A DNA stretch of 64,000 nt from positions 62,001 to 126,000 of the forward strand of contig JALMLS010000255.1 of assembly GCA_038496445.1 (NCBI GenBank). The letters run 5' to 3'. The DNA is from Trichosphaerium sp. ATCC 40318 (taxonomy: Eukaryota; Protista; Tubulinea). Shown one piece after another: positions 1-64,000 of this stretch. Positions within the stretch are counted from its first letter, which is position 1. The number at the start of each line of letters is the position of its first letter. Both the position numbers and the translations under genes were made by a program. The notes beneath the pieces were generated by a model that saw only the letters and a list, made by a program, of their open reading frames with translations, ran no database searches and was not told the origin of the DNA.

Positions 1-1113
1 TCAACTTGTTTATCACATGCGCATGTTTTACCGGAATCATCTAACACGTTGAGTTAATAATAATCTTCTTTAACAATAGTCACGTACTTGATCCGTACAC
101 AAGTGTAGAATTACTTTGTATTGGAAGCACTGGAGCAGCTAAAAGGCGGTATCCTCTGAAATGTTATCAGACAAATGTGGCATTTTTTCTTGTTTTTTTC
201 TTACTTATAATCAATAGTAATGAGTAGTGGTACTCGAAGTTTCTTCAATTTAGAATTCTTTAGTACCACCTTTCTATACGCTTCTAACCCGTGAAGCTCT
301 AAATTCGCTTTTTGTTCAAATGTCAGACAGGGAAATCTTTTAATTAATAAAATCGTACAAACTTTTTTTGCAAACTCATCGCTTCCATAAAGACCGTGGT
401 TATCAATACAGAATTTAAAAAATATACCGTCTACCTAATAAAATAGTTTAATAGAATGTATTTATGCGATAAAATGGCATACAATATATTTCTCACCACC
501 AGCAATACCACCTAATCAAAAACTTAAAATGAAATAAAGTTCTTTGAACCTTACCAATTTTAACAGGTTGTATGGTTCTTGAATGCATTGGTAATTTACA
601 TTCGTTGATTATACGGCGACCTATGCCAGTGGCCTTTGCTGTAAAGTCTTTCACAATAGACGTTATATCACTGAACTGTGAATTATCAACAGCACGTTGA
701 AACTTTTCGTTCCATTTCGGATCCATAGCTAAGAAATTAGCATTTTGCTAGCTTATTTTCTGGTGGTGTTACAAAACACACGCACTGTTGATATCCTTCA
801 ATTCAGGCTCCTTTATATCAATTAATTCCTCAGGTTTATCCATTTCATCACTATGTGGTGTCACTGCGCCGTATATTAAATCAGCTTCATCAGTGTTCAC
901 ATCAATATAAATAGAAGCTTCATCTTCCTCTTCAGAATTTGCATCGTAGGCCGTTGCTAGTCCATACACAGTGTCTGAACTATGTGCGTATTGTGGATAG
1001 CCCGCAGTACCTTCGTAGGCGTAAGGGTCGCCCAACTTTGGTGCCGTATACGCGTATGAATTCATTGAACCTTCCGCGTAAGAGTATTCTGAACTCATTC
1101 TGGCAATATACAT
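1..1113 (-). CDS. CLU (clustered mitochondria/Clu-central) domain protein, 5' part; runs off window start
   Basis: Spliced exons read WNEKFQ...KDFTAKATGIGRRIINE...TIQPVKIG|GIAGGEKY|...GIFFKF...HGLYG...LITIDY|RGYRLLAAPVLPI...TLVYGS, matching the paralog at 30041-31400 motif for motif. Confidence 0.7.
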
Positions 1114-2189
1114 CTGAAGAAACCAAATTAGGATGAAACGGCTACTATTCGCTTATACGTTTGTGCTCTCGTCGGTCAGTACTGTACTTAACTGGCTAGC
1201 GCCCTTTTCGTCATTTTGATCATTCTCGTACACCCAAGGCATCAAAAACCAATTATACAGACCTGTTTTTGGCCCTTTACGCTTGCGAGGCTTTCTGGGC
1301 GGAATAAATCGCATTATTAAATAGATTAGCGCCCAAAGACTTTATTATCAAACAACGAAGCGCAACAACTCGCTCAGTGGTAACACCGACAACCGTTTGT
1401 GTTTTAGGCCTAGTTAAGTGGTATTTTTTAAGTTAGTCCGATTTTGGAGTGTGAAACTATCTCATTACTACAATCGCAACCGGATTTAGAGAGAGCAACC
1501 TTGATGTACCCTAATGAAGCATATATTAATGCCAGAAACTGCTCACTTATCGATATTTTCGCTGTGAAATTCGGCAAGAGCATTCTCTAAGTAAATGCAA
1601 AGTCATGGTCTGCCAGGATAGAATGACTTGGAAGAGATAAACACTTACTCGTGTATTGCGTTAGAGCCACCGAGACGTTGATCTTCCTCCAAACCGCGGT
1701 CCTGTTCTCTCTGTTGTTCATACAAAAGCCCTTCATAAAACTCTTCAAAATAGAACAGAAACTCGATATCGAGCTTTTAAACTAAATTTCGTATTTAGAA
1801 AGTGACAAGCTACCGTATCGAGGCCACGCTGAGAGGTTTCTAAAACAGGTTTGCCACCATATTATTGTTTGGATTGCTATTGTTCGAATTGCATGTTGTA
1901 CTCCATGAGTTGTAAATGAACAAAGTACATGTACTAGTAGCTTTGAACAACACCACAGTAGAGCTGTTACATTTGCAGTTTAGCAATAAATGAGATCAAG
2001 AATGTGTCAAGGCTTACTATGCACACAATTTGGAGGTTTTTGAGTCAAATAACAAGGATGGAATCGTTGCTTGGACACCTTATTGTCGTTTCATTTTTGT
2101 GTACTTGTCGATTTTTAGAATTTTTATTTGTAGCTGTTATAGGCTTTGGTATGTGGATCATGGCTAGAGTACTATTTAAGTAGTGGTTA

Positions 2190-2565
2190 AGTAGCGTTTT
2201 AATAGCACTATCCAATTTGTAGTGCACGCTCAGGCGGGTAAAAAATAAGTAATCACTTAGTTGCACGTTTAACGACACATAACGTTGCCGAAACGGTTCT
2301 CAATGCACGAAAACAGCTATCACAAGGGTTTATGGCCATTTCAAAAGCGCATTATCCATATTTGAGTATTTATACTAGATGCTTCAGTGAAGTGGCGACT
2401 ATACAGCTAGAAAAAGAAGTTCTCGTTTAGTTGCACGTTTTTTGAATCAAAACTTTGCCCCTAAGGTTTTTACATGTGTAACAAGCTTACACAAGCCTTT
2501 AGTAGCGTTTTGAAATGTGCATTATCCATATTTGAGTATTTACAGTAGAATTTTCAGTGAAGTGC
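2190..2565. repeat. Degenerate tandem repeat, about 170-bp period, two clear copies plus a partial third
   Basis: ttagttgcacgttt at ~2257 and ~2427; gcattatccatatttgagtattta...ttcagtgaagtg at ~2349 and ~2519. Confidence 0.7.
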
Positions 2566-3292
2566 AGTCTGTATCCCACAATTTATTTCTGAGTAGCTTT
2601 TATGGGTATAAAATGAAACGAAAATAGTTAGTAAATTGTAGTAGTTGCAGTGTGTGCACCACGCGTGGGGCTTCCTAGCCATTTGGTCGAAAACATTTAA
2701 GGGAGTCCTCCGTCTAGCTTAGTGGGTGTATGCATTGCGAGGTGGAATTGACAAAGTTCCATCTTAATCCGACGTAGTGTGAAAGCTTGAATCGTTACAT
2801 TAGCCAGCATGTCCTCGTAAGTAGCACGTAATTAACTTAGGAACTCGGTCTGGGCCAAGAAAATTATAAGGTCCGATATAGAGGTGAGTTCTGCCGTTAG
2901 GGAAAAGCTCTATATAAACTTTGACTAGGCGCTGCATAGCAGCCTATGATCGTTCTTTTTGTTTGTGTGAACAACGTGGATAGTAAGACTATTTACCAGT
3001 TGACCTTTGCTTAGACGCTATCATTTATGCCAGTATGCGTTGTGAGGTAATCATAAGTACAGCGTCTATACCTCATGTTCCCAAACACCTATTTTTAGAT
3101 AAAATAAAAATATCACGTTTCGCATCAGTATCTCGGCCAATCACGCCCGACTTTCACTAACACAGAACGTAGTGCTAGTATTACTTCACGTTGACATGTT
3201 CGTATTAAACTCTTTCACTCACTTCTCTTTTATCACCAAACACGTGGTCAACGTTTCTCCAATTACATTGATTTACAACATACGGCACTCTA

Positions 3293-5491
3293 ATGTTGAG
3301 CAGACAGAAGGTGTATGGTATTCTTGCGTTCTGCGCCGTTTCTATCGTAATACTGGCGTACAACGGTAGCGAACACGTTAAAGTTGTTATTAAATACGCA
3401 ACAGAAGTACGCCTGATTAATACTCTTATACCCAACCACGTCTACGCTCTAAAGGCAATCTCAAGGATGTATATAACTCAAAGTCATCTGATTGTACAAC
3501 AAACTCAACAGAAACACTTGTTACGCTGCCGCCATTCGTAAAACAAGATATAAACGAAGTTGTGTATTTTATAGTGTAAATTATTATCTAAAAGTGTTGA
3601 TAGGATTACGAGTATACAAAAGGAGAAAAAGAGCTTAGGGAGCGCGTCGGGCGTGAAGGCACGTGCACAACATTTTACGAAACAACTTTTTTCTTTCGAC
3701 ACGCCCAACCACGGGGTGAAACCGCTTAACTAAGAACGACGTCGTTTTGAAAATCTTTTCGTGCACGTGTGAGCTATTTGCTTTTTTTTTACATTTTCGT
3801 AGGTATCATATGTTTTGTATCGAAACCCAGGCGCATGTCCTTCAATGTATGTATCGTACACGAGCTTCACGTGTACAACGGGGAATTTTACTATACGAGA
3901 CCAAGCCCAAAAGTTGATGACATGTTTAATTCTACAAACCCAAATGTCACATTCTTATTGACCGCTCCAAACCTCTCCAAGCCTTCTCATACATTAATTT
4001 ATAAACACCGTGATGATTTCGATTCCGAGGTTGACTATGAGGTACGAGAATAAACAAAAATGTCAAACACTAAAAAGGTGTTTGTAGTTTCCAGAAAATC
4101 AATTCACGTTTCTTGTTGGCACGATGCTTCCGAATATTTATCATCTAATACATGGCACTATGGTTGGTTTATACCAAATTTTAGATAAGTGGGGTATAGC
4201 TGATGCAAGAATCGGGACTTTGCAAACATTTGATTGGCCTAAAAATCCACCAAGAAAAAATGCTCAAGCACTGTACAAAGACTGGTTCGAAACAACATTG
4301 GGTCGTCCACACATTTACTTGGGTGAACTTAATAAGAATTACACAAATACACATGTACGTATACCATACGCTATCGTAGGATTTCAGAACGAACAATCAT
4401 TTCCAAGAGAACATACAGTCAAACTTGCGTACGGAGATAAATAATCCAATTTTTTAGTTTGACACCTTTAGACGTATGATCGCTAAAAGGCATGGCATTG
4501 ATTTACAAGCTGCTCATAATAAAACACATACAGGTATTAAAAAGGTTACATTATGGAAGAGAGGGTTCAGTGCTGGTAGAAACTCAAAAGCTCCTCCAAG
4601 ACATATTACGAATTTTGATAAAGTTGAAGAAATGATGCGTTCTATCCCTGATATTGATTTACAAGTTTATATATCCACTAATAAGACTGTATATGAACAA
4701 ATACAACAAATCAAGGATACAGATTTGTTGATAAAAGCATATGGAGCTGGTTCAATGAATGTCTTATGGTTGAGACCAGGTGCAGCTTTTATTGAAGTTA
4801 TGAACAAAGAAGGTCATTATGGTGATTGGTATACTTATGAAAAACTTACACAAACATTGTCAGCACGATATTTCAACCATCTTACAACTAAAACGGCACG
4901 TGACTTTATTTCTGATCAGACCAACGACGCTTGTTCATATAGACTTTTTTTTTTTTTTTCTTGCCATGACTTGACAAATGTCAGGTTTGCGAGAAGGTGA
5001 CTGTGGTATAAACACTATAAAAGGTAGAACAATGTATTAACACAGCATTAGAATGCTGCTATAAGCTTTTTAGCTAGTTGCCGTGTCTATCTGTGACGTT
5101 TTTTTCTGTTTCCCGAAAGGCATGCAGAAAACCTTGAAATAGAATGTTACCACTTTGAGTCACACCTTCTCGTGAATCTAGACATACCACCTCATACAAA
5201 AAATACACGTGGACTTTCCCCAATTTATGAGGTGACAATACTGATGAATGTATTGTTTAGGTGTTTACTAACGACCATTTCTATTGCAACAATCCAAGAC
5301 AAGGAGATGATTTTGATAAATGTTTAGCTGGAAAACTAAACTCATGTTGTGCACTATGGTACAACGATCACCCAATAACAGCAGATATAGATGAATTGAA
5401 AAAAACAGTATTAATGGCTCTTGACAGTACCTATGAACCTAAATGTCATTCTGAAAAAGGAAGGGTAGACAATATCCTAATATGCGAATAA
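3293..5491 (+). CDS. Glycosyltransferase family 61-like type II membrane protein (multi-exon)
   Basis: N-terminal signal anchor; RHITNFDKV, EQIQQIKDTDLLIKAYGAGSMNVLWLRPGAAFIEV resembles the GT61 HGAGLTN..F..PG...IE motif. Confidence 0.7.
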
Positions 5492-6052
5492 AAAAAAGAT
5501 AATATCAGTTTTGCACATGCCATGATGCTAAAATGTTCTGTACAAGCAATAAATCTTGTATTTATTGTACAAGGACTTAATACGAAATTTTTATAAGCTC
5601 TTTTCTTAGTCCGTGCAATACTAATTACAATACCAGCTAAACTAAAAACTGTATGGACGTAGTTCAATAAGCAAATACTTGGGATTTTGCGAAAACTCTA
5701 TGTGGTCCACGTCGTAACTTTCACCATTCACAAAAGCATGAATGTGATTCCCTCCCATTGACCACTACGGTTTTCTTGTTTCTGATGCAACTAAGAATGA
5801 TCTAGCTTATACTATCTCTAACGCTGACGAACTACTTTTTATGAAATAGGTATTGACCAAAGTACCTCAGTCCTTAATTGGATCGTACGTAAGTCACGGC
5901 AGGGTTAGCCGTGTACCCTTCCCAATGGGAGCAAGATACGACTCTTACATGGTTAGGTAGTCTGAGTTAACCCACTGCTGTCCTTTCGGGAGAGCGAAAT
6001 CTACTCCGTCTCGCTTAACCAATTAAGTAACATTATTTGTACAGTCAGCACC

Positions 6053-7558
6053 ATGAAGCGGTATCGGTTTCAAAAATTAGATGCCGATAAAGACGCCCAG
6101 ACAGTTGACCAAACGCCTAATGACAAAAAACAGCGCCAAACTAGCTATTCAAGACTAAAAATTATTATTATCTCTACACTTGTGCTAGGCTTTTTGTTTT
6201 CAGTATACACAAGCACGTTATGACAAAGATTGTCGCTTTTTATGTTTTGCCAATTTTAGCGGTCTTCTCCGTTCTTCTAAACATCGTTAGTCGGTACATA
6301 TATGCTTATGTATAAGTATCCTCATCTTGCATCTGATGACTTTGTGCCAACATCTCACACTATCCATTTCAAAGGACTTGATGAATCATTGCGAGGATTA
6401 AAATTCGTTCAGCTGACTGACATACACTACCAAGGACATTATACAGACAGAGCCGGCGTTAGAGATGAAGTAATGGAAAAAGGTTAGCAGTATAGTCCTT
6501 ATAACAATGCTATTAAAACGTGACTTCCATGCGAAGAACATTGCTTTCATTTTTCATTCTACTTCTCCGAGTTAAAAGTAGTTTAGTTGTAAAGGCAGTA
6601 AACGAAGCGAATGTTGATTTAGTACTACTCACTGGGGACTATGTTGATTATCACCCTGATGCTATGAATGCGTTAACTGAAAAGTACCTTTCGAAGCTAA
6701 CATCAAAATACGGTACCGACAACATTTTTTTTTTTCGGGTTCTTAATGGCAATCTTGCAGGAACGTTCGCTATACTAGGAAACCATGATTTTGAGTACCA
6801 CAACTCCCTTCGTTATGTTACAAACGCTCTTAAGAAAGGTGGTATAACTCTATTGCGTCATAGTCACGTGTATCCAATAGAAGGAAACAGAATGTTTCAG
6901 TTGGTAGGCTTAGGCGATTTATGGAGAGATACAAAATTACACTCTACAATGTCATCTCTCCCAAAACCAAACAATGAATCCTCTGAAACAAAGCAATTCC
7001 GTCTTGTTCTATCACATAACCCAGGTACGATAACAAACAGCGAACAGCCTACAGAATTTCTTAGAAGAAAAAGTCAGGTGGCAATTTTGCCGACCTCTTG
7101 TTTATCGTAATTTCCAATACCATTCACCTTCATCTCATTGACTTCAATTAGATTCTGCAGAAGATTTAAAAAAGTACAGGTGCGATGTAATCTTATCAGG
7201 ACACACTCACGGTGCTGATCATTGTCTTCCGCCTATAATAAGACATGCTATACCAATTGTTGCGAAACCTTACTTTCCTGGGTTTATAAAGAGGCTTTTA
7301 ATGCCTCATGGTTCTTCAACTCTTTTGAATGTTGTAAAGAATTATGAATGGAGCAAAGGATGGAGCAAGATTGCAAGGTACATATTATGCGTTGTCTAAA
7401 GGTCTCTTAATTTTCTTTTAAGGTCTAATGGTAGTGGCTTTAATTGGTTGTACACGAGTACTGGCCTTACCTCACGACCTGCAAGATGGTTTTGTAAAGC
7501 AGACCTTGCATTCTTTACCTTAGAAAGAGCAAAGGCAGAAACATGGGTGGAATATTAA
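6053..7558 (+). CDS. Calcineurin-like metallophosphoesterase (YkuE-like), membrane anchored
   Basis: Motifs TDIH, TGDYVD, LGNHD, LSHNP, SGHTHG across exons. Confidence 0.85.
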
Positions 7559-8249
7559 AAAAAATTCAACATCGCATTGATTGTAGTGTCAAGAGAGTGC
7601 CAACTCACATTGGCTCTAAAAGTGCTTCAATGCTGTTGAGTAAGGGCGGTTTAAGGGGAAAATTGGCCTACAACAATGTTGGTTAAGAGCAGTATCATAC
7701 ATGCCGCCGGACTTAGCAAAATACCTTATTTTCTAGCTTCACGTTTGACATCAGAACATGGTCTGTGATCTTTTGTCATGCCTTATTATTACATTCGTCT
7801 TTGAATTGTATGAGTAGCCTTAAATTATGAACGCCAAAAAATGTTTTTGCCTTCCTCTGACTAAGGTAAACTGAATGCCAGCAGCGCGTAGAATGTTGCA
7901 TTTCTTTTATAATACTAAATAACAATTTCGTTTCTCACTCAATGATCAACAATAAGACACCATTAGTTGTACTTACCAGCGTACAAGATACTACACATTA
8001 GAGGCTGAGATTCAGCTAACTTATTTGACCAAGATTCGGCCTAAGTTGTTTTAGATCTGTGCATTTAATTAAAACTAGTGTTCAAATTAGTGCAAGCGAA
8101 ACATCTGCAAGTCACATTAGCAATAAGTGCTTAAAGCTGTGAGCAAGGGCGGTGTACTGCCTGCAAATTGTAAAAAGATATCACAGGTTACTTAACTCAA
8201 ATAGAAAGTTCTTTTCCATTTTCCACCCATATTTGTCACGTGGTAACGA

Positions 8250-11230
8250 ATGGCTATCATTCTAAAGTACTTATAACGCTTTATGGCGTAACTAAATTAA
8301 TTATTCGCCATTGCTGATACACTATGTAGGGTTAACGCCGTTTTAACCGTTTTTCTGTTAGCACTCTGTGTTATAGCGTCTGCGATACCAAATTACCACG
8401 CCTGCACTGATGCGGTATCAAAGGGATTGGCTTACTGTAATACATCTCTTTCAACTGACGAACGACTCTCTTTTTTCACCAAGACGTTAACTCTGGATGA
8501 GAAGGTTACATTTTTGACTTCTGCACCTGGCATCAAGTCTTGTCCTGTGTTAACCGCTGGTATCGAAAGAATACACCTACCACCGTATATGTGGCTTACA
8601 GAAACAAACACAGGAACGTTTTAATCGTATTTTTTTTCAAAAGCACGTGATACGAACCGACAATTTGTTTGAAAAGTTTTTTCTTTTTAATTATTTTCTT
8701 TAGGCGTGTCATCGCAGTGCTTATCACGTACTCAATGCGCTACAACGTTTATAGGACCGATGGGTTTAGGTAGGCCTATTTTTTCTAGTAGAATTGTTTT
8801 TGTGACATGTCGTAGGCGCTTCTTTCAATAGGAGTTCTTGGTATGCGAAAGGAGATGTTATTAGCACAGGTAAACATTTCCACCAACTTTTCCAATGCAG
8901 ATTATTCGTCGTAAATTTCTTTTTCACTTTTTTTTTTTGGATTGTTTTTTGGTTGTTTACACTTCTAATCTTTCAAATACTCCTTTGTTTATCTGTCACT
9001 CCCAATAAATACGTTTACTTCGTATATAAAACAGTAGTTCAAGTTTCAAAGCAAGGCTTTTTTAACGCAAAGAACGAGACTTGTTTTTTTTTTCTTTTCC
9101 AACTTTAATTGACTTTTGGCGTAGAGATGCGCGCTTTTAATAACCATGGTGGCATCCGAGTTGGCGGAGGAGGCCCTTGGCTAATTGGACTTGATGGATT
9201 TGGTCCAAATATAAACATAGCACGTGATCCAAGATTCGGAAGAACTTCAGAGTTGCCTTCGGAAGATCCTTTCCTTTCAGGTAGCTATGCTACAGAATAC
9301 GTTTCTGGTATACAACAAGTGGATTCAAAAGGTGCGCAATAATCACGTGACTACCCTGAAGGTTTGTTATCTAAACAAAGAATTTAGGTTACATCAAGAT
9401 GCTCGCTTACTTGAAGCACTTCACAGCTTATTCTGAAGAAACGGGCCGAATGCACAGTAACCACAACATATCTTTGTATGACTTTTGGGACACTTACCTA
9501 CCTGCTTATGAAATGGCCATGACAAAAGGTCGTGCTAGTGGCGTTATGTGTAGTTATAACGGAGAAAATGGTCGTCCTAGTTGCGCAAATGATTACCTTT
9601 TAGATCAAGTGCTAAGAAAAAAATGGAAGAGTCCTGATGCTCTTGTAATGACCGATTGTGGAGTAATACGTAATCTTCGAGGAGACCCTGCCAACGCTCC
9701 TTCATACGAGGCTGCTGTGGCATGGGCCATAAACAATGGAACAGATATTGAAGCTGGCACCGCTTTTTATCAAACATACCTTCCGCAAGCAATTAAAGCA
9801 GGTTTGACTACAGAAGACGCTGTTGACACGTCTATTACACGTGCCATGCGACAACATATGGCAGCAGGTAGATTCGACCCTGTTGATAGTGTATCTTGGA
9901 CAAAAATACCAGCAGATGCTATTGGATCAGATGCTCATACACAAGTCAACTATGAAGCCGCTCTTCAATCGTTTGTTTTATTGAAAAACGAAAAAAATAT
10001 CATCCCATTAAAAGCAGCAACGAATATCGCTGTTGTAGGTCCTCAAGGTGTTGCTCAATATGGACTATTATCTGATTACTTTGGCGATAGAGTCTGTTAC
10101 TCACCTCCAGGTTCTGCAGCTACGTTTGACTGTATTCCAACAATCGGTGGGGAGATCTCAAAAGCTAACAAAAATGGTAAAACATATGTTGAAAAAGGCG
10201 TCGATGTGAAGTCAACCAACTCTTCCGGAATCGAGGCTGCGCTTGATGCAGCTAGGAAATCTGACGTTGTAGTTTTGGTTCTAGGTATTGACAGAACAAT
10301 TGAGCATGAAGGTAGGGATAGAGAGACAATAACATTACCTGGTTTGCAAGAAGATTTCGCGAACAAGGTATTCGGACTAGGAAAACCTACTGTTCTCGTT
10401 CTTGTTAATGGCGGTGTTCTTGGTATTGATGACTTGATATCTAAAGCGGATGTTATTATTGAAGCCTTTAATCCTGCTCTAGAAGGTGCAAGAGCTCTAG
10501 CAGATACCCTTTTCGGTAAGACTTCAAGTTCAACAAAAAATTTGTTCAAAAGAATTTTTTCTTTTTTATGTTTTACAAGCATAGCCTTTTGATTTTGTTT
10601 TTGTCTTTCCACATCTTCAATGATTGAGAAATTTATAATCTCCATAACAAAAAAACGGTTCAAAACGATGGATTTTAAGAGCTAATCAAAGAAAGCAATC
10701 AAAAGTCTAATTTCTTGTTTGTAGGGCATCAAAACCGTTGGGGTAAATTACCTGTTACTATGTATCCTGCTGATTATATCAATCAAGTCGACATACTGAA
10801 CTTTGATATGAGTAAAGCTCCTGGTAGGACTTATAGGTACTACACAGGTAAAACTTTATTCCCATTTGGGTTCGGATTAAGTATGACAACATTCAACCTT
10901 ACGGTACAACAAACGGAGAAGCTCGAGTTTTCTTGTACTGTACATAACATCGGAGATATGGATGGTGATGAAGTTATTATGGTTTACCACGAAGTAGCGG
11001 AGGGTATCCGTAGAAGAGCAACCCATCCTGTACCTCTGAAGGCTTTAGTTGGTTTTGATAGGGTGACAGTTAGAAGAGGATCAAGTGGAAGTGTTAAGTT
11101 TACTTTTGAAGAAGATGTACTCTCACTTGTTAATGCAAAAGGTGATAAGGTGTTGTATGAAGGTGACCACAATTTAGTTTTCTCAAGAGGATATGGCACA
11201 GATGTTGTTGTAACCCTACATTACCCTTAA
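8250..11230 (+). CDS. Secreted GH3 beta-xylosidase/beta-glucosidase
   Basis: Signal peptide; PNINIARDPRFGRTSELPSEDP, KHF, MCSYN, TDC nucleophile, EHEGRDR, GKLPVTMY, GRTYRYY, FPFGFGLS, Fn3-like tail. Confidence 0.92.
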
Positions 11231-11286
11231 AACAAACTGCATATCTCTAATCTGCACACCGAAATAAATAGTTTAGAAAAAATTTT

Positions 11287-14200
11287 GCAGACGACTAAAA
11301 TTCTACTAAATGTGCACGAGAATCCACATCAGTGGATTCTCGTGCATTTCTTGGTTTTGGGTTGCTAAAAATATCTTAGATTTCGTTGTTTTTAGCCCAA
11401 AACCCAATCACAAATACAACAACCAATGCTAACACACGAAGTGGAGGTTGGTGACCTCCCTGACTTTTTTCTTCGGCCTACTCTTGGCATACTTCGGGTA
11501 CGAGATTTTATCTAATTAGTGAATCCTAACAAGCGTTTAGTGTCAACTGGAACCGGTTCTGTACGGCACGGTTAACAAGAAACCATACGGTGTTCGCGCT
11601 GGACCAGGCACCAGAAAAATACCAGCACCTGGAGGACCACAGTTCTCCAATCCGCGATTTATTGGAGAGAGGTACCGAGATTTTTATGAGGTACCTGCTG
11701 CAAATTCTCTCTCCAACAGGTTTTTGTGCAAGGAGCGCCTGTGCTGCACTTTAAAAAATGGCTGTGAACCAAAAACCTGCACTGTAAAGGTAACCATCAT
11801 CATTTACTGTGCAAACCAGCACACGGCTGTTGTGTACATTGAAGGTTCACACAGTCCTGGAATGGTTCCTGGTTCACCTTTAACTAAAGTACAGTTTAAA
11901 GTACTTGTATGTCTTTTTTTTTTCTGTACTTACTTTTATTTTTTACTACTTACCTATTTTAGTGTCGGTTGCGTGCTATGGAAGAAGATGAGTTTGGAGT
12001 CACCAATCTTTTTGGTAACCTAAACGCTGGTTCTTTCGTACGCAACACTATTCCAAAAATAAAGCGAGATTTGGTAAACGAAGGCCTCATGACTATGGTG
12101 CAAGCAACAAATTGGCGGATCTCACGCCAAATGGTTGCTACTTGGGGCAGAGCCAATATAACAACAACGAGGTACAAAAAAAAACAATATCAGAAAATAA
12201 TTTTTATTTACATTAATTTTTTTTTAAGTACGGTCACCACAATAGATGAGGTGAATGCGTTTTTGTCAGACAAATCCATGGCACCATTCATTTTATACCC
12301 CAAGCACAAAGAAAACTTTCCTGTAGCCAAAGATGGTAAAGGAAACTTTGTGGTTGTATTCGCAACCACAGAGTCCTTATCCATCCTTGCGCGCTATGGG
12401 TCTGAAATAGTGGGGTTAGATTCAGTGTACAAATTGAATCGGTACGAAAACACGTGGTTTAAATTTTTTGGTTTTTTTTTTGGCGTAAAATGTGTTTGGT
12501 TGAAAAAGAAAAATTAAAAAAACAAAATTGGGGTTTTTTCTGAAAATGTATTACTAATTCGTACCTTTAGTAATAAATACCCCGTGTGGGGTTTGGTATG
12601 TGAAGATGTAACTACTGGTCGCGGTTTCTTGGCTTCCCTGTGTATTGCTTCTTCTTCCCATGAAGAGAACATCACAGCGTTTCTTACTGTGGTAAAGAGA
12701 CGCATTGAAAGTATAAGAGGTAAGTTTTAGAAAATAAAATAAAATCACAACTTAATGCCTTACTTACCTAGTCGCGCATGTACACGTTTGGAGTCCGGTA
12801 GTGATGATAGACAAAGATCCAGCTGAAAGGGCCGCTATAGTGCGCGTCGGCTTTCGCTACATCTTATGCCAATACCACTATCACTCCACATGGCGTCAAA
12901 AGATACGTGAGTTGTTCAGGGTAGAGCATCAGAACGCGTACGGTTTTTTTGGGGTTTGGGGAGATTTTTGTGTTGTGATTTTTTTTTCACAACACAATGC
13001 CGCTAACCATTTTACCAGTGCTATGGACCAGCTTATCAAGTTAGAGCGTGCGACATCCAAAAAACACTTAAACCAATTGAAAAGTGATTTTTTGAGATGG
13101 TGCATCTCAAACTCAAACAATTGGACCACTGATGGAGCAGGTAAAAAGATATCTCCTGCAAACCAACTGTACTTATACTTCGAGAAAAACTGGTACGTTT
13201 TAATAGTTTTTGGTTTTTTTTTGTTTATATTACGTACCTTTAATCCATACGTAGGTTTTCTGCCACTTGGGTTGATTCTTGGACTGATTATGGTCGTTTG
13301 TGCCGTATCGGTCTCTGGAATACAAACAACAAAGTGGAGACACAATGGAGACAGTTTATTAAGGTATATGGTACGTTTACACTTTATCACGTGGTTTTTT
13401 TTTTCCTTTTTTTTAAATCAACATTGCTCGTATTGTCTACACATTGAGTATTCTTCGTGTAGCTATTCTCCATTGAGTATTCTTCGGAGAATTGTACAAA
13501 GCATCTTTGGTTTCTTTTTAGTTCTTTTTGGTCGTTGTTATGGCAAGTTTGTTGACTTTCGTGTACGTAGGCTTTGGTGGCTATCGTTTTGGACTTGCCA
13601 AGTGTTTGCGCATAATGCCTGCGATATTGCAGCAGCACTTGGTTGTACAACGTGACATCGAAGCGACAGACGGCAACATAATCCCAAAATCAAAGGCGCT
13701 GCGAAAGAGAGAAGAATTGGATGCACGTGCTCGCGCTCTTGTACTCGCCGACAGTGTACAAGCTTTGGAACCTCAAACTGGTGAAGATCGGTTTTTTATG
13801 GTTGAATCCGCTACAACTCAAGGTTAGTTTTTGACACGTTTTTGTAAGTATTAACACATCTTTTAGGTTTAAAATATCCAGTGGACATTATTGATGAAAA
13901 GTGTGGTTGTTTCTATTTTGCGCAGCTTGGCAAAATATGCAAACATATCATTGCTGCTAAATTGTTTGTGACGGGCCTAAATACCAGAGACATACGTGAA
14001 GAAGGCACTATTTCTTCTATTCACGGTAAGTATTTGGTTTTTTTTATTATTTTATTTTATTTTTTTTTAGAAGAAGCGGATGTTGCACCTGTGGCCAAAT
14101 TACGCGCAAAAAAACGACCAGTCAAGAAATCTAGAAGACCAGCTCGTATTTTGTATTCTAGTGATGACGAAAGTGAGTCGCAAAGTCAAAGTTCAACGTA

Positions 14201-15349
14201 CGTTTACTTTTGTTTTAATTTTTGTGTATTAATTTTTTTTTAGTGGCTCTGTGTACGAACACCAATTACAACATCTCAACTAACTGTTAATAGATGCAAT
14301 GCATTTGCTATTGCACCTACTGCCTCTGGAGAATCGTTCGCTCCATTTGCATCTCTTGAGTACACCTCTTTTCTTTTTTTTTTTTTGATTTTTTCTGATT
14401 AATAACGTGTTTAGTTTGGCGTCTATTGGTGATTCACCTAAAAGCAACAGTTCTAGTATTTCTTTTCCAACAACAAACAGCCCAATGTCTTTGTTGAGTC
14501 CAGCGTCAACACGAAGCCCATCTTCTATTCAAAGCATGGATTTGTGTATTAATGGCTCTCCAGTGATCTCGTTGAGTGATGACTCAATAATGACCTGGAT
14601 TTCAGAGAGAGCGTTAAGTTTAAACTTGGACAGCGATAATGAAGCTGAGGTATGTTTTCTCTTTTTTTGTTTCTCACAAATTTACTTATTTTTAGGAACC
14701 GCCAACAGATGTTGTAGAACCAATAATACCACCTCACGCTGTCATACCTATGGCAACACATGTTGTACCACTTGAAGACAACAAGCCAAACTTATCTCGT
14801 GTATGTATTTTCGTGAATTTAATTTTTCTATTTTTTTTGAAGTATTAATTGTTTTCTCAAGTCCTACAACACAAGAAGTAATGTAGTAGCACCTGATGCC
14901 TTTGTAATGGCGCCAATCATCAACAAGGTAACACCTGGATCTTGTTGGAATATTTTGTACGAAGGCATCTGCTACAACATCACTGTAATTCGCACTTCAC
15001 GATTTTGGCCAAAATCTTTGATGGTCATTGTAGACTGGGGTGATAGGACGAGTTCTGCTGTCAAGTTCAACGAAAGCACCTGGTGTTTAGTCTCAGAATA
15101 GGTCAACTAATGCTAGCTCCGCATCACAATAGAGCATCAATAGACTTTGTAGCGTAGCGGAAAAATACAAAAAAAAAAATTTGACAAATAAATCTTAACT
15201 ACTTTTCCTAACTTGCGTCTCATGTTACTTTGTTTGGCTATGAGCCAACAAAATTTTTATTTACAGTGTAGTGGCGTGTTTGGAGTAACTGTATCAAAAT
15301 CTACTCAAGTGGATTTTGCTCCAGATTCAGTAGAATTTCTCATCCCTGC
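11287..15349 (+). mobile_element. Mutator-like (MULE) DNA transposon, apparently full length
   Basis: Starts GCAG and ends CTGC; flanked by identical 9-bp AAAAATTTT (11278-11286 and 15350-15358); imperfect ~47-bp terminal inverted repeats; encodes a DDE plus SWIM transposase. Confidence 0.85.
11426..15101 (+). CDS. MULE transposase with SWIM zinc finger (multi-exon)
   Basis: VGLDSVYKLN (D1), MIDKDPAERAAI (D2), LCQYH (CxxH), TNNKVETQW (E), CGC...CKHIIAA (SWIM). Confidence 0.85.
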
Positions 15350-16277
15350 AAAAATTTTGACTCGTGTTCAATTCTTTAGGTTCGATACGCACTAGTGTTT
15401 AACTGTAGTAAGAACGTTGGTTAATGCGAAGAGTAAAACCTTATCTTATTGGCTAATACGCCAGAAATCGATTAAGAACCGAACTCGCACGTGCGAGGAT
15501 AAAATAGAAGCACGTGCTTTTTTTGCTGTTTCGTGGATTTATGACAGCTAGATTTGTATACAAAGATTATGTAACCTAATTCTCAAGAGGTTTATTGAGT
15601 TTTTTGTCTATATGTTTTGTACTTTGCCTGTAAATAATATTTAATCCAAATCACGAACAAAATGATTGCCAGCGCAAACAACAGGAATTACGATATGTGA
15701 TCTAAGACTAGATTCTGGGTGAGATTAGTAATCGAAAAAATGCTTGGCTTTATAACTGTAATACCTCTAACACGTCAGAAGTACTCTTGCTTTTTGAATA
15801 ACGTACCCATTACTGTTAGCGCTATCAAAGTGAAGTTTGCTATGTTGGTATAAGTTGATTGGATGACAAGATTACAACAAGGTGGCCTGAATTATGTGTT
15901 GGAAACGGCGTATCTGGTTTACTACAAAAACCGTTGCGAACGGTAGTAATTCAATTTGTTGTATTTAAAACCCATTGCTATCCAAGATTTTTTGTCAGTT
16001 ACATCGGAAGTATTTGTTGTAGTTTCTGACCAATAATACGTGGTGTTGAAACCTTCGTTAATGTCTACTATGTATTGCGTTAATCTTCAATTGTAATAAC
16101 TAATCGCGCCAACAAAGCACATGGCTGTCAATAAGACGAAGAATCTAAGGAGAGTATGCGAAATTTTCATGTATTTAACAGCTTTGTTGCTAACAAGATT
16201 GCTACGTAGAGGTTTTTAAGTCTTAGCACGTGTTAAGTGTTAAGGTAGCTTAGGTGTAACACTGTGCCTTGATAACA

Positions 16278-16386
16278 TATTCTCCACTTGGAACACCCCA
16301 CAATCGCATGGAATAGTACAAGAGCCATTCCTGTGAGGATGTTGAGGTTTTTGGAGTGCTCGTGATTTCGTACAAAGTGGTGGGTT
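16278..16386 (-). pseudogene. Diverged inverted fragment of the gene at 20822-22325
   Basis: Reverse complement reads ccactttgtac...cctcaacatcctcac...atggctcttgtact..tccatgcgattgtgg, matching ~21296-21414 with indels. Confidence 0.8.
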
Positions 16387-16528
16387 GCCCATTGTTTTTG
16401 TTGCTTTACAGTTCTTTGATACACTATCACTTCAACAGTGTTTATGTTTACTTTGTGTTTAAAGCTTAATTTTAAAGGGTAAAGAGTGACTAGAGGCTAC
16501 ATAACTATTTGTAATTTATTATACTTAT

Positions 16529-17620
16529 TTATAAATCTAACATGGTGTTATTCATCATTCTTATTTTCAACAGCGACATTGCAAATTTTACAGGTAGCCA
16601 TGTACGACTACTCAACGTTTCTTCATCGTCAACATATCTACTGTGTACCTTTAGATGTCCACTTTTGGCCCACCATTTAAATTCACCATTCTTTTTATCA
16701 TCAACATAGGTTCCATGCAGCTTGAGCTGTCCATTGTTATACCATGTTTTGTATTCACCATGTAAAAGTCCATTACTCCAAAATACACAATTACATAGTT
16801 GTCCACTACTGTTCCAATCTTTAAACTCGCCATTTAACTTGTTATCTACATATGTGGTTTGTACCATCAGCTGGCCATTTTCATGCCACATTTTGGCTTC
16901 GCCTTGTAGCTCACCATTACTGACATTGAGATGAGACTTGCGTTGGCCATCAGTATACCACTTTCTGTATTCACCATCCAATTTACCATTAATGAAGTTG
17001 GAATGAACCTCAAGATGGCCGTCAGCATACCACTTTTTGTACTCGCCGTTTTTCTTATCATTGATGAACATGGCTTGTTTTTTAAGTTGTCCATTATCAT
17101 ACCATCGTTTTCGTTCACCGTTTCTTTTACCATTCTTGAAACAACAATGTTCAAATTTTTGTCCATTCTTCCTCCACCATGTACATTTACCGTGTAGTTC
17201 ATCATCAACAAAAGTTGATTGTATCTGAAGCTGTTCATTATTATACCACTGTGTATAATCTCCATTCTTTTTACTGTCAATACAAAAACAAGACACTTGA
17301 AGTTGTCCATTTGGATGCCATTGTTTAAAAGCTCCATTTTCCTTACCATCAACACTCCAGCAGTGAGTATACAGTTGACCATTTTTATACCACTGCTTGC
17401 ATTCACCGTTTTCTACACCTTCAACAAAAGGTATTTGAGACTGTAACATACCGTTATCATGCCACTCCAGCCATAATCCTTTTTTTTTGAGGTTGTTATC
17501 ATAGTGAGTGTTTGTTGCAGCTCTTTTGGATAGTATGTGAAACTTATTGAATGTTTCCTCGTTGAAAGTGCACAAGTATTGTTGGATATCAACTGGAATA
17601 TCTAGTATAGTAAACGCACT
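16529..17620 (-). CDS. Intronless MORN-variant (MORN_2/YwqK-like) repeat protein with F-box-like N-terminus; start codon apparently lost
   Basis: About 12 24-aa repeats G.YK.WY.NGQL; upstream in-frame LDIPVDIQQYLC with no ATG before an in-frame stop. Confidence 0.8.
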   Translation of the reverse strand, partial: SAFTILDIPVDIQQYLCTFNEETFNKFHILSKRAATNTHYDNNLKKKGLWLEWHDNGMLQSQIPFVEGVENGECKQWYKNGQLYTHCWSVDGKENGAFKQWHPNGQLQVSCFCIDSKKNGDYTQWYNNEQLQIQSTFVDDELHGKCTWWRKNGQKFEHCCFKNGKRNGERKRWYDNGQLKKQAMFINDKKNGEYKKWYADGHLEVHSNFINGKLDGEYRKWYTDGQRKSHLNVSNGELQGEAKMWHENGQLMVQTTYVDNKLNGEFKDWNSSGQLCNCVFWSNGLLHGEYKTWYNNGQLKLHGTYVDDKKNGEFKWWAKSGHLKVHSRYVDDEETLSSRTWLPVKFAMSLLKIRMMNNTMLDL

Positions 17621-17720
17621 TTCTATCTTTAAATGGGCAAGAAGAGACTGTGTATCTAGGGAGAAGTCTTAGACAAACAGTAAACTGACCACGAGGACGT
17701 TTGGGAAAGAAACTGAAATT

Positions 17721-18038
17721 TTCACTGACCAGTTTACTGGGAATGTGGAGGGTAGCAAAAGCGTTAGTTCCACTATAACACTTGTGCCTATACCATTGAA
17801 AACACCAGTAGCGCTTGCCTAGTACCACAAATTATAAGCGGATTCTTTGAGTTTTCATCGGTGTTTTGACAGACAAATTCTTGGTAGAAAAGTTTTGACT
17901 GCAGAAAACTCAAAGAATCCGCTTTTAATTTGTGGTACTAGGCAAGCGCTACTGGTGTATTCAATAGTATAGGTATAAGCGTTACAGTGGAATTAACACT
18001 TTTGCTACCCTCCACATTCCAGTAAAACAGTCAGTGAA
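17721..18038. repeat. Foldback/MITE-like inverted repeat, ~135-bp arms, ~47-bp spacer
   Basis: 17721-17856 is the near-perfect reverse complement of 17904-18038 (e.g. caccagtagcgcttgcctagtaccacaaatt / aatttgtggtactaggcaagcgctactggtg). Confidence 0.9.
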
Positions 18039-18460
18039 CACGTGATTTTCTTCGATGAGCCTTGAGGTTTTTTTGGCTCATAAAAACAAGTACAAAGAGC
18101 CTGTTCTATCAAGCGCACCTTGAGACATTGTAAACGTCGGAATCAGATTTGATTAACCTATGTACTGCTACGGCTAGATCTTACAGCGGTAAACTGATTA
18201 GTAGGGCGCGTTTCGCGTTGCGTTGTCCACAATGTATTAATTGACTGTGTTGTGTTTTTACTCAACTTGACTTTGGGCGCAGAAAATGTGGGTGACATTT
18301 TGCATGCATTGTTTAACAATTATACAGGTAATGTTTTAAACCAGTTCTCTCAAACAACTATTTGGGATTGTAGGTGAAGTACTGAAACCTCTACGGGTTA
18401 AAAATCAAATATTGAAACAATGGATCAATAGTAGAGATTACAACACTGTAATATTCGTAG

Positions 18461-20309
18461 CTACAAATCAACTGTATTCTTAACTCCTTCTTCTGTTGCA
18501 TCAGTTTGCCATAAATTGTAAGGCAAAATAGCTTGTCTCAACTTAGGTACAAAGGCAATGACAAGAAGAACAATGGCAATCTGCAAAGTTCAATGAGTGG
18601 TTAAACGACCAAACACAAGGATGACATACCAACATAAGAATACCAAACACAATACCCAACATCATACCAACGTTTAGTGAAGTTCCGCTCTTGTCGTTGC
18701 AAGATTCAGATGCTGAAGTTACAACTACTATACTATGGCAATGTAAATTATGAGTTGTATATGAGGACTGTACGATGAAAGAGTTTGTTCAATCTGTGCC
18801 AATACACACTCTGGTGATACAAGTGTAACACTACCATTGATACAACTGCTGTTACTTTGTATTATTTCTCTTCTCATAGCGCCAGTTGTTGTAGAGTTAA
18901 TGATTACTGTTGTATTAGGCAATATCTCGATACATCCTAAATCGTTTGATCATTCAAAGTTATAATCAACAAATGTAAGAAAGGTACCTTCAACTATAAT
19001 TGAACCACTTTCTGTTATTGTAATTGTACCTTGAATAACAAAATCACCACGAATAAATATATCACTGTTCACGATTGACGGTAGAGAAACACTTTTTGGT
19101 ACTTCAGACGGTCCATTTGATAGTGTTGGAGGTTCTGTAGTAGGTGTGCCAACACAGCCTTGAAGTGTACAGCTATTTACTAAATGTAAGGAAACAACTT
19201 AGAAAAATATATATAAAGCATGCCGTTGACCTTGATCACAAGCGCTATCTACTTCGGTATACGAGCACGTTTGGTTCCAAGGACCCAAAGGTATACATAA
19301 ATCATTAGTGCAACCAATATTATCATTACAGGACACAGGTATAGGTAGAACACAAACACCTAAAATGAATTAACTAAAACTTCAATCCAAAAATCCAATA
19401 ACTTCTATTCGTCGTACTGTTCATCATTATGTTAGTGTCCATTGTACATCCGTTGTTGTCATTACAAAGCCATTCAACAGATAGAAAAGGTCTAACATTT
19501 AGATTAATATGATCCTCACTATAAAAACTAGAGGATCCTCCTTGTTGCACTATACTCCATCCAAAATCGTTCTGAGTAAAATTTGAATCTACCAAATCTT
19601 GTAGGTAGGCTAACAACGTGGGTGAGCATATGATACATTGTCAAAATGCGTACATGTTACATCAGCATGCACAACTTGGCTACTCTCATATATAAGAGTT
19701 GCAACTTGGAGGCTGGGAGACGTAGAAACTGAACTTCGGTAATTAGCCCACTGGACGTTATTTTCAAGCCAAAGCCTTTGAGCTTTGAATATAACCGCAT
19801 TTAATCCGGTGTCAAGCGATGTAACAGTAAAGGTTGCTTTCATAATTTGAGCATCGTCTGGTTCAGGCCCACCTTGAAATAATTAAGATGACGTAACTTG
19901 AAGAAAGCAGTTGTACCATTTCTGCCAAACATCATTAGAAATCTGACCAGCCCAATCTGACGTGAGCCCAACCGTACTGTTGTACGTGTGTCGTGGGTTT
20001 CATCGGCTGTACCTCTTTTCTGAACCGAATTGTCAATATACGTTGCTTCTAAATCGTTTATAACTGATATCACTGTATTTTGGCCCACTATTATAACAAA
20101 TATTAGTGATAAACCGTCGTGAACACAAAAATATTAGTGATAAAACGGGAACGATCACGTGATTACAGATGTTAGTTTATTTGGAGTAAAATAAAAGCGC
20201 TCAGTTTTTATCGCAGAGCACAAAAGATCAAGACGATTTTTAGGTACAGCTATACGGATGTACCTGATACAATAATAAATAAAGAGAGAAGTATGAGGTT
20301 CGTTGCCAT
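18461..20309 (-). CDS. Type I cell-surface protein: signal peptide, DNRLRE-like domain, Dictyostelium-type Cys repeats, C-terminal TM (copy 1)
   Basis: MATNLILLSLFIIVS; EATYID...GLVRF...W.EN.V.W...FYSED...RPFLSVEW; CNDNNGCTMD, CNDNIGCTNDLC; hydrophobic C-terminal helix. Confidence 0.65.
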
Positions 20310-20821
20310 AGCTACACGCGGCTTATGCTGAAGATCTATCTAAGTTGGATTGAATTCGGACGTAACTGCTTAATTACATCAAAAATAACTTAGGGCACTA
20401 TAATGAACAAAAATGGTGATAACCATAACCATGCTTATCGGTAATACACGGTTCAAGTACGTTTAACATGTTAGACAACAGGTCTTATACGACTACAGTT
20501 TTCTTAGTTGACCTAGCAATTCTACAGTTTTGTTTTGAGTGGTTACAATAATGACGTTACACGACCAAGTAAAGCATCATAAACCATAAACTTGCTTTAT
20601 TTTACATATTAAACTTTGTTGTACTGGTTTATCACTAGGTCTACTGATAAACCTTTTCGTTGAGGTTTGCGGAACGAATAATGTTCTGGCCTATTGTAAG
20701 TTTAGCATGACGAGTATAAGAAAGTGCCGGCCATTGAAGGATGAAGAAGAGTAAGGAGTGTGTATTTTAACACATTTAAAAGCACAAAGAAAAAGTGACA
20801 AACAATTCCAAAGCAACCAAG

Positions 20822-22325
20822 ATGAACAACGTAAGCATAGCTTGCGTATTTGTAATATGTATTACTTGTATCTACTGCGGTAGTGTACCTAGCTGGGAGC
20901 CAACGTATGATATGCAAATGTCAACAATATTTATGCCGTGTAATGATTCTGGCTTCTTCGATGCGAAATTTGCAGCTCAATTCGGTATTGCTGATTTTGA
21001 CTGGAGCAATGCGAAACAACTATGGGCTAACACAAAGCCTATGACATGCGAGGAGCTATTGGTAGAACAAGTGTCTCGAGTAAAGGCAATAAACCCCAAA
21101 ACGAAAGTTTTTGTTTACAGAAATCTTGTGAAAGGTACCAACTCGCTGTTATCGCCTCTTGTAACTCATACCTTCCTAGCGCTTCCATGGTTTACCAATG
21201 TTCGCAGTAAAATAACGGATAAAGCATATGAAGGATTTTTTCTCAAATTCTCTGGTAAAAAAAACTATCACGTGCCTCAGTGCGACAGTAATTACAATCC
21301 GCCACTTTGTACCGAATTTTATCACGATCAACTCCAAACACCTCAACATCCTCACGGTGATGGCTCTTGTACTGATCCATGCGATTGTGGAGGTGTTCCG
21401 TGTGGCGAATATCTTTGGGATCACCGTAACACGACGCTAACGGATTATTTGATAAATCACGTGATTCTTGGCAAAACAGGCAGGAAAAGTGTTTACATTT
21501 CGTTGGTTTCCTGGATTCTGTAATAATATTTTTGAACAGGTCTCGGTAATCCGCAAATATCCGGGTTCTATCTGGACGACCATTGGACAGATGCACCTTC
21601 GGATAATCCTCATCATAGATGTGATCATTTCACATATGGTGCGAGGTTGTTTTTGCAAGATGTTTTTTGCTATTGGTCATGTACTCTACCATTTCTTTGT
21701 TCTCATTGAGTTCTAGGTGGTGCTACTGAAGAGGATTACTATTGTGTACTTGATATGGGTCTTGATCAGAAAGATGTAACTGACATTTACAGTAATTGGC
21801 AATCGAATATTGCTAAAGTACATGATGCAATTGCAGCAAATAACGGTTGGAGTTGGCAGCAATTCTTCAAGTTTTCAACACCTACAAAAGAAAACTGTGC
21901 GGCTACCTTCAGAGCCGAATGCAATAGTGACTCTCGTGTTTACACAAACGCACTATACTACACAGTAAGTAAAGCAAACCCACAACAACAAAAACTAACT
22001 TGATTGATAGTACACATTGACAAACGGGAGTGTATCTCCTCTACCTCAATTCGAAGAAGACTTGGCTGGATTTTTATTGGTAAGAGGTCCCCACGCTTGG
22101 CTCGGTTATGGATGGAGTGGATGTTGTCGTGACTCACAGCCACCGGGTGCTGGAGGTAAACCATATTTGTTTCCAGATGAATTGAAGCTTGATTATGGAT
22201 CACCAACAGAAGTTTGTCATGAAACTGAGAAAGACACTGGTATTTTCGTTAGAAAATGGTCTAAAGCCACTGTACAGTTTGATTGTAACACGTACAAGGG
22301 AAGTGTTTCGTTTTTGAACAACTAA
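20822..22325 (+). CDS. Secreted Cys-rich protein, putative glycoside-hydrolase-like (family not assigned)
   Basis: Signal peptide; VKAINPKTKVFVYRN, GFYLDD, FLLVRGPHAWLGYGW, FVRKWSKATVQFDCN; three introns. Confidence 0.55.
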
Positions 22326-23802
22326 AACCACATCAATATGCATGAGTTATGAGTAAGTTATTTAATGTAAGATTGGATTCGATCAAGGTTAATCATTTTC
22401 TCAAGTGAACTCGCTACCTAAAATTGAGCGATTACATGAATATACTGAGAGTAGTTGGTACGACACGTTGTAGAGTCTGTGGATTATAAGAAATTCAGTG
22501 GTTTGACGCTATTGTAGTCCACATTAGTAACTTTACAAACACTAGCAAAGGCACGTGGTGATTTTGAACCACTTTTTCTTTTGCGAATAGCTAAGCTCAA
22601 TACAAGCTCATTTTTTGCTACTAATACGCTGAATTACGCTCCGTACGTTATTTTCCAACTCGTTTTGCATCAAAACATGTTGACACGTGTTTAAAAACGA
22701 ATCAGCGTCTTTATGATAGTTTATGGTTATCTTTTGGCCTTGTGTCATACAACAGGTAAAGATAGGCGTTTATGCAGTCAAAACAAGTGGATTTAAAACT
22801 TTTCTGAAGAAACTAAAGTTAGAAGTTGATATTCTAGAATTCCACAATTTATCAGCAACTTTTTTTTACACTTTGTAGTTATTTAAAGATTACGTGTGTG
22901 CTACAATATTGCTTGGTTAAAGCCTTGTCATAGTGTTATTTGTCGTCATCACAGATTCATCAACAACAAATAATAACCAAGGTTGTTGGCGCAATTTTAC
23001 CATGGCAACCTAAATTATCTGTCTGTTCGAAATCACGTGAACAAACCTAAAAAAAGACAACAAGATTTATTCGCTAGAATACCACTTTAAAACATTGCAG
23101 CTTGACACTGACCTACTGTAGAACATAAAATCAAGTCAAGGCCTTGGCTACGCTGAAAAAAAGCTACCTCTGTATCCACTAAACCAAATTGTTCGGTATG
23201 AGTTTTAACCATTGCCGCAGTACAGTAAAAGTATATTTGGTGTGTACAGTTTTGACGATTGCTAATCGACATAAATTACGTCATTTACGTCCTTCTACAT
23301 CGGTTTTGCTGCTGAATTCGTTTTGAACAAACACGCTCTAAACGAAGGTTCAAAAAAACATGTTTGATTGCCAACACATGGCGTCAACAAAAGTGTTAGA
23401 AGGACGTATCATTTATCTGGACATTACAAAAACTCAATTTGACATCCGTCCGCTATAGAAAGCAAAATTACGTGACGAGATCAATTTGTACACAAAAAAA
23501 AGGTGTTATTGTACACAAAAAAAAAAGTTCTTGCTGTATACGAGAGAAATATTGTTGTAGGTCATTCTTAGGAGAACAACCATGGCACTACTGAAGTAAC
23601 TCACACTGGGATAAAAGATCCGTAATAATAGTATAAAGCCGGCATATGAATTCTAGCAAATAGCAGCGAACAGAAATGTAGCCTTCACACAGGCTTGTTA
23701 AAAAGTACTGTTAATTGTTAGGTATCACGTTATTCAAATCTAATATAGCGCAACACTTACTTAATAGCGTGTTCTTATCATAAACCCAAACACTACAACA
23801 CA

Positions 23803-24309
23803 ATGCGCACCTCATTATACCTCATACTCGCATGTTTCTTTACCTTATGCCTCGCATATCCATTCACATCTGATGTCAAGGTTAAAATTTACGCACCAAG
23901 TCCAGCCCATGGATACAACTTGTATGTTGGCACCAGCAGATCCCCTAAAAATGGTAGAAGCTTGACGTTAGAGCGTTATGGAAACCTCGAGTTTTATGAG
24001 GTCCTAATGACTGATGGATCATACAAGTATTCAATCGTAGCTGACCCTGAATATTGTATGGATAGCAGTTCAGGAGTCGAAAATGGTAAGAACCTGAAGT
24101 TGTGGAAGTGCGAAATTACAAATAGAAATCAAAAGTTCATCAAGGAGGCAGTCAACGCTCCAGGTAATATATACAACCTCAGATCGATCAAAAACGGAAA
24201 TTACATGGTCGATAAAGGCGTTGGTGGAGTGATTGGTCAGAATGTAGTCATGTGGCAGAGAGATAATAGCCGCTACAGCCAGACATTCTGGATAAACAAA
24301 ATCAACTGA
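23803..24309 (+). CDS. Secreted ricin B-type lectin (beta-trefoil), intronless, copy 1
   Basis: Signal peptide; YCMD...G.NLKLWKC...NQKF; MVD...GQNVVMW...SQTFW. Confidence 0.85.
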   Translation: MRTSLYLILACFFTLCLAYPFTSDVKVKIYAPSPAHGYNLYVGTSRSPKNGRSLTLERYGNLEFYEVLMTDGSYKYSIVADPEYCMDSSSGVENGKNLKLWKCEITNRNQKFIKEAVNAPGNIYNLRSIKNGNYMVDKGVGGVIGQNVVMWQRDNSRYSQTFWINKIN

Positions 24310-24487
24310 GTTGATAGAATTGTTATGTTAATAAAACCCTCCCTTTGGTCACGTTTTTTTTTCTGTTTGTGATTTGATTTGTGATATTGACAACGTTTGG
24401 TGTCAATTAACAGTTAAATATAGTATTTTTTCTTGTTTTGTTAACCCTGAAAACCTTGTGTTCACGATTTGATGCCAACATTTTGAG

Positions 24488-24540
24488 TATGGATCACCAA
24501 CAGAAGTTTGTCATGAAACTGAGAAAGACACTGGTATTTT
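24488..24540 (+). repeat. Exact 53-bp direct copy of 22194-22246
   Basis: tatggatcaccaacagaagtttgtcatgaaactgagaaagacactggtatttt at both sites. Confidence 0.95.
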
Positions 24541-24563
24541 TTTATTAATGGAATAGAACCGTT

Positions 24564-25894
24564 TTATGACCATGTAACAAGAGAAAATGTTTTACAATAC
24601 ACTGAGCTCAGTTTGCGATTGATGCAACCTTTGCAAACTTTTTTGCTTTCCCTTTTTTTTCCATCTTTCTTCTTACTATCGAAATCATTACAAAATTCCT
24701 TTCCAAGGCAGTGATAAGAAAATAAAACAATAAAGCATAGTCCCACGTTACTATAGCGAGACCAAGAAGCAAGTATATAGGTAAGGATATTATCCTGAAG
24801 ACCAATGAAGATCGAGCCATGTGAAACAATCCTGCTCTTGTAGCTTTTCCGTTTTTAGTTGGTGCTAGCTTTTCTCCTTCATCAACAAGCTTCACAAGCT
24901 GCATTGTTAAATTATACATTACTAATAAATATTAAAAAAGAGTCATTAAAGAAACTAACCAAGCCCTTGAGGAAGGAGTATTGTGAAGTACACGCCAAGA
25001 AAAAGACCAGCAGCCATATCTACAACGGCACGTGTAAGTTTGTTGTTTAAAAAAAAATGGCATTGTACCTCTGATAATCGTGATTGACACGTGTAATCTT
25101 ACAACAATGACGAACGCGAGCATGTTGATGATACGCAATAAACATCGAATTGCAGTAATTATTAATATAAATCGTGCTCTCTTAGCTTTAAGAGCTGTGG
25201 GCGTTGCAGCTACCGGTCTAAAAGAAAAACACTAAGTTTATGATTTCTACTAAATACTCGTACTGTAATACTTTCCATGTAAGGAGAGTATCAAATACAG
25301 CCATCCCAATTAACTCTCCCACAGCGAAAAGCACCAACACTAGCCAATCCCCAGAAATAGTCTTACCAGCTATTATCAACGAAACAGTGATAACAGCAAC
25401 TAAAAACCGAAACATTAAACTTTAAAGTTGATGATGTAAAAACGATTTCGAATTTACGTAAGTTCATAAGTGTACTGAGCCATTGTAACATGTATAAATC
25501 TTTAGGACTGCATTGTTTACGGAGTGTGAAAGGTAGTAAATAATAATGATACACATTTACAACTAGCATCGCAACAAGCAATACAAGGAGTAGTGAGTAG
25601 CCTATTTTAACTCCAAAATCGTTTGATATACAGCTTAAATCTCTACCATCAACGTTTGCGAATAATAGTATACCATGGCCACTCCAACTACAAGGTGTCT
25701 GCGATGTTAGATAGCGGGGAAAAAATGTTTCGATAGAAGCATCATATCTCTTACCCAGGCGAGCATATACACGTGCCATTAACGCAAACTCCTCTACCTG
25801 CGCATTCACTTGGTATAGGCCAAAATTTAGCACATTCACGTGGCGCTAGAGTACTATTCATGATAATTAAGCAGGTCAAATAAATTCCCCACAT
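24564..25894 (-). CDS. Multi-pass membrane protein with N-terminal EGF-like Cys domain (GPCR-like topology)
   Basis: MWGIYLTCLII signal; CAGRGVCVNGTCICSPG EGF-like motif; several hydrophobic helices in later exons. Confidence 0.5.
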
Positions 25895-26133
25895 TAAGTT
25901 ACGATTCAGCACGTCAGCAAACACAATCCTCATAAAATCTCCGTATAGAAGTACAAAGGTTACCACACAAATGTGTTGTATATTCATCGAAAGTGCCCTT
26001 GATCACGTGTACAGCACTAAACGTTTTTTTCGAAGTTATTTTTGGAAACTTCAGTGACCGACTTCTTTGAGGAAAAATCAAAACAAAGTTGCTCAGCCTG
26101 CTAGAAGCAACAACTAACTACTGACTAATTAAA

Positions 26134-28086
26134 ATGGCCGAAAACGATCAATACACACGTCAATCGCTAACAGCAAGCGATGGACCTGCTTTTGCAGCGT
26201 ATTTAAACGATATAGCGTTCAATCGTCCTAAATTAAAACAACCGGAAGGTAAAAACTGTTTTGACGCCATAATATAACATATACAAGGTGGTACTAGAGT
26301 ATCAACTACTTTTCAAGTCGTTGGGGCCGCAACAGCAAAAAACCAAACGGAGGACATTGAAAACAAGTGCGTATTGCTTGTTACTGAAAATTGGATCGTT
26401 TACAAGCACCTAAACGCCCGTATAAAAAAAGTGCGAAACATACTCGTTTGCTGAAAACATAAGCTAACTATGACTTAAGGTTCTTTTTACAACTTCTGAT
26501 GCCTTGAAACAAATGGATTTTGCAGCTCACAAGGTTGGATACCATCACATAGAAGTATTCGATACCCTAGCAACTGGTTCTGTGGAGCTAAAGGCTCTTG
26601 AATTGCATAGCAAGCACAACTTTACACATGTCCGCAAACTGATTTCTGATTATCGTATTAATTACATGCTGTAGGTAATTTGTACTACTGAAGATGATCT
26701 CATACGTACTGCAAAGATGAGAAGAATGTTAAAAATAGAGCGTCCAGGTATCCAAACTGTAGAGAGCGCAATGACATTCCGTGATAAAGTATTGATGAAG
26801 GAACTGTGTAAGGAAAAAGGTATCAAGGTAAACATATAAACAAACTCGTGATTTCTTTTTAGTAACAACACCTGCAGGTCCCAGTGTACGCTACTGTAGA
26901 AGGCCCAGCAGATGTTATAATGTTTACAAATAAGCACGGGTTCCCTGTAGTAGTTAAACCACGAAAAGGATGTGGTTCTATAGGCACAACGGTGTTGCGT
27001 TCAAAACAACGTAAGTTCTTGTATTTCTCAGTTTTTTCTTAACTTGTCACTTAGAGATGGAAGAGTTTATTCTAAACGTTCTTAGTAAGAATGAATTAGA
27101 TGTTTCTCTTGATTTAGAGGTGGAGTGTTTTATACAGGGAAACATGTATCATATTGATGGCTTTGTTTACAAAGGAGTCGTAAAAGCAGTTTGGCCATCA
27201 CAATACACAAACGTTGTGGTTGATTATCAAGCAAACAGGTTTATCGGTGGTTTTTCTCTGGAAGCAAGTAATCCCCTTACAAAACGACTACAACAGTTTG
27301 CTGTTGATGTAATTGGTGCATTAGATTGTCCTGATTCTTTTCCATTCCATTGTGAAGGTAAGCAGAATGCTCGCAACCTCTGTTTGTTTTTTTGATTTAT
27401 TTCCTCAGCGTGGGTTACACCAGAAAATGAGATTGTTCTTTGTGAGATTGCTAGTCGAACACGCACGTAATTTTTTATATTGTTTTGTTTTACTTATTTC
27501 AATTAGCTGGTGGAGGTATAAGACATGAAGTTCTTGAGATGTGGGGTATTATGATGGATAAAACGTGGGTTCAATGTCAATGTGAAGATTTTGTTACAAA
27601 TGAAGATATTAACAAAGATGTTGATTGGACAACTTATCAAAAGAAAGTTGATTATTGCGTTGGATGGTTATTCGCTTATCCACAGACTGGGATATTTGTT
27701 GATTTTCCAGAAGATTGTAAACTAGATTATTGTATAGGGTACTTTAACCTTGAGAGCGAAAAAGGTATGCAGTTAACTGATTTTCTTTCTTTTTTCTGAT
27801 TTGTAAACAATACTTGGATATTTTTCGGGTTTGTTACTGCAGTTAATCCACAAATTAATTACACCTCGAAATGAAGGTCTTTCAAGCTCTAGCCAGTGAC
27901 ACGCACCGATGGTTTTAACTTTTTGTTAACTGAGTGTTAGGTAAACAGTTTTTAAGTAGAAAGTCTTGTGCAGATGCTACTGCATCTATACTTGTGAAAG
28001 GATGTACAGAAAAAGAAGTTCTAGATAATTTAAACAAGGTTTATACATGGTACAATAATTCCTGTGTTTGGAAAGCACTTGAATGA
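26134..28086 (+). CDS. ATP-grasp enzyme (L-amino-acid ligase/carnosine synthase-like)
   Basis: FRDKVLMK, GFPVVVKPRKGCGSIG, VECFIQG.MYHIDG, FHCE, CEIASR. Confidence 0.8.
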
Positions 28087-28275
28087 CCGATATACTGTAA
28101 AAAGAAAGAAAAGAAAAGTACAAATAAATCGTGTTACAACTATTTACTTTCGCTCATAAACAGTTAATAATGATTCCTGACGTTTAAATTGATGTTGATA
28201 CTCCATGATTTATTAGAGAAGCTGTTCACCAGTGTTGTGAAATTTGCCACATATAAGTCTTGTTTCTTCGTTAAA

Positions 28276-29918
28276 CTATTGGTTTAGGCTTTCTATAATA
28301 TCCACAAAATAATTCTCATTCTGTATAGCGTATAGTGCATCAGCGTGAAATAGAGTATCTCCAATTAAACCTTCAACATCTTTGAATGGCTCTCCATTAT
28401 CTGGAAAAGTGTTTTTGTTAGTGCCAAAAATCAAGTTCATAAAAGAAACTGACAAAAAAAAATGCAAAGAAAAAATACCTAGACGTCTAGGATCAACAAT
28501 AAACCGTCCGTTATTCTTGTAGTTGCTTATTCTAATATTATCATCAAAGAATAATTGTCTGGCTCTTGTTTTATCTTCTTTATCAATCAATATGAGCTTT
28601 CCAGAGTCAAAATGTTCAGAACAAGAAGCCCACCTAGTAGTTTTATTAAACAAAACAACAATAATCATTCACAAGCTTATAAACTCACCATGGGTAATAA
28701 TCTCTAAGACCAAGAGATACACCCTTTTTAAATTGTTCTTGCATGAACGTATCGATATTTTTAAACCCGTGATAGATCTTGACAGTTCCTTCGTTGTAAA
28801 ACTTTGAGACATCCTATTGACAATATTTAATACATTCATCATAGAGTACTATCTGTTTTGAAGTTGTATTTAATATGCGTACGCCCTTGTAATCAACCTT
28901 AGGTTGGGCTAGAGTACCCATAATTAAATAGCAATCGTCACTTGATGGACCTCTTCTGAAAAAAGCGCCAATGTTGTTTTCGTTCAGCTATCAATATGTA
29001 AGCAATATATTTCATCTAGAATTGATGCCTTACCGTAATATCGTTATCTTTAGTATTAAATTGTACTCCAGGAAAGCTTGGGTGTTTGCCATTACAAAAC
29101 TTATTGAATTCTTTTGCGACCTAAAAGAGGTATACGATTAGTAAAATTTTGGAAAAAATTAAAGTTATTGCACCTCTGGAAGGTCCTCACCAAACGTTCT
29201 GAAGCAAAGAGCGAAAGGTTTTTTCATTTTTTTAAAATGTATTAACGTTTGATAAAACGCAGGAAGAAGTACAAATCCTTCTGGAAGTTCAAGTTTCTTG
29301 AGTAAAGATTCAAAAACAGGACGGTACCTAAAACAAAAAAAAGTTATTTTTAGCAACATTAAACGATGCTACGTACACGTGACCAGGTTGTCCAGGTTCC
29401 GTGAATATCTTTATAAGGCCTCTACGCTTATTCTTAATTGTCTCTACAACAGAGCTTCTTTCTGACGCTGAACTTGCGTCATTGTTTTTCTTGGGAAGAG
29501 GGTAGCAACTCTAAAGTTGTTAATTTGAAAAAAAAAAAACAGTTTCGGAATCGTACACGCAAAAAATCGTAATAACTGACTGAGGTTTCGCTCTTACGCT
29601 CTCCGGGCTGATTTCCTTCAGGTTCCCATACCTTTTTATCGCCTTTAGTAACTGTGTGGCCCCTTAATTATCAATTAAGCTAAAAACACATGCACAAGAA
29701 CTAACCAGCAACAAGACGCTAGTATAGCGCATAATTCATCCTTTGTGTCTTTACCAGCAGCTATATTTAAGTATTAGTACTGTAACCACCTAAAAACGTA
29801 ATATAAGGCGTATCAAAGCATTTTTCTATTCAGAGATCTCGAATAAAACACAATTACCTTTATCAGCAATCAAGATCGTTCTGTTAACGTCAAATGTTAG
29901 TACAAGTGGTGTAGACAT
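28276..29918 (-). CDS. Uncharacterised protein, HAD-like N-terminal motif (multi-exon)
   Basis: LVLTFDVNRTILIAD, LCFRTFGEDL, QLFFDDNI. Confidence 0.55.
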
Positions 29919-30040
29919 GCTTGAGACAAGTAATAGTGCCTTATCCTTGAAGATTGTAACGGTCAGAGAAAAGTCAGTTTTTGGCCTTTTTTTTGAATTA
30001 TGTAAATTGTCGACAATAAACGAACTCATGGCACGCAATT

Positions 30041-33000
30041 ATGCAAGTAGGTGGTTACGTTAACGACGTTAACGACGTTGCTATCAGTTATTACACTGAA
30101 GAACTACACGCACCCCCAAATACGACACCATGTCCTGAACCAGTTGTAATACAACAATCTGATGGTATACATACGTTATACGATAAGTTAGAACGCGATT
30201 GGAACGAGGAGTATCAAGTATGAGATAAGATCGTTGCCAGCTTTTTGAGTGGTTAATTGTATTTAATTATTAGTCTCTCAAAGAGCAACACTACAGCGAT
30301 AAAAGTAAAGAGCTAGAGAGAACGCGGCAATTACGACATTTGAGCGAAGTATAAATAATTAAATACCTATCAATGCGCTTATCATACTCACAGGAGTTTT
30401 CTGCGTGCGCCACAAAGACTGCTAAGCGAATTATATCAGAAGTTCACTTGCCCGACTCAAGAAAAACTATTAAGCCTGTTACAAAGTACGACACCTCATT
30501 TCAACGCGTTTGAAAATACAATTGACTCTTCAGATCAATTTTATTAATTTCCTTCGTTTTAGTCAAGTCGGTGGCGCTGCTGGTGGTGTTAAAGTGCGCA
30601 TCATATTATTGTATACGCCTTGAGAACAAAAACGGTTTTTTATCTTGACGTTCACCTCCTTGAGAGGTTTTTTTGCGTTTTTTTTTTCTTTTTTTTCTTT
30701 TTTTTTTTTATTGTGTTTCTTATTTTTTGTTCTTTTACAGTTTTTCCACAATTCCATCTTCTTCAAGTTCCCAAGTGATAATAGAGGTATATATCAAAAC
30801 CAAGATGGTATAAGAAAGGCGTGTGGACATGAATTGAAGGGTTTAATGTGCTTGATGGACTGTCGTGTCAAAGGTAAGACGAAATTAAAAAATCATTTTT
30901 TGAGCTCACTGTGGAAAAAAACCAGATTGATTGTTTAAGCGACCTTGCCATTTTCTTTTGAAATTATCTTTATGTTTTTGTACACCCATGTATATAGCGA
31001 ATCACTCAATTGGTTAATAACAAAGTGCACTTTTGCTTATTTGTTTTTCAAACCAAAACTTTTCTTCGAAAAATACTGGTAACTAACGTTATGTTTTTCT
31101 TTTCAGCGTTATGTTTTCCTTTGATGACTATTATTGATTATCGAGGGTGGCGTCTTCTAGCAGAAGCTATACTACCTATTGATAAACAAACTGTTATTTA
31201 TGGGTCAGCTGATGGCGCTCAGACTATTCATAATAGTAATGATGAAATGGACGAGAAAATGGGGATAGTCGCGAAAATTCTGAATTTAGAACCTGAAGAG
31301 GTCTGGAATCGGGATAAGACCAAGAAAACGAGGTTACATGTATCTTGTGATATCGAAGGGCATCATGGACGAGATCATAGGTTTTACCTAATAGGTACAC
31401 CTCTTTAACAAGTCAATTTTTTTCAAAAATATCCGTCTTTACTTTTTTGGTTTAAAATCGATCGTTTACTCTCTTTGTTTCGTCTGTAATTTAATGTGTG
31501 TTTTTTTATAGATACTGCACGTGTTATGCCACCGGCTGAACCTATAGTTGGTATTAAAGGTGGATTTCTTTTTCAACAACTTCGACCTGAACTTGTTGTT
31601 ATGAATTCTGATAGTCTTTGTGCTGATGCTTTTTCTGGGTTTACTATATGTAATGCAAAAACACATAAGAAACGTATATGTGATGCAACAAGAAGATTAA
31701 CTAATCAAATCATACCACACTTTGGTCAAGAATTGATGAGAGATAGAAACTTCTTGAGTAAGCTTAATGATCCAGCTAATTACGTTTTTCAGCATTTAAT
31801 CACTGCGTTACATCAGCATGGTATAAATGTTCGGTATTTGGTGCGTCTCAGTCTTCTTTTAGCAGCGGTTTTTTACGGTTTCAAACAAAAGAAAATGTTG
31901 ACTGCTATTTCACCTGTTTTCCCTTTTTTTTGGCTTTGTCTTTTCTTCTCCCTGGGTAGGCTAAATTTTCTTTAGGCTGTGTTACGGAATAGTGTACAAG
32001 GCGAAGAATTGAGAAAGTTTTTGATGACTGAGATGGTTGCACGTGTGCTTAAACATGAACTTCGTTCAAAAATGAGGGAACTTACACAAACAAATGACAA
32101 GGACTTTTTTGTGCTTGTAGCTGACTTCTGTAACTTGGTTCGTATTCTTTCCTACACTAGTTTAAGCGGATACTTGTGTTAGTACTTACTTATTGCGTAC
32201 ACTAGGTGTTTCAAGATCACCACGACTCGTTCATGCTTTGGTCAACAACAATACATGATGAACTAAAAAGTCGGTTTGTTGGATGGGATTTAGAGTCTAC
32301 ACAGTCTACTTATCTTAACCAAACATGTGTTCTCCCTTTTCATACGTTTAAACGGCTTATGGCTCTAGCGTGTTTTTCTATTTCGAAGGAACGTGAAGAG
32401 TATTTGAAGATGAATTGGAAAAAATTGATTTCGGGGCGTGGTGATGTCTTATTACGGGCAGCTGATGTAACCAGTCTTGATCCTAAGGTTAAGCATATAC
32501 ATAGGTTGTATTTTGAAGAAGCTACAGCTATGGCACATTATGCTATGAAAACTAGAAATCAAAAGAACAAAAAACAATTATTTAAAAAAGCTGTTCAAGG
32601 TTTTGGAACTGCTATTCGTGCTAAGCCTGGTGATTTTAGAGCACATCATAATCTTGGTATATCTTACCTATACTTAGCAAAGAATATGACAAAGCTAGAT
32701 AAAACAAATATTGAGGTACGGCAAGTCTAAGAAAGGAAGAAAAAAAAGAAGTTCCTCAGAACTTTTTTTCGTCTTACCTGGTGTTAACTGCTTTCTGCTG
32801 TAGGTTGCGGATCAGAATAAGCTGCAACAGGCCCGTCATTTCCTTGAGAAGTCTGTTTCAATGAGACCTAGAGCTGATACTTTTATTCATTTGGCGGACT
32901 GTTGTGTTGAAATTGCAAAAACTCATCACTCTCAAAAAAAGGCAGTTGATAGTTTGAACAAGGCTTTTACTCACTTTAAGAGCGCTTATAATTTAAAAAA

Positions 33001-35690
33001 GACTGCTGGTCTTTTTCTTAGTTGGGGTAATGCTATAATGCAATGTGCGAAGGTACATCTTATTTGGGATAAAACACGTGATGACAAGGAAAAAGAACTT
33101 TATGTTGAGGCTTGTTCTTTTTTCAAAAAAGCTCATGCCCTTGGTAAGAAAAATCATACTATCTTGGTTCAGTGGGCTCTAGCACTTCATAAGATGGCTC
33201 TTATGTGCGGAGCACAACAAAGAGATGTCTTATTTTCGAAGGCTATCAGGAAATTCGAAGAAGCAGCAAGTCTTAAAGGAAATTATGAGACTTTTTGGCA
33301 TTGGGCTAATACGTTGTATCGTCATGCACGATGTCTTATTGCTGATTGTACTGAAAAAGCGTCAGAGGATAAAGAGTATAGAACAATGATTTTATCAATA
33401 TTAGGATCAGCAGCTGATAAATACAGACGGTACTTGAGCTTACTAAACAAAAAGTTTTAAATCGCTAAACGAAAAAAAAGTTTGGTTGGATTTTTTTTTG
33501 CACGTGTTTTGTTTCGCTTACCTTAATTTTGTAGAACAATTCAAGCAAGGCCTACGTATAATAAGGCTATTTCAAATTGGGCAAAGGTATTAACGTCTAT
33601 TTGGGATATATCAGCGAGGTTTGGGACTCCTCAGAAACAAATAGATCGAGGTTTTGTTGAACAAGTGAAGGTTTTTTTGAAAGAGTATCACAAGGTTCAT
33701 GTACCAGCTAATCAACGTGGTATACTTTTAAAACAGATTACTGGACTTCATCCTGATGTTAAATCTATTGTTGATAATCTTTCACAGCCTCCTGTGAAAC
33801 ACTCACCAAAACCATTTCAAAATGGATGGCAAACTTCACATTCTCAAGAAGCTCCTAAGAGAAGTCACTCTTCAAATGTATCAAGACAACTTTTCACATC
33901 AGCTTCTGTTGGTACTTATGATGATGAACCAAAGGCAAAACGACGGAAGATTACGAAGGTACTAAGGCTTTTTCTTCTTTCGTTCAAAGAGTTTTTCTGG
34001 AAATTTTCTTGTTCTTGTTCTTTGTTCGCTGACTCTTTTTTGCCAAAGACTGAGTCACCTGACGATGATATTATTTCTATGACTCAAGATAGTCAGACGG
34101 CTGGAGAATACAGTCTTTTTCATTCTACACAACCAGCCTCACAACAATCTGAATGTTCTCAGCTTGGTTCTCAACTTGGATCACAACTTGTTTTTCAAAT
34201 GCCTGTATCTCAGACGAATTCTCAGCCAGATAACATTGTCAAAAGACGTCCAAGGCTTTCAAAGAATACACTTATGCTAAGAACACCTCTTCCTAAAGGC
34301 TATGAATTTATCAGAGTTTTGAAAGAGAACGCTGACTCGAAGGTACTTTAATGAGTTTGTTTTTTTTTTTGCTTAACGAAAATTCAATAGTATATTTTGG
34401 CGACCAGGAGTAATAGCTCTTTTGTTCAAACTGATGAAGTGTGTATCAAAGTGTATCTTAAGAATAGGATAAAATATGTCGAGCTAGAACTTAAAGAGGA
34501 ACTTCCATACGTCATTCCTATAAGGGAGCAACACAACGTGCGTTTTTTTTTGGTTTCACGTTTGAGATATTTATTTGGGCTGTAGGAAGATACTCATTAC
34601 TATTTTGTTATGGATTATGTTTCGGGCATACCATTGGATAAGTATTTACTTAAAAAGGGCCGATTGGAACACACTTTGCTTGTCAAATTCACAGCACAAA
34701 TCGTTTTGACTCTTGAAAAAATGCATTTGTTAGAGTGTAATTATTTTGAATTACGGCCGTCAAAGATGATTGTTGATAGTGATGGTAACTTGGCTATTAT
34801 CCCTCCTTTTACTGTGAAAGGTAATTTACCATCTTCTGATGCTGAAGAAGCTTGCCAGTACTCAGGTATGTCCACGTGCTCCCAGGAATATTACATTTTT
34901 TTGTGAGTTTGAAAATCAGTTTCTTACCGACTATCCTAGCTCCTGAGGTTCTTGAGGCTACGGTTTTAGATTGGTCTAAATGTGATTGGTGGTTGTTAGG
35001 TATATTGATATATCAATTTTCCATTGGTAATGTACGTACACAAATGAGAAAAAAAGAAGAAACTACAATTAAAACACAACGTTTTTTTTAACAACCTTGG
35101 TTTGTAATGGTTTGGTTTTACTTATTTTTTCAAGACGCCATTTAGAGGGCAAACACCAAAGGACACAGTACGAGCATAAGAGATTTTTTTTTCTTTCTCA
35201 TTCCACTCCACCTTCATGTTTGTTGTTGTTGACATTTTCTCTTTTTTTTCTCAGGTTGACAAAGTTTTGGCTTGTAAACTGGTATTCCCAACTGATCTAT
35301 CTCAAGTTACAGTTGCACTCATAAGAAAGGTATTTTAATTTAGAATAATCAGTACTATTTTAGCCTATTTTTTGGGTCTTCTATTACCGGAAAGACACGT
35401 GAAATCATGCCTTGTTAATATGTTTTTTTTAGTTGCTTACAATTGATCCAAATGAGCGGTTATGTGATACAGAAGCTATTAAATCAGATCCTTTCTTTGA
35501 TGGAATTAATTGGGAATCATTAGAGAATAAAGTGAGGAAGAAACAAAAACGTGAGGATGTTTATGTTATGCCTGATATTATAGAATCTGCATCACAAGAA
35601 AATAATGGATTTTCATTGATTGGTTTCTCTTTTGCTGGTGATGTTACTACGTCTCCTGTAAAATCTCAAGACCCTTTTTCACAACAGTGA
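30041..35690 (+). CDS. CLU domain, TPR repeats, SQ/TQ-rich linker, AGC-like pseudokinase
   Basis: IDYRGWRL, IYGSADG, DIEGHHGRD.RFY.IDTAR, LRPEL, LHQHGINVRYLG, EMVAR; TPR helices; MDYVSG, APE, DWW.LGILIY, LT.DPNERL, FFDGINW, GFSF. Confidence 0.75.
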
Positions 35691-36939
35691 AATGTACAAT
35701 AATATTATAGCGTCTGTATACATACGTATAGTCGTGCTAAATTAAATAAAAAACGAATTAAACAAAGATTGTGAGGTTTTATTTTTTGTTTTTTTTTTCT
35801 TATTGTACAGTTTCTCCTATCTGTATTGGTTTTAGATAAGTTCACGTCCATGTTTCTCCTGGAAATGTGCTTGATAATTAGTGTGAGATAGTACTTCTTT
35901 ACACCCAGGGTGAGCACATTCAAATACGTTGTTCTAAAAGTTAAAGTCAACTCAAGGTACAGTCGTTAAAATGTTTTCACTGAAAAAAAAAGCTCTGGTG
36001 CATGTGCAGTACCTCACATCGCTTCACGTGGTCGCTCATTTCGTCCCGTGGGAGTGTAACACCACAGTTTAGATAACAAGGAATGATACTACCACAAAAC
36101 GTTAAAAAATCTCACAACAGCTTTTGTAAATCGCACCTCTTTTTACAAAACGATTCATGATCACCTCTGTTTGCTCTGTAACAAAAACTGAGTAAATTCA
36201 AGCCCGAAAACGTTTATTTTGTTTTCTAACGTACTCTTTTAGCTTCGATCCACACTCGCAGATATAGTCATACGCTTTAAAAAGGAGTAAACAAGTGTGA
36301 GATGCCGCAGAAGAAAAAAAAAAGTTGCCAAAGGATTTTTTTTCTTACTCTGTTTTGATAAATTACGGAGCATCTGGAGGTCGTTACGTCTTTTGTGGTA
36401 ATCAAGGTTATGTAAAAAACCGCTCTCATTAAGCTCTTTCAACGCTGAAAGCTCGACATCATATTCTTCTGTTGTTTTCATTGTACATACTCTAGACATT
36501 GTTGATATTGATCGCTGGTTGTAAATGTTATGCTTTTTCGCTTTGTTAGGATTTGTCAACTGGGTTTCTCATGGAAATTTCGAATATTTTCAAATCCGCG
36601 ATTTTAGAAGAAAAACTGTCTTTTTTTAAGTCAATTTCGCTGTGGCTTTTGTTGGTGTTAGGAACTTCCCTTTAACTCCAAATGGATCAATGCTGGAATA
36701 ATAGTATTAATACTTACGTGACACTTAATAGTTCTTTATTGTAAGGAACAAGTATCGTCAACGAATCGGCCGAGACTGTATTTCTGAATAAGAACTGCAA
36801 ATTGAGAAACAATAGACAATTTATTTATCATCATAGTACATTGTGTGCCGCAGAATATTGTACCAAACTGTCGTTCTTTCAAGATCATTAAGTATTGGTC
36901 CTTGCCTATTAAACACTAGGAATCCAGTCCTTCTTCTTG

Positions 36940-38030
36940 TCATTCTGAAAAACGTACACAAAGTGCACTGTATCTGTAGTAATAGTAGTTTCCTAAAGTA
37001 CTTTTGTAAGTCGTAACCCTTAACCCCAACTTTTTTTTGGATTGGTTAATGTACATACCGCAGTCTCCGTTTCCGTACATAAAATGGCCCACACATTCAG
37101 CATCACCAAAGAAAGATTCACTATTCCCCTGATTCCACTCTTCTTTTACAGGTTCAGCGAATGCTTGCAACACAACTACATTTTGCGCCAAAGGGACTGC
37201 TATCGTAAGAGGATAGTCCCGAGAATAATCGCCTATCCAGCATTCTTTCTTGATTAAAAACACACGTAAGCATAGAAACCAAAGTATAATAAATAAAATA
37301 ATATTTAATTTAAATAAATAATAAATTAAAAAAGAGATTAAAATTTGTGCAGAAACAAGGGTTTTTTTTTGTAACTTACTTGATATTTGCTTATGTAGTT
37401 TTCCCAAATATCGGATGCTGATAACACCCTAGTAGTAATAGGCGTTGCAGTAACTGAGAATCCTTTGGCTTTTTTAATAAGTTGATAAATAATAGCATCT
37501 CGTCCATGTAGAAGCGGGCCAGACTCATTATCAAGTGACTTAATACTATACATAAAAATCAGAAAAATAAAGGAAAAAAAAGTATACAAAGAAACGAGTA
37601 CCTGAATTGATTCTTTAGCAATAAGATCATACCCTTCGGTTGAGGGTCTTTTGAAAACTTGTGGGACGCAAGAAATTCAAGCTTACTTGTTAGTAGGTTG
37701 GTTGCATTAGGTAGAGGGAAATCTTGTATTTCAAGACTTCTCAAGACATGATCACTAAAGCAACACAGTAACCAGTTTTTAAAGGCTGTACATTATGAGG
37801 AACACATGATAGCCAAGTTATATAAGACATCAATCCGTTATGCTTTGACGGGTCAACAACACGCCATAAAGTACAATCTCACCGCCAGTAAAAGCAGTGG
37901 GAAACTGCAGTGTTATAGTGCCAATCTGTTCAGTACAGTATTGAGAATCAACATAGTTTACTATCACTGAATAGAATACTCGCCTTTTTTCCAACTCTTT
38001 GCCTTCGGTAGACGCACCAATAGCTGACAC
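36940..38030 (-). pseudogene. Fragmentary gene, possibly 2OG-Fe(II) oxygenase-like
   Basis: IGTITLQFPTAFTGGEI motif and coding-like fragments; no continuous spliced frame recovered. Confidence 0.3.
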
Positions 38031-38183
38031 ATTCTGTACGGCACTGTGTTAGCAGCTAATTCTCTGTGGATGCAAGTACATACATCTTTATAAATGCAGC
38101 ACGTGATTGGTTTAGTAAGTTAACACCATTGCTGGTTCTTGGTTCCACGTGTGTTTTTTTTTGTTGCAAAGCCGGCATTCTTT

Positions 38184-38549
38184 ATGGCAGAGACTTCTTA
38201 AACTGCTAACAACATGTAACTACGGCGCCAGCCGTCAACGGCCTACACAAGACTCTGTACTAAATTAAAGCGGCGGACTCTTGTCTGACCTTAAGCACAA
38301 AACAGACGAAGATTGTTGGATTATTTTGAACGGTAATGTTTACAATGTTACTGAGTACTAGATTACCACCCTGGAGGTACAATCACTGCAATAATCTCCT
38401 AACACTTCTTCAGGACGTCCTAAATTAATGAAGGCAGCGGGCAAAGATGCCACCAGCTTATTGAACAAATATCACGCTTGGGTGGACTACCCCTTGCTAC
38501 TAAAACCGTGTCTGATCGGCCTCTCGATAAATCAGCACCATCAGCGTAA
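38184..38549 (+). pseudogene. Cytochrome b5-like heme-binding domain, frameshifted
   Basis: HKTDEDCWIILNGNVYNVTEY-(1-nt shift)-DYHPGG...LMKAAGKDATSLLNKYHAWV. Confidence 0.8.
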
Positions 38550-38619
38550 AAAATGAGCATCAAATGTACAGTACATCAATATAAGATCAATCTTAATCCG
38601 AAGGTTGGAAATATGGAAA

Positions 38620-40000
38620 CTCAACTATTTATTAAGTAACATGCTAGGTACAGAGCGTTACAAACAAAGTATAAAAACAAGATATGGAAGCATTGTGTGA
38701 GTTCCATTGCCAAAAAAATGAAAATCTCCAGCTCCAAAGTGTAGTCGTGAACATCCTGACAAGAAAAACCGTTGAGGGGCAAAAAATTCAAGTGATTTAA
38801 ACTGTACAGTAATCCTAGCTTGTATTGTAGGTAAATAAGGATCAATATAATAACAATAACTAATAAATCAACGAAAAACTTGTTCGATTGCTGAACAGCT
38901 TCTCGCTCTATTCTTTATTGTGTTGTCTTCTTTTCGTGAACATAATTTATTTGATCTTATAATCTATAATCTACTTACAACAATAAAGAGTCACTTTAAA
39001 CTCTGAACCATCAACTTGGGAACAAATGCCTCAAGTAAGAAAATTATGAGAAAATAAAACACTTTTTTATTGTATTGTACATCGCTTATGATCATGCTTG
39101 TGAATACAACGATGTACAGCGCAAACCTCATCAAGAACTATAAAGCCAAGTCAATAAGGTTAAAAATTGAGATAAAGTTTAATACGTTCTGTTACACCAC
39201 AACCACGAACCAGATCAACTTCAACATAACTAAAAGCCTATCCCAAAAAAAAAAAGATGTAAGCTAAACATTTGATGTTATTCGTCAATGTACCTTAATT
39301 TTTTTTGCTAAATCAATACCTTGTGACCAACTTATACGAGGCTTACCCTTATTATTGTTTTTAGCTTCTTCGAAATTGTTTTGGTTGTCGAGTTGCATGG
39401 GGACCAAAGTGATTTAAATATGTACCTCAAAAATAGCTCTAACTCTTGTATCTTGATTTAAGCCAACAAGAATACGTGGCACAAGAAGTTGTCCGCGATC
39501 AGATAACTCTGGTATCCACTACCCAATTAAATAAGCACATAAATCCAATATATAGACAGTTATTGTACGCACTCTAGATATAATACTCTCATATGATTTA
39601 TAGATATCAATGGAGAAGCAAACTAAGAAAACATCCTATGCTTACAACCGTCATCCAAAACAGAGCGTTTTAAGCTTGTGCAACAATCGAAAAGAAAATT
39701 ACCGTGCTAAGATAAGTAGGAGTCATAAACTGAGCCAACTCTGGGTCACTACGTGTATCGCATATTTCTGCAATACAATAATCATTTTTTGTATCAAAAA
39801 AAAAAAAAACACAGTTACGACCACGTGTAACACAAACCCAGAAATCTAAAAATACACTCCGCATAGGTACCTAAAGCAAACGGGTCTTTGCGAATCGTAA
39901 TTGGATAATAACATGTCTGTACAACCGCGTGGGCGTAATAAGGTAAAATATCTCCAATAACCCGTCCATAATTAAATACCTGATCAATACCCCATATTAG
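38620..40000 (-). pseudogene. Degraded multi-pass membrane protein gene
   Basis: Hydrophobic coding-like fragments with in-frame stops; its 3' end is re-copied at 42128-42322. Confidence 0.3.
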
Positions 40001-40770
40001 ATGCGTTTTGCCTTAAGTTTGTTAGTTAATAGCATAGTTTTCGTGTTTATTTATGTGTTACCTACGTGGTCACCACAAGCCACAACCTTAATATCACTGG
40101 GGGTATCAGATGTCATTTGTATTCGCCTTACCGTTTAATGTTCACTTAACCAATTTTAACGAACTTATGAAGGAATATGCAAATAACCCTAGTGCTGCTA
40201 ATGACTTGGTCTTAAGCTGAGTTGAGTAGTGAAAACTTGATAAAGCCTATTGGTGTGCTTGGGCTCGTGAAGAAGTAGGAATTGAAAAAGTCCTGTGTGT
40301 TCTTCAAGCAACATCATTGCAGAAGCCCATCCTTGTATGACGGTGCTATAACAAATAATGCCGCTAGCACCATAACTTGACGTAATAGAGGAGCATCTGC
40401 AGCTCTGTATGAAGGATTTTGAAGGTTGTTCCATTACCATCTCCTTGGTACATTCGGCGGATTGTTGTTTCAAGCACTGGACTATCCTTAACGATTTTGA
40501 CAAGTACTGAAGAATTACCTCTGCAATTACCATCTAAAAAACAGAACAGGCACGTGTTTTTCTCAGGAGGTCAAAAAAAAAAAGTTGTGATTTAGGACCT
40601 CAAGCAAGAGTGGTAGGTGTACTACGGCTGTAAAAAGCGATTCACGTCTTTTTAAGCGTTTTAATCTACAAACGAACACTCTTCCGTTTTAATTTTGTTT
40701 GGATGGCATTAGAACGCAACGTACCAAGTAATAGTACAAACGTTAGTGTCTAACGAGAGAAAGTAGTTAA

Positions 40771-41573
40771 ATGTCGGAAATTTCGTCACAAAACGGTCTT
40801 TTACGCCTTCCCATAGAGCTACAGCTTGATATAATAGATTTAGACAATGAAGTATACCAAAAGTGGCCAGAGCTATCAAAACACACTGCAACGACATCAA
40901 GGTTCGATGGCGAGTTGAGAAAACACAGAAAATGGCTGTGTATTGGGATACTCCCAAATAGCTCTACACCGTACCTTGTTGAGCAGCAAACGTTTAAACA
41001 TGGAATACTTCATGGAGAGAACAAGCTGTGGTACTCTAACGGCCAAATAGAAGAGCTATGTTTTTATGTTGAAGGTAAACTCGAAGGAGAGTACAAAGCC
41101 TATCATGAAAAGGACAACTGTGGGAAAAGGCTAACTATGTTAATGATGAGGTAGTAGGAGATAGTCAGATATGGCATGAGAATGGCCAGATAGGTTGTAA
41201 AGCTAGTTACATCAATGGGAAACTAGATGGTGAGTGTAAACATTGGTATAATAATGGTCAACTGTTTAAGCATTGTCATTATGTTGATGGTTAATTGGGA
41301 GGTGAGTACAAGGAGTGGCATCAAAATGGGCAATTAAAAGCAAGCTATTTTTACATAAATGATAGTAAAGAAGGAAAGAGTTATAATTGGTACGAAAATG
41401 GTCAAATGTTCAAGGAGAGCTTTTATAAAGAAGGTCACAAGATAGGAGAGTACAAGATGTGGTATGACAATGGTCAATTATGGGCGCATTGCACTAAAAT
41501 TGATAGCAAGACGGAAGTATGGAAGAGGTGGCAAAGAAACGGGCAGTTGATAAATAACGTGACAGATACTTAG
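40771..41573 (+). pseudogene. Intronless F-box-like plus MORN-variant repeat gene, disrupted
   Basis: LLRLPIELQL N-terminus; WY.NGQ repeats; frameshift near 41110 and in-frame TAA near 41292. Confidence 0.8.
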
Positions 41574-41896
41574 TATAACGTAGCACAACTTAGTTGTAAG
41601 ACTTAGTATACTCTGCTGTATAACATTAGTATCAACAGAATGTACATTCTTTCTTTTGAGTTGGAAGTAAATTCAGCCTTTATTCTAACTTAAATGCTAT
41701 CACGTGACAACTTTTTATTTACAACCGGCAGTTTTTGCAATAGTTGCCCTTCCGGTAGGAAATTAAGCACCTCCGTCTGTGGCTCTATACAATATTTGCG
41801 TCTCCTTATCAACTACAATAAGACTAGTCTTCACCCAAAGGACAAGACTAAAACGTGTTAAGGCTACAACTTGACTCAGCCGTGTCTTCACACGTG

Positions 41897-42322
41897 CACA
41901 TTCCCAGTAAAGTTTCTTGTCAAACGTCCTCGTGGTCAGTTTACTGTTTGTCTAAGACTTCTCCCTAGATACACAGTCTCTTCTTGCCCATTTAAAAAGG
42001 AGTAAACAAGTGTGAGATGCCGCAGAAGAAAAAAACAAGATTGCCAAGGTTTTTTTTTCTTACTCTGTTTTGATAAATTACGGAGCATCTGGAGGTCGTT
42101 ACGTCTTTGGTGGTAATCGAGGTTATGTAAAAACAAGATATGGAGGCATTGTGAGTTCCATTGCTAACAAAATGAAAATCTCCCAGCTCCAGAGTGTAGT
42201 CATGAACATGCTAACAAGAAAAACCGTTGAGGTGCAATAAATTTAAATGATTTAAACTGTACAGTAAGCCTAGCTTGTATTGTAGGTAAATAAGGTTCAA
42301 TATAATAACAATAACTAATAAA
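41897..42322. repeat. Three-part patchwork of segments copied from 17628-17747 (inverted), 36276-36420 and 38672-38867 (direct)
   Basis: Direct sequence match of each part; junction overlaps TTTAAA and TAAAAAC. Confidence 0.9.
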
Positions 42323-42444
42323 CTGAAGGCCAATAGTTTGCTGGATTTTCAGGTGTAGTTATTTTTTTGATGTAATTAAGCCGTTTGTGTAACACGAATT
42401 TCAAGACAACTTAGATAGATCTTCAGCATAAGCCACGTGAAGCT

Positions 42445-44229
42445 ATGACAACAAACAACCTCTTACTTCTCTCTTTATTTATTGTGGTATCAGGTACATC
42501 CATATAGCTGTGCCTAAAAATCGTCTTGATCTTTTGTGCTCCGATAATAAAATTCCAAACAGATTGCTTTATTTGGGCCAAAAACAATCTCCCAAATAAC
42601 ATCTGTAATCACGTGATCGTTCACGTTTTATCACTAATATTTTTGTTTATCACTTAGTGTGTCAAAATACAACAATATCCACTATAAACGATGTAGAAGC
42701 GACGTACATTGACGAATCAAGCAATGATAGCCACGGCCCGCTTTCAACGGTATGGTTGTCACCAAGGCAAATTGGACTAGTTAGATTTCCAACGATATTT
42801 GGTAGAAACGGTACAACTTCTATCTCTAAGTTATGTCATTTTAATTATTTCAAGGTGGCCCTGTACCAGACGATGCTCAAATTATAAAAGCAACCTTTAC
42901 TGTTACATCGCTTGACACCAGATTAAATGTGGTTATATTCAAAGCTCAAAGTTCTTGGCATGAAAATAGCGTCAGCTGGGATAGGTACCGACGTTTCGTT
43001 TCTACGTCACCCAGCCTCCAAGTTGCAACTCTTATATATGAGAGTAGCCAAGTTGTGCATGCTGATGTAACATGTACGCATTTTGACAAGGTACCCATAT
43101 GCTCACCCACGTGTTGTTAGCCTACCTACAAGATTTGGTAGATTCAAATTTTACTCAGAACGATTTTGGATGGAGTATAGTGCAACAAGGAGGATCCTCT
43201 AGTTTTTATAGTGAGGATCATAGTAATCTAAATGTTAGACCTTATCTATCTGTTGAATGGCGTTGTAATGACAAAAACGGATGCACAACAGATATTAATG
43301 CAATGGGAAATGGTGAGGGTTTAATACAGTTTTGGTTTATAGCGTTTTAGGTGTTTGTGTTCAGCCTATATTTGTGTCCTGTAGTGATACTATTGGTTGT
43401 ACTAACGATGTATGTGTTTCTTTGGGTCCGTGGAACCACACATGCTCCCATACCGAAGTAGATAGCGCTTGTGGTCAAGATCAACGGCAAGTTTATGAGG
43501 TTTTTAGTATGTGAAGTTACCTTATATAATTTAGCTGTACACTTCAAGGCTGTATAGGTATACCGACTAAAGAACCTCCCACACTACCAATGACACGTAC
43601 AAATGTTCCTCTACCATCAATTGTGAACAGTGACATTCTGATTCCGGGCGATTTTGTTATTCAAGGGACAATTACAATTACAGAAAATGGTTCAATTTTA
43701 GTTGAAGGTACCTTTCTTTCATTTGTTGATTATAACTTTGAATGATCAAACGATTTAGGCTGTATCGAGATATTACCAAATACAACAGTCATCATTAACT
43801 CTACAACAACTGGTACTATGAGAAGAGAAATAATACAAAGTAACAGCAGTTGTATCAATGGTAGTGTTACACTTGTATCACCAGAATGTGAATTGGCACA
43901 GATTGAACAAACTCTTTCATCGTACAGTCCTCATATACAACTCATAACTGATATTACCACATAGAATAGTTGTTGTGACTTCAGCATCTGAATCTTGCAA
44001 TGGCAAGAGCTCACTAAATGTTGGTATGATGTTGGGTATTGTGTTTGGTATTCTTGCGTTGGTATATCATCCTTGTTTTTGGTTGTTTAAACTCATTGAA
44101 ATTTTGTAGATTGTCATTGTTCTTCTTGTCATTGCCTTTGTACCTAAGTTGAGGCGGCAAGCAATTTTGCCTTATACTTTGTGGCAAACTGATACAAAAG
44201 AAGCTGTTAAGAATACAGTTGATTTGTAA
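42445..44229 (+). CDS. Type I cell-surface protein, copy 2 (inverted paralog of 18461-20309)
   Basis: Long identical stretches (STSPSLQVATLIYESSQVVHADVT; YLQDLVDSNFTQNDFGWSIVQQGGSSSFYSEDH); same intron positions. Confidence 0.65.
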
Positions 44230-44797
44230 TACGAATATTGCATCTCTATTGATCCAATTATTTTGATGTTGTTTTTTAATCTGTAGAGCCTTCATCACCC
44301 ACAATCCCAAGTAGTTATTTGAGAACTGGCGTAAAACCTTTTACCTGAAATCGTTAGTACCAGGAAATTATTGTTAAGCAATGCAATCAAAACGGCAACC
44401 ATGTTTTTTGATTGTTTCTGCGTCAACAGTCAACAAGAAAACAACTAGGTTCTGAATAGTACAGCCTTTTTTTTTTGTTGTTGAATGTGGTTTAGGGTCC
44501 TTTCATTACTGGCACTGTTATTGCTTTGACGACAGCAATGCTAATTACTGTTGTCTTAGTGTTAGAACTAAGGCGGTGGTTTCGCCTACAATAGATTGTA
44601 GAACACTAATTAAAAAAAAACCGCCTTTCAAATCTCTTTGCATCAAATTGTGAACACAAGGGTTTTCAGGATTAACAAAAACGATACAAAATACTATATT
44701 TAACTGCTGATTGAAACCAAAGGCACATTGTCAATACCACAAACAGAAAAAAAAACGTGAACAAAGGGAAGGTTTTATTAATAACAATTCTATCAAC

Positions 44798-45304
44798 TCA
44801 GTTGATTTTGTTTATCCAGAATGTCTGGCTGTAGCGGCTATTATCTCTCTGCCACATGACTACATTCTGACCAATCACTCCACCAGCGCCTTTATCGACC
44901 ATGTAATTTCCGTTTTTGATCGACCTGAGGTTGTATATATTCCTTGAAGCGTCGACTGCCTCCTTGATGAACTTTTGATTTCTATTTGTAAGTTCGCACT
45001 TCCACAACTTCAGATTCTTGCCGTTTTCGACTCCTGAACTGCTATCCATACAATACTCAGGGTCAGCTACGATTGAATACTTGTATGATCCATCAGTCAT
45101 TAGGACCTCATAAAACTCGAGGTTTCCATAACGCTCTAATGTCAAGCTTCTACCATTTTTAGGGGATCTGCTGGTGCCAACATACAAGTTGTATCCATTG
45201 GCTGGACTTGGTGCGTAAATTTTAACCTTGACATCAGATGTGAATGGATATGCGAGGCATAAGGTAAAGAAACATGCGAGTATGAGGTATAATGAGGTGC
45301 GCAT
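44798..45304 (-). CDS. Secreted ricin B-type lectin, copy 2
   Basis: 168 aa, differs from copy 1 at about 6 residues; lies in a ~2.2-kb inverted duplication (44640-46900 vs 22505-24475). Confidence 0.85.
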   Translation of the reverse strand: MRTSLYLILACFFTLCLAYPFTSDVKVKIYAPSPANGYNLYVGTSRSPKNGRSLTLERYGNLEFYEVLMTDGSYKYSIVADPEYCMDSSSGVENGKNLKLWKCELTNRNQKFIKEAVDASRNIYNLRSIKNGNYMVDKGAGGVIGQNVVMWQRDNSRYSQTFWINKIN

Positions 45305-46934
45305 TGTGTTGTAGTGTTTGGGTTTATGATAAGGGCACACTATTTAAGTAAGTGTTGCGCTATATTTACATTTAAATAACGTGATACCTAAAAAATTAAT
45401 AGTCTTTTTAACAAGCCTGTAAAGGCTACATTGTTTTCGCTGCTATTTGCTAGAATTCGTATGTCGGCTTTATACTATTATTACGGATATTTTATCCAAG
45501 TGTGAGTTACTTCAGTAGTGCCATGGTTTTTCTCCTAAGAATGACCTACAACATTATTTCTCTCATATACAGCAAGACCTTTTTTTGTGTACAATAACAC
45601 CTTTTTTTTGTGTACAAATTGATCGTCACATAATTTTGCTTTCCCCAGCGGGCGGGTCAAATTAAGTTTGTACTGCCCAGATAAATGATATGCATTTCTT
45701 TTTGTTGACGCTATGTGTTGAAACAAAGTATAGCGTGAGTATTTATTCAAAACGAATTCGGCAGCAAAACTGATGTTGAGGGTTTGTATTAAATGTCGGA
45801 CGCAAATGACGTAATTTATGTCGATTAGCAATCGCCAAAACTGTACACACCAAATATACTTTTACTGTACTGCGGCAATGGTTAAAACTCATACCGGACA
45901 AGTTGGTTTAGTGGATACAAAGGTAGCTTTTTTTCAGTGTAGCCAAAGGCCTTGACTTGATTTTATGCTCTACAGTAGGTCAGTGTCAAGCTGCAATGTT
46001 TTAAAGTGGTATTCTAGCGAATAAATCTTGTTGTCTTTTTTTAGGTTTGTTCACGTGATTTTTCGAACAGACAGATAATTTAGGTTCCCATGGTAAAATT
46101 GCGCCAACAACCTTGGTTATTACCTGTTGTTGATGAATCTGTGATGACGACAAATAACACTATGACTGTTGTAACCACGCAATGTTGTTATAGCTCTAGC
46201 ACACAAGTAATCTTCAAATAACTACAAAGTGTAAAAAAAAAGTGGCTGATAAATTATGGAATTCTAGAATATCAACTTCTAACTTTAGTTTCTTCCGTTA
46301 GATTGGTCAACATTGTCAATATAAGGGAGACGCGCTTGGGAGGAAAGACGCTCAGTCTTTGGTGGCTCTAGCGTAGCCACACGAGCGGATTTATTCTACA
46401 TTTAAGAACCTCGTGTGAACTGCAAATGTGTTTGAAGGAAAAATAAAAAATAATTTTTACATGTCAAAAGAAAAAAGGATTTTAGGGAGGGTGAGGGGAT
46501 GTTTTGATTGCTACTCGCCATTGTCGTTGTTGTTGCCTATTGTGTCCTTCGATATTGACAGTCTTGTTCAGTCCAACCAAACGCTTGAAATGTTCCACAT
46601 CTTCATTCAAAAAATCTGCTTTTTGACTTCATAAACACCTATCTTTGCCTGTTGTATGACACAAGAACAAGAGATAACCATAAACTATCATAGAGACGTT
46701 GATTCGTTTTTAAACGCGTGTCAACATGTTTTGATGCAAAACGAGTTGGAAAATAACGTACGGAGCGTAATTCAGCATAGTAGTAACAAAAAATGAGCTT
46801 GTATTGAGTTTAGCGATTCGTAAAAGAAAAAGCGGTTCAAAATCACCATGCACCTTTGCTACTGTTTGTAAAGGTACTTTTTTGGACTACAATAGCGTCA
46901 TACCCGTGAATTACAGTTAAAACAACACCTTTAG

Positions 46935-47891
46935 GTCCAAACCTTGCGATAGCCGCGTACTATGAAAACAAGGGCCATAGAATGTGCTTGTCTGTGCTTA
47001 GCATGTTAGACAGTGAACCGTTAGATAAATTCCTTCACAGCATTGTAGAAAACGGTCTAAAGCCTCCAGGTAAGTAATTCTACGCTCAAGCTACTGTAGT
47101 ATGTTCTAAAACAAGTTGTTAAGCTTTCGTTACTTCAAAACCAGTTGCGAAAATTGTAGATCAACTGTGGCGCTCTAAAACGTTATGCAAACCTTCTTAC
47201 TCACGTCACATGTCAGTAATGAGACTCACTAAAGAAACTATTAAGCCGCTTTCTTCAAAGCCAGATGGAGACTTCCGTGAGGCAACAACTGAGGATATGG
47301 ATGCCCTAGTAGCTTTGACACTGGAGTTCAAATCAGCGGTTGCTGTACCAGGTACAAGTGAAACAGTCCAACACTGAGAAATGATTATTTCTGCAACAGG
47401 TAGTAAGGCTCCCACAGAAGAACAGGTTAAAGGTGGACTTGTAAAGCTTATTGAAGATAAACGTTTATGGGTATGGGCAACTAAGGATGGTATTCCTTGT
47501 GTTGTCGGGTCAGCACGTGCAACACCAAACTGCACATTAATCACTCGGGTGAGTGTTGCACTAATCTCAATGCAAGTGGTCACATCTTTGTTAGACTGCT
47601 GGTTGTTGCACAGCTATTACTTTTTTTGTTTATTATGCTGTAGGTTTGTACGAATAAGGCTTACCGTGGTAAAGGGTATGCAAGACATACTGTATCAAGA
47701 GCAGCTCAGGAAATATTAAAAGATATTTCACAAGTTGCATTAATTAGAGCTGACGACAATCCAAGTGCTGACTATGCATACAAGCAAGTTGGGTACACCT
47801 TGCAATGTTTCTTATTTCGTAGTACTTATTGTTCTCTTCTTTCAGGTTTTGCCCAAGCGTAGATATGTCACAGTATGGGTACACATACTAA
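46935..47891 (+). CDS. GNAT acetyltransferase (FR47-like); 5' end appears truncated by the adjacent duplication
   Basis: FREATTEDMDAL, LITRV|VCTNKAYRGKGYA, DNPSADYAYKQVGF; first visible exon starts at a splice acceptor just after the duplicated block. Confidence 0.7.
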
Positions 47892-48039
47892 TAAAGTTAA
47901 GAACAAAATTCAGTTAAACAATTCCACAAGTTCGCTGTTTTACAGTCTCATAATGGATTTAAGTTGTACAATAAAGTGCCAACCACACGCCTTGTACATA
48001 TCCATAAAATACTGGGTTTTGCTGAGCATAACTTGTAGT

Positions 48040-48411
48040 TCACAAATCTTTCTGAGGCCTCAGTGACAGACGAAGGTATCAAAGCACTTGCTGGTGTTCA
48101 TTCAATTGATCTTTGTGGTTGTAATGTATCTGATGAAGGGATCAAAGAATTAAAAGGCACACTATTGATCTTACTGCTATTCATGTAACAGATTAAGGAA
48201 TCAAAGCACTTAAGGGTGTACATAATATTATTCTCAAAGGCACAAAAGTGACAGATGAAGGCATAGCGATACTAGCAGGTCTTACTCGCCTTTCAGTGAC
48301 TGACAAAAGTGTCAAATTACTGAACAGTGCTCATATTATACTTGACTATACTGCAGTAACGAAAGCTTGTGAGGATGAGTTCATTAAAAAAGGCGTAACA
48401 ATTAGGCATAG
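48040..48411 (+). pseudogene. Intronless leucine-rich-repeat fragment with stop and frameshift
   Basis: VTDEGIKALAGVHSIDLCGCNVSDEGIKELKG...VTD*GIKALKGVHNIILKGTKVTDEGI. Confidence 0.75.
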
Positions 48412-48972
48412 AACTTTTTATTAAAGAAAATTCAAGCCAGATAAAAGCTGTTAATGACTTTTGATTGTTGATGCCAAAAATAAATTTCAGATTCATTCCT
48501 TACTGTATTTAACCTGAATTCTGACATACATATTGTTCGAACAGTCAAATTATTAGAAACAGATGCTATTAACAACATCAACACCTCCGCTTTTCATGCC
48601 TACCAAAAATCTTAACTTGAACATTGTTTGTTTGACTAGGTTTTACTTTAGTCAAGCACGTTTTGCGTTACATATAGTACAACACAAGCGTCAGCTTGGA
48701 AAACTTTCACTCGAACATTGTTGCAAAATATTGGAGGGTCTGGTAAACGTCAACAATATTACCGATATATTGAATATCTGACTTAGGACAGACTATTTCT
48801 AGTTTTGTTGTTACAATCAATGTGACATCTTTAGTTACCACCAAAACTTACTATAAAGTGTGGACTATAATGTATAAAGAAACACTCTCAAGTATGCCAC
48901 TTGCCTCTTACAGAGCTGACCATTACTATGTTGGTAAATAAAAAACTACATGTTTATTTTCCTATTTTTTTC

Positions 48973-50665
48973 TTATTTACATTTTGCTTCATCGCTGGCT
49001 TTACGCTTATTGATCTCTTCAACAAGTGGATCCATAACTCTGAAAAATAGTGGTGGAAATAAAGCCAATACAACCATACCAGCATATCCTTGAAGAAGAA
49101 AAAGTTAGCCTTGATGCTTCGTAACAAGAACTTCTTTTTTTTTGTGCAAAAAAAAAGGGCAATCAAGTTGTACCTGTTGGCATTAAGGGACTTTCTGCAA
49201 AAGTTCTTAGAATTTGGTATTGACGTGTAGGGTAAGCATGGTGATCGCTATGTCTTTGTAATTTGAACAAATAATAGTTTGTAATAGAGTAAGGCGCATT
49301 CCAGCTGTGCATTGGTGTTACTTTTTCATACATGCCAGGAGATATTTCTCTAGAATGGTATATTGAGCATTTCCTTTGATTCTAATTCTTACTTACTTTC
49401 TTTGAAGACCGTAGTGTTCGATATAATTTACAAGCTCGAGCAAAGTGAATGCTACAACGCTTTGCCATGCCCAAAAAGTGAAAACCTTTGAAGAAAAGTA
49501 AGCCTTTTTTTTCCTCTATTTTTTTCTTGTCATAAAATGAAGTGTATCGTACTTTTGATGATTCAAAGAAGATAGAACAAGCAATAGCGAATAGAAATGG
49601 TAATATTGTGTAGTATATCATCCTAAAAGAGGAAAAAATAAGTTAGTTTTCAGAACATCAATCAAACGGTCTTACTTGTTTTGGAAAAATCCAAGATTCT
49701 TTTTGGCAATACGCTTGTTTTCAATTTCCCAAGCACCCAAGTAACTGTATACAACAGTTCTAGAATATTATAATTAGGTAAATTGATAACCAAACAAGAA
49801 ATCTTACCTTGGCCAAAAAGCATAAAAAGATTCTCCAAGACGAGAAGAAGCTGGATCTTTTGGAGTTGATACATTCCAGTGATGACCATGAAGATGCTCA
49901 ATAGCAAAATGCATGTAACCGACTGTCATTAAAGAGAGTTCACTCAATAAAGTTTCAACGCTAATAGAACACTAAGGTCAGATTTGGGAGCGAAAAACGA
50001 CGAGTTTTTTTGGATTTTTTTTTTTTTTCAAAATTCCGAAAACGTACTTGTAGTGCTTGTGTATCATCTCGTGAGAAACGTTGATACCCATACCACCGTT
50101 CAAACCAACTGCTAGAACAAATCCAACGTATTCAAATGCTAAAAAGAAGCGTTAGAACGCAATACCGCCAGCGGACATTTCTTATTACGTACTTGTTAGC
50201 TGTTGCGTTGATACAACGTGAAAAGCCCATAATAGAAGTACAAGCTAAAGTTATGTTATTTTCGAGTTTACTAGTCACGAAAATCAAAGATTGTAACCTA
50301 CCTGTTGAATAGGCCATAACCAGAGTGGTATCTTCCATTTGAATTGCTTCTTAAGTTCAGCAGTTGCCTTTGAAACGCTTTAGTTTTGTTTCTATCGAAT
50401 TGCTATTTAAAACAATCGTACTGCTTTGTTAGGGTTCACATCATCAGTACCAAGTATCAAATCAAGTACGGGAATAATGCCAAATGTAAAAAAGAATGCA
50501 GCATAATTCCATGCGCCTAAAGTACGTTAATACGTCTAAAACGCGTATAACATATCAAAGCCAATACGTACCACCCAATAGTTGTCCAACAACGGCGAGT
50601 GTTGGAATTGCGTACGCAAGAAAGTAATATGCTACTACAAATTGATCTGCAGAGTCTGCTTGCAT
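48973..50665 (-). CDS. alkB: Alkane 1-monooxygenase (AlkB-type membrane di-iron hydroxylase), multi-exon
   Basis: GIIPVLDLILGTD..NP; HEMIHK; EHLHGHHWNVSTPKDPASSRLGESFY; NYIEHYGL; LQRHSDHHAYP; PTGYAGM...PP.FFRVMDP. Not evident from the ORF track because of introns. Confidence 0.9.
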
Positions 50666-50865
50666 TGTTGCGCCACGTATCTTTTTTGTTTCAAAAATAA
50701 ACTAAGGCTTGCCGACTTTGGCTGCGAATTTGGGTGGATAACGGATAATCTTTTACCGAAATCTCGGCCTTTGTACCAATAGGCTCTTAAAGTGATGTAT
50801 GATACAAAATATGTTCAAGGGCACTTTGGCAAGCAAATGCTAACTCAGACAACATTATCTTGCGA

Positions 50866-51957
50866 ATGGAGCGCCACGCGTTACTGCGATTAGCTGTTTA
50901 TCAAGGAAATAGCACTGCTATTGAAAAGGCGCTTGTAGAATTGGAGAATGCGTGTAATTCTGCAAAAAAAGCTGGTGCTGATCTAGTAGTATGCTGTGAG
51001 CTGTTTATTGGCGGATATTCGACTGGAGATGCATTAAAGGGTTTGGCAGAACCTAAGGAAGGCAAAAGCTTTCAAGAGGTTTCTCTCATCGCTAAAAAGC
51101 ACAGTATTGGCATAATCTACGGTTACTGTGAAAAGTACGTGGACTTTTAACGTCAAATTGTTAAATATCGCTAACTACGCCTAAAAAGAGCTGCTGACGG
51201 CAGTGTGTACAACTCGTGTCAGTTTGTAGATAAACAAGGCGAAAGCTTAGACAACTACCGCAAAATACACTTATGGGGCGACTACGAGAAGAATATCTTC
51301 TCCCCAGGTACCCAGAGTTGTATTTTGATCAAAATACTTGCTCACGTGTAAGTTTTTCTTACCGACTTTTCGCTCTAGGCAATGAGAAACCTCGCGTAGT
51401 GGAATTTGAAGGTACGCTTACGCAAAAGTATAAAAGTTCAAAAGCTTGTTGATGTGGTTTTAACCATTACTTTAGGCGTGAAGATTGGCATGCTAATATG
51501 CTATGATATTGAGTTTCCTGAGATTGTCCGTTACTTAGCAACAAAAGGAGCACAGCTTGTCGCAGTACCTACAGGCGCGTATACGTTATCTTGTTGATAG
51601 TTCTAACATATTCTTCAGCTGTAACAAATCCGAACATAAGCAGAATAGTGCCACCAACTAGAGCCTTTGAGGTGAGGAGTGTACCTGTTGTTATTGTATA
51701 TTACTTAACTGAGCGCGTAGAACAACATGTATGTATGCTACGTAAACAGAGTTGGAAAGGAGTATTGTCCTACTACAAAAACTACAGATAACTTCATAGG
51801 ATGCTCAGTCATAGCTGATCCTATTGGCAATACTATCGCAACTGCTAGCTTCTCTGACTCAGATCTACTCATCAGAGATATAACGCGTAACAAGCTTGAT
51901 GAAGCTAATAGAAGGAATGGACATGTCGCTGACAGAAGACCAATGTTTTACAGCTAA
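50866..51957 (+). CDS. Carbon-nitrogen hydrolase (nitrilase superfamily amidase)
   Basis: CELFIGGY (E), YRKIHL (K), [10 protein letters not shown] (C), YVNRVG, G.S.IADP.G. Confidence 0.9.
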
Positions 51958-52050
51958 TAAAAATGTTCTGGTGAAAAAATACCTCCGAACGATTGTCGCC
52001 CAAAATCTTTTACCGCTGAAATTGTATTTAAATATTGGTTTAAACCTCCA

Positions 52051-54007
52051 ATGCGTGCCATCAATAGAATCAGAGCGCAGCGTACGCGCGTATCAACCCA
52101 AAAACAACGCGTTTATGTCACCAAGCGCTATTTTGAAAATGCTACTACAAAGGAGTATATTTCAGGCGTTGTACCACCTAGAGGGGCCATATTCCCTACA
52201 AAAGGTGTGAGGGACAGTAGCTCAAAACTGCGCACTGACCTCGACTACAGCTATGAATTGGCCCAAGGGGAGCCAAAAGAAACAAATTGGAAAGAATTAG
52301 AAGATCTTCCAGAAGAAAATACTGCCCGCGAGCAAGGTTACGAATTTAACAACCCAAGCGCAGAGTATCAAGAAGACGTTGACGACGATATACCGACAGG
52401 CTTTACGTCTGGTGTTAGACAAATACCTCACCCTGATAAAGCCTTTAAAGGAGGAGAGGATTCCTACTTCGTAAGCGAACCGATAGGAGAGTTTGGATTA
52501 TCGAAAGTGTTGGGTGTATTCGATGGTACGTCAAACATCGTAAAAATCAACGTAGTAGCGTAGAAATGATTGTTTTCGCGAAGGAAAAGGTTTTAATGAC
52601 TTTCTATTCAGGTGTTGGCGGATGGGCTAATAAAGGCGTCGATCCTGCTGAATATGCAAATCTACTCGCTTCTGGATGCCGAGTACAAGCTGAAAAAGGA
52701 GAAAGTGATCCTGTTGAGGTTATGACTGCAGGTTGGAAACGTGCTAATGAGGTTCAAGGCAGTAGGTAATGATATTTTTTGCCTCTAATTCCACTCTTTG
52801 TTGAAAAAAAAAAAATTTCAGAAAAAAAACCTCTGCGTGTCGCCTTTGTTGTTGATTTTTATGCTTAAAAACAGTGTATATGTATAGTTTACTGTTGTGT
52901 TATTTATATACAACATAGTACTGCCTGTGTTGTGTCTTTAGAAGGAAACAAATTAAAATACGCAAATCTTGGTGATTCTGGATTTATGGTATTAAGACCT
53001 GTATTTAAACAAATGGAGCCAGGTCCTCTTGAAGATTATTTGATTAGTAAAATATCTTTTGATGTCAAAATCATACATGCGTACGTACCGAAAAAATTTG
53101 ACCTTTAGAGGGTTGCTTCTGCAATTGTCACGTGCAACAAAAAAAAAAACCTTAGCTTTCAACTTGAAAATGTTTCATTTTCTTACTAAAAGTACTGTAG
53201 ATCTAAAACACAGACTCATGGCTTTAATTTCCCATTTCAACTTGGTTTTCAAAGTACAGATACTCCTAAAAGCGCAGACAGTGGTGAGATTGATGTAAAC
53301 ACAAACGGTATGCAGCTAGAGTCGTAGCTGACATGACAAGACGAGTTTTTATTTTTTTGCTGTTTTTTTTCTTACTGCGGGATTGTGTCTGAACTTACCT
53401 TATTTCGCATTGTAGATTTGGTAGTATTATTCACAGATGGTGTATCTGATAATATATTCGCTGAGAATATTGTTGATTTAGTCGAAGATAAAATTCAGCG
53501 TGATGTTGATACAGGAGCTAATATTGATCCTGAGAATATCGCTATTGCTATCGCTGATTATGCATCTGATAAAGCACATGATAATTGGTTTGATTCACCA
53601 TTCTCTAGAGGTACATTGTGGTCCATACCTCACTTAAAACTTAACTTACTTAAGCCTTTTTTTTTCTTGTTTTTTTTCATTCTTGTCTTCTGTTCAACCA
53701 AACCAAAAAATAACGCTATGAGTGTTGCATTGCATGTAAGCGGTTGGTTGAGTAGTCTCAGGAACCCTCGAAAGGCTTCGCCAAGGAAAGTGTTTGACTT
53801 TTTTTTTTAGATGCAAAAAAACATGGCAAGCAATGGCATGGTGGTAAAGTAGATGATATTACTGTACTAGTAGCACGTGTAACAGGATATCCTGGTATCT
53901 CGTATCCAACACAGATTACACCTCGTAGTATGAATAGAGGTTCCATGCTGGAGCAATACCCTCAAGAAGACCTGTACATGCGTGACCACCCTGGAAGAAG
54001 TTCTTAA
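52051..54007 (+). CDS. PTC7: PP2C-family protein phosphatase, PTC7-like, predicted mitochondrial
   Basis: Arg-rich presequence; GEDSYF, GVFDGVGGW...GVDP, GSSTAC, ANLGDSG, FNFPFQLG, TDGVSDN, GGKVDDITV. Confidence 0.88.
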
Positions 54008-54426
54008 AGAAAAAACTTTCACATAAAACCTCACCCTTGGTGAAATAAATCACATTTTTTAACTACCCAAAAAAGCCGATGCTCCGTTTCCATTTTGCCA
54101 TTTTGGATTCTATTACTTGAACTACTCCACCACCAGTCATTGGTGTATTGAGAGGGTGTGAACTAATCCGCGTTAGCGTGAAAGGGACAACGAACAGTTG
54201 ATATTCTCATGTTATCTGTTGTCATGGACTATCCTTCACGTTTGGCTTTGACATTTAATTTTTATTGTCGGCGCGTAGTTGCGTAGAGCGAGTTATCGCA
54301 TATAAGATAGGTAGTATTCTGGTTATAGATACGAGTATATGCAGGATTATACAAACGTGTTTGCTTGTTTTTTTTCAACTACTCGAAAGTCAAACAGTAG
54401 ATAAATAAAAACCTGGTTTATTTGCT

Positions 54427-56721
54427 TTAAACTGTAGTAACGTTGTGTTCTGTTCTTATACGATTGATGTACTGCAATCTAAACTTATTGCTACGCACAC
54501 TCGCCATGAATTTTTTAGTGTTAAATGTACCTAAAAGTAACATTGAGTACTACAAACAACAACATATTAACAAAGAATCAATTATTGATTTTTTGGTTTA
54601 CGCGTAAAGCATACCTGGTTTATCTAATTTCCCGTGAAACGTTAAAAAACTCACAAGGTTAACGTTCTTGAGATCTGTTCGCTCTACAAAGTAGAGTTTA
54701 GTGAACGCGTAGACGGAAAAACAAAAAAATCAGAAGAGCTCCGCTCTTCGTTGAAAGACGTACGGCCATAAGCTTTTAAAATACAATGTGCAACTGTGTA
54801 CACTAGTGCGCAACCTTCAAACATTATAACATCCCATACTTGTAGAGCGAGTTGAAAATCCAGTACAGTTGTAAATAACCGTAAGTACCATTCTGCTGCA
54901 TACATAGGCGCATCAATACCTTCCTCACACTTAAAAAAAAAATCAAGTAAGCAAACAGTTTAAGCCGCAAAAAAAACCGTTGTTAAGTGGTAGCCGTAAA
55001 GTACAGAAAAAAAACTTGTTATTTTTCTCGTACGAATCGTTTGTATAGTTTTGGCAACCTATCTTCAAAAATCTTATTATGAATAGCAAAAGCTTGTTGT
55101 AATCCACGTAAATCAGGTGTATACATTGATCTCATGTTGTACTTTGGTTTATCAAACATGAGTTGGTTTAATATCCAAAAAGCATGTTCTTCCTCAACAT
55201 AGAACAAGATGAACGCTATTGAAAAAAATTAGGTTAGATAAAGTTTTTTCAAAACACACGTGTTGCAAACCGACAAAAAAATGAGTGTGAAAAAAAGTCT
55301 GCCATGGATACTTTGTCCTGCTCGTACCAACGATATCTGACATGCTTTGACAGTATCCAACCTCGGGATCTCTTGCAGCATAAGCTTTGAGGATATTAAA
55401 TAAAGACCGCTGGCTAAGCAAAAGTGTCAAAAGAAATACAACCAAAAAAGAAACAGAATAAAAAAGTAAAAAAAATCTCGCCTTCGAGTTTTCCACTTCT
55501 TAAGCCGTACCCGGGTCCATAGCGCTCAGAGAATAATGCATGATTTCTCCATGTTCTATTGACATCTTTGTCAATCTGTTTGGTAATATCAGCATTATTA
55601 CTATGCATGCTTTTTTTATTAACAAAAGCTTTATAAAGCCCACTATTTTCTGTTGTCAATTTACCAGCTGAAGTCATTTGAACCCAAGCTGTTCCACGTA
55701 TAGCATCAGGTAAACCATTATAAACTATACGTGCATTCATCATTCTAGTGAATCTATTTGTTGAACCAAAATCTGTCTGACGTGGAGACGCTTTCTTAGA
55801 AGCAGGATCCGCTGCAACAGGTGTACTGGTTTTAAACAAAAATTAACAAAAAAAAAAATCAAAGAAAAAAAAACACTAAAGAAGTGCTTGTTACTCTTCT
55901 TCTTGGAATCCAAAGTGACTCACGTTGTCTTTGAGTTATTAAACCAATGCTGTCTTCCTGCTTGTCTTATATTTTGACGTATTTGAACTGAATCTTTCCT
56001 CTTTATCATAGGTTGAGATGGCTCAACTGTAGCAAGATCAATTGTAGATGATGTTCTTCTTGTAAGTTTCATAGACGCATACAGAGGACTTATATCCTCA
56101 GAACGTTGAGCTAAAACATGTTGTAATGATATAGCAGTATCTTCATCATCATAACGACGCGCCTAACTGAGTTAAAAATGGCACATTAAAAGAAAACAGA
56201 AAATCTCTAAAAACTGATAATATCCCTTGATTTAGAAGCTCTACTTTCGCCGTACGTACATAATGTAACGCTGTGAGACCCTCTTTATCTTCAATGCTAA
56301 TATCAGCACCAAGAGAAATGAGCAATTTTACGCATTCCAAGTGTCCTTTTCTTGTTGCGCCGTGTAATGGTGTCCTGAAGCGTGTGCTTAGTGTTTTCGT
56401 AGTTTTTGTGCAATTTAGGGACCAACCTGCCAAGTTCGTTTTGAACGTTAATGTTAAAACTCTCTCGCTTTGCGAGAACCCTTATAGCATCACAATCACC
56501 GTTTCTAGCTGCCTACAAATTTTGTTACGGTGTAACGTTCGAAATAACTTCTTACCGTATAAACAGGCGCTTGTGTTCGTGGAGAAGGATTTTCTGGCGT
56601 TTCTAGTGATGATCTCCTTAAAGTCCGTCCAGCTGTGCGAATATTTGTTATTAACATTATTTACATGACTGTTACCTGGTTTACGGGTAAGGCGTGTAAA
56701 AAAGCCGTTTCCTGTTGCCAT
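54427..56721 (-). CDS. Ankyrin-repeat plus TBC (Rab-GAP) domain protein
   Basis: TPLHGATRKGHLECVKLL; GLPDAIRG.AW, QIDKDVNRT, VGYCQSMS, EEHAFW, VWD. Confidence 0.88.
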
Positions 56722-57080
56722 TTATGTTCAAATTAGCAGTTACAGACCCATATGGTATTATAATCGCGTTAAGACTCCACAGGCGTTGTCAGGAAATAGA
56801 AAAGCTCGTAAATATCCCAAAACGCTTAACTAGTCTTAGTATTATTATAAAACAATACTCTAGTTGATACAGTACCACTTCTGTATAAAGATAGTCGCTA
56901 ATAAATGCTAAAACACCGAAAAATCGCTGGTACGAAAGTACACTGTAGTAAAACGCTGTTTTGCTATTGCCTTTTGGAAGTGACAATATAAGCTAACTTA
57001 ACAAGTACTCAAGGCCCCATTTCGGTGACATTGGCCACTACTCGACCGGAAAAAAGTTTTGTAACGATTTTATAGCAAAA

Positions 57081-59208
<2,128 letters not shown>

Positions 59209-59519
59209 AAATAAGATATTAAAAAGGTATTGTCTTGCGAGACAATACAACAACACAATTTTAAAAAAAAATCACAAAGAGATCTAATGTAGAAAAAAAC
59301 CCAAAAAAAAAAAGCCCAATATAAATCTGTTGTTGCACGTGATGGTTACCAAAAATAAGTACATTGCAAGAGAATCATTTATTGGCTCTACAGCACTGAA
59401 ATCAGCGAGACTGAAAAAAATGTTACAGTTGGTGGCTTTTGTGACAGTCAAATCATTTAAAATACATTGTTTCGTTCAAATCTTGCGTAATTGGCTCTCT
59501 ATGGTGACTTTGAGAGTTA

Positions 59520-62500
59520 ATGAAGGTTGTAACTCTCAAAACCGTCAAAAAGCGTTTATTGAGCGCTCTTCATACAAAACAAGTACGACACTACGCCGTT
59601 AAAGGCAGTAGTGATGAAAATAGTGTATTTCTACAACAGGTATCGTTTTTACGCCCACAACGCCTCTACATTATCATATACCCACGTAAATAGGTGAAAT
59701 CGCTAGAACAAGCGCTTAGTATTTCAAAATTATCTGATTGGCACTGTGTCAAGTTAAAAGACGTTAAACAAGCTGGTTTCATCGATTTATTACGGTAATT
59801 AGAGGGTTCATGTGTAAAAAGCTAACAGCTTTTTTTTTTGCCAACAGCCCATACCAATACTCAGTTTTCCACCTTTTGTGTGCCGCTTATCCTTCAGTGA
59901 CATGGTACTTATGGGACTTTGGTATGGTGCCTTCTTGTGCAGTACAGATATCTCATCTTTTGGGTATTTAGAGAGCGTGAAGCCCGTATTTTGGAGAGAT
60001 GAAAGAAACGTAGTTCAATTTCTGGAAGAGGTATGTACTGACATTCTTATTTTTTTCCTGTGATTTGACAGTTGGCTTAGTATGGAAAAAGAAACTCTTT
60101 AAAGCATGCGATTGACTGGAAAAATATACAGATTGACGACTTATTATCTGTTGGTGGAGACTCTTTGATGCAGTACGCAACCAAAGGTTCAAAAAAAATA
60201 CTAATTTTTTTTTGAAACAAGGCATTTCTCGTCACGTCATGAGATTCTATGTACTGCCTTTCCGAAATTTAAATGGAGAGAATGGATAGTAGGTATGTGC
60301 ATATAATTGAGGTTTGTTTATGAATCTATAATTGGTTTTAAAAGCCTAAACGAAAAAGGTCGAGTTTCATTCAATTTTTGGTCTGATACAACAAACAGAG
60401 ATGACTTTGTTAGAGACGTACTGTGTAGATTTTGATTTCTATTTTGAGTTATCTAATATGTTGATATTATTAGGCAGAAGATGTTCTCGGTATCTCAAAC
60501 ATAAAGGATTGGTACAAGTTCACAGGGAATGATATATCAAATCTCAAAGGAAATGGACTTTTAGAAAGGCAAGTAAAAAAAGATCTGTCCTAATGTTTAG
60601 TTCTCATAGACTTATAGGTATGGGACTTTTCCTGCCCTGTTAAAAGCTGTTTATCCTGATTTTGAATGGGAGATTTGGCGTTTTGGTAATATACACTTGA
60701 CGCGTGGATCAACATGTTTTATTAATGTTTTTTTGTTTAATAGTACGAGCAACTCGTTTTTTTTGGAATGACACTGACAGTAGTGCGCAATTTTTAACTG
60801 TGGTACGCACACATCAATCGATATGCGTTTTTATCGTTATGCTTACCTTATCAAACAAGACAGAACAAAAATTAGGCATAACGAAACCGGATGAGTGGTA
60901 TAAGTTCAGCGCTGAAGATGTTCTTGCACTTGGAGGTGCTGGGTTCTTAAAGTGCGTCTGAATGTTTCCATTTTAATTGTAATAATTATGTATAGACGTC
61001 ATGGAGGATCTTTGCAAGAAGCCCTTGCATATGTGTATCCAAAAGAACAGTGGCAAGCTTGGAGATTTAGTATGATTTTTTTCTTATTATTTTCTTAAAA
61101 GTTTTTAATGTCTTCAGAGAGGGTCACGCGAAGCTTTTGGGCTGATGATGATAATATAATAGAATACATCAAATACGTACGTTATAAAAAAGGCAGTAGA
61201 AAGAGATAAATACGGCTGACATATCAAAAAAAAAGGTTGAAGGTGTTCTTGATATTAAAAATCTTGATGACTGGTATGGTGTTTATGTTGACGATCTCAG
61301 AAAACACAAGGCAGGAGGACTACTGTAGTAAGTTGGTCTTAACCTTACATGCATTAAATTGATCAATTATTAGCCGATTTAAAAGCTCTGTGAGAACATT
61401 ATTGGAGTATGTATACTCCGAGCACAAATGGCAGTTTTGGAAGTTAAGTGAGTATTATTTTTTTTCTAATTTTGGACTTACACTTGAAGGTGATGCTGCA
61501 CGATACTTTTGGTTTGATAAATATAACCACTATGTTTTTGTTAGAGAGGTATATAACTGTATATGGTTTTCTGGAAAAACTGACTAAAACAAACCAAGCT
61601 GGAAGATCAACTTGGCATTCAACAAATAAGTGATTGGTATGCCTTAACAACTCAGGAATTAAAGTCCATGGGCGCAATAGGGATCCTCAAGTGAGTAATA
61701 TAATACTTAAAGTCGCGTTAAGGATTTTGTTAGGCACTATGATGGGAAGATTGAAAACTTGATGACTGGGGTTTACCCTGACTATGATTGGAACTCAAGA
61801 TATTTTAATAGTTATTCAAGTAAGTTTTGTATCCTCGATTTTCAAGGTTGTATGGTGATCACGTGAGTTTATTTTTGTTGTAGAAAAGATACCATTTTTG
61901 AGGTTCACTAATGCGACGATAACAAGTGTTTGGAACAACACGGATGTTAGAAATCAGTTCATAAGAAAGGTTGGTTTTTTTAGCTCATTTCGTTTTCGGA
62001 CTTCATTTTTTAGCTTATTTTGAGCTTAGGTCGAGCATCAATTAAAAATAAATAACTTATCGGATTGGTATAAAGTCATTCCTAGAGATCTTAGACGATT
62101 AGGTGGTACTAGCCTTTTACAGTATGTCAAAATGATTCCCCCTTTTTTTCTTTTCTCAAAAAAAGTGTAAAACGTAGCGACTTACGCAATCAACAGGCAT
62201 TATGGTCAATCAGTGCATGAATTATTGAAGGACGTATATCCAGATCAAGTATGGGATATGTCTGAATACTCTAAAACTCTTACAGCAGTACCTCCAAACT
62301 ACTGGAGTCGTAAAGAAAACAGGAAGAATTTTATGATTGAAGCTGAAAAACAGTTGAAAATACAGGATCTATCTGATTGGTATCGTGTTTCAGAGCATCA
62401 TATAGCCATGTTAGGTGGAGGTAGTATACGTTATCACTGGCCCGAGGTTGTAAGGGAACTACATCCAGAGGTATCATGGGATATGGAGAGGTTCAAACAA

Positions 62501-64000
62501 ACAGATAAAAAATCAACTCAAAGGTATCGTTCAGCTTTCGTTTTTTGGTTCTCGTTCTGGTTCTTTCTTATTCGAGTTTAGATGGCTTTTACTTTCTCTT
62601 GAAGAAGTGTTAGATGGATATGATTTAGTAGAGGAGTATAAACTTGGAGTAGAAAAGAGTCAAGTTATAAAATCTATATCTCTTGATATTTTTATTCCAC
62701 AACTCAATGTTGCTATTGAATATCAAGGTCATCAACATTATTATGATATTCATGGTACATATGGCCCAGCTTCGGTTCAAGAGACAAGAGATCTAAACAA
62801 GAAACAACTTTGTAGCGAATACGGTAACAACCATACATCAACTCTGTTTTTGAAAAAAAACCCGCCCTAACCGAATATCTTTATCTTTCACGTGCTCACT
62901 GCTGACATGTGATAGGTATTACAATTATTCCTATTCCTTTCTGGTGGAATCCTACTGATAAAGAAAGTCTAGCTGCTACTATAGATTACTACTTGTACGT
63001 AGCAGAATACTGTCAACAAACCAACTTGTAACTCTTTTAGACCTGATTCGAATGCGACTCGTTTTCCTTACCCAAAGAATACACCACCTCTTCTTCTCAT
63101 GCCTGATTCAGTATCTCGTAAAGGTAAGAAAATGCAGACCATTAATAAAGGTAAACCAATCTCCGTAGTGAGGAAAAAGGAGAAGATGACATTGCTTAAA
63201 CATTATGATCCAAAAAAGGATTACACCGGTTGGTATGCTTGTCAGCTATTTTGTAGACTGCTTTTTGTTGATTTGTGTACAGGATGATTTCTGAGAAGCT
63301 TGATGGTATACGTGCTTTATGGGATGGCGTTGATTCGTTATACTCAAGATCTGGAAAGCTCATACCTGCACCAACCGAGATATCTAGCCTTTTGCCAAAG
63401 AATATTTCACTTGATGGAGAGTTGTGGTATGTATTATCTTGCTTACACGTGATTTTTTATTTCTTTAAAAGTTTATTTCTTTTAGGCTTGGTCACAACAC
63501 ACGAGAGACCTTACATGGTCAGTTGTATAAGAATAAACCAGATTGGAACGGTATGTGTTCTGAAGAGCATTGGTTTTTTTTTTTTTCATTCCAAAGTTGT
63601 AATGTTTTTGCTTTGTAGGTGTCAAGTTTATGGTGTTCGATGTTGTGATACCCAAATTACCTTTCAAAGGTGTGGTTTTAAAGTATGATTTCTTTAAAAG
63701 TAACTCGAGATAGAACGCTATGAACGCTTAAAGGAAATTATTAAAGAGTTAAACTTGCCTTGGGTTCAATGTGTTCAGGAGCAATTCTGTCACTCTCGCT
63801 CGCATGTATCGCAGCACCTAAGTTCTGTGACTTCTATAGGTGGCGAAGGAATAGTATTAAGAGATCCGCAAGGGATGTACATACCAGGTCGTCATGAAGG
63901 CATTCTAAAAGTAAAAGTGAGTGAAAACTTTTTTACAGTCGTTGCTTCTTTTTCTGCTTCTGTACCTTTCTTTGCCCTCCTAACATTTGATATCTTCAAA
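59520..64000 (+). CDS. Predicted mitochondrial protein: 8 tandem ~75-aa repeats, PD-(D/E)XK (Vsr/DUF559/RAP-like) nuclease, ATP-dependent DNA ligase; 3' end beyond window
   Basis: Manual splicing gives an open frame up to the ligase region: MKVVTLKTVKKRLLSALHTKQVRHYA presequence; repeats E..L.I..L.DWY...GG.GLL..Y...LL..VYP...W..W.F...FW.D..N; LDIFIPQLNVAIEYQGHQHY; SEKLDGIRALWDG, LDGELW, FMVFDV, GGEGIVLRDP, LKVK. Confidence 0.85.

Follow-up and report, generated by a model that had tools for sequence, protein, structure and literature searches.

A candidate fusion of Trp-rich repeats with a nuclease of Vsr/RAP type and a DNA ligase of LigE type in the amoeba Trichosphaerium

Does one gene of Trichosphaerium sp. 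ATCC 40318 encode a repeat array, a nuclease and a DNA ligase in a single polypeptide, and on which nucleic acid and in which compartment would such a protein act? The locus lies at the end of a stretch of 64,000 nucleotides, here called the window; its features are collected in Table 1. A hand-built splice model comprises 28 exons on the forward strand (59520-63916) and 27 introns of 42-92 nt each, 26 of them GT-AG and one GC-AG. The spliced reading frame stays open for 2907 nt, corresponding to 969 amino acids, without an in-frame stop codon. The preliminary description had proposed more than 25 short exons in one frame, and every element named in it was found at its position. Splicing of the GC-AG intron yields the residues LL-ER-Y in agreement with the family consensus LLxxY. 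A GT donor at this place was rejected: it would add four residues and leave an intron of 38 nt, below all others in the gene. A further donor, GTGAGT at 63917, indicates the beginning of another intron. Thus, the gene extends beyond base 64000, the end of the window. From the predicted splicing, this one nuclear gene very probably gives rise to one multidomain protein in which repeats, nuclease and LigE-type ligase are truly fused.

Table 1. Features of the fusion gene (positions in the window; aa, residues of the predicted protein).
Feature	Position	Strand	Basis or remark
Whole gene within the window	59520..64000	+	28 exons, 969 codons; 3' end incomplete
Exon 1, basic leader aa 1-40, candidate mitochondrial presequence	59520..59639	+	composition
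Eight ~75-aa Trp-rich helical repeats, aa 41-644, exons 2-21	59694..62523	+	repeat alignment, profile hits
Repeat units 1-4	about 59694-59921, 59972-60292, 60359-60685, 60744-61069	+	repeat alignment
Sole GC-AG intron, donor AG/GCAAGT (cut at the slash)	60569..60617	+	splice model
Repeat units 5-8	about 61118-61447, 61490-61819, 61884-62278, 62279-62523	+	repeat alignment
Predicted Vsr/DUF559/DUF2726/RAP-type PD-(D/E)xK nuclease, aa 645-751, exons 22-23	62582..62994	+	family profile E 1.7e-32
Nuclease D679	62685-62687	+	
Nuclease E690	62718-62720	+	
Nuclease H696	62736-62738	+	
Nuclease D714	62790-62792	+	
Nuclease K717	62799-62801	+	
Intron 23, decides between fusion and nuclease-only product	62995..63040	+	if retained: stop at 63029-63031
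Exon 24, basic linker aa 752-815, pI 10.2, into ligase N-terminal lead-in	63041..63232	+	
Predicted LigE-type ATP-dependent DNA ligase nucleotidyltransferase domain, aa 816-969, exons 25-28	63283..63916	+	PF01068, motifs
Ligase motif I Lys820 (KLDG)	63296-63298	+	motif alignment

The array carries the eight Trp-rich cores that had been read from the DNA (SDWHCV, IDWKNI, KDWYKF, DEWYKF, DDWYGV, SDWYAL, SDWYKV and SDWYRV), and each of the eight units was matched by the family repeat profile with E values of 1e-15 to 1e-25. Each of the units 2-6 is spread over three exons, with lengths of 59, 92-95 and 68-86 nt and phases 1/0/2. An AF2 model of exon 21 (pLDDT 86) suggests about five helices per unit. 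Used alone as query, this exon retrieved 2907 representative proteins at E<=1e-3, of which 84 reached E<=1e-30. Thus, the pattern is far beyond chance. Judged by sequence, the repeats are part of a very large uncharacterised family which occurs mostly in amoebae, and also in bacteria and giant viruses. The sole named family close to them is DUF4046 (PF13255), a domain of unknown function from Bacillota and amoebae which is mentioned in no paper of the literature. DUF4046 was matched by two of 70 repeat segments at an E value of about 0.02, below the Pfam threshold, and faintly by a precomputed match on the homologue P0086; atlas features, shape and neighbours point to the same family. The repeats of the source gene itself gave no Pfam match to DUF4046.

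Solved structures contained no significant relative of the repeat unit (Foldseek E>2, VIA Z<=4.5), and homology therefore gives nucleic-acid binding no support. The near-neutral pI of the array (7.8) counts against such binding. The known readers of the PPR, OPR and TALE type are tandem helical hairpins of 33-40 aa with known specificity positions. Neither Pfam nor structural comparison detected a unit of this type in the repeats. The most far-reaching proposal is that each unit reads a fixed number of bases, that amoebae thus aim a Vsr-type nuclease and that this member is a nick-and-reseal enzyme of mitochondrial DNA. We regard it as decidedly unlikely.

The nuclease-like domain with its previously quoted motif was recovered in exons 22-23. 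All residues conserved in the family are present in the pattern D ... E-x-x-G-x-x-H ... D-x-x-K. Its columns D, E, G, H and D show no variation, and K occurs in at least 90% of the family; the residue after E-Y is mostly Q. The domain is acidic (pI 4.5). Of the 150 best relatives 102 possess it, and in 89 of these 102 it lies C-terminally. Its fold was deduced from an AF2 model of the homologue P0074 (residues 379-504, pLDDT 90), to which the source nuclease, split by intron 22, is tied via the common profile (E 1.7e-32). This model resembled a T. gondii mitoribosome chain, I-Bth0305I, Vsr, NGO0050 and the RAP module of FASTKD4 with Z scores of 9.2-10.3, and these five matches stand clear of those that follow. 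The comparison with 1cw0, 1vsr, 3r3p and 3hrl gave Z scores of 9.5-10.3, and the best single structural match was a homing endonuclease. The matched mitoribosome chains of T. gondii and Tetrahymena (Z 8-10) are presumably RAP proteins, and NGO0050 is a putative endonuclease. The fold is also near to the RAP proteins of plant chloroplasts. In Vsr the catalytic Asp and His are D51 and H69, and the structural match suggests that the D and H of the source nuclease are their equivalents. This Asp/His pair is broken in FASTKD4, whereas both residues are kept in the amoebal family. FASTKD4, without the His pairing with Asp, was reported to be inactive, and domains of the RAP type act on RNA or bind to it without cleavage (PMC11879112). 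According to the model, the source domain belongs to the Vsr/RAP fold class with an intact D/E/H/D/K set, and catalysis is predicted.

The earlier classification as a RAP/PD-(D/E)XK domain stood with respect to fold and superfamily. The RAP label itself did not hold at the sequence level: RAP (PF08373), FAST_1 and FAST_2 had no match in the source exons, nor in any of 10 full-length homologues or 61 nuclease segments. Some UniProt relatives are nonetheless named 'RAP domain-containing'. At E<0.1, 19 of the 61 segments matched DUF2726 (PF10881), with 4.6e-6 as the best value and most scores below the gathering threshold; this profile did not match source exon 22 alone. The module is abundant in phages and giant viruses, and 485 relatives were found in viral contigs; identity to viral relatives is 30-46%. 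In the viral proteins it follows arrays of treble-clef zinc ribbons (DUF4379/DUF723) or a D5 primase-helicase. Apparently, the Trp repeats of the amoebal proteins stand in the position of a module for DNA recognition. Vsr, I-Bth0305I, DUF559/DUF2726 and the viral zinc-ribbon nucleases share fold and motif pattern with the source nuclease; those enzymes are small and stand alone or follow zinc ribbons or primase, whereas the source domain is preceded by a Trp-repeat array and followed by a ligase.

All ligase motifs listed in the preliminary description are present in exons 25-28 (I KLDG, III DGELW, IIIa FMVFD, IV EGIVLR, V LKVK), the Lys of KLDG included. Pfam PF01068 matches exon 28 with an E value of 3e-7. 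The best solved chains for exons 25 and 28 were 4d05, 6gdr and 8u6x, minimal ligases of the bacterial LigE type, and LIG4 and LIG3 appeared only at E>0.3. With 36-41% identity of the nucleotidyltransferase domain to LigE proteins (PF01068+PF14743), the suspected kinship to LigE and not to LIG1/3/4 was supported. By its sequence the ligase has LigE affinity with motifs I-V intact, and its activity is predicted. It can be followed to 63916 in exon 28, and an OB domain would fall beyond base 64000. The LigE-type OB domain PF14743 was weakly matched in the homologue P0049 (E 9e-4), and the other fusion homologues possess a short, divergent C-terminal segment which aligns with this part of P0049. 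The assignment as a minimal stand-alone LigE was rejected, the ligase starting at about aa 800 of a protein of >969 aa.

Amoebozoa possess ligases of the LigE type and kinetoplastids the related ligase K, and eukaryotic LigE proteins with added domains are documented, Amoebozoa included (PMC10665377). The source ligase shares all five motifs with bacterial LigE, AvLigE of Adineta vaga and kinetoplastid ligase K. The known additions to LigE are a leader peptide, PBZ, WGR, SAM or FHA, never a nuclease and a repeat array. Bacterial LigD unites ligase, polymerase and 3'-phosphoesterase in one chain and is a precedent for a polypeptide that carries both an ATP-dependent ligase and a nuclease for end processing. 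LigD has another nuclease fold, belongs to another ligase clade, works with other partners (Ku) and lacks a repeat array.

The full domain order was found in six other proteins (P0086, P0049, P0074, P0012, P0092 and P0029). Two of these, P0049 and P0074, are Trinity transcripts of Cavostelium apophysatum, and P0012 is an intronless ORF of 3168 nt which adjoins a ROCO kinase on a 10.6-kb genomic contig. The proposed single polypeptide is thus upheld by the same order in six homologues, among them two transcripts and one genomic ORF, and the hypothetical homologues in other amoebae do exist. A single clade of all seven fusion ligases was not rejected by the AU test (p 0.53); the fusion ligases stand on long branches of the tree. 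The motif I Lys is lost in three of the six fusion homologues, and three more proteins retain only relics of the ligase. Consequently, a large part of the subfamily must serve some purpose other than ligation. As anticipated, no characterised protein has the repeat-nuclease-ligase architecture; other amoebae share this plan of three parts, on which there has been no work so far.

What would such a protein do? In our main reading the LigE-type ligase was added, in one subfamily, behind the nuclease of the large repeat and nuclease family. The repeat array would direct the protein to a given site or structure in nucleic acid, and the Vsr/RAP-type nuclease would nick or cut at the chosen site. 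The ligase, adenylated on Lys820, would then reseal a 3'-OH/5'-phosphate nick in duplex DNA. The protein may act in this way in site-directed DNA repair or recombination, likeliest in the mitochondrion. We assign to this whole chain a probability of roughly 0.4. DNA is probably the substrate rather than RNA, since the viral nuclease stands behind zinc ribbons and LigE seals DNA.

An organellar RNA-processing factor of the FASTK/OPR-RAP type would instead bind a mitochondrial transcript with its repeats and cut or hold it with the RAP-like domain, and the ligase would be an accessory for nick or end binding or for RNA joining. The overall plan is that of FASTK and OPR-RAP/HPR-RAP proteins: a leader resembling an import signal is followed by an extended array of helices and, close to the C-terminus, by a small PD-(D/E)xK domain of Vsr type, and the family is likewise expanded within a genome. 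Many paralogs per genome with presequence-like leaders are the habit of PPR/OPR/FASTK families. The P0074 model aligns to the FASTKD4 RAP module with a Z score of 9.2, and the nuclease fold is equally near to the RAP domains of mitoribosome-associated proteins and FASTKD4 and also to plant chloroplast RAP proteins. RAP proteins were reported to be undetectable in Amoebozoa (PMC8190603), which leaves their niche open, and the dead ligase of several fusion homologues fits an RNA factor as well. However, the source repeat is a 75-aa unit of five helices in contrast to their 35-40-aa hairpin, and those families have no DNA ligase. LigE and its nearest solved relatives are DNA nick-sealing enzymes, and the closest sequence relatives of the nuclease are viral DNA-enzyme modules behind zinc ribbons or primase. 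The missing Pfam matches to RAP, FAST_1 and FAST_2 also speak against this explanation, as does the catalytic Asp/His pair, which is kept as in the DNA enzyme Vsr and unlike FASTKD4. We consider an RNA factor unlikely.

The mitochondrion is favoured as compartment by the acid-free basic leader and by similar leaders on many relatives, and from these sequence features its chance of being the correct one is about even. The leader has a pI of 10.4, with seven K/R and no D/E within the first 25 aa. The acid-free N-terminus with VRHY|A predicted earlier is present: no acidic residue precedes aa 32, and the string lies at aa 22-26 with R-x-Y|A at aa 23-26. Acid-free leaders occur in 28 of 140 Met-starting relatives, about a fifth; many of these Met starts are probably truncated. 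That only this share of the relatives has such leaders counts against a mitochondrial site, as does the fact that bacteria and giant viruses, both without mitochondria, contain members of the family. The ligase K enzymes of kinetoplastids are mitochondrial.

Another possibility is a repair ligase of the nucleus that carries a module for targeting and processing and serves break repair, as LigE-type ligases do in bdelloid rotifers and Mortierella; it would use the basic linker as nuclear signal, and the leader would be no presequence. Eukaryotic LigE proteins with PBZ, WGR, SAM and FHA domains exist, the rotifer enzyme serves nuclear repair, and the linker is indeed rich in K/R. On the other hand, the N-terminus is composed like a presequence, typical Arg/Ser-rich leaders are found on relatives such as P0010, P0015, P0037 and P0044, and the usual damage-sensing domains are absent. 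A nuclear function appears rather improbable.

The nuclease and the ligase might also be two products. If intron 23 were retained or were not an intron, a repeat and nuclease protein would end at the stop codon given in Table 1, and a separate small LigE would start from a Met of exon 24. This stop lies 12 codons beyond the splice site and 26 residues after the conserved WW, an end usual for a family with mostly C-terminal nucleases, and exon 24 contains in-frame Met codons. However, the splice 62994|63041 gives ...SLAATIDYYL-PD... and so restores the P-D of the family consensus SLxxxI....PD, and donor (GTACGT) and acceptor (TTTTAG) resemble the other sites of the gene. Only about 70 nt would be left as promoter space, and the six homologues carry the fusion on one ORF. 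Two products are very improbable. The same low chance is given to a selfish or defensive DNA-targeting nuclease family, homing-like or directed against viruses or endosymbionts of amoebae, whose ligase would limit self-damage: the homing endonuclease match, the many phage and giant-virus modules and the presence of repeats and nuclease on a contig filed as viral (L074) would fit, but the 27 spliceosomal introns with conserved phases, the ordinary gene neighbours, a locus without flanking repeats, intron or intein context, and leaders resembling import signals do not.

Helical-repeat arrays which guide a small nuclease (PPR, OPR-RAP, FASTK) belong to the eukaryotic management of organelle genomes. 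The present family of thousands may fill a RAP-like role in Amoebozoa via a different repeat of structurally unknown kind. The added LigE ligase is the first hint of its substrate; a DNA nick sealer joined to the nuclease suggests DNA transactions beside RNA processing. The fusion protein is a credible candidate for a targeted DNA nick-and-seal enzyme. If its repeats do not read sequence, it would still be a new eukaryotic home for the horizontally mobile LigE ligase and a candidate component of DNA repair in amoebal mitochondria, a machinery about which little is known. If they do, a new recognition code and a natural cut-and-rejoin enzyme would be at hand, and sequence-directed nicking and resealing would be a design principle without characterised counterpart and of obvious use as a tool.

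The gene model was assembled manually on the basis of the three reading frames, GT/AG sites and the repeat periodicity and was checked against the repeat consensus. It comprises 28 exons with an open frame of 969 codons without a stop, and 26 of its 27 introns are of the GT-AG type. A splice-site reading at the window edge revealed a good donor behind exon 28. Thus, the gene continues beyond the window. All motifs quoted in the preliminary description were located in the spliced model, namely the leader with VRHY-A, the eight repeats with their DW cores (repeat alignment), the nuclease-like block in exons 22-23 and the ligase motifs I, III, IIIa, IV and V in exons 25-28. Repeat units 2-6 each comprise three exons, 59, 92-95 and 68-86 nt long and in phases 1/0/2, and the final one-and-a-half units run together in exon 21 (108 amino acids). 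A single GC-AG intron, with a perfect donor, occurs in the gene; if a GT lying 3 nt further downstream served as donor, the protein would gain four residues at odds with the family consensus and the intron would shrink to 38 nt. GC content and intron size had pointed to a bdelloid rotifer as the source of the window, a reading that was rejected in view of the amoebozoan relatives. The upstream neighbour lies on the same strand, and about 310 nt separate its end from the ATG. The palindrome CACGTG occurs 61 times in the window compared to about 10 expected copies, a count reached in 0 of 100 shuffles. Within or beside the gene there are four copies, none of them in coding sequence.

Table. Coordinates of the gene, its surroundings and related viral loci
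Feature	Position	Strand	Remark
Upstream gene, last exon	59002-59208	+	hydrophobic, membrane-protein-like C-terminus
CACGTG	59336		184 nt upstream of ATG
ATG	59520	+	first in-frame start after a stop
Gene model	59520-63916	+	27 introns of 42-92 nt
GC-AG intron	60569-60617	+	donor AG/GCAAGT
CACGTG	61860		intron 18
CACGTG	62889		intron 22
Intron 23	62995-63040	+	46 nt; splice joins 62994 to 63041
Stop if intron 23 is retained	63029-63031	+	
CACGTG	63446		intron 25
Donor at window edge	63917	+	
Viral nuclease module	L012:2705-4237		IMG/VR contig
Viral nuclease module	L007:1106-4258		IMG/VR contig
Trp-rich repeats and nuclease	L074:65-1273		6.9-kb contig filed as viral

Single exons and homologues took the place of the spliced protein in the database searches. 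A search with exon 21 in a library clustered at 50% identity retrieved 2907 representative proteins at E ≤ 1e-3, of which 84 reached E ≤ 1e-30; every protein has 4-23 matching stretches. The derived profile of the repeat unit detected 1030 units across the top 150 proteins (median six per protein) and eight units, each at E ≤ 1e-15, in the protein of the window. Besides this gene, the window contains no further paralog of the repeats. Pfam offered nothing for the repeat unit above a faint DUF4046, the sole recurrent name, which the atlas neighbours of the repeats also carry; no paper mentioning DUF4046 was found. Modelled with AlphaFold from an alignment with 70 relatives, exon 21 gave a confident prediction (pLDDT 86) of about five helices per unit. 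No significant solved structural relative was obtained with Foldseek (E > 2) or a wide VIA search (Z ≤ 4.5), and a PDB sequence search with the repeat profile gave nothing credible. Likenesses to SAM, integrase N-terminal and winged-helix domains at Z 3-4.5 were within noise and were rejected. Among predicted structures, the neighbours of the exon 21 model are uncharacterised proteins from dictyostelids, other protists, planctomycetes and a giant-virus metagenome, some of them named 'RAP domain-containing'. The repeat array is near neutral (pI 7.8).

The ligase is the only domain that Pfam recognized on single exons of the window (PF01068 in exon 28). The best solved matches of exons 25 and 28 were the minimal ligases 4d05, 6gdr and 8u6x, which are bacterial LigE enzymes, and the domain shares 36-41% identity with PF01068+PF14743 proteins of bacteria and protists. 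These matches bear out the proposed LigE-like nature of the ligase. The window's copy preserves the five nucleotidyltransferase motifs together with the motif I lysine, and its OB domain lies beyond the window; in the fusion homologues the OB domain is short and divergent, with a weak PF14743 match in P0049. LigE is documented in eukaryotes including Amoebozoa, with kinship to the kinetoplastid ligase K (PMC10665377). LigE-type ligases with other added domains were also encountered (P0156-P0160, P0185, P0240, P0265), the partners being WGR (many, including planctomycetes), SAM, FHA (Emiliania) and PBZ (rotifers). To judge from such domain combinations, the LigE ligase is a frequently re-used module. 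None of the described LigE proteins carries a nuclease or such a repeat array. No paper on the family or on the three-part architecture was found, in agreement with the earlier statement that no characterised protein of this design is known.

The nuclease is present in 102 of the 150 best relatives and forms the C-terminal end in 89. It is the standard effector of the repeat family. In an alignment of 61 nuclease sequences the residues D, E, G, H and D are invariant and K occurs in at least 90%; the protein of the window keeps D679, E690, H696, D714 and K717. The fold was read from a model of the complete nuclease domain of the fusion homologue P0074 (pLDDT 90); the window's own domain is split by intron 22. 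The best structural matches stood apart from all others at Z 9.2-10.3; they are a mitoribosome chain of T. gondii that is probably a RAP protein, the homing endonuclease I-Bth0305I, Vsr, the putative endonuclease NGO0050 and the RAP module of FASTKD4. A PDB sequence search with the nuclease exon and the nuclease profile yielded nothing credible.

The preliminary description had placed the protein in the design class of FASTK and OPR-RAP proteins. Its overall design and nuclease fold are indeed parallel to theirs. However, the sequence definitions of those families failed: RAP matched none of the 61 nuclease family members. DUF2726 matched 19 of them. The protein uses a different repeat, one without a solved structural relative. 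RAP proteins have been reported as undetectable in Amoebozoa (PMC8190603). In FASTKD4, which is reported to be inactive, Asn replaces the His that pairs with Asp (PMC11879112). In contrast, the nuclease of the amoebal repeat family keeps both Asp and His and is therefore likely to be active.

LigE enzymes seal nicked duplex DNA, the nearest sequence relatives of the nuclease are viral DNA-enzyme modules, and the Asp/His pair agrees with that of the DNA enzyme Vsr. These three points weakly favour DNA rather than RNA as the substrate, with a probability of roughly 0.6. RNA processing in the FASTK manner, for which the common design speaks and against which these points stand, appears unlikely. 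The leader has seven K/R and no D/E in its first 25 residues as well as the R-x-Y/A pattern, and several relatives possess Arg/Ser-rich leaders. Both observations weakly favour the mitochondrion, a location to which we give an even chance. A nuclear repair ligase, against which the composition of this leader speaks, is considered quite unlikely.

The order repeats, nuclease, ligase recurs in six of the 150 relatives. Two of them, P0049 and P0074, are Cavostelium apophysatum transcripts assembled with Trinity; P0086 takes up the whole of a transcript-sized contig, and P0012 forms one unbroken ORF of 3168 nt on a genomic contig, adjoining a ROCO kinase. The postulated single polypeptide is thus upheld by transcripts as well as by a genomic reading frame of homologues. 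Removal of intron 23 restores the family-conserved Pro-Asp after SLxxxI. Its retention would lead to the normal C-terminus of a nuclease-only family member, so that one gene could make both the nuclease-only and the nuclease-ligase form. Two products instead of one, to which this stop would lend itself, are improbable in view of the six homologues. The ligase tree did not resolve owing to the long branches of all fusion ligases, but an AU test did not reject one clade of all seven (p-AU 0.53). The C-terminal extensions of other family members hold no Pfam domain, and besides ligases and ligase relics no alternative effector turned up among the 150 best relatives. In the fusion homologues P0012, P0092 and P0029 the motif I lysine is lost and motifs IV and V are partly lost, and in P0145, P0027 and P0023 the ligase is reduced to its first ~60 residues. 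Decay of the ligase module is under way in a part of this subfamily; the window's copy is among the intact ones.

Viral contigs contain 485 relatives of the nuclease module, whose motif EY[QHN]Gx[HQ]H occurs commonly among phages and giant viruses (IMG/VR contigs L003-L082). A selfish or defensive nuclease, which this viral distribution would fit, is very unlikely. Trp-rich repeats, four in number, accompany the viral module only on the small contig L074, which represents either a copy of the amoebal family in a giant virus or a eukaryotic fragment filed in error. Otherwise the viral nuclease follows treble-clef zinc ribbons (DUF4379, DUF723) and, once, a D5-type primase-helicase. Thus, the amoebal repeats occupy the place of the viral DNA-recognition modules. 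In the proposed cut-and-reseal enzyme the repeat array would place the protein on its target, where the nuclease would nick or cut and the ligase would reseal the cut.
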